A program made the position numbers and the translations under genes. From the NCBI GenBank assembly GCA_020536535.1, contig JAHLWZ010000798.1, positions 84,177-148,176 on the forward strand: a DNA stretch of 64,000 bases. The letters run 5' to 3'. The notes under the pieces are model-generated. The model searched no databases. It was not told where the DNA came from and saw nothing but the letters and a program-made list of their open reading frames with translations. Shown here piece by piece: positions 1-64,000 of this stretch; position 1 is the first letter of the stretch, and every line of letters starts with the position of its first letter. The DNA comes from Pelomyxa schiedti. Its lineage: Eukaryota; Protista; Evosea.

Positions 1-1649
1 CACTGTGTGTGGACTGTTAGTTTAGTGGTTCTTCTTTGTAAACCACCAGTGTGTGGGATAAGTCGACGGTGCTCTTTTGGTCTCTTTGTTTGTGGTACGT
101 CCTATCTTTTGTCACTGCTATGTAGGTTTGGCCACTTTGCAAAACCAGAGCATATTTGCACCTTTTATGCTCATATGAGCCCATATCAAGGCACATGTGA
201 GGGAACTAGCAGGTACCAACGAAAGAACTTTTTTTTTTCCTCTTTCTTTTTATTATAAATAACTTATTCGATTGTTAGGGCCTCCTTTCACCTTGGTGAA
301 AAGGATGCCTTAAGGGATTGACCTTGTCAATATTGTAGCTCAGTATTAGAAGGAGACTTGCCGAATCACCAGCTTGTGAATAATGCAAGGCAAGTCAGAG
401 AGTGGCTCTCTGTGAGGTCTTTATTTAATGGATTCTGCACGGTGTTGCGACACCAACACTCAAATACCATCATCCCACACAAGGCATCCAAAACGCTTTT
501 ATAGGAGGTGACAGTAATGGCAATTCGCCCGGAGTCATGTCCCGGCTGTGGGGAAATTGCATCGGCTCCAACGTATTGCACTGACATGTGCTTTAGGCAC
601 AGGTGTGTGTGTTCACTGAGTGTTGTTGCGGATTGCATAAGAAGTTTTGTTGTAGCATCCGACTGGTTACTATGAAGTATTCTCACAACCACAGGCGGAC
701 CTGGACTTATGGTAAGGCAATTATCAACAAGCAGCAAGCTATTACATTTTTCGGAAAGTAAATTTTGGAATCTATCGGAATCCAGCTGCGGGGAAGTTGA
801 AGCTTCTATTTCATGTGAGATGATACATGATTAAGGGGATATGGGGATACCTGGAGAGGGAGTTGAATCGCATTTAACTGTACTATGACATGGGTGAAGT
901 GGAGATGATCCTGAAAGTGAAAGAGGGGGAGGAGTTGATGATATTGATGCCGGGATAGGTGCTGATAGGCACAGTGGTGGGGGAGGTGAATTGTGGGATA
1001 ACGGAGCAAGCGGAAGTGACAAAGAGGATGTTTGAGAAGTGCAAATTGTAGGGGGGTGTTCTGTTGGTTCATCATACACTTTCGGGGCACCCACGGGCTG
1101 CAGTGAACTTCGTGTTTTGCATTGAGATTGAATGTCACTTGAGTCCATTAGCGGTCGTGGAACTTTGTGGGACCCAGCTGATTTCTTTCTGTAGTCACGT
1201 GCAACAAGCCTGAACTTCTTTGTAGATGCGACATTGCCACCACCAAAGTCCATCAACAAGACGAGATCATTTATGTTTATGTGCGTTCTACACCTTTTAT
1301 CACAACTAGAGAAGGGATGCAGGAATACAAACTTTGGCGATGAGCAAAATTGTTTTATTGTAAACTGAAACACATCGGAAACTCCACTTTCTGAAGCTGA
1401 TGGCACATGCTCCTTGATCAAAACGCGTAGAAGTTTGCCACCAGGACCTTTGCATTGATAACAAAGCGCTTCTAATGAGGGCAAATGTTAGCACAGTGTT
1501 CATGGAAGGGCCAGAAATACCTCTTTGAGTATAGAAGTCACAACACTTTGCGGAAATAACAACGCCGAAAATATCCTGTACACTCATTCTCCTCTCCAAA
1601 CGCCATCTTCTATTTACCTCCACACGAAGCTATTATTTTGTAAAGACAT
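1..1649 (-). CDS. Hypothetical multi-exon protein; Cys-containing N-terminal domain followed by a Pro/Ser-rich linker; 3' end unresolved and may run off the window
   Basis: ATG at 1649. GT-AG introns join exons giving DIFGVVISAKCCDFYTQREALCYQCKGPGGKLLRV...LVLLMDFGGGNVASTKKFRLVARDYRKK (ORF 831-1484). ORF 366-737 is a further probable exon. Confidence 0.45.
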
Positions 1650-2188
1650 GAGAAACGGAGTCGTTTCAGGGTTTTTTTTTATTTAGTGTGGGGGAAAAAA
1701 AAAGGTGTATTACTTCAGGGTAACTTCGTGGCCAAATATCAAATCGTGACAAACTAACAGAGACATCATCACACTGCTTTTCCATTGCTATTTGTTTATG
1801 TGTTGAGTGTCGTGTTGTTGGTGCAATTTTTGTTGTTTTGTGGCGGAGGAGTAGAAAAATAAGTATAATCAATGCAAGGCAGTATTGACTTTTTTCACTG
1901 TATAAGGCGTTATACTAATGCGCCAAACCTAAATTCATCCATTGAAAAACTTCCGGATGCGAAATCGCCTGAGTTACTTTTAGTGGCAACAACGCCAGTC
2001 CAGGAAATTCTTAAATCTAAGTAGGCGATTCAGTGCATTCGTTGATCACCCAAAACTTTGTGTGAACAGACCGTTCTTCTTGTGAGAGACATTTCCCCGG
2101 GAGGGCGACGAACCTTTTTGTAGATCCAGCCAATTCCAAATCTGCAATCTCTCCGTACAAAGTGAAATTTCATTTTCTTGAACATATT

Positions 2189-5100
2189 ATGAAGGAAGAG
2201 GAGCCACGCAAGCGAGAACACGCTCCGGTGGTTGAGACCGGTGTCGCAAATCCGGCAAATCCGAAGCGAAGTAGGGTGGTTGTTTCTGTGTCGGGGTCGT
2301 CTTACTCTACTACTACGACAACATCGTCGGCGAGTACGCCGTCCACTGTCATCAGAATCCCTCTTCCGCAACACTCGCAGCAGTTGCCTCCCCACCAAGT
2401 AACTGATGTGCCTACGCCTTGTTACTTGGCGCCGTCGCCGCCCATAGTTACTGTTGTAAGCGGCGCCTCCAGGAAGCACACCAATTCCACTGTGACAGTG
2501 ACTCGCGCAATGGCCCCTCCGCGCTCTCCACCACCACCAATGTCCCCGCACACTCCCATGTCGCCCCCAGCCGCGCCACCTAGGTCACCCCCTCCCCCAC
2601 AAACTCCTCCGAGGTCTCCCCCACCACTGTCCCCGCCGCCGTCCACTTCTCCATCTGATACATCTACTGTTGTTGATGACACTGATGCCAACTGTGTGGA
2701 TGACGACGACGAGGAGGGAGATGACTGGGAAGAGGATAAGTTTGAAGACTTGGAACGTATACCTTCAGATAAGTTTGGCGTTCTACAACTTACAAACGCC
2801 AGACACAAAAATTGCTACTCTGGCACCCTCAGATGAGCCATACTTTGATGCAGACTTCTCCTCCATGGAACTTATGGTGATGTGAAGGGACTTTGTGTCC
2901 TCGGCTAACCCAAATAAGCCCAATTCTTCTACATTACCCTTGTGGGTTTGTCCAAATGGCCGAATCTACCTTGAAACTTTTTCATCAAAGTACCGTCAGG
3001 CATATGATTTTGTCATTGCCATAGCCGAGCCTGTTTGCAGGTATTCTTTCCTAAAATACTTCCAGTTCGCACAGTTTGGATTAGACCTCGGCATGTACAA
3101 GAATACCAGCTCACCCCACATTCACTCTATGGTGCTGTGTCAACTGGTTTAACATCGGAGACAATTATAAAGGCTTTACAAATGTTATCAAAGGTTTGGC
3201 AGCCTTGGGATCTGCATGTTAACTTGAAAATAGGTGCGAGTGCCCATTGAAATTCAAAATATCATTCGGACATGCACGTCAAGTTACGGCAAAGTGAAAC
3301 TTATTTTGAGGAAAAACAAATACTTCTGCGAAAGTAAATCCCGAGATGTTCTAAACAGGCTAGTAGGAGATGGACTAATCCGAGATGCCTTGGCAGTATG
3401 TTTCCTGCCTATCTTTTCTGTACTTGACTTTTTTTTCTTGGTAAGCCACTTAACGAAGGCTGCACGAGTTATATTTCTTCATCTACTATCGACACTGAGA
3501 AGAAATTTTCTTCGATGAATCCTGCCGCCGCCATACTGCAAGGTGATGACGATTCTGATGACGAAGAGCAAGGTCACAAGTCTCTTGTGCATTCTTTTGA
3601 GATTACTCCACCAAAAGTCGAAGTAGCCTTTTACTGTCACTTTTCAATACCTAAGTTCGCTAAAAAAACCCAAAGGGTGTCAAGAAGCGGTGTGTAGAGC
3701 TGGAATACCCACTGCTGGAGGAATATGACTTTAGGAACGACACAAATACTCCAGACTTGAAGATAGACTTGAAGCCAACTACTATAATCCGCCCTTATCA
3801 AGAAAAATCCCTCTCACAGATGTTCAGTAATGGGTTGGCGGTCTAAGGTAATTTCCCTAGATAACCATACCTTCCAGAAGAGCAAGGTCGGGGTTAATTG
3901 TACTCCCATGTGGCGCTGGTAAGTCACTTGTTGGTGTTACTGCGGCATGTACTATTAAGAAGTCGACTTTACTTCTCTGCACAAATTCGTGAGTTTCTGG
4001 ATTAAGATCGTGCTCTAACATGTATTCAGAGTCTCTGTTGATCAATGGCGAGAACAGTTCAGGATGTGGTCTACAATACAAGACAATCAAATCTCCCGTT
4101 TTACATCAGAACTAAAAGAGGTGAAGGGGGAAAAAATAACTGTGAAAGTAAAGCTTTTAGGGAATGTCTGTTGATACAGCTGGAGTGACGATTACTACAT
4201 ACACTATGTTAACCTTCAGTGGAAAGCGCAATCATAAATCGGCTGATATCATTAAAAGTTGCTTCTTAATGATTCATACCATTTCTAAGTGCAACAGAAC
4301 TCCAAGACAAAGAATGGGGCTTACTTGTACTTGATGAAGTGCATGTCGTTCCTGCGGTTGTATTTCGTAAGGTGCTGTCTGTGGTTGCGTCTCATTGTAA
4401 ATTGGGTTTAACTGGTAGGTATACAAATAAAAAAAAACCTCTTCTCACCAAGCAACTTTAAGCGACTTTGGTTCGTGAAGACAAGAGAATTGGTGATCTT
4501 AACTTCCTGATTGGACCAAAATTGTATGAGGCGAATTGGCTCGATCTTGTGAGTGCAGGATACATAGCAAACGTGCAGTGTGTTGAAGTGTGGTGCCAAA
4601 TGACTGAAGCTTTTTATAAAGCCTATCTTACCTCCACTGACCCGAGGTTGGCCTGTCTTTTTTGGCCTGCAATTTATTTTTCCCCAGGCAGCAGCAACTT
4701 TTATATGTAATGAATCCAAATAAATTCCAAGCCTGCCAGTATTTGATGCAGTTTCATGAGAACAGGCATGCACTAACCAGTGATGTCAGTATTGAATTAC
4801 TCTCAACAGAGGAGACAAAGTTATCGTATTCAGTGATAACATTGATGCCCTCAAACACTATGCCAAAATGCTGCAGCGGCCTTTCATTTATGGTCCAACA
4901 AGTAATCAAGAGAGACTAGCAGTTCTTGAAGCATTTAAGAATACGTCAAAAATTAAGTCCATTTTCATTTCAAGGGTATATTTCCGCTATGATGGTGTAT
5001 AAATAATAATATTTTAGGTTGGTGATAATTCTATTGACCTACCCGAAGCAAACGTTGTAATACAAATATCCTCTCATTTTGGGTCACGAAGACAGGAGGC

Positions 5101-5710
5101 TCAGCGACTCGGTAAAACCTTTAGGCTTTTGGACTTTTCCTTATTATTACAACAGGTCGCATTCTGCGTCCTAAGTCACGCATGGAGGGTGGATTCAATG
5201 CATTTTTCTATACACTTGTATCCACTGATACGCATGAGATGTACTTTTCCACTCGGAGACAGCAGTTCCTTGTTGATCAAGGCTATGCTTTCAAAGTACA
5301 ATTTTAGCCTTTTTTTGTGCCTTCATAATTAAGCACAGGTTGTGAGAGAACTTCAAGACATGGACCAAGCCAACCTACTACTCAAAACTCCCAAAGATCA
5401 GGATAGTCTTCTTGCTCAAGTTTTAGGGGCACAGAATGAAGATGAAGAAGAATTCTTGCGTGACAAGGATGATATTACCAGACACCCAGCAGCCAAGCGC
5501 TCGACAAGTACGCTCTTCCCCCAATTTACACAATAAGTAATTGGTACAGGATCCGCCCGGTCTCTTGCTGGTGGGGAAGGCAGAGTGTATGCAGAGGTGA
5601 AAAAATCTAAGAAGGCAAAAGGACCCACAAATGCAGTGATGCGTCAGTACTTCAACACGAAAAAAGCAGCCAGGGACCTGAAGAAAACTCCTCCCCCATC
5701 ATCATCCTAA
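2189..5710 (+). CDS. ERCC3: TFIIH helicase subunit XPB (ERCC3/SSL2/RAD25) with an approximately 190-aa Pro/Ser/Thr-rich N-terminal extension; multi-exon
   Basis: Spliced motifs [51 protein letters not shown], Walker [69 protein letters not shown]. Introns 2757-2802 and 2877-2918 link the Pro-rich ORF in frame. Confidence 0.97.
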
Positions 5711-5828
5711 CTTCCCGTTTTGCTAAAAGAACGAAGAGAACTGTTTGATTTGGATAGTATTCTTTTTTTAACACTCAAATGTGGTTGGAGGAAAATGTCT
5801 CTGTGAGCTCACATAATTTACATCGGGC

Positions 5829-7341
5829 TCAAACAAGGTGTTGGGCATTGGAGAAGCCTTGCACATAACCACTGGTTTTGACAGCATCAACGCGCCCTTC
5901 TTTCCCCAAGCCGTGGCCAGAGTTGTCGAATCGTTGTTTGTGTGCACCCGTGTAGTATTTGGGATCTTAAGGTAGAATGAGTGAGAAAACAAGCACAAAA
6001 ACAGGGGACTACCAGTCAGGCGGTTCAGAATATCAGAATGGCCAGAGGTCTGGTGAAGAAAGGAAACACTAAGAGGAGCAATGAAAAGGTAAAGAAGGAC
6101 ATACTGAAGCAGTTGTCTTGGTTGCAGTCTTGGTAGTTGCAGTAGTACCCGTCTTGGAAGTGGGGCTCGAATGTGAGTCGTGAGTGCCAACTTTTGGAGG
6201 AGTGGTGGGTGTTGTGGCCTTGGTACCAGTTTTAGGGGAAGTTCGTGTTCCAGTTGCTTTGGGCCCGGGGTGAGCTGTAAAACAATGTAAGTAGAGAAAG
6301 GTATTTGAGGTTTACAACCTTCCGGGAACCGGGACTTGTGTGCCCCAGTGTAGAGGTTGGGATCTGTTAATCTATCAAGGATGCCGGACTTTCCATTGGC
6401 AGGGTCCTGAGCAGCATTAGCCAATAAACACGATCGAATAAGCCTTTACCTCTGGTTTGGAAGCTGATTTGTCGGGTTTCTCCTCAACAGCCTGAGGCTC
6501 ACTCGAGGGATTTGTTTTATTTCCTCCCGAGGCATCCGAATGCTCCGATTTTGGAGATTCTGGATCTGAAGGGGATACTGAAGTGGAACTCTCCTTTGTG
6601 GATGGCTCCTTGGTAGGGGACGACTTTTTACTGTCAACAGCTGCCTCAGTGTGTGATTCCACTTGCCCTTGGGATGAGGGCGGCTGATGCTTTGGTTGTG
6701 TGGTTGTTGTTGGGGTGGTTGTTGCACTCTTGACTGTAGAGGCAGTTTTCGAAGTCGTTTTAGAAGTCGTTTTAGAAGTTGCCCCCGTTTTACTAACATT
6801 TGAGGTTCCGGTAGTTGTTTTGGTGGCAGTTTTTCCTGTGGTTGTGGAAGTCTTAGTGGGAGACGTTGTCTTAGGTGCCGTCTTCACAGAAGAAGGGGAA
6901 GAGGTTTTGGTTGCAGGAGTTGCCTTTGTCGTCGTTTTGGACGCGCTTAGGGTAGACGGATGAGTGGGCTTTACTACAGTGGTACTGTTGGCCTTGGGGT
7001 GCTCCAGCAAAGTATGAACATTACTGAAACCAGCTACGTAGCCCGTCTCCGTGTGTCTCTCTTCTCTTCCGTCGATACCTGTGACAGTATTCGAAAAAAA
7101 AGAAACACGCGGAGCAGTACTACGAGTCTTCAAAAATGATATATACCAAGTCCTTCACCGCCGTCTCCGAAGCGTTGTTTGTGTGCCCCAGTATATTTAG
7201 AGGGGTCTGTAAGTCTGTCGAGAATCGAAGACTTGAAAAGAGTGAGGGGACTAACAAAAAAAAAAAAAAAAAAACCGACCCCGAATCTACAAAAAAAACT
7301 ACGGAGAAACAACAATAAACGATATGTACCTGCTGCGACAT
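5829..7341 (-). CDS. TPPP-like microtubule-binding protein with multiple partial p25-alpha repeats separated by Thr/Lys/Ser-rich linkers
   Basis: Repeats [58 protein letters not shown] (truncated) and [37 protein letters not shown] match the partial p25-alpha consensus RLTDxxxYTGxHKxRF...GxGxGxxGR. Confidence 0.85.
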
Positions 7342-7468
7342 GTACGTTTACTACAACGAGCTGTTGGCGTACTGGTTTTTTTTTTTTTTTTGTTGCGGTG
7401 TTCCTTTTTTGAAATGTCAAGCAACGTTCCGGCAAATTGATCACCCAATTTCGCACCAACGTCCGAAA

Positions 7469-8714
7469 ATGGGACAACGTTATTCGGCTGTGGCTGTGCG
7501 GCAGAGTCTGACTGATGTATCGCGTGACGTGGTGCATTCACTAGATACAGACAGGTGGTATGACGTCGTGTGCAAGCTGGCGTCGTGGGACCGGTATTCT
7601 TTAAACTCCAAAGTACGGTCGGTTTATCGTATCGTCACTGTGAAGCGGGAGTCTTCTAACTTCGTAGTTTTTAGAGTATGGCTGAGGTGAGGGAATACCT
7701 CAAGGGCATTATGGGAAGTATTGGAGGAAACTTGGTTTCTGACACACAAGAGGTTGATGTTTTGGGTACTCCTGGCACGAACATCATTGGTCGCATCAAG
7801 GTACTGCCACCGAACTCAATTAACCGAAATTATACAAAGAATGTGACAGGGTGCACCAGGGAGTACGAAAAAGGTAATTGTTGGAGCACACTATGATGCA
7901 ATTTCAGAAAACCCTGATGAACAACCTGCTCCAGGTGCATTGGTATCAATCAGTTCTGAAAAAGAAAAAAAAACCTTTTACCATTTAACGAAAATTAGGA
8001 TAACGCAAGTGGGGCAGCTGCTGTCATCGAGCTGGCTCGAGCTTTCTCGAAGTTTCCAATCCTCTGAATGATGAGTTCATATTCTCATCTACCATAGAGT
8101 TACACCTGCCATGGATTTAGAGTTTATCCTATTTGATGGCGAAGAAGTGGGGTTTAAGGGTAGTAGAACCCATTCTGCTTCACTTGACAAATCCACGAAG
8201 ACAGTCTTCATGTTAAACATTGATATCCTTACAGAAAATAATCAATCTAAAACCTGGATATGCCTTAATTTCTCGTTCACATACCATTGGCTTCAACCAG
8301 CCTGACCCTACATTATGTAAGCAATTCCGTGCCACAGTACCTCTAGTAATAGCATGCTTAGTTGTGGAAACAGAAGCGCACAATGGAATGCTAGAACTTA
8401 TGTTCCAACATGCAAGTGCCCAAGTTAGTTCACCAATTCCCATAAAGTTTCAACTGGACACATGGGGTTCAGATCACATGCCATGTATGCCGCCCTCGAA
8501 GTTTTTCCTCTTATCCTTGCTAGATATTGCTCTGAAAATTCCAGCAGCCCTAGTTACATTTGAGCACTGCACCAGCTACCCGCACCACCACCATCACCTG
8601 GACCTCCCTAGTGCAATCAACAAAGCTGTTGCCGGTAATGTCATGCAGGTGGTGGGCTCAGTGCTCTGCCTCATGTGCTTGCAGTCTGAAGACTTCCATG
8701 ACTACCGGCCCTAA
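7469..8714 (+). CDS. M28-family Zn-dependent aminopeptidase, no obvious signal peptide
   Basis: Metal-binding and catalytic motifs VGAHYD, DNASGAAAV, FDGEEVG, MLNID, GSDH and YPHHHHHLD assembled across short GT-AG introns. An upstream exon with ATG at 7469 splices in frame via intron about 7613-7674. Confidence 0.88.
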
Positions 8715-8850
8715 CCTGAATCCCAATGCAACCAACCACAAACCACAAACCATACATCCATAATATAGACAATAGGGTATTCTTTTTGTTCTTGTATTTT
8801 TATCATTGTTTGATCAACAGCTCTCCTTTGGTTTGTGGCTTCACAGGTGT

Positions 8851-9971
8851 CTACTGGCGTTTATACCACCAGACATCCGCGTCTATTGGCCATAGTTTAT
8901 GCACAATGAGAGCAACTAAGTCCCAGTTCAATCCTCTTGCCGGGCTTTTCACCCCAAGCCTGTGGTGCTGTGCACACAGAAGACTAAGGGCAGCAGGTCT
9001 GCGTGCACAGACTCCAATTGTTTGCCTCGTCTGACTATGCCACAAAGCGATGTATGTAAAGTCGCGGCCAACAAAATCCCCTCCAGTGGATATGGCCACA
9101 TTGTTGAACCTTGGGTGCTTGATCATTTCACAGGCAACTTCCCACCACTTCTCTGTAATTGCCCACTCGAACAACGTGATGGATGACCCTGGGGTGATGC
9201 AGCAGTGTGGATTGAATGTGTGGTGTGATGTTACCTTGAGCGCCACATTAGTAGTGGTAAGGCCCAGCATGGGAACTCTTCGGGAGCGTTCATCCCCAAA
9301 GTCCTTGGCAAAATCCACGCATTTGGTCGCATCAAAGTCAGGAATGTCAATGATTTGAAGAGCCGCTTTCCGCAAGTCATATTTCAGAACCATGGAAAAA
9401 GGACTCCTAAGTGACGTACTCCACAGGGAGCGGAACTTCTTGTGCTTGATGATGGCAGCAACCACTTCTCTGCTGACAGGAAATTCACCTTCCCGCGCGG
9501 CGCTCATCATAGCATAAAAGTGTTCCATTGCCGAGAACCTCTCCGTCTTTGCCAGCGCAATAGCAACGGCATTGCGACTTTGACGTAGGCATTCAAGAAA
9601 CAGCGAGCCTGCCTTGCCACTGAACATCGCGTTTGGGTCGAAATTGGGGTGCTTCACCAGCCCCAACAGTTGAGCTGTCCTGCTCGAGTCCCCTAGCCAG
9701 TCCTTGAACCAGCTAAGCAACTGCTCTGGCTTCAGGCTCCTGCTAGGGAAATTTGGGCTCGAATCGTCGTAGTAATGGTTCTTGATGTCTTGTTGCCTCT
9801 CTGCGTTTTACGATACATTTGCATTAGCTCTTTGGCGTTGACCGGTAATGAGTAGAGAAATGAACGACACTGTTTCATACCAACGCCATATGAAACCAAG
9901 GAGCTTTCAATTGCCCTCCTCATAGCCTTCCTGTCAGCCTCATCTACATCTTGGTGGTACCAACTATCCAT
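8851..9971 (-). CDS. Hypothetical protein with degenerate ankyrin-like helical repeats (recurring HPNFDPN / IPDFDAT / HHTFNPH / HPRFNN motif); two exons
   Basis: 289-aa open exon 8851-9720 joined in frame to a short first exon by one GT-AG intron. C-terminal LLCAQHHRLGVKSPARGL motif. Confidence 0.6.
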
Positions 9972-10184
9972 CAAAAGTCCTTCGCGTTTTCTTTTTTTTT
10001 TTTTTAATTTATCTGCTGTGGGTGAAATCCGTTTTTTGTTCTTTTATGCTGAATTACCTACTCGGGCTGGTTTCTGGTGTAAGTTGCCCGGAAAACGCCT
10101 ACTTGAGTTTTCGATTTGGCAACTACAACAAGCTTGCAATGTTTCTTTGTGGGTATGGTTTAAACAATCATTAGATGGTTCATA

Positions 10185-13100
10185 TCAGAGTTGTTGAAGA
10201 AGAGAGGCAAGGGATAGAATCTTCTCTGTTGCTTTCTGTGCAGAATGAGTTCCATGTGGATTATTTCTTTTTTTTTTTTTTGTAAACCTTGACTTCAGTT
10301 TGGGCCACACTCAGTTTTGTCTCCAGGTCTGTAATTTTTATGTTGAGTGTTTCTATAAGCTGTAACAAGTCGGAATTCCGGTGCTCTAGTTGATTGATTT
10401 TGTTCTCTAGTTGATTTGATTTGTTCTCAAGTTGCCGGTTTGCCTTGTGCAGGTCATCTCTTTCCTTCACAAGGTCTCTCCCCCTGTCAGTCAATTCGGA
10501 GTTTTTCCGTTCTAAGTCACTGCATTGCTGTGACAATTGTCTGCATCTATTTTCAAGTGTTTCAATGTGGTGCCTGGATGCGTCATGTTGCTGGTTAATT
10601 AGCTGTCGTTGAGCTATTTCTTCCGTGTGTTGTTGATGCAGTTGGGAATTCTCTTGTTGCAGTTGCGAGTTCTCTTGTTGTAGTTTGGTCTCAGCTATGA
10701 GTATACTGGATTGTGTTTAAAAGATATTTTAGAAGTGGAATAACACAAGACGGTTTACGATACTCTAAAAGGGCAAGAACTCTTTCCTGATCAGCCAGAA
10801 CTACACAATAAGGAGTTAAGAGGTTGTGAAGACAGTATTGGAACTGTGGTACCTTCTTCTGCCCTTTTCGGTGTAGAGTTGAGTTCAGCAATATGGCTAG
10901 CAATCTGTGTCAGGACCTCTATGCTCTTCCATAGGTACATAGTCTGTGTGCAACATTCACTTACAAGTTCATTCCTCATTGCGGTGCACTTCTCTCTGTT
11001 TATTGGCTGGTCGGCGGTTAACCCCTCTAAAAAAACAAAGGAATGAATTGAAGTTGGAATAATTCCCCTCCCTCACTTATCACGCTGCTTATGTTGTCAA
11101 CATATGCTTTGACGCGATTCACTCTGTTATTTCGTCTTTGTTGGTTTGTAAGCACAAAAGTAACAGTTAAAAGGACTCACTCTTCCACATCAGAACAGAT
11201 CTTTTCAAGGGTGCCGAATTCTGAAGACGGTTACACAAACTCAAAAAACGACAGAGATACCAGGCCAAGGAAAAATGAGAGGTAGCAAATTGGAACACGT
11301 TTGTGAGTCTAGCTATTTGTTGTAAACAAAACAAACTCTTTATAAACTCACACCTGGGTCTGTTTTTCTTGAAACTTTTTATAATTCGCCACCAGTAGAG
11401 CAAATAATGGATTACTTTCTTCTGATACCCTCATTTGAATTACGTCTCACAGCATATAGAATTGTCATACTTGTAGGCCTCTGAAAAGCCATTAATATAA
11501 TCGGACATTTCTCTTTGTGAAATTAAATGGCATTTCGCTGAATAAAAGCATTCCTCCAGTAACAACTTCTAAGGTGTAGATTAAAGACTATTGTGCAGCC
11601 AAGGGACTACCGCTTTCTCGTTTGCCGAACGCACATCACTATCTGTTACATTGAGTCATAAAAAAAGATCAGGGAGAGGGTAGAGGAAAACCAGGGATCT
11701 CTTCAATGGCGCATTTATGCTGTACGCCAGAGAAAATTGATGTGGATGTCAATGAGTCGAGCATGTAGACCTTGTTTCAGTGGGTTGAATGGAAAGAAAG
11801 GCAGAACCCACGTGCTGAACGGCGGGTTTTGAGATCGAGACTATTCTTTGTCTCTCTTGGGGGATTCCTGACCACTTTTCGATTTCTAACTGCACAATAC
11901 CGAGTAAGTGAGGTAGACGGTATAATGTACTTGTTTGACCTCACATGGCCTTTCTCCCTCCCTTGGAAATCTGTGGCATCGTACAACGGGAAGATCACAA
12001 GATTCTATGGGATTTTCTATCCAGTGCACCTGGGGGTTTAGTTTCAGAGAGTAAATGGACAGGTACACACTACCTGGCAGCAGTTTGGAGTGACAAAAGG
12101 GTGCGCAAAAAAATCAGCCCACGAAATTCTTTTATCAACCCTAGCAAAGAGTGAGGTCGAGAGGGGGGATTTATGTCATTATGTTATACGGTTGGACAAG
12201 GTGAGTTATAAGGGCTCGGCAGTCGTTGGAAATAGCCACTTCCCCAAACTGAGGAGTAGAGTTCTCTGTTTCCACACCCACCATCTTGGTGAAATTAGGT
12301 TGCTTAATTATATTTTGGTTGGTGTTTGAGACAAATTACTTGGCCCAGTGTAATTCCCAGTGACCTAAAAATGCATTGTCAAAATTGTTTCCAGGTGGAT
12401 AGGGGCAAACCAAAGATCAACAGAATCCGTGTAGCTGCCAGTCCACACTTCGGGCGGTATATATTTCTGTGTACCTTTCAGACAAGTGTTATTTGTGTAA
12501 TTGTCAGGGGGGGAAAAAAAAACCTACCAACAACCGAGCTTGAAGTGGGTTTTGATACAGAAGCAAAACCGAAATCACACACTTGTAAAAAGATATAAGT
12601 TAAAGTAATGGAAGCCTGTGAGAGGTACACACATTTAATGACCACTTGGCTAGCTGGTGTGTGTTCCAGTGGATCAGATAATAAAATCTGTTAACCACGA
12701 TAAGTGGCACACTGCAACACCAAATATTGTACATACATTATCAGGCTTGATGTCTCTGTGAACTATCTCCAATCTTAAGTGAATACTGAGAAAAAAGCGG
12801 AAGAATATAATAGTAATACCCACAAGTGAATGGTCCTCAATGCATCAGCAAGTTGTGCAAACCACAGTGATAATATACCTTCTGGTTGCCGCTTTGATGC
12901 CACCGTGTAGTTTGCTAAACTGCCACCAGAACAATACTCCATAACCACAATGTGCAGTTCGGAGGTGTCCTTAAGGGTGTCATTATGGAAAGTAGTAGGA
13001 GGGACGGAAACCCAAGACTCATGAAGGGCACAAATATTTTGATGTCTTGACTGTGTTAATATGTTCACTTCCTGCTGAAGGTACTGAAGGTAATTTTGTT

Positions 13101-13660
13101 ATCAATTTATCACAAGTGCTGCCTCATTACAAGCGAAAATTGGGGATGATGCCTTCATTGCAATAGGCGGAATGACTGCTTTTTGGATCACTTTTAGTGC
13201 GACAATGTTGGTCTTTGTGCCCCCGAACCGCAGTGTATTGCGAGCATATTTGCATTTACGGGAAATTTCCCCTTCCCTCGTCGCCCGATACACCGTGCCA
13301 TACAAACCACTGTTGCAACAAAACCAATACTTAGATAAAGGGAAAAAAAAGGACAAAAAAAGAAAAAAAAAAAAAAAAAGGAGACAAGTGGAGGAAAAAA
13401 AAAAGGGGGGGGGGGGGGGGGGGGGGGGAAAGAGGGTGCATACGTCCCCACGAGGTCAGTGATTCTGTACGATAGGTCTGTCTTTGGCGACGTGAGAATT
13501 CTGCCTATCGGCAGCTGTGCCGGTGGCGCGATGTATGCCCCTGACGCGGCCGTTTTTAATTTCCCTGTTTTTCGTGGTTCGGCCCTGCCCAAGTTGTTGG
13601 CCACCTTCGTCCTCACCGACTCTCAGTGGGACTCCCAACACTACCCTACCGGCGTAACAT
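10185..13660 (-). CDS. Ser/Thr protein kinase with C-terminal coiled coil; multi-exon; start codon tentative
   Basis: GTGLYGTVYRA, VALKVI, VVMEYCSGGSL, IVHRDIKPDN, CDFG, GTQKYIPPE and DLW recovered after splicing. Heptad-rich exon at 10261-10536. ATG 13660 requires a predicted 65-nt first intron. Confidence 0.9.
13405..13428 (+). repeat. Poly-G homopolymer (24 nt) next to A-runs inside a kinase intron
   Basis: Directly visible; the exact length may be an assembly artefact. Confidence 0.85.
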
Positions 13661-13706
13661 CAAGTGGCACGGGTTGCTTCTCCAGTCCAGAGACTCAAGG
13701 GGAAGT

Positions 13707-16700
13707 ATGGAGGATCACAGTTCGAAGAACAACAACGGTTCGTCGTTTAATGTGATGAAGGGAACGCAAGCAGGGAACGAGTGTCACGTTGCACCCGGGA
13801 GACGATATAGGGTCAATTTAGCAGGCAAGGGATTGATTAATCCCCCAAATAGCCTGTGGTCTTGTCACCAACCTGTATCTACACTCAACCGTGAGTGCTT
13901 TTTTTTTTTTTTTACTTTTGTTTACTGCCTAAAAAACCCCACTTATGGGGTTTGACTTAGTGTCTGACAACAAGATCAGCTCCCTCAGTGCTAAGATATC
14001 TCTGTTAACATCCTTAACTGACTTGAATTGTACCTTTTAGCTTTACAAGCCCCAAAAACTAATTCACTTTCATGGCTTTAGTATCACGGAACAAGATTGG
14101 TACTGTTCCACCTGAAATTGGATGTCTCAACCAATTAGCCTTCTTATACTGTATGAGGCTTTGATGTCCCTCCTTTGTTGGTAATATGTTGTCAGTGAGT
14201 GAGAACTGTATCACTGCCCTGCCCTGCGAACTATGGAAGCTAAAACGTTTATCTAAACTTGGGTGTAAGTTCCGTTTTCATTATGTGTATGACCCAATCA
14301 ATGGTAGTAAGCGACAATGCACTAGAATCTATTTCACCTCAAATCGGACAACTTACGAATTTAACTGATCTTGGCTGTATTACTTTCTTTCTGCAATTTT
14401 TTCCTCATACTCGTCCCAGTGAGTGGCAACAGATTAACAACAGTGCCTGCACAAATAGGATCACTTTTGAAGCTAGAAAATTTATTTCGTTTGTACAAAA
14501 ATTAATTTCCGAGGTTTTTTCACTCCCGCTAGTATGGGGGAACAAACTGACAGGAATTCCTCCAGAAATTGGCAATCTCACACATCTATCAAAATTTTAT
14601 AGTTTGTTGCACCTTACTCTCTCGTTACCTTTAACTTTATTAAATAGTAAGTAGGAATGAGCTGTGTTGTCTTCCACCTGAAATTGGAATGCTAACTGCT
14701 CTCACTAAATTTGATGGTATGTATGATGTCCATCTTCCACCTATGGCTCAAAAATAAACTAGTTGCTGATAATGCACTTCATGCAGTCCCTTCCCAAATT
14801 GGCTTATTGTCCAACTTAGTGAAACTCAGCTGTAAGCAATTTGCCAAGTCTGATATTACACAGTGAAAACCACATTTTTGTGACGTTGTTCCCTTATTAG
14901 TGAGTGGGAATTATTTGACTTCTCTGCCGCTGGAGCTTTGTTCCCTTCCCAGTTTGACTGAGCTATACCGTATGTATCCTCCGGATTTATTGTTTCTTAC
15001 CCAGATATAGTTGGGCGTAACCCTTTAGAAGAGCTTCCGCCTAATATAGACACTCTCCAAAATTTACGCACACTTCATTGTATATCGTCCTTCGTTTTTT
15101 GTCAAACTAGACTTAAACTTAAAAATAGTATGGAGAATTCAGTTAAAAGCGCTGCCTGAAAGATTCTTCAATCTGACGAATCTCAGAGAACTGGGCTGTA
15201 GGTTTAAAACTCTTTTTAAGCAGTTGACCAACAAGAAATTGTAGTGAATGATAACCAAATATCAGTTATACCAAGACAAATAGGGCAATTGCTTCACCTG
15301 TCTGTTTTATATCGTGTGTCATTATTGTCTTTATAAGCGAAATAACTCTCGAAGTCGGTGATAATGAATTACTATCTCTTCCAAGTGAGATAGGATCTCT
15401 TCCTCAGCTATCTGCCCTTGATGGTTTATCTTTCTCTAAACGTCTGTAAATTTCTAATTCATTGCTAGTAAGTGGGAATAAATTGACGGAGATTCCGCCT
15501 GATATAAAAAATCTCGCTTCACTTACCAAACTCAATTGTATTTTACTCTCTCCAGTCATTTACTCATTTCAGGTAGGTAGCCGCAATCTTCTGACCTCTC
15601 TTCCACCAGAGATAGGGCAACTTACGTACTTGTCTGAGCTGGATGGTATTACAACCTCCCTCATTGAGATATCGGTACACTTACAGTAACAGTCAGTGAG
15701 AATAACCTTTGCTGTTTACCCGAGAGTCTCTCCAATTTAAAGTTGGCACTAATTGAAGGTGACATTTCCCTCTACCCGACTACTTACGAAACGTACCACA
15801 AAAGTTTCAGGGAATCCTTTCTTCCAGGCTGTTGATAGTACAACGTCCTCTTTACATAAGGAAGCGGACGAACTTGCTGAGCGGCAAGCTGAGGAGACAA
15901 GATTGTACCCAGCAAAACCGCAAGAACTCGAAAAAAGACACTTGGAGAACGACTCCTCCTCCGCAATCTCTATGCCCCAAGTCCCTACTGATCAGCCTAC
16001 GGTTCCACCAAATGAACCTCTCAGCAACAACTCACCTCCACATGCAGAAAGCGCTTTTTCCGAGCAATCTCCCACAATACAAACAAGTTCAAGAAACACC
16101 ACTGCCGATCAAAGCAAAACAACAGCTACACCTCTGCATTCTAAGCCTGAAGAGCGATTCTCAACGCCACCTAGGAAAACGAACAAAGAGTTTAGTGCCC
16201 ATTTCTCCCAACCACACAACATTCATAGTAGCCATGTCATTTCCTCCTTCAGGACGCCTCACCCACCTAGACCACACTGTTCTCCATCACTGTTCAAGTT
16301 AGCACCCCCATTTCAGTCATCACCTCCGCCTCCACGTGTAAAACAGTGCTATACACAGCATACCTTACAAACAGAAAGTTATCCGGAGCACTCTTTTCTG
16401 CAATCTGAGGTTTCTGACATCCCGCATTCCGCGCTTCTGTGCACCCCACTAGCAACCGCAAATTTGCCTGCATCCGAAACACCTCAAAGACCATGCACAC
16501 CACCCCCTATTGTACCGCCACAGCCTTTGCACACAACCACCCGGAGACACACACCACACAAACCCAGTGGAACACCAAACAGCCTCCCTTCACCACCCCC
16601 ATCTCCACCCCTGTTCTACGACGAACAACTGGCATTCCGCCAAAGCAAATTTGAGGAAACAAATTCCAGCCAGTCACAGGAGTTTGTGGGCATCAATGCA

Positions 16701-16874
16701 ACGCCTGTTGAATGTGAAGAAATACTGCCGGAAGAAGTACCTCTTCTCAGTCTTTCGAACCCTTCTGGACACCAGTGCCTTGAGGACCCACACACAATTT
16801 TGTGGTATGCTATCGGGTTGAGTGCAATTGCTGCTGCTTCCATTATTTGTTTTTTCTTTCTGTTGTTCCACTAA
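13707..16874 (+). CDS. Leucine-rich-repeat protein (about 16 23-residue LRRs) with Pro/Ser-rich stalk and C-terminal transmembrane tail anchor
   Basis: Fifteen consecutive 69-nt exons (first two at 13961-14029 and 14082-14150) plus a 66-nt exon (15693-15758), each encoding LxxNxLxxLPxEIGxLxxLxxL. The last exon ends ILWYAIGLSAIAAASIICFFFLLFH-stop. Confidence 0.93.
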
Positions 16875-16982
16875 AACAAAAAAAACCTATTGAGCAATAA
16901 ATAGTAGACACTATTTTTATTCACGTGTCTCCACACGAGACTGTGATCAATGTACATTATGTGGTGCAGGGAGCTAATTTCT

Positions 16983-17923
16983 TCAGGGATGTTCCAATGG
17001 AGACTGTAGAAATAGAGTTTCGTTCAGAAGTTCCACTGTAGATAGTACATTCCAGCCACCGATTGGCCACATTCTCGCCACAGCTCTGACCGGCTGGTGC
17101 AGGGGCAGTCGTGATAAAACCGGGCCTGTTTTGACTGTTAATATGGGATTGTGGGTAGGTTGTACTCGGAAAACAAACCTAAAGCTGTGTGGGTTTCTTC
17201 GTTCATCCACAGCACCAGCACAGTGGCCTCTCCCACAATTTTCTCCATCACGGCTTCGTCAAATACATCCGCCTGGTGCAGTACAACCCAAGCCTTGCCG
17301 CCGCTGCATTTTTCCGATTCCAGAGCCAGCTCCGACCCCAGATCCAAGCACGGGACCGGCAATCCGTCGTCCAGACTGGCGTACAGCTCCCCAGCCCCAG
17401 GCCCATCCACCACGGCAAGGTCGTCGTCGCCGCCACCCCAGTCGGCGCAGTCGCTGGCCAGTCGCTCGTGGGTCCGCGCTTGGTCATCGTGGCGACGCTG
17501 CCACCGCACGACAGAGACCCGCCCCACGCCCGGGTGCGGCAGCAGGGCCTCCTGGGCCCTCGCCACCAGCCCCCCCTCGACTTCCACCCCCACCACGAGG
17601 GCACAGCGCTGCGGTGGGCAAGAGGCGGGGGAGGAGGAGCCGGAAGCACACGCGGGCACGGGGGCGAGGGAGGACGCAATCTCGGCCGCGGCCAGCAGGA
17701 TGGCGCCGTCGCCGCACCCGAGGTCCGCAACGACGTCGCGGGGGCCCAGGGCGGCCAGGCCCACCATTGCGTCGACCACGGGGCGGGGCGTTGGCTCGAA
17801 GCAGGCGCGGGCCGCGGGCCGCCGGGGCAGCTTGCACTCCCCTCCCTCGTGCCCCTGCGGCGCTGCGAGGCTGACCCGCAGGACCAGGAGTAGGAGGACT
17901 ACGAGGGCTTGTTGTTCACGCAT
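16983..17923 (-). CDS. Class I SAM-dependent methyltransferase (FAM173/bacterial PTP-DLGCGDG type) with N-terminal hydrophobic segment; two exons
   Basis: FEPTPRPVVDAMVGLAALGPRDVVADLGCGDGAILLAAA, VVGVEVE, ADVF, ATVLVLWM. One intron joins to VKTGPVLSRLPLHQPVRAVARMWPIGGW. Confidence 0.85.
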
Positions 17924-18101
17924 GTGTTTGTGTTCGCCAAACACACGCACCGTGAGTAAACATCACAAAAAAAAGTGATTGGTATGTTTCGGCGAATGAG
18001 CCGGAGGAGGAAGCCTCTCTACGGCTTCTTGTTCTTTCTTTTGGTTTTTTTACACATAAAAGAAAGATTCCATTAAGGAATAGGCAAAGTTATATTCATA
18101 G

Positions 18102-19639
18102 TTAGGGGCAAGGGCATGCACACAGGCAGCAGGGAGTACGGTCCCATCCGCAAGCAGCACAAATCCAGCGAGTGAAGCAGCACAGGTTTCTCCACATCCA
18201 CCCTGGGCATTTTGCCTTGCAGCACAGCCTGTTGTGGCCAGAGGAGCACCACATTTCGGACACAGATACTCGGGATCCAGTGCCTTGATACAAGTCAATC
18301 ACTGTGACCTCTGGCCGCATGCAGAATCTCCATGGAATCATGGGCTCCACTCCAATCCCTGGGTTGATGTAAATGAATGAGGACCGGCCGGATACGCGGT
18401 GAAGTCCGCGAGCATATTTCCTGTTGAATCTGGATAAGGCCACAAGAGGTCCAAAAAACGGCACAGCAAACTAGTTCAGTAAATTGGGTACGTTTTAGTG
18501 TATATGCGCCGGTTGAGCTTGTACCTGTCCTCCATGGGTATGACCAGAGAGGAGCAAATCAGCACCAACAATCTCTTCACATAGGTCAGGGGAGTGGTAC
18601 AGGAAAACTCTCCAATCTTCAGCAGGCACAGATTCCAGCAGAGCATTGGCAACGCCTACTGGTTCTGTTTCTTCATCAGAAAAAGGGCACCTGGGAGAAC
18701 GTTTAAAAGCAATATTTACGGGAAGCGTGGCTACCCAACAATGTGCACCGTTTGACCACCAATATCAATTGTTTCACAACTGCCATCCAACCACTGGAAT
18801 CCAGTATCCTTCAGCAGAGGGAGGGTGTGCCAATACCAGGTGTCCCAATTTCCTCGGACTGCGAGTTTACGAGTCGCTTGTATTTTGCTAAGTATCTGAG
18901 AGGGTTTTGAGGAATTCCCACAAGAGAGTTGGAAGGAACATTATGAAGGATTGGAAGAGCTTCGTCTGAGTTCAGCAAATCCCCGAGCAATACCACGACG
19001 TCGGGCCTTTTCGAAGTGTTAAATGTAACAGTTCACTTCCATGCTACTAACTTGCATCCATTGACAGCTGAGACAAGACCTTTCCAAGCCCCAGTGACTA
19101 CTGTGTCGATATGCAAATCGGAAATGACAACAATTCTACCCACAAAATCGAGGTTTCTGGAGCCTTTGGCGGCACGTAGGTGCCTTATACACAGAAATTT
19201 CGGCTCAAACAACCGACTGGCTTGCAACTATTAGTTCAGGAAAAAACCCATTATGAATGCATGCCTGTAAGGAATACAGAGTATCCCGAAAACTACAATT
19301 CCCAGGAGTGTCCAAGTCACATAAGGTTCTTCAATCCAAGAATCCCACTCAATTACGTTCAATTCCTTAAGTAGCTTCCAAACGCCAGCCCATATACACA
19401 ACAAAACTGTTGGAAGCCTTATTATGTACCCAAGCAGCACCCAAAAAAAAACAAAGAATTTGAGCAACTGACTCACTTATTGTTAGGAATATCCAAAAAA
19501 CTATTGCCAGGGGAATTAATTGTGTTCCCCCAAAAGGCAATTTTCCAATATCATAGTGCTTTCTCGACAACCATATTACAAAGAAAATGCCCAACGCCAG
19601 CCACACGACACCAACACACAACGAAAAAATCCACTCCAT
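18102..19639 (-). CDS. Membrane-anchored calcineurin-like metallophosphoesterase, YkuE/TMPPE family, with Cys-rich C-tail
   Basis: N-terminal TM segments, then VVISDLHID, PDVVVLLGDL, VRGNWD, FLYHSPD, LLLSGHTHGGQ and IYINPGIG..P.RF...PEVTVI. Confidence 0.88.
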
Positions 19640-20058
19640 TTTTTCGTATTCTCGGGTTTCAGTATTCGAAACAAGCCAATTCTCACCATGCAAATTGGAA
19701 TTGTTACCTGCTCTCAGAACCCGGTCTGCAACCTACAAAGTGTGCCTCCTTCCTCGCGGAGTTGCAACTCCATGTGGACCTGGAATTCCATCACAACTTA
19801 AAAAACCCCCTCATCAGACACCAGTCTCTTCGTGGAACCGCCAAACAGGCACAGACGCCACACCGTGATGCTGTTCTCTTTGGAGAGATTCCCGGCCAAC
19901 AGTAGGCTAATACTTTTGTTTGTTGTTCTGAGGTGGCGAGACACAGGCGAAACTGAAAAAATTATCTTTTTTTTTTATTTTATACAGGATCACTAAAGGA
20001 CCAGTGCAGCCTGCCATGGGGCGGAGTCATTCGTCCCCTGCACCCACTTTCAGATGTC

Positions 20059-22925
20059 ATGGATCTCCCGCCAACCCAACAAACATCACTATCAAATCAG
20101 AACGCCAGCAGTGCATCCACGACTAGTAGCCGGAGGACCGACACACCGCATGCACAGCTACTGGCTTTGTGCACATCGTGTGGTGCTGCCATTAACCCAT
20201 TTGTTGAATTCGAGTCTTCTCAATGGATTTGCTCTTTGTGCCAGGTACGGCAGACCTTTTGATTGGCTTTATATCACTCTTTTTTTTTTTTTTTTTTACT
20301 GAATGTGTTTCTTTCTATATGGCGGAGATATGAAGAAAATAAATAAAGAAATGAACGCCTTACACACGGATAGCACCACAACACAATAACAGGCAATTCT
20401 CGTTATGCCTCTGTGATGACAAGGGCACGCCTCACGGAACTCACTTCCCCTTTTTTCGATTACAGTGCCGATTTGGAGGTCTCTCCAGAACAATCTACTA
20501 TCCCTGGCTCTGTTCCATTGGGAGACTCCCGAATGGACATTCCCACGTACATAGCATTGGTGGACCTCACAGGTAATTCACAAACTATTTGTTTGATGAA
20601 CGCCCAAAATCCCACAGGAGGGGAATCGTACATTGATTTAGTTATCTCTGGCCTCCTTGCTCTTCTCGAAGGTTCGAAGATCGAAAACTGTAGAAACCAT
20701 TTTCTAACTTGGCAATGATTCAAGGTCTGCCTAAATACGGAAGATTTGGGATTGTAACTGCATCTCAAAACAGCGTTGGTATTTTTGACATCACCAGTCC
20801 ATACCCGCATTATAAGGCCGTAGCGGCTCGGGAAGAAGGTTCAACAACTGTCACATCGCTGATGTTGCACGAAGTTATTCCTTTTTCCAGAATGACCGCC
20901 TCGGTTAGTATCACTTGTAGTTATCTCTTCATTGCATGATTCTCACTCCAGATTGCCTCATATTCTGATCAAATGTCTAATTCCATTGAAAGCTTGCGTT
21001 CCCTTATTTCTTCTACACCCACTTGTGCACCAGCATTTGGGCCTGCCCTAAAGTCACTGATTTCTACTATAAGCCTTCATGGTCCTTGCAGTGGTACACA
21101 TTATTTTTCATTACCAATTTCTTATTGTGCAACTCAGTCAGAGTGCTTACCTTCCTATCGGGACCCCCTTCGTTTGGCGTGGGAGTCCTGAGGCCAGTGC
21201 AGCTGTCCAATGGAAGTGGGCTGGCGCCAACCTGCTCTTTTTATCAGGAGCAAGTTGCTGTCCTTAAATACAAATAAACTCACTGATGAGCCTACCACAG
21301 GCCCGTGAAGCTGCGAAATTTTGTGCTTGCATTGATTTGATCATAGTTTCGGATGGTTTTGTGGGCTTGCCTACACTCAGATTTCTTGCAGAACTCACAG
21401 GTGGGATAATAAGAGTTTATAGCCCTGCATCACCTGAGGGTTCTCTTCCTCATGATTTGTGAGTATAAATCATTTTTATGCTTCCTCTCTTCTTAATATC
21501 TTTCCACAGATACCAGTGGTGCTCACATCAACATTCCTTCCGTGGTGAGATGAAAATTCTCACTTCATCCTCCCTCAAGGTTTGCAAAAGAGTCCAAAAG
21601 TTTACCTAAACAAGAAAAGGTTTTAAATACCACAGGAAGTATTTCACGTGGCAGTTCTGACACGACGTGCTCTATAACAGGAGGTGACCCTTACCAGTGT
21701 ATTACAGTTACCTTTGACTACATATCTTCTTTCATAAGGTATATCCGTTTGGCTGGATAAAGTTATTTTCTAATGATATTCAGTGAGGAAAAGCCTGTTG
21801 TGCAGGTTTTATATACATATTGGTCAACGGGATTTTCTGATGAAGACCCAGCTGGAAGACTTCGTAAGCGGCTCAGGTTAGCTACCCTCCCATTAGGTGA
21901 TTTTTGAATTGCATTAGAGTGTACACACGACGAGTTGACATGTGCACCTCATCACGTGATTTGTATCAGAGCTGCAACCCAGATGTTGTGGTCAATCTTC
22001 TTTCTCATAAGGTAATATCTTACGCCGGCAAGCTTCGCATAATATATTTTTGCTTTCCTTTTTAGATCATGAGAGTTTCTTTGGAACAAGGACTTTCTGA
22101 GGCAAGACTTCTGATACAAGACTTTCTTGTGCTGCTATTTGCAAATTACGTAGAATCCATAACTACCACACAAGGGGCTCAAAGAGCACTTGACCTCTCA
22201 TTTCCACTTTCTCCGTCCCTTAGAGTATCTCACTCACAGTTCTATCCCGATTCAACAATAATACTCCTCTAGACCCTACCGCCTCTTGTTTTTGGCTTAC
22301 TCAAAAGCCCTCTGATGGGCACAGATGCAATCACACCTGACACTTGGATTTATTATCATTCACTTTGCAGGTTTTTTCCCAATCCTCATCGAATGAAAAT
22401 AAGGGATTTTTTAGTTCTTTGCCATCTGAACTATTGCATATACTTTTGTATCCCACTCTTTCTGTATTTGACGCCCAAGGTGCCCTTATTTCATCAAGTG
22501 TGTCACTTTCATGTTCTTCACTCGACATCAACGAACCGTATGTAATTGCAATCTAGAGCGCATGCAAAGAAAGGCTAACCTACAAGTTGTAGGCAAGTGT
22601 TTGTATTGGATGCCTTGACAAAGGCCTTTGTCATTTCGGTTGGTGATGTTTGCTGCATGGGAACCAACGGAACAGCTCTCGCAGATGCGGTCGCATCACT
22701 GGTGCATAATAGACCTTGTGTTACCAGTGTAATAACATTTCAACGACCCACTTCTGATAGCAGCACTTTCCTCCCAATTCTCGAGTGTGCCTTACGAAAT
22801 TACCACTCCACCTTTAACCCTTTGGCTACAGGTACCTCATTGAGGACGAAAATTCCCGCGGAATGAGCTATCAGCAGTTCACATCATTCATTGGAACGGA
22901 GGTAATAAAAGTAACCCACCACTAG
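20059..22925 (+). CDS. Divergent Sec23/Sec24-family protein (Zn finger, trunk/vWA, beta-barrel, helical and gelsolin-like regions); multi-exon
   Basis: Zn finger CTSCGAAINPFVEFESSQWICSLC, trunk motifs YIALVDLTG and FLSGPPSFGVG, LAELTGG, terminal LIEDENSRGMSYQQF. The 3' end is approximate. Confidence 0.8.
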
Positions 22926-22986
22926 AAAGAATAAAAATTAGCTATCAAGACCACTACTGGTTCTTGTCTCCTTCACTGTTGATGTT

Positions 22987-23709
22987 TTATTTTGGAAAAC
23001 AGGTGACTGGAATGGTGACTTCCCTGGCAGTAAAGCAACGAAGTTCTCCATTGCAGTGTGCACCAGAAGGCAAAGAACAAAACACAAGTGCCCTTGTCAT
23101 TCGAAGCAGGGTACAGCCACACAATCAGTTGTCATTGAGTCCTCACAAGTTGGAGTACTTGGTGTGGGGCCCAGGGGCAAGGTTGTGCGTGCACTTTGAA
23201 GGCGCGACTTGCTCGGGCACGCTGCCCAGTCTCCACACCAGCGGGATTTCAACCGGCACACGAGCAGGGGAGGACGCAGAGGACGATGTGGAGGACGTCG
23301 GCGGGGGCCGGGAGGCCGACGGACGCTCCTCGTAGAGTTTGTATCGTGTGGTGCTCTGTGCCTGCGGGTACGCAGGGGAGGCTCGATAGGAGGTGGTGGT
23401 GGGAGTTGTTGTTGAGGATGTTGGTGGTGGTGGCGGCATCGGGGACCACGGTGGTTGTGCTACGCGAGATGGGGATGGGGTGGGCAGGAGTGGGGGTTGC
23501 TGCTGGCGCTGCTGGGGCTGTTGGTAGTTGTCTGCGGTCCACGTGCGCTGGACGTTGTGGGAGACGGGACGGTATCCTGGGTAGTAGCCCGATCGTTGTT
23601 GCATTGCGTACCCTACTGGCCACCCTCCGCCGTACGGTCCATACCCCGTCGCCATTGACAACGTATAGATCTCTTGCAGAGCCTGCCGAAGTAGTTGATT
23701 GGTGTCCAT
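22987..23709 (-). CDS. Hypothetical Pro/Gln/Thr-rich protein; probably two exons
   Basis: 188-aa ORF from ATG 23709. A GT-AG intron extends it to a stop at 22987. No family recognised. Confidence 0.45.
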
Positions 23710-23841
23710 TCATCAGGGGATTGGGACGTAAGCTAGTACATGTCAACAACAGCCGCTCTAGGAGGAAGATGGAACCTGTTCACTGGTTTCAGTTGATCAA
23801 AGGAAGCTGCAACGAAACTGGCTTTTTTTTTGATTTAGAAG

Positions 23842-24814
23842 ATGACGGGAGAGGTGTGCGTGGTGTTGTGTAGTCCACGTGCATTCGCTGCTGGTGTGTT
23901 CATTGCTTGTAGTGACGTTGACACCTACGGCATTGGTGACGATGGCGAAGAGGAGCAACATTACCCAGTGGACGAATCGCACGGGAATTATGGGTCTTGC
24001 TGCACTGGTGCCAGTTGGGCACCTTCACAACAACAACATCATCATCATCAACAGCAGCACGAAAGCACCAGGCCGAAAAGGGCGAAAACTTCGACGCCTG
24101 TGATGTGCAGAGTGCTGAGAATAGAATCGAAAAAAACCGCAACGGTGCCGACGTTTACGAGGCTGGCAAACGCCCAACAGGTTTGTGAGATATTGGTTGC
24201 TTTGCGTGAAAATATTTGTATTGCTCTATTTCCATTGTTTGGTGCTGATGCTGATGTGTTAAGTGTTGTAGTGTCAATGTATAGTTTGGGGGCTTTGGCT
24301 ATTTGTGTGGGGCAGAAGTGACAGTGGCAAGGGTTTAGTGTTACTATATAGTTGTATGCAGGGATTGAGGAGTGGTTGATGGACCCAGATTGGTCAACGG
24401 TGATCCGTTCTTGCAAATATGTCTTTGTGGACTTCCACTCTGACACTCTGGTGGAATTACTCCAGCTGCACACCGACACAATTCCCTCGACACCTACAAT
24501 GACTCCGGACACACCGGTTATGACATACAGAACAAGGAGAAAAAACAACAGGGCAAAAATGGAGAGGAGAACGATTCGTCAGGCAGCTTTAGCTACAGTT
24601 CAAAACACAATTGGTGTGTAGTACAAGACAAACACAATGCCACCTCCAAACAACCAATGGATCACCCTCTGTTGCAGGAAGTCATCCAACAACCAATCTC
24701 GCCAGTGAACTCTCTGAAAAAGTACAACCTTTGCCGTTTGAAACAAGGAAGCCATCCAAGAAGGAGCTTTGTCGTGTATTTGCCCTCCTGTTGCAGAGCG
24801 GTATAATTACCTGA
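23842..24814 (+). CDS. Hypothetical protein; probably three exons
   Basis: ORFs 23842-24321, 24352-24621 and 24611-24814 can be joined at plausible GT/AG sites. No family recognised. Confidence 0.4.
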
Positions 24815-24958
24815 AGCAAACAAGTGGAACTTGTCAAACTACCTGGAAAAATACCGAAAACTATTCGGTCTGTCACGTACCTCTTCGACTTCCTTTTCCC
24901 GTAAAAGTTTTAAAAAGAAATCCAAATCGTAAAGCGCACACCCACCAGCGAAAAAAAA

Positions 24959-27900
24959 ATGACGAGCGCCTCCGAGAAGAGACTGGCCTCAGGGCACCCA
25001 CCGCCGTCGCCCACCCCGCCCCTGATGCCCTCCGCAGTTGCAAACGGGGCGATGACGTCATCCTCCGCGACGACAGGCAACAGCCTCGTCATCGGCGGCA
25101 GCGGCAGCCTCAGCAGCACAGGCGGGGAACGTGGGGGAGCGGGGCCCGGCGCGGGCGTGGGCCCGGGCGGGAGCCTGTCGACCAGCGGGGGGGCGCTGGG
25201 GTCCCTGCGGGAGAGCACCAGCGCCACGTGCCTGATGGCCGCCTGCGGGTCGCCCACGCTGGGGCCCATGGTCGTGGTCGGGGGCGTGGGGGGCGGCAGC
25301 GGCCTGGTGGCGGTCGGCGCCTCGGTCGTGGTCGCGAGCAAGGACCCCGCCGCCGCCGGCGGGGGGGACAAGGCGGGGCCGGGGGGCACGGGGGGCGGAG
25401 CGCTGCAGAACGGGGAGGGGACTGGGAGCGGGAAGAGGCCTGTGGTGATGGGGAGCGGGACCGGCGACGCGGGCGTCGGCGGGGACGCCGAGGGGTCCAA
25501 CGACGCCAGCACCACTGTACTTATGGGTCCGGGATATGAACAGGTTTCTCAGAAGAAGAGAGTGTTGTCAGGTTAGTTGTTCTGGAAGTACTTGGGCAAA
25601 ATGCTCTCTATCTAACTTAGCTCAATTTTTTTTTCTTTGCTTATTGTTTTAACAGGCGTGTTCAATGTTGAGCATAGCCATGAGCACTATGCTGTAAGTA
25701 GAATTTGTCACATCAAAGTATTTTCAATAGGTTACAATCCCAAAGACAATTCACATGGGCTGATCTTTAACAAAAATTTCAGAGATACTAAACCCAATTC
25801 CTGATCTTGGGCCTTTATGCTTGTCTGTATCATTAATGAAAGCCAAGGGCTCACTCCCGGCTACAATAGACATGAATCCAGTTGAGACTGGAGGTCCCAG
25901 ATCTTTGCGTGTTGACCTCACATACTCTTTCAGATACTCGCATTCTCTCAGGGTATATCTTATACAACTGCACTTTTAACCTTACCTGCACATTTAAGGA
26001 ATTTGAAGATGTGCTCGTTATTAAAGCTCAAACCAACAAACACAGAATAGGCCCAAAGAAAAGTACTACAATTGCTACTGCCCAACTATTTATGTCCCAC
26101 ATTGTATATTTCCACCTTTTGCATTGCCTTTCTTAGACTTCATAGGTCCAGTTCCCCATGGATGACGATTTGATTCTGTACTGCAGTGAGAAGGGTGTTA
26201 AGAGTCCACCGGTTCCTTTATTCAAGCTACGAGTATCGATAGGAACGTAAGGATTCCCTATTTCTTTGGGATGGGTGAAATCCGTTTCAATGCAAGTACT
26301 ATTCTTTACCCAATGAACGTTTTCTCTAGGTATCCTCAGAGTATAAGTACACATGAAGATGCTCAAGTGATTCTATTTACTTCTTTACACCACGTGTAAC
26401 CTTTCACAAAGGAATGGGAATATGAAGCCCTACCAGAACAGTACTCTGATGAATACTCAAGCAGCAGTGACTCAGAAGACGAGTCCACAAAACTCACCAC
26501 CATGCCCACAACTGCTTCTGGGACAGCACAAGTCCCTCTATCACAGAGGTTGAGACTTCTGTCACCAACAACAACTCTTAGTGTTGCCTCCCCAAATGAC
26601 ATCAAAAGCCTACGTGACGATCCCAAGGTTTTTTTTTTTTTTCATACGTATCCACAGCTAATATTTCTTCATAGCCATCCCCAGTAAAAGATAAACGGTC
26701 TAAGTCTGTTTCAGTTGTTCAGCCAAAAAAAAGAGGGGATCTGGAATGTTGGTCCACAACTTTTTTTTGTTTTATAACTGATTCCAGTTCACACTGTGGA
26801 ATTTACACCCGAGCGTACTGCCGAAATCCGTCAAGCCACAAGAGATGCACATTTGCACCCCCCATCCATTGATTCTCTTGAGGACGCTCCTGCTACTCCT
26901 ACAACTGCGGCCACGGGCAATGTAGCAACAAATTCCGCGTCAATATCAGTTCCTGCCTTGGCATCGATCCCTCAGCCTTCCTTAAGTCGTTTTCGCTCAG
27001 ATCCCCGCCTTTCAGATTCTTCACCAACAATGGGGCCTCCTCCTGGTATTTCTTTTTTTCTTGGGGTGGATGCATTATTGAGCTTAATGGATACTTGAAG
27101 ATTTGAGTGCCATCAAACCTGGAGATACTATTTTCCTTGTCAACGGCGCAAGACGGCGCGCCCTGCGTGTAGCATCATTCATTGAAAAGAATTGCCCTTC
27201 TTTAAGGTTCCACATTACTATCGTACTGTTCTCCTAAGAGATATCCAATTCAGCTCATCTGCCCATTTTGTGAAACCTAATTGTGAACGAGACGCACAAA
27301 CCGTGATTAATACCCTGCTTGGAAAATTCATGTTACCCACTTTCTCCCTCTGCTTTTTCTCATAATCACAGACCTGACCACCCCTTCCATGTACTTGTTT
27401 TGGGTAGTGACGCCTTTCTTTCTTCAGCTATGCGACCCTACATCGAGGTTTTAGCAAACAAGTATGCTGTCTGCTTGGGTTTTTTTTTATTATTAATTCA
27501 CTTTGGTAAGACCTCGTCAGTGGGAACCACTTGAACTTTTTCTCATTCCTATAGGTATGCAATTTTATTTGCAGTATTCAACTTAAACATTTCCTCATTA
27601 TTTAGGGAAGCACTGCGAACTTGCGCAGCATGTCTGTTCCTTGGATACTGAGTACCGAAATTTGTTTGCTGATGACTTCTGGCATGCCCTTAGCGATCCC
27701 CATTGCCATCCCGCAGAAGGTGTAAAATTGGGCAACTCCTTTTAAGTGGGGTCGGCAATTTCTTTTTCTTCTACAGGCTCATACTCTTTCCAGCCTTTTT
27801 TTCCAGTATAACCTTCTTTACTCAGATGACTTTGTTGAAATTGAGCGTCGTATAGCTGTTTATTCCAATTCAGCTGTTGAAAATTTCAAGTTTACAATTG

Positions 27901-29088
27901 GAGAAGCATATCTTGCTGTCGCAGGTCAGGCGGCAAAGGCTTTTCCGTTTATAAAAGTAGATTGCTGCACTTCCTTTGCCGGATTAATTCCCACGTGCAT
28001 GTAGTCTGTATTGATAACACATACACAAACTGATGTTGTACCTGAAGTCCTTGTTGATTTCATGGTCACCAAAAAAACTCCACACCAACAGCAGGTAGAA
28101 TAGGAAAGGGTTACTTCGTTCTAACTTGTATCACAGTCACAAAAAGTATTCCTCACAGCACTTGTTGCAACCAAAATGGCAGAAGTCGCAGCAAATATGC
28201 ATGTGGATGCAGAAAATTTCCCTTCTAAAGATACATTGACAATGTTAATGCAAACTGCCCCAAAAAAATCCAAGAAGCCGAGTATGGTCCTCTCCTTTTT
28301 TGCGCTATTTTCACCCTTGAGCTAACCAACAAGGAGTCAAACTCTTTGGGGGAAAGTTTGGCACCAAGTCCAGTGAGGTATGTTAGCACTAGAAATGCCA
28401 CACAGAATAATAATCAATAAAGAAATAACGTGCATGGATGAATTACAACATTCTGCCAGGTACCACCCAGTGATGCCACCGACGAGGATGCTGGCCACAA
28501 GTCCAAGCCATCAGTATTCCTCTATTTTTTCTCCTATTCTTAGTTTTTTTTTTTTTTTGGTAGAACATAGTAACATCCCACAGGATTCCAAACACAAGGA
28601 CAAGACCAAGCCCGAAAAAGATAAAAAGGACAAGAAAAAGAAAGGCTCCAAGGACTCTGACACATTGGTCAAAGAACTCACAGGAGCCCCACCTACCCCT
28701 TCGTCATCATCAGGAACTGCATCAACATCTACAGCTAGCAGTACGACTACAACAATAACAGCAACACCAAGCAAGGGAGATAAATCAGAAAAATCTGAAA
28801 AAACAGAGAGAGATACAAAGGACAAGGACAAGGGTGACAAAATATTTGTCACCACCGTGTCGCGGCTGATGTGTTCTGTTGGTGACAGCAGCAGCTCACT
28901 TATGGGTTGGCTCCTGTTCTCTATTCAATTCAATCCAAGTTCACTTACATTCTTCCTTTCCCAAACAAAATCATACAGTTTATGTTGATGGTACCCGGAT
29001 AGAGTCTGTCAAGAATCTGACATTGAGAACTGAATGGGCAAGGGTGAAAACTATTTCTGTAAAATCCTTTGTTGCCTATTCTCTGTGA
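24959..29088 (+). CDS. PACS-like (phosphofurin acidic cluster sorting) protein; multi-exon
   Basis: C2-like N-terminal region (DVLVIKAQTNKHRIG...TIATAQLFMSHI), acidic cluster EYSDEYSSSSDSEDES, middle HVLVLGSDAFLSSAMRPYIEVLANK, and C-terminus TTVSRLMCS...VYVDGTRIESVKNLTLRTEW. As recalled, these parallel PACS1/2 segments ISRLIC..VxIDGVEWxDVKFFQLAAQW. Confidence 0.72.
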
Positions 29089-29187
29089 AAAACAAGAGAA
29101 AAAAAGTGTAATTTCTATTCAAAAAGATAGATTATGTTTGTTAGCCAAAAAAAAATAAATACAACACAACGTAAAAACGAATTCGCC

Positions 29188-32006
29188 TCAAAGAGTTCCG
29201 TGCAATGCCGAGACAATTTCTTCTGGACGTAAGGATGGAATCATTGCCAGGCAGGTCTGGAATGTTACAAAAATGTAGCCTGCTTCCCCTCGTAAGTCGT
29301 CATCAGAGAGGAAGTGTTCAATAAATTTGCATTCTGAAGGAGTTGTTTGTCCACAAATGGCGGAACTAAAAGTGGAAGGACCTGCAAACGGGTGTTGCAA
29401 ATTTGCCTTAATCAAAACGAACGCGAAAAGGGGCAGAAAGTCGTCAGCCGTTCTGTAAAACATTTATTGACTAGGAGGGAAATAGGGTGTTACGTACATT
29501 TCCACGGCATTGACTTTGCCCCAGAAAGTGTCAACACATGATTTTATTGCTCGTGCCACATCTATTGTCAAGAATAAGGATGACACGGATACTAGGAAGA
29601 GATACCAATGAGGCACTTCGTCTTGGCCCAGGGCGTTTTAGCATGGGAGAGCCTCTTTGCTTCTTTGTTGAAGAGTAAGAACCCAAAAAAACAAAAAAAA
29701 GTGTGCCTCTTACCTTCTATTGCTGTCCCATAAGGCATAAAATCACCAAATGGTTGCGCAGCTCCACGTTTGGGATTCTGTCAGATATAAATTAGAGTGA
29801 GATAAATTCAGGAATTGGGTACCTCATTTAACCAAAGTTGTTTCCGTACACCCATGTGTGCTGGTGATATCGTCAGGTACTTACTGGCATGGCTTCTATA
29901 GTTTTCATCGTCGACGGAAGACTTTTTTGAGTTTCACTTTCTTATTTGGGTTGTCTATTATCTCACATTTGTAGTGTAACCGTCCCAGAGTACAGAGAAG
30001 CAATGCTGAAATATAAGCTCAAGTATTGCCCTATCGACCACCTCTTGAATTTTCAACAAAGGTCTGTAGAGTTTAACGACGTCATTTCCCAGGTTCACTT
30101 GGTTTTGTGATTTTCTTTCTTTCAGTGCACTAAATGCAGAAAAAGATAAATAATACTTGCATGCTCTTCCGCTATTCTCATAACTTCTTCAGCAGCACTG
30201 TCGGTGCCAATATCTGGCACAATAGATAGTTCTGAGCACACTTGCTGTAGTCCCCGTTTCAGAGTGGGGCCCAGTGGATGAGCCTTTAAACTATTTTCAA
30301 GTGAGAAGAGTCCTTGTGTTTTTCTACTACTTTAGAGTCATAGTTTTAACATAAAAGAAGTAGGGAACATGTAGAGAACTTAGCAACATCCCGAAAGTGG
30401 TAAACGAATGTATCAAGATCAAAATCATCTTCTGTCATATTCCGCACACTTCTAAGCCAATTTTGGTACCATGTCACAACCTGAATAGAAGTTAAATTTG
30501 ATTCCTAACTTTATGCATGGCTATTTACTTCATCACCAGTGGTATTGAGAATTTCTCTATTCTTTCTTGTTGATTGTTCCCGCTCTACTTGGGGCTGTCG
30601 AACCTAATTCGGTTAGCGAAGAGTGACCTAGTAGAAAGCATACCCCAATCTCCTCCTGTGACCATTGAGTATGATATTCCTTGAACTTCAGGAAGGTATT
30701 CAATAAATTACTTGCTTGGGGTTGAACTGCAATTGTACCACCCACTGTAGGTCCGGATCCTATCGTTGAAAGTAATTTTTCAGAACCTTTTGGCTAGTAG
30801 GAAGACAAGTTAAATTTCCTCCTGAAGAAGAATATTTCTCACCAGTTCCCATGACGATGAGGACAAGTTGCCACTGGTAGAAGAGCCTCCTTGTATAGTT
30901 CGCCGATGTAACCGTATATTGTGTTGGAGTGGCCTGCCACAGAGCTGTGTTTTGTTTCAGAAAGGAAAGAAGAAAGACAAGTCACCCACTCTAGTAATCG
31001 AGCGTATCTTTGTGTTTGGTGACGTCCAAAGTGGAATTGATGGAAGGCTAGCAGATTGAGTTTGCTCATCGCCCAACCTTAGCTGGCTTACAGAGCCAAC
31101 TGACGTAGACAACGGTGGAGTTGTCCCAGAAACAAAAGGTGGAGACGAGGAATAAACCAGAGAAGCCTCATCCACCACTGCGATCGGGATGGCAGAAGTT
31201 GCCGTAGAAGTCGCTATTGATGTCGACGTTGATTCCGATAAAGGAGACAAGCTCAAAGAACTGAGTGAAGGTGTAGGCATAGACTGTGTCCTCAAACAGT
31301 GAAGGTCCTGAGCACTCCTCGAGTGCAACAGGATTGAGGACGGGCCCCCTGCAGAAGCCCCAATGTTTCTTTGTGAAGGAGACCTAGACGCAGTCCACCT
31401 GCCACCGCCACCAGATACAGTAGCAGAATCACCACTTCGGCTGCGGGTCCTTATTCCAACACCACCATCGTTGACAACATTCCGGAAATTGCCTATTGCC
31501 CCCCCAACACTGCACAATGAACTTGTACTGGTAGTAGAAGCTGGGTTGTTATCAATTCCACCACTGGAACTCACACAATAGGAATTGCCGTCGAAACTGC
31601 AACTGCAATTTGGGCTCGAACTGAGGTTTGTGACGCACATCGCAGCCGAATTTGTACGAAATGTGGCATCAAGTACAGGCGACATCGGGGGCGGCGACGA
31701 AGACGGAGACGGCGTGGCGGTAGACGACGAGGTGCACCCACAAGTGCGTTCTTGCGACTGATCAGATGCCACATAGGCTGACTTGGGCCTGTAAGTCGCC
31801 TGCGCCCACACTGACGAAGACTGAGGTGGCGACCTAGCCTGTGGCTGCGACTGAGACTGAGACAAGCACAAAGACAAAGACAAAGACATAGGTAGAGACT
31901 TAGACTGGGGCGCATTAGAGGGAGATTTGGGCTGGATCATTTCTGGCGTGGGAATTGGTGCCTTGGTGGTGGGCGGTTGCGGTATGAAATTGTTGACGGT
32001 GGTCAT
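29188..32006 (-). CDS. VPS9-domain Rab5-family GEF with long Ser/Pro-rich N-terminus; multi-exon
   Basis: TADDFLPLFAFVLIKAN and LRGEAGYIFVTFQTCL are VPS9 signatures. First in-frame ATG is at 32006. Confidence 0.85.
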
Positions 32007-32251
32007 TTGGTGGGGCCTGTAGATTTCAACTGCTGCTGCCCACGACCTGTCTCTGCAAAGTGCCGCCCCTATCGCCCACGGAAACGGAAAGTACGGTCTT
32101 TTGGCCAACAGATTAAGTACAATTCGAAACAAACCTTACTTTTTTTGATCGCCGCTCGGTTTCACCGAAGTCGAATTGAAGAACAAAGTGATGTGGTGCA
32201 GGTGCTGGAACTTTTAGGAAAAAGAGTAACTTGAGTCACTTGTTTTTTTTA

Positions 32252-32419
32252 ATGTTTTTTGAATTTTCTCTTGGGATGTCTTGCGGTTTTGTTCTGGCAA
32301 AATGGTGTCCGGAGGATAGGGGCCTTGCTTCCATCATGAAAGTGTTCATTCCGTTTGTGTTAATGCTGTTGTGTGCATTGGGTGACCCATTCCACCAGTT
32401 TTATAACACTTACATATAG
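32252..32419 (+). CDS. Possible small (55-aa) hydrophobic protein
   Basis: ATG-initiated ORF with two hydrophobic stretches in an intergenic gap; may be non-coding. Confidence 0.2.
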   Translation: MFFEFSLGMSCGFVLAKWCPEDRGLASIMKVFIPFVLMLLCALGDPFHQFYNTYI

Positions 32420-32675
32420 TAAAATCTATTATGATAATAGTAACAAAATGAAAACCCATACAAACCTCATTCCGCGGTGTCTAGTTTGAGGGGAAGTACA
32501 GAAAGGAGTAAGATTTCTAGTTATTGGATTGTTTGTTACCTTTAACTAAAAATGTCATGGATGCTGTTAAAATCAGTTGTCGTTACGCCCTAAAAGAGCG
32601 GGAGGTTGATAAATACAATTTCGAAAAAGTTAAAAATGGGAGTAGTCCGATAAACCTTGGACTGCGCGGTCTGCT

Positions 32676-35600
32676 TCACCCATTGAAGTCTGTCTCGGCT
32701 GCCAACTTTCTGTTCAAACCGCTCATATAGGAACCACAGAAGTCCTGAATGAGGTATCTCCTATTATTCAAGTGACACATTAGATAAAAGAAGAAATAAG
32801 AATTGTAGTGAATCCTTAAACCAACCGTTACGGCATTGTAGAATAAGTGTTGGACTTCCAACAAATTATTACAGGCAAACTCGACTTTGATGGCACTGTG
32901 AAGAATTATCTTCAGCATTAAGAATTTCGACATGCTTTATCCAACTCTGGGGGTCAGTTTTTCTGTACATCATCGAGAAGAAAGCAAACATTCTAGCCCT
33001 AGGTATATGTTTTCTGGATAACGCGTGGTCAATAACCCTGTTAATTGCAAGGATACGAAGCATGTGAGATAAAATTCCTTCAGAAAGGAGAGGACATGGT
33101 GAGAAAACGAGGACTGCAGTGAGAAGCAGCCATTGCTTTCAACATGATTTCATTACAACACTGGTATGCATTAAATTCAATGGGGCCCTCAATTTGCGTA
33201 AAACGTTGCGGATCAAGTGCATCCAGTAAAAGGCGAGTCACTACAATAGCGAAGGAATCTTCCTACGAGTGATTGAATGCCTACTAAGAGTGGATATTGG
33301 ATTGTCAAGGTACCTTTACTGTATAGGTGTTGATGAGGTCGGAGATGGTGGACTGCGTAATTGGCCCATTGATTGGTGTATCTACTGGCAAATGGATAGG
33401 CCTGGCTGTAGTATCGATGTACAGGTGATCCAATTCACAAATCAATTTCTCTGGGTGAGATACAGCAAGGATATTCAGGTAACTAAGGTAGCAGTTGGTG
33501 AGTAATCAATGCAATGCTTGTTGGCAATGTGAGGGATGGGAAAATGATGTAGGAGAAAAGGCACTCACTGAAACCATAGCAGGGCCTTGTCACTCAGGTC
33601 AACGAGGTTGTCTATGCATTTATGGAAGGTGTCACTAGATTTTTCTGGACATGTCAGCGTCACCAAGAACGCATAACAAAGCCAAGCCATTGGTTTATGT
33701 TTCAAAACTCCTGGGAAAAAGTTGTAAAAAATTGCGGGGGATAAATTTAGATACCATGATGTTTTGTATCTTTCCCAGCTGCAAGCCCCAGTAGATGTTC
33801 GAAGTTTGAGATCGCGGGTTGATCTTCAGTACCCCCCTGTATCACCAATTATGCTTGCTACAGAAGAAGCAAAATAGAGACCAAACGAGTGTATGTGGAA
33901 ATAGCAGCCGTTAGAACGTCGAGAGCAATGTCTGCGATGCCATTTCTAACAAGGAAGGCGGCATAGTAAGCATGCAAGTCAAGTGACTCAGGATTCAGTT
34001 CTTGGGCCCGCTCCAGAAGACCCATGCACGCTTCTATTCCTTTTTCATACTGCCAAACAAGGGGACAGGGTCAGAAATTAGAAAATGCAATGCTCTATCT
34101 ACCTCTTCAATGGCTACATACAACATCCATATGTCCGGGCGGCGCCGTAGACGGTCATAACCAAGAAAAACTTGGCAAGTTCTGATAGCATTTTCCTTAT
34201 TGCCGAGTAGAAATTCCAGGATAACGTAGTTCATAAGGAGGTTGATATTCTGAAGTGACTCGACTCGAGAATAATCTCCCATAAACTCTATGAAGAGGGT
34301 CTCAAGTCGGGCAATTTTGGAAGGGTCTCCAGCTTTCAGCATTCTGGCAGCTATAGACTTCGACCAGTCAAAAAGTACATGTCGATGTGGCTTGTGAATG
34401 GCACTTGCTAGAAGACTTTCATGCGGGAGGTAGTCAAATGCAACTAAGTGAAGAAGGTGAAGCTGCAAAAGACTCACTACAAAAGGTGACATGTGATGGA
34501 AGGCTAGCACAGTACTATCCGAAAGACTCTTCTAATGCAATGTTATTACCATGTGTAAAAAAGACTTGTTGTACCTTAAGGTAATTGAAGGCCCCTGAGA
34601 TCATCCCTTGTGTTACCAATGAACGGCACTTTCTTAGAATTGTCCACGCTATAGTGTACCCAGTCGCTTCTTTCTGTCTAATTTCCACTGGGTCTGTTGG
34701 TTGCACCGGGGAGCCCTTTCTTGACATGAGACTTTGCACTGCCGAGTCACAAGCTTGTTGCACAGAGCTTTCCGGCAGGGAATCTATATATCTAGTTTTC
34801 ATGTAAGTAGATAAACTCTCAAGAAAGGGCACTAACTGTATCCAAAGCTCAGGAGAAGGGTTGTGCACAAGGATTTCAGGCACAACGAGTGTAAGGTATT
34901 CTGGAGTGCAAATGACTTTGAATACATTCAACATGAATTTAGCCAACAAAATAGAGGATGGATTTGCTTTGATGGCACGCTCTAGAAGGTCACAAATTTT
35001 GAATCCAATTTCGCATCCAACATTAGGCCATTTTTTGAAAAACTGGATTTTGTTTTGACAATTGTGTTGAACAATTTAAAAATGAACTTTACCTTTAAGA
35101 CATATTGAACCCACAACACCTCATTGTGTGGGTTGTCAGCAACCTTAGTTTCATATTCTTTGATGAAATCAGGTGGTACCAATCTGTCCCCTTGAAGCAC
35201 CACTTCAAAATACCTTGGAAACTTTTAGAGCACAAAAGCAGTACTGTCTCTATACCTGGGATGCCTTGTTTTTGTAGTTTCAGTTTCACTGCATTTGGTG
35301 TCTTGAGCTATGTTGTATTTTGGGACTGTATTCAGGGGGAAGGCTGGTCTGATTCTAATGGGATGCCGGAGCCCTGTATCCATTTGGAGATGGTCCAGGC
35401 CTTCCCAACCAACTTCACTGTGAAACCACTGCATAAAATGGTCTGCTTTTATTGGTGCAGCACTCTTGCGAGGTGTTCAGTGCAATGAACTTATAGAAAA
35501 GCACAAACCTTTGTATTCAAAAACTGGGAGGCTTTGCCGTTACCCACCACAGGAAAATAGTCGGCTATATCTCTAACAATTTCTGCCTCTATACAAAAGT

Positions 35601-38128
35601 TCATAACATTAAGCTATGAAAGTTTCAAACCAGTCATTAAACTGTCTTTGAAGTGCTGGTATTCGCATGTTGGGTCCTTGCACACTCCATTCAACTCAAA
35701 GCCACACATTTTTCGATCAGGATCAATTTTGTTACTCACAGTGCAAGAATTACAGGACAGGGAAGTCAGATGCTTGAAGTTTGGGTTGCAACGGTATGAC
35801 CGCAGTGAAACAAGAGGAGAACTGTACGGCTCTGGGAATATGTCGTTGGAGTGCTTTACTTCCATTGAGGTTTTGGCTTCAGTAATTTTCTCCAGAGATT
35901 CAGAAGAGGCAGAATTGTCTTCAGGGATACTTGAGGTGGGTGTGGACATTGTTGACTGTACCTCTTGATGGGTGTTATGCAACACACTATCAAAGAGAAA
36001 TGGTGCCTCGGGTTCAGAAAAAGGAGAAAAGAACCTGATGAAATGATCAAAAGCTTTTCTTAGAGGAATAAGCTTACCTGTGAGATTGTTATTTCTTAAC
36101 CCACCCCGCCCCCCCTTCAAATACAATTCTTTCCCATGAGAGTAAAAAAATTACAAAATGATGGGTCACGCTGAAAGCAAGGGACAGCATCCTCTTCCAT
36201 TTCAGAGGCACTGTCAGAAATCTCAGTTTTGATTGTTTTCAGAGGATGTATTTGTGAGGGACGCGAATCGTGCTGTATTTCACTGGCAAGAGGAATTGGC
36301 ATGCCAACTGCTGTGGAAGACATCGCAAGTGCCTCAGCTTTATTGGGTGCAGTGCCTGAACTGTCTAAGGCTGCTGATAAGCAAGCAGATGCCAAAGAAA
36401 TTATCTTGTTTGCAGAAGGTTTGGGGCAAGGTGCAATAATGCCTTGAATAGGCCCAAGGTTCAAAGGAGGAGGTGCCGTATATTGAGTCTGTGGCTCCAC
36501 AAAATTTGTATCATTCAAATTCGACTTAATTATCTCGTCATGCAATTCCCTACTCTTAATATTCAAGTCTTCCAGAAGGGAGGACTCTTCAGCCTCTTCC
36601 CTATTTTTTCAGCCTGTTAGACTACAAAATAATTAATAGGTAATAAACTCACCTTAGTAAATGTTCTACCTTTTCCTCTGCTTTTCTTTTGATATCCTTT
36701 GTCATTTCACGTTCCATCTGTGCTGCTACCAGGCGAGTGTTGTACGCTGCTTTGGCATGCTGCTTTTCATATATTTCTGTTTGCATTTGTTGCGCATATG
36801 CAGTAGTTGCTGCTATTTGCTGCTTGATTACCTTTGCTGTGGAATGCTTTTTTTTCCCAAAAAAAAAAAAAGGTTGGAGAAATAAAAGAGTGAAAGAAAA
36901 ATACCTTCCGTTCCATAGAATCTTTAATTTCCTTTCTCCCTTCCAACACCATTTCTTTTGTTAAAGGCTGAATTGTTTCACTGGGACACACTGCGCACAG
37001 AGGTGGAGGTAATCCTGGTGTTGCACCAAAGTTAGCTTGCTTCTCTGGTGAGGCATCCTGAGTATAAGAGCTCTCTTGTGCAGAGTCTTTGGAGATTAGG
37101 AAATACAGAAATTTGAATATACATAAATCTTTCTTTGGGATTGGAACGAGATGTTCTTTTTTAAAAAAAAAGAGCAGTTTCTACCTTTACTACTGGCAGT
37201 CATGATATTTGGTGCAACTGTGTCCTCGGGCATCAAAGTGAACACTAGCGATTTATCCAAGTGTGTGTTGGGCTGGAGGTTGCTTGTACCGTTTGGTGCC
37301 CGCGAAATGGGTTGTGCAGTTTTGGGTTTAGCAGACTTCAGCTGAGGCTGTTGCAACTTGTGTGTGCCCTGAGGCGATGTAGGCATGGGGTGTCTGGGCT
37401 GTGGGGCATTCACCAAAGCAGGGAAATGCCTCTGTCCAGTTGCCTGCTTGGGCGACGCAACCACTGCCTGCTGCTGCACCGCCGTCTGTTTGGTCATAAT
37501 AGGTGCCGCTGCTGTTGATGTTGACGCTGATGCCTGTAATTTCGTAGTTGCAGTTTGGCCCGTGGCTACCGGCAGCAGAGCAGGGGTTCGTGTGGGACTG
37601 GAAGGTGTGTTTATTGGCGCAACTGCGGCAGTGCCTGTTGCAGCACTGCACGCCGCCGGTGAGTTGTTGTTGTTGTTGCTGCTGTTGTGACTACCGCCGC
37701 TGGTAGCCTGTGGTGAACCGGGAGGCGATATAAATTGTGACTGTGATTGAGCCTGAATTTGAGACTGGGGTTGCGCCTGAGTTTGCTGCTGCGGCTGCGG
37801 CGTCACGGCAGTCGCGTTGGGGCACCTCGGGGCGCACGTAGCGGGCCGCTTGGCAGGAGGTGACACAATGTCAGAGCGAGGCGGCGCTCGTTTCTGCTGT
37901 TGCTGTTGCTGCTGCTGCGGGTGGTGAGCCGGGGCCTGGGGCGTGGCGTGCTGCTGCTGCGGGTGGGCCTGGGCCTGTGGGTGCCCGTGGGCGAGGGGTG
38001 CCTGAGATTGCAACTGCATCTGCTGCGGCTGCCTCGGCCTCACCTGGGGCACCTGATCGCTCGCGCTCGGCTTCTGTATATGGTGCTGTGGCTGCGGCGG
38101 CGGCTGCGGTAGGACCAGGGGCTGCCGC

Positions 38129-38183
<55 letters not shown>

Positions 38184-38508
38184 CGCGGTACAGGGCGGCG
38201 GCGGCAGCGGATCTGGCGGCGGTGTAGTCCTCGTCCGAGATTTCGCCCTCCTCCCTCTCCTTCTCGAAGTGGGGCGCGGTGCCGGTGGGGCGCGCCGACG
38301 GCTGCGGGGAGCCGCCGCGCTGCGGCGGTTGCTGGTGCTGCGCGGTGGCGTCCGCCGTGGGGCTCCCGGGCCGCATGCCCATCATCGTGGTCCTCGCCCG
38401 CTGCCGCAGCACCTCGAGCGGGTCGTCGCTGTTGCCGCTGCTGGCGCAAGGGGGTGCCCCGCTGCCGGTGCCACCCTGCGGCGGAGCCTGTGGTTGTCGT
38501 GCTTGCAT
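32676..38508 (-). CDS. ZFC3H1: ZFC3H1/Red1-like nuclear exosome-targeting factor: polyQ/Pro N-terminus, zf-C3H1 finger and HAT/TPR repeats; multi-exon
   Basis: IDPDRKMCGFELNGVCKDPTCEYQHFKD matches the zf-C3H1 finger. It is followed by HAT-like units (NPHNEVLWVQY, ELWIQLVPFLE, IWMLYVAIEE, AQELNPESLDLHAYYAAF). An REEGEI motif lies in the N-terminus. Confidence 0.82.
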
Positions 38509-38730
38509 GTCAGTGACGTTCTGTTGTGCTTTTTCCTCTTGTATCTTTTTTTTTGTTCCTCAGTCTGTTCTGGAGGCGAGATCTCAAGGGATCATCCCTC
38601 CCACGCAGCCTGGATTGTGGAGGAGTTGTTTTGGTTGACAGCAGGTAGAGGTGTGACATTCTCAACAATCGGGGAAAAAAAGAGATCTTTCGACTAAGGT
38701 ACGTCTCACAGTGGTGTGTCCCGGTGACCC

Positions 38731-40569
38731 ATGTCTTCATCTACTTTGGAGACCAACAACAGCAGCAACAGTAGTAGTACGAGCGGTGTTGTTGTCGACG
38801 TTCCTTGGTGGTACTTTGATCCTCCTCCTTGGCTGATAGTCATTGTATTCGCTTTTTCGTATTTGCTTATTGCGTCGAGGCGTCTATGGTGCGGATCTCG
38901 GGCTTCCCTTTTATTTCACGCGATAACTAGTTAATAACTGAGATCCTAGGATACTTCCCACCGGTAGACCGGCTGGGGCTCTCATTGGAGCCTCTTTGAT
39001 GATCGGCATTCAAGCAGTGAGGCCCGAAAACGTCGGTGCCGCCATCAACATGCCCACGATGATGGCTCTGCTCGGGTTGATGATCGTGAGCTCCTATTTT
39101 GAGCGAGAGAAATTCTTTGATTTCTTGACTTCACTGTTCCTGAAGAATACCAAGTCACCATACGCAATTTTGCTGAGGGTTTGTCTGGCTTCTGCTGGAT
39201 TGAGTGCTCTGTTTACAAACGGTGTGTGTTTAGTGTAGTAACTGCTTTTAGGAAAGAACACTATATTATATAAATTCATTTAATTAACAACTATTCCCTC
39301 ACGTGGTAACTTTCCAGTTTGAAAGGCAGATACCACATGTGTTATGCTTACCCCCTTGGTCGTTAGTGTGTGTTTGCGGCAACAACTACCACTTCTGCCG
39401 TATCTTTTAGCACTAGCCACCTGTGCCAATGTGGGAAGTAGTGTGACCCCAATTGGCAACCCACAGAATATCATTATCGCTTCTTACTCACAGATTACTT
39501 TCTTGGATTTCTTGAAAGTATGTTTTTCACTCCTAACATAGTGTTAACCTTTGTCTAGTATCTAACAGCAGCCACTGTCAGCTCCCTGATACTAAATGTA
39601 GCCCTTCTGGGCAGTTTTTTGTTTTTCCACAGAAAACTCTACAAGAAAGACACTCATCTCCCTTTGGTTGAAGAAGGCAGTGTGGAGATGTCACCAACCC
39701 AAAAACCTGAGGAACCAAGTGTAAGTCCATCAGCAGCAACACCTGAGCCATTTAGTATGGCTAAAGAAACACCTCCCCTTGAGGGAACTCTGAAACAACC
39801 AAGTGATGATCTTCCTATTACTGTCGAGCCCTCCCCGCCTCAAATACAGCCGGGACCTGGCCCAACACGAAAAGCCATCTACCAATCACGTGCACTCAAG
39901 ATTTTGATAGTATTTATTGTACTTGTGATCATGGCAGGCTTTTTGTCTGGTCTGGATCTTGGATGGACTTGCATAGCCGGGGCGAGTGCCTTGATTATAG
40001 GAGATGCAGTAATATTTCGACGTGATGCATACGAAATACTCCCCAAAGTGGATTGGTTGCTGCTTCTCTTTTTTGCGGGCCTGTTTGTTATTATCCGGGG
40101 TGTTTTCAACAGTGGCTACCCACTTATGCTCTTCAATCTTGCTGCACCATACATGCAACTTGATACCGCCCTCAGCATTGCAATTTATTGCGCTTTTTTG
40201 CTTGCTGCTTCAAATGTGCTAAGTAATGTCCCGACGATATTGCTGTTATCTCCATTCCTGTCCCAGGTTCTTCTACCATTTGTTCTCAACCACTTCCACT
40301 CCTAACTGTACAAAGTTGACTTTGTCCACCCGAGCCTGGATGCTTGCTGCCTTTGTTTCTACTGTAGCAGGAAACTTGACATTGGTCAACAAATTTCACC
40401 TTTTTTTCTCTAATATCTTTGACAGGTCGGCTCTGTTGCCAACATAATTGTTGCAGAGCACAGCGAGCCACATTACCACCTCACTTTCTTCAAGTACCTC
40501 CCATTTGGTTTCCCCTCCACCCTCTTAGTGACTGCTTTGGGGGCAACTCTTGTGACTTTGGTCACTTGA
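38731..40569 (+). CDS. ArsB/NhaD/CitMHS (IT superfamily) permease, Lsi2 silicon-efflux-like; multi-exon
   Basis: LLGLMIVSSY, LSALFTNDTTCV, ALATCANVGSSVTPIGNPQNIII, VDWLLLLFFAGLF, SNVLSNVPTILLL and AWMLAAFVSTVAGNLTLVGSVANIIVAE. Confidence 0.9.
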
Positions 40570-40637
40570 CCAACAAAGAAATTCTTGGATTGTTTGATAC
40601 TGGTTTTTTAAAATTCACACATAGAGCCAAACAGTTG

Positions 40638-42493
40638 CTAGGAAGAACTGTAGTAAGAGCTGGTATCGGACCTTACTGGAGGCCGCCTGCACAGGATAAG
40701 TGTGAGAACATTGGAAAAGAGAAAAGGGCAATTGGAAGAAAAACCTTTGTGGTGCTGTGGTTGTTGTGGAGTGGCGAGGCCAGGCAAAATGCTCTGGAGT
40801 CAAGTTAAATGCAGACTTCAGTTGCGCTTGCATGTAGGCTTCGAATTCGGGGTACTGGCTGATTTGGTCATCATAAAGGCGCTGGGCAAGTTAGGAATGA
40901 ATGCGAAACACCGACAAGGAAGGGAACCTTCTCTAGCACCATCCTTTCGTAGGAGTCCTTCGCAGTTTGTTTAGCCCGGTTCAATTCGTGGCTTGCGACA
41001 GTATATTCGTTTGTTTGGCGACCGACTTCTTCCTGCAGCCTCGCTAATTGCTCCTCTTGCTGTGCCACAGTACTTTCAGCCTCCCTTATTTCGTCTTGAA
41101 TAGTTTTGTTGGCCTTCTCAAGGTCTTCAGTAGCTTTGTTAGTATCCCGCAGTTTTGCTTGAAGCTCTGCATAACGATTTTGGCGGGCCTCTGCTTCCCT
41201 CTTCTCTCTGTTGGAAATGGTGGATAAGTTAAACTGCAGACAAGACATACGAAGCAATATCATTTTGGAGAGTTGTAATCCTCTTTTTCAAAATTTCAAT
41301 AGCTTCCTCTGCTTTCTTTTTTTTGGCAGCTACGACAGTACATTCATTTGTGACACATTGAGTTTCGTGTTTCAGAGTGGCAATTTTTTCCTAAGCGAAT
41401 GAGTGAATAAGACCCAGTTTGGGGAAGGGGGAACCTCTCGCTGTCGCTTTTGTACAAGAAGCTCATCTCTACGAGCTTTTAGGTCTGCAATTTCCCTTCT
41501 CAGCTGATCTTCTTTTTCCCTTCTCAGCTGTTCTTCCTTTTCCTTTCTCTCTCTTTCTTCCTTTTCCTTTCTATCTCTTTCTTCCTTTTCCTTTCTATCT
41601 CTTTCTTCCTTTTCCCTTTTTGCCCGTTTTTCGTTCTCCTCCCTCTGCAACTTTTCTTCCCTTTCCCTTCTCTCTCTTTCTTCTTTGTCCTTCAGCAACC
41701 TTTCTATTTCCTTTCTCTCTTTTTCCTCTTTCTCCCTTTGCCTTTCTTTCTCCGCCTCCCTCTGCAGCCTTTCACTTTCTTCCCTGTCCTTTCTCTCTTT
41801 TTCCGCTTTCGCCCTTTGCCTTGCTTTCTCCTCTGCCTCCTCCCTTAGAAGCCTTTCCTTCTCCATCGCCTGCTTTTCTCTCTCCACCCTATCACGCTCT
41901 TCTTGCGCCTGTCTCTCCAACAATTCCACCCTCTCCCTCTCGCGCTGTTCCTCCAATTTCCTTTGTTCCTCCAATTTCCTTTGTTCTTCCGCCCTGGCGC
42001 TTTCCTGTCTCTCTCTCTCCGCCTTCATGTTCTCCTCTTCCACATTGGCGCTGGTGTTGTTGACGTTGATGATGTTGATGATGTCAGTGCTGGTGCTGGC
42101 GTTGGTGGCACCAGGTTGGTCTCCTCCTCCTACTACTACTACTCCTCCTCCTCCTCCTCCTCCTTCCGCCTCCTCGACGGGGACGAAGGAGCCACTGGTT
42201 CCCATCCGTCCCAGAAGCTCAATGACGGCAGCAATCGCCAGCTCCAGATTCCACTCGTTCAGCTCGAGGATCTGTCAACACCCTCAATTAATAAATGGTG
42301 CCAGATTTCCCGGGCTTGTTACGCGGGGACCCCCACGGCGACGTTAAATTCATCAACAACAACAAAAACAAAAACAAAAAACGGTGCAGGGAAGTAAGTA
42401 CTGCACCTCGACTATTGAATCTTTGTCACCTGTCCAGCTCGTCAGGTATATAACTGTTGCTACCGTGCCTTCCTGCTCCGGTGAGAGGCCCAT
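40638..42493 (-). CDS. Protein with N-terminal UBA/CUE-like helix bundle and long E/K/R-rich coiled coil; multi-exon
   Basis: Spliced start MGLSPEQEGTVATVIYLTSWTGDKDSIVEILELNEWNLELAI. Tandem KEKEERDR-type coding repeats at about 41500-41990. The 3' end is approximate. Confidence 0.7.
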
Positions 42494-42791
42494 CGTCCCT
42501 TCTTTTTTTTGGTTTCCCGAAGTTGAAATTCCAACTTGGAAATTCCCTGCCCTCTCATCGTTCGGGGTTCAAATGGCAGAACTCCGAGTTCGTGAGCGGT
42601 TCTTGGTCTCAAGGGGAATCACAGAGGCGTCGGTCAGATATCTGCGTCGCAGAATGGGAAATGAAAGGCAGAAACAGAAAACCCAAAATAATACAAGTGA
42701 AAGTAACACGCACGTACCTGTGGTAGCGACACCGACACTTTTTTTTTTTTTTCGCCGTTCCTTTCCTCCTTCGTCCACCTAGATCCACGCA

Positions 42792-45763
42792 ATGAACATG
42801 CACGGCTACAACACGCGACACAACCCCATAAACGCCGACAACTCCATTTCCGAGTCTGTCGAAAACGGCGCCACCAACGGGTTCATCGGCACCAACGTCA
42901 ACGCGATGGGCAGCGTTACCAGCCACAACAACCCCCTCAACGGCGTCGTCGGCAACTCCATCAACATAAACAACAACTCCATGGGCGACGTTGGCGTTGG
43001 CGGCGGCGGCGCGAACGGCGGCGGGGCGGCGTGGTCCCAGAAGCGCGAAAGCCGGACGAGCGAGTTCATCCGCCGCGCGTGTGGAAACTTCTGCAAGAGG
43101 TACAGGTCGAAGCAGGTGCTCAATTTGCCGACCGAGACGGCGTCAAAGGTGTACAGGGCTGTGTATACGTACACGGCTGAGTCGCTTGCTAGAGTTGGGC
43201 TCCTGAGGATTGGCGTCGACTCTTTTGATGACTCGCAGAACCAGCAGTTGTTTCAACAGCAGCACTTGCCTCAGTTGCCGCTTCCACAGCACATGATGTC
43301 GGTTTCTTCAAGGCAGCGCGCTACCTACGGCTTGTGTGAGGCTTTCCATGGCTCGAATCAGGGCGTAAACAAAAGCCCTTGGTGCCTGCTTGCAAGTGTG
43401 GATGTCAGTGACTCCGCTTATACTTTTAGAAGAGCTTTTGTTATTAATGAGATTCCTGGTGGTGTTGTTTTTATAGATAGAGCTTTGTCACCAAGTATGA
43501 TGAGGTTTGACTTCTATTTCGTTGTTAACCCAAAATAGTTCTTCCAAGAAAGAGAATACCTATTGGTGCTGCGGGTGACAGTGGAGGCGGAACGAACCTG
43601 TCTGGACAGCAACCGGAGCAACAAGAGCCACAGCCAGGAGCCCATGAACCACAACCAAAGCACTTAAAATCGGTTCCTAGTCCTGCAGCTTCTCATGTAC
43701 CTGTTGGAAGCCAATCTGACCTGATACATAAACTCACTGTGGAAAATGAGTTTTTGAGACAACAAGTGACGTATCTGGTCAGTTTTTATTCAAATAATTT
43801 GCTTTTCTTATCCTTCACAGGCATCTCTGGCAGGGGTTAGTCATCTATTTTCCCCTCCTGCTCCACCCAAAGTCCCCCAACCCTTACCATAGTATGCTCA
43901 CACTGAATATCTTTAAACTAACATAAAAAAGCACTCCCTCAACACCTCCAAATAAAGAGAGTTTACCCATACAAAATCCCCAGTCACAACCTTCACATGA
44001 ACAGCCCACGGACATTCCCAATCGGCCTAAATGCCCGATATGCTTAGAAGAAAAGACTGAAGCAATGGTTTACCCTCACTTTTTCTCCAACGACCAACAA
44101 TTCATAGATGTGGAAGCTTGGTTGTAATCACGATGTGTGTTCCTCCTGCATGAAAGAATTTGCACGTAGAATTCTAAACGGTGCTGATAACAAGTACGCC
44201 TGTTCCTGAGTCATGCCTCTGATTTTAAAGTAATCCACCATACATCAGATGCCCTATATGTCGTGTTTATTTTGATGACACATACTTGCAGCCATTCCTA
44301 ACGGAGTACGAAATGCAACAACTACAATCGTACCGAGATGCAATGATCCAAGTTGCTGGTAGTTCTCACATTTTTCCCCCCACCAAAACCTAAGGGTTTC
44401 TTTGTTGTCATCTTGTGATGTTTTGTGTTGGACTTCACACCACGAAATTGGCTTTATGAAACACTGACGTGTTCGTTTGTCTACAAAAGTTTCCAGGGCG
44501 AGCTGTGGCGATTTTATGGTGGACCCTGCGTTTTCTATTAATATGGCTTGGAAGAGGTGCCCTCAATGCAATTCTAGCGTTCAGAGGGATATGGTAAACC
44601 TCATTTACGGGAATTTAGTTTTTTACATCACTTAGACAAATCACCTGTGCTGTGGTTGCAAAACAGAATTTTGTTTCCTTTGTGGACTAGTACTGTCTCC
44701 ATCTCATGATAATGCATGCGTTCCTGGATGCCAGTGCTGGGTAGTTCATTTTGCTGCCAATGGGCCTTGCCCATTGTTTTGTGATTCATTTGACAAAGGT
44801 GTGCCTCGATCTGCTATACTTTTCTAGACTTATTCTTCTGTAGATGACGCGAAGTGTCAAGCAGCTTCTCCAATCATGTTTTATCAACAAACACCACCTC
44901 CTCAACAAATTCAACCTGTTCCTCAACAACAAGTAATTCCACAGCCACAGCTTATACAACAACAACCCCCACCAGTGGTACAGCCCCCAATAATACCCAT
45001 AGCACCCCAGTATCAAGCAATGCCGCCGCTCCCTGCGTTAATTCCAGGAAGACCCCAAATTCCCCGACCCCCAAGTCCCCAGCCTCTTCAACTACAACCT
45101 CAGCCGCAATTGACCCAGTCAGCACAACAGGTACAGCAGTTGCAGCCTCAGCAATCCCAACTGCAGACTCAGCAACAACCTCCCCCACAAGCGCAACAGT
45201 CACAACCTCAGTTAGCGGAGGTTCAAAATACCACAGCCATTTGCCCCCAAGTCTTCCAGCAACAAGAATTGCTTCGCAACCAACTTGCCGAGCAGCAACA
45301 GCAACTACAACTCTTACAGCAGCAGCTCCTGGAACAACAAAAACAACTGGAGTTACAGTTTGCATCAAGACAACCCCAGCAGCAACCCCCACACCAAGAC
45401 GCCGCAAGCAAGAAGGAAGACCCCGCCAACCCCACGCCCAGCAACCAGGTGAAAGGAGACCAAGCGGCCGGGACCGCACAGTCCCCCGCCATCCCCAACG
45501 CACCGGCATCGCCGACCCCTCTCCTCTCCTCCACCCCCAACGGGTCCGCTCCAGGGACCCCGCAGCAGCTTCCGCCAACGCCGCCGGTGCAACAGGCACC
45601 CCAGCCTCTCCCACTGTCTCCCGCGAACGCCCGCAATGACCCCAACAGCAGCCCGCAAGTTGCCCCCCATGCCGGCCCAATTCCCTCAAATCAACAACCA
45701 TCACAACCCTCACAGCAACAGCAGCAAGGCTCGCACTTCAACAGGCTTGGGTGGTTTGGATAA
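42792..45763 (+). CDS. RING-HC plus IBR/RING2-like domain protein with polyQ/Pro C-terminal tail (incomplete RBR E3-like); multi-exon
   Basis: LGCNHDVCSSCM...IRCPIC (RING), then KRCPQC...NHLCCGCKTEFCFLCG...H...C, spliced in frame to the Gln-rich ORF 44876-45763. Confidence 0.72.
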
Positions 45764-45913
45764 CAGCCAGACAACTACAAACTACCCAAGAGCAGTTGGT
45801 GGTGCTGGCCACTTCAAACTACTTCCCAAAAAGTATTTGTTTATAGTCTTTTATTAATAGAAATCGTTGTTTGTTTTTCAGTCATTTCGGAATTGTGTTT
45901 GTTTGGAAGGGGT

Positions 45914-47545
45914 TTATGATTGTCTTGCTGCTCTGAGCTCTGCAGCATGCTGGAGAGCCAGTTTCTTTTTTGCAGCATAGAGTTGTGCTGGTGTAAGTTT
46001 GGTGTTTGCTTCTATTTTGGCAAGTTCCGCGTCATAACTTGTAGAGGTTACATCACTCTGGTGTTGGGGAAGTGGTTTGGAGGCAACAAGTGTGGCATGT
46101 GTGGGGGGTGGCCTCTAAATAAAAAAAAGGGTCAGACGTGCAATAGATAGAAAGAGGTTTTATTGAGTACAACCTTGTCTGCTTGAAGGTTTCTTTCATA
46201 GATAGCAAATTCCTCTTCTTGTGTCAATTTCACTGGCATTTGTGCACCAGTGGAAGGAGGGGAACCATGGCACAACCGAGGTGGTTCTGAAATGCTGTAA
46301 AGAAAACTAAGTTAAAGGTGAATCGTGTTACGTGGACAAACCACCCAATTCCGCTTGCATCTAACCTATCCACACCATCCAGAAGAGAGCTAAAGTTCGT
46401 AATGCCTCCAAGTGCCTATTTACTACTTAGTGAAAAGAATACATTGCATTTTTTTGGAACTAACTGCATATCCCTCCCCTCCGCCGCCGAGATTGTCAAC
46501 GGGTCTACCGGATTCCATTCTTTCTTGACGCTGCACACATCAGGGTTCAGGAATAAAAAAAGGACAAGTACTGTTTCGAATACTGTGACGTGCTCATCCC
46601 AATGCTGTCCACACGAGCCTTTTTTGTATTGTTGGGAACTTGTTGTTTAGTTCGGATGAAGACTCACATGAGGTGGGTGAATAGAAAGCCATGCAAGTAC
46701 AACCAGTTTTAAGGCACTTTTTCCTACCTGCTGGAGAATGTTCATCGAAAAAATGTTTGCAACTGCACCTTGCTTGATGTGAGTTGTCGTTTGTTCCTTC
46801 TTAAAAGAAACTTACTTGATCCTAAAAGATCCATGGCATGGAATGTATTCATAAAGCTTACATGTGCAACCCTTTACCTTACAGAAAACTTTCTTATCTG
46901 GGGTGTCTACAGAATGCGATCGGTAGGCATGTGTGCAAAAGCCTGTTAATTTCCAACAATTAGCAAATGTATTTTATAGACTGCCCATACCACATCCCTA
47001 AGGTGTAAATACACACACTTGGATGAGGGTCCTTTTGTGATGCAAATGAATCAATAAAACCCTCCAAAGTAGATGCATACCAATCAATCTGCAGTCCATT
47101 CCAGTCGATATGCACCGCCAGGAGACATACAATCTATTTCCTGACTGGGCACGTTCCAGAGCCTTGGCTTTATACTCTTGGTATTGTTCATCAGACATCA
47201 AGACACCTCCATCGTCGTCTCCAACAATGCTTCATGAAATCGTAAAACAATAATAAGAAATGTGAATGTCCTACTTGTGGTATTCAATGTATGCTCTTAA
47301 ACTTTCCTGCATGACAGAAGCTGGGCTAGGATGGCAATCAAAAAAAAAGAGGAAAAAGAGAAAAAAAAGCAGTATCTCTTCCAAAAGAGAGGGAAAAAAT
47401 ACGAGCAACGAGGCGGTGCTTGTGGTTGATCTGGTATCTCCAAATCCAGGTCCCTCCCCTCGTTATCTCCTCGTCCCCATTGTTGAGCCTGTCTGTTCAT
47501 GTTCGTATCCAACTGCTGATGATGATGCCGATCTTGTTGCTGCAT
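45914..47545 (-). CDS. FAM221: FAM221 (DUF4475)-family protein; start tentative
   Basis: RAYIEYHNIVGDDDGGVLMSDEQYQEYK...NRLYVSWRCISTGMDCRLIGPSS matches the FAM221A N-terminal block as recalled. Cys/His-rich exons follow. Confidence 0.82.
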
Positions 47546-47996
47546 CACATCCTCGCGACCAGGCTCACTCCCACACCCATAATTGCAACTGGGGCCGCCC
47601 CCGCCGCCGCCGCTGCTGCACTGCCGGCGCGTCCCGCCACCATCTTCCCCCTCCTCCTCGGTTCTTCTGCTGCTGCGAGCGCTTGCACGCCCCCGTTCGC
47701 TGCCTACGGTGCCCGTCGTCCTGATGCCGCTGCTAGTAGTTGTTGTGGTGCTCCGGGAGGCACTGGCCCTGGCACAGGCACTGCTGCCGTGAGTGGTGGT
47801 AGATGCAGTCGTCGTGTTGCTGACAACAACCCTCGTCGGGGTGGCTTTGGGGGTGGTGCGGCCACGTGCCCCTGGCGTGTGTTGGTTCCTGTGGCTGTCC
47901 GTTCTTGAATACCGCTTCGGGTTTTTGTTGTTTCTTTTTTTGTTGGCTCTAAGAACAAAAAGGAAGGAGGAGAACACAAAAACAAAGGATATTTGT

Positions 47997-49138
47997 TTAG
48001 AAGATCCGAATTGAGGCTCCCATTGTTGTCTTGATGTGAAGAGACTTCACGTTTTGCCAGTTCTTTTTGAGAAGTGAAACGAGGAAATTGACTGCCTTCT
48101 CAATGTTCTCAACCTGGGGATAATCGCGTCAGATATATGTACATACTTCCAAATCCCACCAAAATATTTTTATCATTAACAATTATATAATAAAGATAGA
48201 TAAAGAAAAGCACACCAGCTGCTGTTCAGACAAGTTGACGTTTCCGACTGCAACACCCAAGCAAACAGCCTTCTTGAGTTGGAACTTGACCTGGCAGTGG
48301 AGTTCGTGGACCTTAACGGTCATATCCTCGTTGTGTGTGATCACTGTTGGGAATTTGCCGGCTTTGCTCAGACCGGAACCCAGCAACCTCAGAATTTGTT
48401 TCATGACGCTCTCAGAGGCGAGGAAAGCGTTGTATTTCTGGGCTATTGTCTATCAGAAAAGCGATAGTGTCAACGAGAAACATACCCAATTTCTTGACCA
48501 ATTTTTTGTTCTTGTTGAGGTTCTTTAGGGCCTCAACATCCATAGAATCAAGTCCGAGCTTGGCGGCCTCATCGAGGTGAACCTGGTCTCCGAGAATGCA
48601 TACTCTGAACCTGGGGAAGGTGTTGGAGGTGTAAAACCACAAAATGGGAGGCTGACTTGTTCTTGGTGACATGTGGAAGCTTGACAACACCACTGAAACG
48701 CTTGTCCTTGCTTGGGTCATAGTTTTTGAGTCCAACAAGAAGCTCTACAGACTCGACAAACTCTGAAACAAGGTAAGTGGACCTATACAAGCGAAACACT
48801 ACAGTGCTTACTGCGGCGTACACGGCCGCTCATCATCTTGTGGACACATGTTTGGAGAGTGGCACTCGAGAGCTTGGAACTATAGTGGAGAGTGAGTCCA
48901 GGGGCACATAATTTATTGACAAAAAAATTAAAAAAACAACCAAAAATTAAAAACGGAACGTTGTCGAAAAAAAAAAAAAAACGAGACATCGCGTAGTGAC
49001 CAACAACAACTGGTGATTCGCACGTACCAACAACAGACATGGTGTTGTCCGTTGTTGGTGCGTTGTTCAAGTGTGCGACTAACAACGTCGCCAAACGAAA
49101 GACAAACAAAATAACGGGGTGTGCGCCAAAGACCTCAT
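47997..49138 (-). CDS. RPL10A: 60S ribosomal protein L10a (uL1); multi-exon
   Basis: [104 protein letters not shown]. The first exon is ATG AG, followed by a 254-nt intron. Confidence 0.97.
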
Positions 49139-49732
49139 TTCGAACGCGGCAACAAAGACAGATCTTGGCGATGCGAGACGAACGGGGAAAAAAAAATTAA
49201 ATCGACTTTATTCTACTGCTCAAGCACTAAAATGACGCAAATGAGAATTGTCCGCTGCAATTGCTTAGAACATTAAGCTTTTCTATTCTATTTCCAGACT
49301 CTGAATGAGGCCGTGTTGTGCCTCGATCGACCAATCGCTTCGGGAACTTCCTCTGCATCGGGGTTACGGTCTCGATAGTGGTGAGGGGAAAAAATAATCC
49401 CTTACAGAGACTGAGAAGACTTTTTGTCGTCGGACAAGCAGGGGGTTACGTCTCGGGGCGGCTACGTTGAGGGTGTTGGTTGATGTATGATACGTGATCA
49501 GAGCCAGCTGGACATTGCTCAAATCGGACAAATGGAAGCGCAGCACAAACGGGTCCAGGGATGGAACCCATCCCATCATTCACCCTTGGTCTCACAACTC
49601 GTGTTGCAAAGGTCGCATAAAAGAGATTTGAGGTGTCTGTTTGCTTGTTTCAATTGTATTGTAGGTGGCAGTGGTACTCCAGTTAGGAACGGGAGAATTA
49701 TACAACAACCCAAGTACGGAGTGCGTGACTGG

Positions 49733-50214
49733 TCACGGGTTGAGGTAGAGTATGTGCCTTGTCATCATCAGGTCTGTTTTGCGTAGGCAATAGATGATCT
49801 TAAGTTCTATAGCACAAGGCACAGTGGCCAAGTGCACATAAACTCCAAAAGTATCTGCTGGTTGCTCTGGAACTCCCTCCGATTCCCTCACAGGTTCTAT
49901 CAGTCTCACTGTTTTCTATATCCAAAAAAAAAAAAAAAGCAACAGAGTGAACTGGTTAACGAGAAGCCATCCGCTGGGGGAAACCCCAAACACCAAACCC
50001 ATAACTTGGGCAATGGCAACAAACGCACGTTTATCTTCGCGTCATTGGCGTAGTCAGGGACCATGGCGGCCTTTCCCTTGGCCACCATCGCAGGTGGCTC
50101 ACCAGACTTCGACAACCACACCTCGCAGCCCTCGTCCAAGTGGCTCGTGGTGCCCTCCACGTCGTGCCGGTTGTAGCTCTCAAGGTACCCCTTCACAACT
50201 TCTACCGCGTTCAT
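49733..50214 (-). CDS. SnoaL-like / NTF2-fold small protein; two exons
   Basis: MNAVEVVKGYLESYNRHDVEGTTSHLDEGCEV...GKAAMVPDY fits the SnoaL-like N-terminal pattern. One GT-AG intron leads to a beta-rich second exon ending in TGA at 49733. Confidence 0.75.
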
Positions 50215-50361
50215 TCACACGATGATTCGGGGGTTTCTAGTAACCCTGGAGATTGGAGCCTTCCTTGAGGTGCTGAGGGGAAGCTCGCCAGGAGCGACCA
50301 CAGTTTATCATTGAGTAGTTATCATCAGCACATTGAGGCGGGAGTGGCATCAAACCCCGGA

Positions 50362-50412
50362 CTCAGATCTGAGATGGACCATCTAATACTCCTAGTTTAA
50401 AGGAGTATTAGA
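50362..50412. promoter_or_regulatory. Perfect 12-bp palindrome (CTCAGATCTGAG, 50362-50373) and perfect 12-bp inverted repeat (TCTAATACTCCT-N7-AGGAGTATTAGA, 50382-50412) in a divergent intergenic spacer
   Basis: The repeats are read directly from the sequence; a regulatory role is inferred only from their position. Confidence 0.5.
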
Positions 50413-50441
50413 ACAGAACATATTGTTAATAGCACGACGAC

Positions 50442-52074
50442 ATGGCACGCTGCGGTGACGATGCGTGGGGCGATCAAAGCGGCAGATATGAAGTAGATGT
50501 ACGTACGTTTTCGTCCTCCTCACAGGCAGCAAGATCTCCGCCTTCCCGTCCTCCTCCTACAATCGCGATCTCGCCCTCGCCGAGCCAATCTGAGGTCACA
50601 TCGCCATCGCCGACGCGAACCGCTGAAAGCGACGCATCATCTACAACCGCCGCGACGAGCCAAGTCGTTACGAAAGCTGCCCTCCGCAAGGTGATAACTG
50701 CTCCTGGCTATAATTTCGTGTTCAGCACATTTGACGGCTCCTCTATACGATGGGGAAAGGACATGGATGACGATCCGCTGATGGCTCCTGGTCCAGGTTT
50801 GTATCTCTTTTCAGTTTGCTCCTTTGTATCTTCGTGGATAACTTTTTGTTTTTTATTTGGTGAGTGCCTTCGCTTTGTACTGATACAATATGCCCTATAT
50901 CTCGCATTTGGTAATGTCCTTCTTTTTAACAGAGTTGTGTGATATTGAGTTGTCAACTATCTGTCATGGAATTAATGGCATTCCTTGCGACTTCTGTTAC
51001 AAGGTTTCTTTCCGATCTTCATGTCTACTATTTATAAAATCAGTCCAATACTGCCCGTGGAGAAAACATGTCACTTGATACCTTCAAGAAATTGTTCCAC
51101 AAGCTTCCGCGCACCGTGTGTCAAATTGCATTTGGAATTGGAGACATCTCCGGTAACCCCGATCTCTTCTCCATTCTGGAATATTGCAGGTTTACACATA
51201 CCTACAACTATGCGTTGGTTTAATGCCAGTTCACAGATCAAATGACTACAATTACGTAGTGCCAAACATCACCGTGAATGGCGAGGGTATCTCTGGTTTT
51301 CATATTTCACAACTTGTGAGGCTTTGTGGCAGTGTTGCTGTATCCCGGTACCCAAACAACAAGGAGAACTGCTATGCCACTGTGGAGCGCTTACATGCAG
51401 AGGCACAGAGAACCCATGCCCGGCTTCAGATCAATATTCACGTTGTGTTTTCTAAACAAACTCTTCCGCTTATCCATGAGCTGCTCCATGACATAACCAA
51501 TGATGACAGGCTCGCTGGGAAAGTGTTTGCAATTGTACTCCTGAAAGTAAAACACAGAGGACGAGCAAGCCCCTCAAGATACACACATGCGTCTCTGGAG
51601 GAGTTGAGAGAGATTGTGTCTATTGCATCAAGAGCCAAAGTCAGACTAGGTGTGGACGCTTGTGGTGCATGTGATTTCTACAGAATGCTGGAGGAGACTG
51701 AAAAACTTCGCCGACCAGAAGCTGAGGAGTCATCACCTACCACTACTTCTACATCGACTACAGAAATGGCACCAACAACTCGTTCCGCAGAGCCTGATCG
51801 TTGGGCCGATATTCCGGCACTAGAAGACGCCGTCACCTCGTTCAATGGCTGCGATTCCATGAGGTTCTCAGCGTACATCAATGTGCGCTGTGAAGCCTTC
51901 CCGTGCTCTTTTGTGGAGGCAGCCTGGCCCAAAGAGCACACCATGAACGTTCTTGAGTGCGCGGACTTTGGGGCTGACATTTGGCGCTCTTGTGCTTCGC
52001 ACTCCTTCCGCACTGACCTCATGTCAACCTCTGATATTGTGGAATGTTGGAGGTGCAAATTCTTTGACTGGTAA
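50442..52074 (+). CDS. Radical SAM enzyme with CX7CX2C cluster motif and C-terminal twitch/SPASM-like cysteines; three introns
   Basis: Spliced RWGKDMDDDPLMAPGPELCDIELSTICHGINGIPCDFCYKSN, QIAFGIGDISGNPDL, VPNITVNG, CGSVAVSRY, GVDAC, GCDSMRFSAYINVRCEAFPCSF. Confidence 0.9.
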
Positions 52075-52170
52075 CCCACATGCCATCAAACAAATTTTTT
52101 TTAAACAAAACCTTCACATTTTATACAACAAAGTCATTTCCTTGTTTGAATGGAGTAGTTAATGAGACAC

Positions 52171-52813
52171 TCAATCCATCATAAGAGGGTGGGAGGTTGT
52201 TGGGGGATGAGGTGTGGGAGCGGAAAGGGGGGGAGGAGAGGGGAGGGTACCCCCCCCCTCTCTTTCTTCTCCCCCTCCCCACTCCTCCAGGGTAGGAGTG
52301 TTGACGGGGAGAAGAAAGAGAGCGAGTGGTGCTTGTTGTAGAAGTAGTTGTGATTGTGGACGTGCCTGGGGTAGTGCCAGGAGACAACGAGCGTGGGTAT
52401 GGCTGTGGCGGTGTTTGGACCCTTGGCTGCTCATCATCGGTGGGCGGGGGATGGAGGCGTGGGCCTTGTGCTGGGGCTGTGACGGGTGACCCTTGGCCAA
52501 GAACTTGGCAGTCCAGGGGTAAACGAGCCCAGGCACTTTGTACGGCAATTTGCGCATACGGATGGCCCGATTCGCGTCTTGCAAATCCTTAAAGCAAACC
52601 CACGTGTGAAGAAGGTCGACGTTGGCACCGGGGGGCCTGTTTGTTTGCTCTAGTGTACCAACTTCGTAGCTCCTGTCGGGGACGTTAAAAGCAGGAAATT
52701 AAACAAAAAAAGTGATACCCAATAAATCTCAGAGTGGAAAGGCTGCCCTCCACAATTTCCTTGGTGGTGGTGCCATGTAAGGACGATAGATGCACATAGT
52801 ATCCCGTCGCCAT
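52171..52813 (-). CDS. Small RRM-like protein; at least two exons
   Basis: YYVHLSSL (RNP2-like) and TWVCFKDLQDANRAI (RNP1-like) joined by one intron. Confidence 0.5.
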
Positions 52814-53194
52814 TAGGTTGTACGTTATGGTTGCGTGTTGTAGGAGATCTTGTTTGATGGAACCTCCGAGGGTTAAAAATATAGAAGTGGTGTCTAGAGT
52901 ATGACTAATTACCTTAGATTTTATCCAACATTGTGGGGTCACTCAACACACAGATTCCCCCATCAGACAATCAAACCCAATTCCCCTGTGCTACAGTAGT
53001 CGCGAAGCACAAAGGTCACTGGGAACCAGCTCACTTGCTGCAATGCTGTCAGTGATTAGATGAACTCAATGACGACTCACAGTGGCTTAGGTGTGGGAGT
53101 AAAGGTATTGTCGTAGAAGTGGGGAACAGGAAACGGTATCCTTCGAGGGAAAAAGGTGCAATGTCCTCCGTTTTGATACGTGACTAAGGTCTGA

Positions 53195-53670
53195 TTGGCC
53201 TTGCTTCGCCTCGGCTCCTTTGATCGGTTTAGCTTTTCTAGCGATCCACTATGGCAACCCCCAGCAGGACACTCCCTCAAGTTCGGTAGAGGTTGTACGG
53301 GTACCATGGTCCGTTTCACTCCACCTTCAGCCCTTGCCGAGAACAATCGGACAGACATTTCCGAGATTAAGAGAGTGATGAACGGGTGGTGTTACGACAA
53401 CCTTCATTACGAGAACCATCAGCAGGGTTCCTTGGAACAAGAGTTGCGCACAAACACAACAGACTTCGAAAAACTTTAGTGCACTTTCTGTGGGTGTTGA
53501 AGGCCCACCATTCTACTTGGAAACAATGTGTGGGTAGAACGGCTTCACACTTTCACAAGTTTGGAAAACAACTTGTTTTCTCACTCCCAAGTTTTGGTTA
53601 CCATTGTATTGTGGTGTGGTTTGACGTCTCCAGGCACGGCTCCGGAGGAAATGGATATGCCAGAGTGTAA
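53195..53670 (+). CDS. Possible hypothetical multi-exon gene; frames not resolved
   Basis: Overlapping ORFs 53195-53479 and 53386-53670 with intron-sized GT-AG segments between them; no family recognised. Confidence 0.2.
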
Positions 53671-53910
53671 GAGTCTCAGAAAACATTCAACGCACAAGTG
53701 ATTATTTGAAAATAAATTCTCTGTAACAGAAGGTAAACTTAAAACGAAAAGGGATAAAGGCACAAATTACAACCCAGATATTCAAATAAGCATAAATCTG
53801 GTTTGTAGTTTCCTCTGGGTCTGTAACTGTTGAGGTAAAAGCCAAGTACCAATTAATTTGAGGAATGCAGATCATAGCAAATTAAGGTGTAGTAAAAGAA
53901 ACGGAGGTAA

Positions 53911-54114
53911 CCACCCAAAAGCCGCTCTCTGTGTTCGCTCTTTTGGGTGGGAAACAAAACGGTGTTTCAAAAGGGTGTGTCAAGAAACAAGTCCGCTGCC
54001 AGTCTTGCCTTCATTGAAGGCTAGAAACAAGCTTGTCAGCCTTTGCCTTCATTGAAGGCTAGAAACAAGTCCGCTGCCAGTCTTGCCTTCATTGAAGGCT
54101 AGAAACAAGCTTGT
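53911..54114. repeat. Hairpin and palindrome array: 11-bp and 6-bp stem-loops followed by a higher-order tandem repeat with palindromic core
   Basis: CCACCCAAAAG/CTTTTGGGTGG (53911-53950) and GAAACA/TGTTTC (53951-53968). TTGCCTTCATTGAAGGCTAGAAACAAG occurs three times, with cores at 54007, 54045 and 54085. The palindrome ACAAGCTTGT occurs twice. Confidence 0.9.
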
Positions 54115-55026
54115 AAGTCGGAGTACTCACCACAGATGGTACGATAGTGTTGCCTATGGATATGTTGTGTTGTGTTATGTTCTATGTGATGTACAGTTAT
54201 AGCCACAACAACAGCAACAGCAACGACAACAACAAAAACAAAAACAGAAACAGCAACAACAACAACAAGAGGCAACAGGCAACTGCGTACTGTTTCGCCT
54301 TATGCGGGGGTACAGAGCCACACCACTTGGCTCCCTGCACCTCCTCCACCCTCGTTGTATTTGTTGCAGTACTCCCAAAACGCGGTTGTTGGGGGGGTTA
54401 GCAAAAAAACTTGTTACGAACAGAGGCAAAAAAACACGATCGAGCGTTTTTGTAGACTTTATAAACAGATAGTTCGGAAAATACCACTAAAACAGGGTCT
54501 ACCAGAGAAATCGTTTGGTGTTTATTGTCGTAGTATCGACTCGCTCGGCGGTGTGGTTGGATTTGTTTAAAAAGTTCGGCAATACGATACGCAGGGTCTT
54601 GAAAAAGAAAGGCAACTGAACTTTCGAACTATTTATTTTAGGTTTGTATCTTCATTCAGCGAAAATAAGCCGAAATAGTTTCGACAAAACTAAAATTTTA
54701 TACAGTCCTGTTCGAAATGGGGAGAATGGACCCCTAATACCGTCAGTACAAGTAGTGTGCCAACAACAATCGCCAAAGCATCTTGCCCAGCACACACTCC
54801 CTGTGACCGTAAGCCACATTCCTACATTTCCCCTATTGGAATCCTCGGTTTGATACTTGTCCGGCGAGTGAATTAAATCAAGATACAGTGTGATGCGGTA
54901 ATTATTTTGTCTCCTACTCAAACTCTCGAGGTTCGAATTCTTACAAACGGAATTTATTTTTGCTTGAGTTTTGTCTCATGTCTCTTCAATCTCGTGAACT
55001 TGCAACGCACACATCCCAGCACAGCA

Positions 55027-57228
55027 CTACCACCTCCCTGACCAAGTGCGGATGCAGTTGAGGCGTTTGGCAACCTCGTCCGTGAGTGATGGCAAATCAA
55101 GGTGCCATTCCCAGTTGCGCCGGTCAATTTCAGCGCCAGAATCCTTGTCACACTTGCATGTGGTCTTCCAGCCATCTGCTTGGTGTGTGTTTGTTAGGTA
55201 AAAGGTAAAAGGATTGGGAGAAGATACATGGGTGGTACGGGTCATTAATGCGGGAACATGTACAAAGGCCGAGGACATCTTGCACCTGGTAGGAAGTGAT
55301 GTGTTGGTTGCAGTCACAATTTTGTAATTAATACCTGAACTAGGGTCAAGAATGCTGGGCCGTGGAGGATTGCGGCAATTATCTGCCAGCTCAGGCAGAT
55401 GAGGCCATCCTTGTCTTCTGGTAGTTTTTGTAACCCGAGAAACTGTGCTATGTTGGCTTTTTCTTCATTAGAGCAAGTCAATAGCCACCCAAGCAAGGTA
55501 TCTGTGACAGAAATTAATGAGGTACAAGTTCCTTTTCATTAGTTAGTTCTCACTGCTGTCATGGGATCCTTATGTGTGTTAATGACCGATTGTAATTTCT
55601 ATTTCCATACCACTAAAGTATGTCGTATTCCATCCACAATTTGAAGGTAAGTGCTCAGACAACCCACAAGACGAAGGATCAAAGCCGTACTGAAAAACGC
55701 GCATACTAGGAAGGCCGAAAATTTTCAGTAATGCCTTTGTATCATTGTCAACCTCTCCCAAGTCCTCTATGGCTTATATTAGAAGAAGCTTTGGCGAAGA
55801 CGGCAAACCTGGTAAACAGGGAAGAGAACTGCCAAGTGTTTTCTTAAGTGCCTCGAAAAATCTCATTCCTGGCCCGGGCAACCAGCAACCATCCATGGGC
55901 TTTTGCACTCGTGAAACGCAGGAAAAGTGTTAAAGTGATACATTGTTGGTTGCGGAATTGACAGCCCAATATTTGTGGAAACCAATAAAGTGATCCAGCC
56001 TCGTAGCATCAACAAATTTTAGTGTAGTTTTTATTCGTTCCATCCACCATCTGCCCTTATTAGCAACAAGAAATAACTTGGGAAGTAAATACTGAAAGTT
56101 GTCAGCTTCTAATTCTCCCCAGTTGTACAACTTCACCATCGGGGAAAAAAGAACAATAAGTTACTGTTTGAGTGGATAATTGGAGGCCATACCGGATGAC
56201 CCCAACATTGATCAGGAGGTGCTCCACTCACAGCCCTTAGGTACGGTGCTTCTCCGTTGCTCCTGGGTTCCACTTGGAAATATTTGGTGTATTTCCAGAC
56301 ATCAGCAGTGTTAAGGGCAACGTAAAGTGCCGTGTCCCCGATTATGGCTACTCCAGCAGCATGAGCATAATCAACAACCTGACGCCACTGATCATAGAAC
56401 ATGAATTGCATGAACTTATGAAAATCACGGCGCCTGATCCAGTTTGCGTCGTGCACTGGCCACTGGTCATTCCATTTCCACCATGGTTCATCTCCAGTCT
56501 ATTGATGGTACAGTTAATTGCTAAGCTCGATAGTTAATGTAGAAATAAATGTAATGAAAATGAAAATTTTGCGGGATAGAGTGGGGGGTGGGTTTTTACA
56601 GTGTCAGAATTAGCACAGAACTCGCAGTAGTTTGGTAGCCAGTACAAGTTGTCATCCTCAAAGGCCTTGATTTTACTCCCAAGCGCGCTGTCGCCCTCGC
56701 CCCTCCCAATCCTCTCAGACTCCCACTTGCTCCAAGCGTCGAAAACCACCTCATGCCCAGCGCCGGGTTCGATCCCGGGACCTCCAGCCTCCGCGACCCT
56801 GTCGGCCGCGCCCTGCCCCCACACCAGCGACTCGTCGGCCGCGAAGCCCGACGACGACATGTACGGCGAGGGGTCGCCGGGCGACGCCGGCCGCAGCAGG
56901 GGGAGCACGTGCCACGCCCGCTGGCCGGCGGACCGCAGGAAGTCGACGAAGCGGCGCGGCGACGGCCCGAGGTCGCCCAGGCTGCGGACCGGGCACAGGA
57001 CGCCGCTGATGCGCGGGGGGGGAGCAGCTGGGGCGCAGCACGGCGTTATGGGAGGAGGAGGCGGAGGCGGCGGCTGCGGGGGGGCTGCTGCGTCTTGGCC
57101 GCTGTTGTCGAGAACGCCGGGGCGGCCGTTGCTGCAACAGGAAGCACGGAAGGAGTCGTACTTGTGGGACAGAGAGGGCGACGACGAAAAAATGACACGT
57201 TCAGACCATTCTGGTGCTCTACAGACAT
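55027..57228 (-). CDS. malQ: 4-alpha-glucanotransferase (amylomaltase, GH77; MalQ/DPE1 type); multi-exon
   Basis: SGVLCPVRSL...FVDFLRSAGQRAWHVLPL...SPYMSSSGFA, QFMFYDQW, IIGDTALYVA, GAPPD..QCWGHPVYNW, RLDHF (nucleophile Asp), IEDLG (acid/base Glu), GSHD (third catalytic Asp). Confidence 0.93.
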
Positions 57229-57420
57229 TCATCTCGCAGTAATGAACGCACCATTTGCCCTTTTCCTTCAAACACACCACTGGCACAGTCACCAATACCC
57301 CTTCGCTGTTCAATCGTTTTTCCTTTCAATCACAAGTGAAGCAATTTCGCAGAGACGTTTCTTTTCACCTGTCAGGTGACAGCACTCCCCTGCGTGCTCT
57401 TCTATTACACACTTTGACAC

Positions 57421-58030
57421 ATGCCATCAAACAGACAAAAGAATTCCAGCATGGCAATGAGAGAGTGCCGCGACGGAAACGACGGCCGTTAACGTCGGCG
57501 CCTGGACCGCCTACGCCCCCGCTGTTCGAGGCACACAACCGCATTACTGCAGAATGCGGTTTCACAGTTCCTCGCCTTGGTCACGTCATCCCACGTCAGG
57601 TGTGGCGCCAACACCCGGCTCGTTTCGCGTGCTGCAACGCTACGTGATGTCATCGACGTGGGTGTGATGTCATATTGTCCACTGTGGAAAGATCCACTTT
57701 GGTTGCGGAGCCCAGCACGTTCGTGTTCGTCATACCGGTGATCAGATTTGGTGGCTTTGTCACTATTGACGAGGCCATCAGTGAGAAGTGGAAACGGACT
57801 GCACTCTGAACGAAGGCAGGGATGTGATAGTCGTTGAAGTGGAATCACCAGGCAAGTCACTGAGTTCCTCTGTGTTCTGCACTTGTGCCGAATCCCACAG
57901 CAGCTCCCAATGCCGGCTGCACGCCGGGGGTTCTTGTTTGCCCCACCGGCACCAAGAACAGCCGGATTCAGGTCATTGATGCTTTGACTTGGACTATGGT
58001 TGTCACATTCGCACCTTGCTCCAAGTTCAA
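57421..58030 (+). pseudogene. Probable degenerate copy of a lineage-specific protein family
   Basis: The ATG 57421 frame has an in-frame TAA at 57490-57492, then continues AVSQFLALVTSSHVRCGANTRL. Downstream coding-like fragments lie in several frames. An unresolved intron structure is not excluded. Confidence 0.3.
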
Positions 58031-58279
58031 ACGTTGAAATTTGGAAAACCAGGTGGAAGTGGTGGAGACTGGTGCTGGCTATGACATGTCAACAAGAGGT
58101 TTTCTAAGAAAAAACCCGGAACTTGTTGACCCTGGCCCAGAAAACCCTGGGAGTCCCAACATTCCTTTTAAAACAATTACACGAAGATGGGGCAGTGGGT
58201 TTCGTCGGGTGGGGAGCCAGGGAGCAAGTACCTCGTGCACGCACACAAGTTTATGCTGCCGTCATGTGGCGACTCAAGA

Positions 58280-59214
58280 ATGGACATGACACTGCCTGAC
58301 AGGCCGAAAATACTGCTAATAAGTGACACCCACTTCACACAAAAGGTGACTACTGGTGGTCAACGTGCCACCTTTTTCTTACTCTTGTTGGGAGTATTCG
58401 TTAACAGGTTTTTTTTTTCCCTCTTTTCCTTTCTGGTAGGATGGAGATGGGTATTGGTCAAACGTGGAGCAGGAGGTTGTCTCCTCCCTTCTTCTTTTTA
58501 GTTGCTTTATTTCCCCTTATTCTTCACAGCAAATATGGGCAGAATTAGAAAAGGTGATAGCAGCTGAGACACCACAATTCCTCTTTATATTGGGTGATAT
58601 TTTCCATGGAGTCGATGATAAAACCTTCGACTCGGCATGGGGTCAGACTGTAATCCAACGATTTGGAAAGTTGGGTCTTCCGACCACTATCATTGGGGGT
58701 AGGGCTGAATACCAATTTTTTGTTTATTAATTCCCTATGTGAAGGTAACCATGACAGAAAGTGGATGAAATCATATGGTGAGATGTATGAACACAATTCC
58801 CCAGGAGTGAAGATATACGACCGGTTATTAATCCGGCTCATTGTACCCTCTTCACGCAATGTTGCTTGGCTAACGCATGATGGTAATTTGATGCAGAATA
58901 GTTCTTATATTAAATTAAGGAAACCTTCGAAATATAATTTGAAACCTTCCGTCAATTCAATAAACACAGGCGGATCCTGCATGTGGCTCCAAGAGAGTGA
59001 CCTGGATCCATTCTTGCTTGGGCTTCGTGGCATCAACCATATTCCGGACCCAGATATTCTAATCACCGGCCACATCCACGGGCACATTGGCCGCCTCATG
59101 GCTGAGCACAGAGTTGCTTGTATTGGTGCCTGCAAAGGGGCTCCTTTTCCTTATGCCATCATTGAGCAGGAGGGTGAATCCTTGACTGCCAAATTCAAAA
59201 CTGGAAGCGCGTAG
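58280..59214 (+). CDS. Small calcineurin-like metallophosphoesterase; multi-exon (alternative upstream ATG at 58187)
   Basis: ILLISDTHF, LFILGDIFH, GGNHD (across an intron), WLTHDG and LITGHIH. Confidence 0.88.
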
Positions 59215-59285
59215 TAGTGTTTTTAAAAACCAAAAAAAATGTGGATAACTCCTCTTTTTTTTTTTTTGTATTTCTGTATGTCCAA

Positions 59286-61412
59286 CTACAACACACTGAG
59301 TAGGTCAACAGTAGAGGCAAGTTCTTCCACAACGTGTGCTGTGGCCTTTGATAGTGACAACAAAGCGTCCTGATTGACGTTTTCCTCGGTATCACAGCTG
59401 GTGTGATAGCATGTATCATATGCGGTTTGTGCAAGACCTCCAAACATGCTCCGCTCTTCCACAGTCTTGAGTTGTCCTGTAGTCTGTGAAAAGGGATCCC
59501 CAGAATGGTGGATGGAAATACCAGCACCAGCCTCAATCCCATTGGAGGGGATACCCGCTACAAGGAAAGCATCATAGTCTGAGGATGAACTGAAGGCGTG
59601 CAGGACGTACTGCTCACCATTTTGCTCCAAGTAGGATGAGAACAATGTCTAAAGGGTTTAAGGAGGGGGAAAAAGAGGAAAAGGGGAACCTGAATATAAA
59701 TGCACCCTTTCTGAAGTTGGACGTCACTAGAGCAGGATGTACCATTGTGTATCCGATTAGCATAGTTTGGGCTTCCCAACATATCTAGATTGATATCTTT
59801 TGGATGTTAAGAATGTATGCAACCAACTAGGAAAGAGTACTGGCTGCGATGTTGTAGGGGTACTCATTTCGATTCTGCATAAGTTAGATTGTAGAAACAG
59901 AGAAATTAGGAGTAAAAAAAAACCTTAACATAAAAGTCTGATCCCTGCAGTCCATCTTCCTCAGCACCCCACCATGCAAACACAAGCTTGTTTTTCATTT
60001 TATCATACAAACTGAAATGGCACAATGAACTTGGACACACATTTGTAGGGGAGTTCACCTTGTACTCTTGAGCAGCCTTGCCATTTCTATCAGACAAGCT
60101 ACACCGCTAAATGGTGAAGTATTAATATGAATAGGGTGGAAATTGCACCAACCTGCCATTGTCATTTATTCCAGGACCTGCGGCATCACTGTCGAGGTGG
60201 GCACCCACAACAATAGTGCTATTTGGATTTCCCTTGTGTATTTAAGAAAACAAAAAGCAGGGTGATGCACACTTTTGTCGTTTCTGCGAGTACATTTTGA
60301 GAGTAGACAGTAACGTAATTACTGGTAACCTACCAAACAATTACTAGGGAGGTTTGGAAGATAATAAAAGTGCGTACAGAAAATTGAATTGTGGCATTGG
60401 GCTCTAAAGAAAGCTGATAGCCACGGGCATATGACAGGCTGAAAACTGGTATAGTGGACGAATCTACAGTTCCACTTATTGGTCCAGCTTCTGTTTCAAG
60501 ATTGTAGATAATGATACAGACAGCGCCATTTCTGGGTTTGTTTTGTGTGACAGTGTTACACTGAAGAAAGTCTAATAGAAGGCGTTGGCAAACGTTATGG
60601 CGAGTTGCGTCTTGGCAGAAAAAGTGCACGTTCCTCGGCTCACAAGCGCCACAGAACCAGCCACAAACTCTGCCACGAGTAAATTTGAAGTAAAGTACGC
60701 AGTAAACTGTACTAGAGTAGTCTGCAGTATCGCAGCCAACATTAGGAATTACAATAACAGGTGCATTTCCTGATCCTGTAGGGCTATTGGTAAATACACC
60801 GTAATCCACAGTGGTATAGGTTCGTGCAGTAGGTTGAATTTCAGCCAAGTGACTGGCATTGGTTACAAACAAGTCAAATGAAAAATCTTGTAGACTGACA
60901 GTAAGTCCCGAGTCTGCAAGTTGATCAACAACATACTCCACTGAGGCTGTGTAGCTTCAGGAATGAAGGTTAGCCAAAGGAAGTAGCGTTAGCTAATAAA
61001 AGCTAATGCACAAGAAAAGGGACATGCCCAGTGGTGCTTGTTGCCCTGACACCGCCGTGTGTATCTGCAATATCTTGTAATCCTGACAGATGTTTTACTA
61101 ATTTGTCCAGCTCCACGCTGTCAGTTAAATTCTCCTTGTCATTGCTCAAATAAACCGCAAGCAACGTAACTGCACCATAAATCAGCCTTCCACTAGATTC
61201 CAAAACAAGAGGGTAGCAGCACCAGTGACAATTAAAACAACAGCGAGAGCAAGGGTCACTGCCAACGCGATCTTCTTCTTGCTACTCATCCTGCCGCACA
61301 CAGACTTCCTCCTCCCTCCAATGTGATCTCCACTGCCACCAGCCTCAGGCTCCCTGCCCCTCGATGGCGTCGTTCCGTCTAGTTCCACGTACTTCGCTTT
61401 CTTGCTGCTCAT
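59286..61412 (-). CDS. Type II membrane M28A aminopeptidase with PA domain (aminopeptidase Y / PaAP-like); multi-exon
   Basis: N-terminal TM IALAVTLALAVVLIVTGAATLLF, KHLSGLQDIAD, PA domain ALVSRGTCTF, VGAHLDS..AGPGINDNG, AWWGAEEDGLQGS, LDMLGSPN, SDYDAF, YDTCYHTSCDT. Confidence 0.93.
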
Positions 61413-61912
61413 GGGGCTTGATTTTTTTCCTTAATTTTGGGGGCCTCAGATCTGGCCTCGATTATCAGTGTCGGGCTTCTGTGGGCTCTGGGAACCAGAA
61501 CAACGGAGTGTACTGAGTTGATCGGGGGGCTTCACACCAATAGCCGTACAGCAATCGCCAAGTGATACCCGTAACCTGATATTCCCGTATTTTGCGAACC
61601 GACGTGGTAGGCAATCTGGTGCCAGACCCATAACCGCAACCCAACATGTGCCTGGGTTTCTCAACTCACAGTCTCCAGCACGCGGCGGCGCCCACGGGCA
61701 CAGTACAACAACTCATGGGTCACATTTCACACTTGCAACCAAAGAACAAAGAGTAACACTGGGAAGGGCCTTATCTTTTTCTATCCTCTGGGGATACCCT
61801 CAAGCGTCCCAACCTGCTGGAATTCCACAACAACTTCTGTCAGGCTGTGGTATAAGATGGTGATATCGGAAAACCATCACACATACTAAAAGCTTAATAA
61901 AAAACAAACACA

Positions 61913-62359
61913 ATGTGGGATCAGCAACAGACACCAACTCCACTCGACCGCTTCACTCACAGACTCGTACTGCCACTTTGCTGTCTCTTTGTACAATACT
62001 CATTGTCACATCATCAGGCGAAAGCACAAAACTGCCTCACGACAACTCTGCCGAGCGAAGTGTCACTTTCGCCCTGCTGCAAGCGACCGAGTACAAAATC
62101 CAGACGGAATGGGCACAACTCAACACAAAGCTCACAGTGGCAACTACACGAGCCGAGGTAAAAACACAAAAACCCTTCTTCCCCTTTTTTCACACAAAAA
62201 CAGAAGGAGTGGATCATATCACAGTTCACTACCATGATTAAGCTCTGGGCAGACCAAGTCAACAACACACGGAATGAGGCAATTGGGGATGAGTACTTTG
62301 TGAAACAAGTGCCAACCCGCATTGAAAAGGCACTGTTACTCTTCTCACAGAGGTTCTGA
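61913..62359 (+). CDS. Hypothetical helical protein; 5' structure uncertain
   Basis: A clear intron at about 62159-62203 joins LNTKLTVATTRAE to KEWIISQFTTMIKLW...LLLFSQRF-stop. The start is unresolved. Confidence 0.3.
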
Positions 62360-62698
62360 GGGAAAACAAAAATGCCCAACCATAAAAACAATAAAAGGAA
62401 TGTTACACGATACTTTTCCGTTGGAGATTGGGTTCAAGTCGAGGATGATCGATTATGGGGGGGGTATTGGGGTGGGGTATCTTTGTGACTGTTTGTTGCA
62501 GCTGAATTTTGGGATGAGGTTGGGGGATGATTTGTGAGTGAGTGCGAGTGACTGCTTGGGTTGATTTGGGGGGAGGTTTCTTTCTTTGACTTGGTGACTT
62601 GGCAGTGGGTGGTTGGTGCTTTTTTTTCTCCTGTCACTCTCGCGGTATGAGTGGTGTCTTGTAGGATGATATGAATAGACAGTATGTGCACTCATAGC

Positions 62699-62732
62699 CC
62701 ACATTCCACATTCCACATTCCACATTCCACAT
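62699..62732 (+). repeat. (CCACATT)n heptanucleotide microsatellite, about 5 copies
   Basis: Directly visible. Confidence 0.9.
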
Positions 62733-63001
62733 CGTAGCCAAAATGGTGGGTTTACCTGGTGACATAGGGGGAGCTCCAACGCGTAGCAGACCAAGAAAAA
62801 ACGGACCCGCCAAAGAAAAGAAAATAGGTTCACAAGGAGCGGAAAGCACACCTCAAAGAGCAAGTGTACCCGGATCAGAACGAGTAAGTCCCCACTGTGT
62901 TACAATTAGTATTTCGTAGTAAATTAATAGTTAATAAATTAATTTACTGTCCAAACCCAAGGTTAACGAGGGGAAAAATAGCTTACGACGGACACGCACG
63001 A

Positions 63002-64000
63002 ATGAATCGCAAATTGCCAACAAACAGTGCCGCACGCACCAGAGCCCCACCGACGAACAACAGCCGCGCATCGCCTTCGTGTTTTGTTTTATTTTTTTGT
63101 CTTTCGGGGAAAGGGGCCTTCTGAGCCTGACATCAGAGAAGTAAGTGCAGACACATCAACCAGGACATCAACGGCAATCAGGACGACGATGCTGTGCGGT
63201 GTGGAAGGAGAACCGGGCATCTCGTGCCCTCCGAGTACGCCGGGTTGCATACGGGACCGGCGGGACTTGTACGTGTGCAGCGTGGTGCTGGGGTCCCTGG
63301 CCGCGACGTCGCCCGAAGCCTTTGCCGCGTGGGTGTCGTTCGAGCCCGAGTGCGTTGGGCAGCTGCCCTGCGTGTTCTCACTGTCGGGGTGCAGGGCGCA
63401 CGGCAGGGCGCCGGTCAAGGGAGACTGCGTCCGCGTGATCGCAGGCGCGTGGCAGAAGTTGCCCGACGGCAGATGGTTTGCCTTTTCCTCCCCCCTTTTT
63501 CGTGTGTGTGTTGGGTTATGTTTTGCATTGTGGGTGCATTGTTTAACTTTTTTTGGGTGTGCAGGGGCCTGCGCGTGAGCTCCTTTACTGTGATAAGCTC
63601 TGTCAAGGGATTGTTGCCTACGATGATTGCACAGTTGCATGTTATTAGCACATTTGAGAGCTCTGAGATAGGGATCTTTTTGCAAGTCCGCCTTTTGCAG
63701 AAAGGCCAGTTGTATAGAATACCTCAGCATGGCAACGAACAAGAGTTCTTAGTCTGTGATCGTCAGGTATTTTTTTTGTTGGAGACTGTGACTTTTGTTT
63801 TAACATGGTCTTTAAGGGCTCCGTTCTACGTGGTGCTGCCTCTGGAGATGCCCACAAGGCAACTCTAATGAAAATGGAAGTTGGGAAGGTAGCCCAGATT
63901 CTTCCCCCATCTCCCCCCCGCTGTGATCGAAAACAGACTGTTCTCCTTCGATTCAATGTCAGCTTGCTCAGCTTCCTGATCGATGTCATTGGCAACCTCC
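63002..64000 (+). CDS. Hypothetical multi-exon protein, possible OB-fold-like N-terminal region; runs off the window
   Basis: ATG 63002. Three GT-AG introns keep an open frame through RAPVKGDCVRVIAGAWQKL...GLRVSSFTVI...LLRFNVSLL to the window end. Confidence 0.6.

Follow-up and report, generated by a model that had tools for sequence, protein, structure and literature searches.

The solved radical SAM enzymes that best match the protein described here, its N-terminal region included, are SuiB/StrB, the streptide Lys-Trp cyclase, and SkfB, a sactipeptide thioether synthase with a twitch domain, each of which is just 14-16% identical to it in sequence. SuiB combines a full SPASM domain and two auxiliary clusters with a winged-helix RRE. 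BtrN, the 2-deoxy-scyllo-inosamine dehydrogenase and founding twitch enzyme, is a protein of 250 residues that has no N-terminal domain, carries the canonical CX3CX2C motif and acts on a small molecule. Departures from that canonical motif have been described in the form of expanded cluster loops, as in Burkholderia multivorans QueE (CX14CX2C) and HmdB (CX5CX2C). Finally, the uncharacterised phage protein family phrog_7293, represented by gp194 of Klebsiella phage Miro (YP_009607359.1) and VPHD479_0104 of Vibrio phage D479, is the family to which the amoebal protein itself belongs.

Here we describe a gene of Pelomyxa schiedti whose product is a twitch-domain radical SAM enzyme of phrog_7293. 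In place of the SuiB arrangement it combines a short N-domain of four strands with a single predicted auxiliary cluster, while with BtrN it shares the spacing of the auxiliary cysteines (C-x17-C, about 45 residues, C-x2-C). Like QueE and HmdB, to which it is related neither in sequence nor in function, it has extra residues between the first two motif cysteines and keeps the CX2C end; moreover, QueE resembles the phrog_7293 family in that its loop length differs among orthologues. The amoebal protein has in common with phrog_7293 the N-terminal beta domain, the variable cluster loop, an invariant cysteine (C333) and the twitch cysteines, and the amoebal gene differs in having three introns, an S/P/T-rich extension of about 80 residues and an insert of about 38 residues.

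A four-exon gene with a second eukaryotic copy

Within the window, by which we mean the whole 64-kb stretch of Pelomyxa DNA analysed, four exons join to form a 1410-nt open reading frame of 469 codons plus TAA. Its product is identical to a protein deposited in GenBank for Pelomyxa schiedti as "radical SAM protein" (P0001). The three GT-AG introns that the first-pass annotation had read from the DNA are present. The gene is laid out as follows.

50442-50796, forward strand: exon 1, with the start codon and open reading frame, ending at a donor GT at 50797; it encodes the S/P/T-rich eukaryote-specific extension (about residues 1-80), followed by the N-terminal four-strand beta domain
50797-50932, forward strand: intron 1, 136 nt, GT-AG, phase 1, 35% GC
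50933-51003, forward strand: exon 2, 71 nt, encoding the radical SAM cluster motif and, before it, barrel strand beta-1
51004-51043, forward strand: intron 2, 40 nt, GT-AG, phase 0, 30% GC
51044-51189, forward strand: exon 3, 146 nt, encoding SNT..G.NMS, helix alpha-1 and the QIAFGIGD..NPD segment
51190-51236, forward strand: intron 3, 47 nt, GT-AG, phase 2, 40% GC
51237-52074, forward strand: exon 4, encoding the remainder of the (beta/alpha)6 barrel, C333, the low-complexity insert and the twitch domain
51700-51813, forward strand: S/T/P/E-rich eukaryote-specific insert (about residues 346-383, some 38 residues) between barrel and twitch domain
52072-52074, forward strand: stop codon TAA, the end of exon 4

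The GC content is about 50% in the exons and 30-40% in the introns. Each splice junction yields the family consensus without an indel (GP/E, CYK/SNT and YC/R-SNDYNYVVPNITV), and the exons match the phrog_7293 profile in order, exon 1 at positions 7-60, exon 2 at 63-84, exon 3 at 85-131 (E 3.8e-4) and exon 4 as far as 359 of 384 (E 9.4e-24), so that, judged from sequence, the junctions are not due to chance. Contigs from a single-cell RNA library are confined to 51332-52077, that is, to exon 4, and none of them crosses a junction of any of the three introns, so it is comparison that carries the case for splicing; the same library contains a spliced contig in a neighbouring gene. Exon 1 shows the family beta-domain pattern (YN..F...G..RWGK..DDP..GP, with strands at model residues 2-29). 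The S/P/T-rich extension that precedes this domain is found in none of the phage relatives, nor is the S/T/P/E-rich insert. Upstream of the gene lie pieces of a "SnoaL-like" open reading frame, for which Pfam returned no recognised family.

A word search of 5.8 billion proteins turned up a single eukaryote-like homologue besides that of Pelomyxa. This second copy, on contig L003 from sequencing run ERR12015700, has three introns at the same positions and in the same phases, with an exon 2 of 71 nt and an exon 3 of 146 nt as in Pelomyxa, a shorter version of the insert, and an intron 2 for which the shortest in-frame model is GC-AG. Over 392 codons the two eukaryotic sequences are 58% identical, with a dN of 0.41 and saturated synonymous sites, and L003 and the window have no synteny besides the gene itself. 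An independent eukaryotic contig with the same intron pattern is hard to reconcile with contamination by phage or bacterial DNA, or with a chimeric sequence, an idea that arises because the material assembled was single cells of an amoeba full of prokaryotic symbionts, as described in PMC8887013 and PMC10579272. The presence of three spliceosomal introns with AT-rich interiors, of other intron-rich genes in the window, and of contigs from three DNA runs that span 49800-52029 without a break, in a deposited contig of 148 kb, leaves this explanation with a negligible probability.

Cluster motif and auxiliary cysteines

The residues expected to bind iron-sulphur clusters, together with the invariant C333, map to three places in the gene.

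50962-50997, forward strand: C129-x7-C137-x2-C140 (C-HGINGIP-C-DF-C), read from the sequence; predicted ligands of the SAM-cluster [4Fe-4S]
51661-51663, forward strand: C333 in G-x-D-[SA]-C, present in 103/103 relatives; model residue 258, after the strand at 253-255
51817-52071, forward strand: twitch (truncated SPASM) domain, with the hairpin C396-x12-[G409 to C]-x4-C414, then C461-x2-C464

The radical SAM motif, C129-x7-C137-x2-C140-Y141, comes directly after the strand CDIEL. The CX7CX2C that had been read in exon 2 is present there, and, since the whole motif falls within this one exon, splicing is unable to alter its spacing; it neither restores CX3CX2C nor breaks the frame. The three motif cysteines are kept in 98-103 of 103 relatives, among which the length of the first loop ranges from 3 to 22 residues, with 7 residues in 36 sequences, 12 in 11, and 3 in the 34 sequences that show the canonical CX3CX2C in the corresponding columns. 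The non-canonical spacing emphasised in the first-pass annotation is therefore present but not special to the amoeba: CX7 is a family trait and the most frequent loop length, and the loop encoded at one phage locus (L010) is identical to the amoebal one. To our knowledge, this spread of loop lengths, with modes at 3, 7 and 12, is wider than the one documented for QueE.

The additional cysteines picked out earlier in GVDAC, GCDS and FPCSF correspond to C333, C396 and C414, and all three, along with C464, are invariant across the 103 family members, while C461 occurs in 64/103. Every family-invariant residue is preserved in the Pelomyxa protein. The C396-C414 region fits the hairpin pattern CX9-15GX4C, in which both cysteines are found in 103/103 relatives and the glycine in 87/103; the L003 orthologue keeps this glycine, whereas Pelomyxa has C409 in its place, and NGCDS where the family reads EPCES. 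The full seven-cysteine SPASM motif, with its CX2CX5CX3C, is absent from the protein, and the only pair after the hairpin, C461-x2-C464, points to a domain of the twitch type, with a single auxiliary cluster. In a profile alignment to BtrN, C414 falls on C187 and C461/C464 fall on C232/C235, residues that we take to be cluster ligands in the BtrN structure. C396, C414 and C461/C464 are thus the predicted ligands of one auxiliary [4Fe-4S] cluster. In the structural model, C333 ends the strand that comes after helix alpha-6; it may be a catalytic or hydrogen-atom-donor residue, or else serve as an alternative cluster ligand.

Predicted fold and family assignment

The AlphaFold (AF2) model of the protein (pLDDT 92.7, pTM 0.90) consists of a radical SAM barrel and a twitch domain. 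Beta/alpha units alternate over model residues 45-248, as in a partial (beta/alpha)6 TIM barrel, and the sole stretch of low confidence is the S/T/P/E-rich insert (pLDDT 62-64). VIA-align gave Z-scores of 12-25 against over 30 radical SAM enzymes of solved structure, led by SuiB (Z 25.4, 307 residues aligned), SkfB (Z 23.0, 287 aligned) and anSME (Z 20.1). Viperin (Z 18.4), MoaA (16.7), BtrN (13.5), LIAS (11.7) and Elp3 (9.1) scored lower. Foldseek returned the same set of fold matches. A profile search of the PDB found SkfB as its best genuine match (E 5.7e-4) and BtrN as well; the pentatricopeptide-repeat chains with the best scores in that search were rejected as spurious sums of short repeats. 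A phmmer search of the PDB with P0001 gave no match.

General family models were less informative. The Radical_SAM model PF04055 did not match P0001 at E <= 1, and in the relatives its scores run from 13.6 to 29.8 bits, where the cut-off is 29.5 and only P0006 passes; the expanded loop and general divergence are probably the cause of this miss. The SPASM model PF13186 gives P0001 10.9 bits against a cut-off of 21.5, and rises above threshold in two relatives, P0002 (24.2 bits) and P0008. Membership of the radical SAM superfamily is judged by motif and fold, and the earlier reading of a radical SAM enzyme with an auxiliary-cluster domain agrees with the motif, the profile matches and the predicted structure. 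A scan of single exons against Pfam and NCBIfam yielded nothing useful, the family being recognised by PHROGs alone. No RRE-type winged helix is present: the N-domain consists of four short strands and no helices, and no RRE family appeared in the Pfam scan.

The protein does not belong to any of the vertically inherited eukaryotic families considered (MOCS1/MoaA, viperin/RSAD2, RSAD1, TYW1, LIAS and Elp3). NCBIfam produced no match to P0001 and Pfam only sub-threshold ones, and the structural Z-scores of MoaA, viperin, LIAS and Elp3 all lie below those of SuiB and SkfB.

Failure of the Pfam models to reach threshold, the lack of RNA across the junctions, the change of the motif glycine to cysteine and that of EPCES to NGCDS are what might be expected of a relic that is decaying or without function, or of a gene model predicted wrongly. 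The 469-codon frame is, however, intact over four exons with all family-invariant residues kept, the orthologue has the same introns and a dN of just 0.41 at saturated dS, the structural model is of high confidence and RNA-library contigs lie on exon 4, so this explanation is very improbable. The gene is real and looks functional, and it extends an uncharacterised phage family by a new member from a eukaryote.

Distribution of the family and origin of the gene

From its sequence strings, the first-pass annotation had suggested an uncharacterised family of large phages and uncultured prokaryotes, and the searches agree. The family is found in 171 phage records and in no fewer than 100 IMG/VR contigs, reaching 460 kb in length, and its Atlas clusters are 83-100% Uroviricota, whereas 185,579 prokaryotic species genomes gave 16 matches, mostly on MAG contigs with the same phage module. 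P0001 is 30-45% identical to phage members over its full length. The surroundings of the gene in Miro and D479 are annotated mostly as hypothetical proteins, and around L006, the nearest locus, the neighbouring genes have matches in PHROGs.

In the tree, the two eukaryotic sequences are sisters (support 100), and P0001 lies within a clade of 99 sequences (support 100). The eukaryotic pair is sister to phage locus L006 with an SH-aLRT of 83 only, and an AU test did not reject a tree that unites all phage sequences in one clade and leaves the eukaryotes outside it (p 0.785). A nested position of the pair inside the phages, seen in a quick tree, was withdrawn after this test. A phage source for the gene is the likeliest given how the family is distributed, and in view of the AU test it is not demonstrated.

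The alternative, that the donor was a cellular prokaryote such as an endosymbiont or prey, with phages and amoeba sampling the same pool independently, gains from the same test, which permits the eukaryotic pair to stand outside the phage clade, beside bacterial sequences L094-L097, and from the modest support for the sister relationship to L006. Prokaryotic endosymbionts do live in Pelomyxa, according to PMC10579272. On the other hand, members of the cellular subfamily, from Flavobacteriaceae and others, share only 27-29% identity with the amoebal protein and have a CX3 loop, compared with 38-45% identity for phage members, one of which, at L010, has the identical CX7 loop, and nearly all other prokaryotic matches are MAG contigs carrying the phage tag module described below. 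We therefore regard a prokaryotic donor as the less likely of the two, if the most credible of the alternatives considered here.

The idea of a domesticated horizontal acquisition, also part of the first-pass annotation, holds as far as the introns, the N-terminal extension and the orthologue with the same introns go, but, by the AU test, the donor may have been either a phage or a prokaryote. The transfer into a eukaryote is old. An ancestral eukaryote would have acquired the gene by horizontal transfer, the donor being a tailed phage or the phage's prokaryotic host; the gene would then have gained three spliceosomal introns, the S/P/T-rich N-terminal extension and the low-complexity insert, all before the split from the second eukaryote.

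Proposed reaction and candidate substrates

By analogy with the radical SAM superfamily, C129, C137 and C140 would hold a [4Fe-4S] cluster over the 7-residue loop, and SAM would be bound by the free iron of that cluster. Reduction would split SAM to give a 5'-deoxyadenosyl radical, which would abstract a hydrogen atom from the substrate. The [4Fe-4S] cluster of the twitch domain (C396, C414, C461/C464) may, by the same analogy, take up an electron or position the substrate, and the invariant C333 would sit at the mouth of the barrel.

A candidate for the substrate comes from the phage loci, where the gene adjoins tandem arrays of small acidic proteins that have in common an N-terminal tail, MK-I/V-R-x-GFVSNSSSSSF. 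These tagged proteins occur within 6 kb at 75 of 94 loci of the enzyme, from 1 to 10 or more at each; all are encoded on the strand of the enzyme gene, 198 downstream of it and 40 upstream. Reciprocally, the enzyme is found at 40/118 loci identified by the tag motif, within the few kb fetched around each. Tagged proteins are folded and 60-280 residues long, and the tag, though invariant, is unstructured in a tag-protein model with a pLDDT of 91. Adjacent candidate substrate genes make the phage loci resemble RiPP clusters, in which, by contrast, the substrates are leader-core peptides and not N-terminally tagged folded proteins.

The tagged proteins had no family in Pfam or NCBIfam, a Foldseek search with the tag-protein model gave no PDB match, and the tag motif string was not found in the literature searched. 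A tblastn search with one tag protein against phage records found no match, probably because of the masked serine run and the variable protein bodies. A word search for the tag recovered metagenomic proteins only, with no Pelomyxa entry, and neither the 64-kb window nor L003 contains an open reading frame that bears the tag.

Most likely, the enzyme acts on a peptide or protein, and the best candidate for the phage substrate is probably the disordered N-terminal tail of the adjoining small acidic proteins. In the KP15/Miro clade, the enzyme occurs without tagged neighbours (62 kb of the 176-kb Miro genome were covered), from which it follows that the tag is not an obligate partner and that a BtrN-like small-molecule substrate is possible. 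Such an enzyme would act as BtrN, DesII and BlsE do, and the tagged proteins would be merely co-located early genes. The twitch domain with its single auxiliary cluster and BtrN-like spacing (C-x17-C ... C-x2-C), the occurrence of BlsE, DesII and viperin among the fold matches, the absence of an RRE-type winged-helix domain, and the lack of a tagged neighbour in Pelomyxa as in the Miro/KP15 clade would all suit this explanation. It is nevertheless unlikely, given that the top matches, which cover the N-domain too, modify peptides or proteins (SuiB, SkfB, anSME, ChlB and CteB), and that the linkage with the tagged proteins is strong in both directions, with an invariant tag that is disordered.

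A further extension of the peptide or protein reading is that the amoeba domesticated a protein-tagging system of the phages, the phage enzyme modifying the tag and Pelomyxa having its own tagged substrates or symbiont or phage targets; this we consider quite doubtful. As for the arrayed tagged proteins themselves, they may be anti-defence or host-takeover proteins.

Discussion

Taken together, we put at roughly three in four the probability that this is a functional nuclear gene of Pelomyxa schiedti that encodes a horizontally acquired twitch radical SAM enzyme of phrog_7293, with the chemistry and substrate proposed above. Because Pelomyxa is strictly anaerobic and harbours many further radical SAM genes gained by transfer, an O2-sensitive enzyme is no paradox in this amoeba. 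Its complement of prokaryote-type radical SAM enzymes is unusually large, and now gains a member whose relatives are viral, not cellular.

We know of few documented cases of transfer from phages or their hosts to eukaryotes in which a gene has been under selection long enough to have conserved introns. The signature here is a clean one, consisting of a family nearly confined to phages and two eukaryotic copies with three common introns. The family also offers a natural series of cluster loops, of 3-22 residues on one scaffold, with which to probe how much variation the CX3CX2C loop tolerates.

The link to the tagged proteins provides a concrete candidate substrate for a widespread and uncharacterised phage enzyme, and Vibrio phage D479, which is in culture, carries both the enzyme and a neighbouring tagged protein (VPHD479_0110). 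If the phage enzyme does modify the tag, folded proteins would be subject to a radical post-translational modification of a new kind. If, in addition, the amoeba domesticated the whole system, the substrates in Pelomyxa would be encoded elsewhere in its genome or be proteins of its endosymbionts or of their phages.

Gene structure and evidence for splicing

The radical SAM gene lies in the genome of a free-living anaerobic amoeba of the Archamoebae (PMC8887013), which is inhabited by prokaryotic endosymbionts (PMC10579272). It comprises four exons:

50442-50796, plus strand, exon 1 of the radical SAM gene
50933-51003, plus strand, exon 2
51044-51189, plus strand, exon 3
51237-52074, plus strand, exon 4

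The introns (136, 40 and 47 nt; phases 1, 0 and 2) are GT-AG throughout and have a GC content of 30-40%, against 50% for the coding sequence, and splicing yields an ORF of 1410 nt, encoding 469 aa plus a TAA stop. Introns are abundant in Pelomyxa schiedti, at 7.4 per gene, 98.4% of them GT-AG and 1.6% GC-AG (PMC8887013). Used as the query in a word-indexed search, exon 4 led to a GenBank protein of 469 aa, "radical SAM protein [Pelomyxa schiedti]", encoded on a contig of 148 kb, and the spliced product is identical to it in sequence; the gene is thus already in GenBank, under a generic name, and goes unmentioned in PMC8887013 and PMC10579272.

The three GT-AG introns proposed in the first-pass annotation are borne out by the splice sites read in the sequence and by junctions that restore the family consensus. 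Each exon, taken alone, matches phrog_7293, the phage protein family to which the product belongs, and the four matches follow profile order (7-60, 63-84, 85-131 and up to 359 of 384 positions). When aligned with nine relatives, all three junctions (GP/E, CYK/SNT and YC/R-SNDYNYVVPNITV, the slash marking the join) give the consensus gap-free. As a check on transcription, we used assembled contigs, not raw reads, from a single-cell RNA library. Contig coverage at 51332-52077 corresponds to exon 4, ending 3 nt beyond the stop codon, and there are no contigs over 50136-51311, so that none of the three junctions is crossed. The library does contain spliced RNA, since one contig, at 49800-50053, omits 49912-50028, joining 49911 to 50029 across an intron of ~117 nt in the upstream minus-strand gene. 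This gene is divergently transcribed, and the start of its ORF (49906-50214), pieces of which are not recognised by Pfam, is separated by 227 bp from the start codon of the radical SAM gene. RNA support for the radical SAM introns is thus partial, and comparative support strong.

Just 3' of the stop codon, positions 52195-52300 hold a purine-rich run (GGGGGGAGGAGAGGGGAGGG), GGTACC and then a pyrimidine-rich mirror (CCCCCCCTCTCTTTCTTCTCCCCCTCCCC). The contigs of all three DNA runs break at 52200 and 52258, one with a 2-nt insertion at 52249, and the element is likely hairpin-forming or assembly-unstable.

A second eukaryotic copy

A homologue in a second eukaryote, L003 (a 2.8-kb Logan contig of 40% GC from run ERR12015700), is interrupted at the identical three codon positions and phases, with exon 2 of 71 nt and exon 3 of 146 nt in both genes. 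Intron 2 of L003 (1020-1065) is GC...AG in the shortest in-frame model, which keeps exon 2 at 71 nt; an alternative GT donor 9 nt downstream would add three residues. The two proteins share 58% identity over 392 codons (dN 0.41, synonymous sites saturated), and the flanks of the two genes have no similarity. Together, the intron and divergence comparisons indicate that the gene has long been resident in a eukaryotic lineage, kept there under purifying selection.

The cluster loop

Exon 2 encodes C129-HGINGIP-C137-DF-C140-Y, so the unusual CX7CX2C spacing noted at first reading is real, and because the motif lies wholly inside one exon, splicing could not alter the spacing or restore CX3CX2C. 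Among 103 non-identical family members, C129 is conserved in 98, C137 in 102 and C140 in all. The loop has seven residues in 36 of them, three in 34 (31 aligned directly, 3 seen on inspection), twelve in 11 and other lengths, from 5 to 22, in the remainder, making CX7 the commonest state. The loop of the phage locus L010 is identical to that of Pelomyxa (HGINGIP). The non-canonical spacing is a family trait, not one of amoebal origin.

Fold and auxiliary cysteines

An AlphaFold2 model from a 95-sequence alignment (pLDDT 92.7, pTM 0.90) consists of a four-strand N-terminal beta domain, a (beta/alpha)6 barrel and a C-terminal hairpin-plus-helices domain, with a single low-confidence loop that corresponds to an amoeba-specific insert. 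The top VIA-align match was SuiB (Z 25.4, rmsd 3.2 Å, 307 residues aligned), followed by SkfB (23.0), anSME (20.1), ChlB (19.0), CteB (18.9), viperin and PqqE (both 18.4), with BtrN at 13.5; Foldseek matched the same families.

The extra cysteines singled out in the first-pass annotation, in GVDAC, GCDS and FPCSF, are C333, C396 and C414, and all three are invariant in the 103 members, as is C464; C461 is kept in 64. The family's SPASM/twitch hairpin motif, C396-x12-G-x4-C414, is followed by C-x2-C alone, with no CX2CX5CX3C, so the C-terminal domain is assigned as a twitch with one predicted auxiliary cluster. Profile alignment with BtrN places C414 on BtrN C187, and C461/C464 on C232/C235. 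In the model C333 sits beyond the strand that comes after helix alpha-6; it could be a hydrogen-atom donor, by analogy with radical SAM epimerases, or the fourth cluster ligand in members without C461. The Pelomyxa protein is a twitch-domain radical SAM enzyme of an uncharacterised family.

Distribution and origin of the family

The suggested likeness to a radical SAM family of large phages and uncultured prokaryotes is supported. Using tblastn we found the family in 171 phage records. Most belong to T4-like phages of Klebsiella, Enterobacter, Cronobacter and Citrobacter (KP15, KP27, Miro), and Vibrio phage D479 is also among them; the gene products are annotated either as "hypothetical" or as "radical SAM superfamily protein, contains SPASM domain". 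In IMG/VR, at least 100 relatives (30-39% identity) were confirmed by a pattern scan, many on contigs of 100-460 kb, and viruses, chiefly Uroviricota, make up 83-100% of the nearest ESM Atlas clusters. The family is not represented by any NCBIfam model, and its canonical-loop members touch many NCBIfam SPASM-type maturase models far under cut-off. A search of 185,579 prokaryotic species genomes with two peptide patterns gave only 16 loci: 10 are MAG contigs with the phage radical SAM gene and its tagged-protein module (see below), 2 are fragments and 4 form a divergent, long-branched cellular subfamily (Flavobacterium columnare, Pseudozobellia thermophila, and Anaerolineae and Bacteroidaceae MAGs). 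This subfamily has a CX3 loop, and its match is confined to query residues 3-249; no other branch observed in the family is clearly chromosomal.

The Pelomyxa and L003 sequences are sisters (support 100) within a 99-row clade (100) whose other rows, leaving aside the cellular subfamily, are viral or MAG. Closest to them is L006, a contig of 188 kb on which neighbouring genes match PHROGs, at an SH-aLRT of only 83. A single clade of all 97 phage and MAG rows excluding the eukaryotes was not rejected by the AU test (p-AU 0.785); the tree with eukaryotes outside had the higher likelihood, and long-branch attraction to the outgroup possibly influenced the tree. The shared CX7 loop, together with the identity of the Pelomyxa protein to phage members (38-45%) versus the cellular subfamily (27-29%), leads us to lean towards a putative phage-side donor. 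Given the AU result, we conclude horizontal acquisition of a family that is now overwhelmingly phage-borne and do not claim a phage donor as demonstrated. The horizontal acquisition first proposed is supported.

Tagged proteins beside the phage enzyme

When every ORF lying up to 6 kb from one of 94 family members was clustered, a single neighbour family stood out (247 ORFs in 71 loci), all on the enzyme's strand, 198 downstream and 40 upstream. These small proteins (median 131 aa) are acidic, with a mean net charge of -9.9 versus -0.2 for other neighbours, and 222 begin with M-K-[IV]-R-x-G-F-V-S-N-S-S-S-S-S-F-[IV]-[IV], in which K2, R4, G6, S9, N10, S11 and S12 are invariant; beyond this tag they are highly variable. 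By motif search, 75 of the 94 loci encode at least one tagged protein, and L091 encodes ten. Tandem arrays are found in phage or MAG loci:

L006:8804-12387, strand of the radical SAM gene, tandem tagged-protein array
L010:3845-5975, same strand, tandem array
L091:8462-12800, same strand, tandem array
L002:3813, same strand, tandem array

A reciprocal DNA-pattern search for the tag brought up at least 120 additional stretches in IMG/VR, and the enzyme was also present in 40 of 118 new stretches within the few kb fetched. The tagged proteins match no Pfam or NCBIfam family, PHROG assigns them to phrog_7397 ("unknown"), and we found no literature record of the motif. A model of one tagged subfamily (pLDDT 91) begins with a low-confidence coil at residues 1-12, strand 1 starting at residue 13, and has no fold match in the PDB. 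At the other end, one subfamily (alignment A5, relatives of L006:9516-10001) has an invariant G-A-x-R-N-G at its extreme C terminus, and an [ND]G ending occurs in 34/247 tagged ORFs versus 17/1649 other neighbour ORFs.

Since the N-terminal tail is invariant, unstructured and present on many divergent proteins beside an enzyme of peptide-modifying type, it is best explained as the enzyme's predicted recognition and modification site. The tag motif was not found in the 64-kb Pelomyxa window or on L003. Tagged neighbours are absent from the KP15/Miro clade, in the 62 of 176 kb checked, and from the cellular subfamily (L094-L097), which argues against a universal pairing of enzyme and tag. Where they occur together, the enzyme and tagged proteins appear to make up a protein-tagging module of large phages, enzyme and substrates side by side, that has not been described before. 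Three points are of greater interest here: the near-exclusive phage distribution of the amoebal enzyme's relatives, the range of cluster-loop lengths that occurs naturally across the family, and the module itself, which offers a testable substrate lead.
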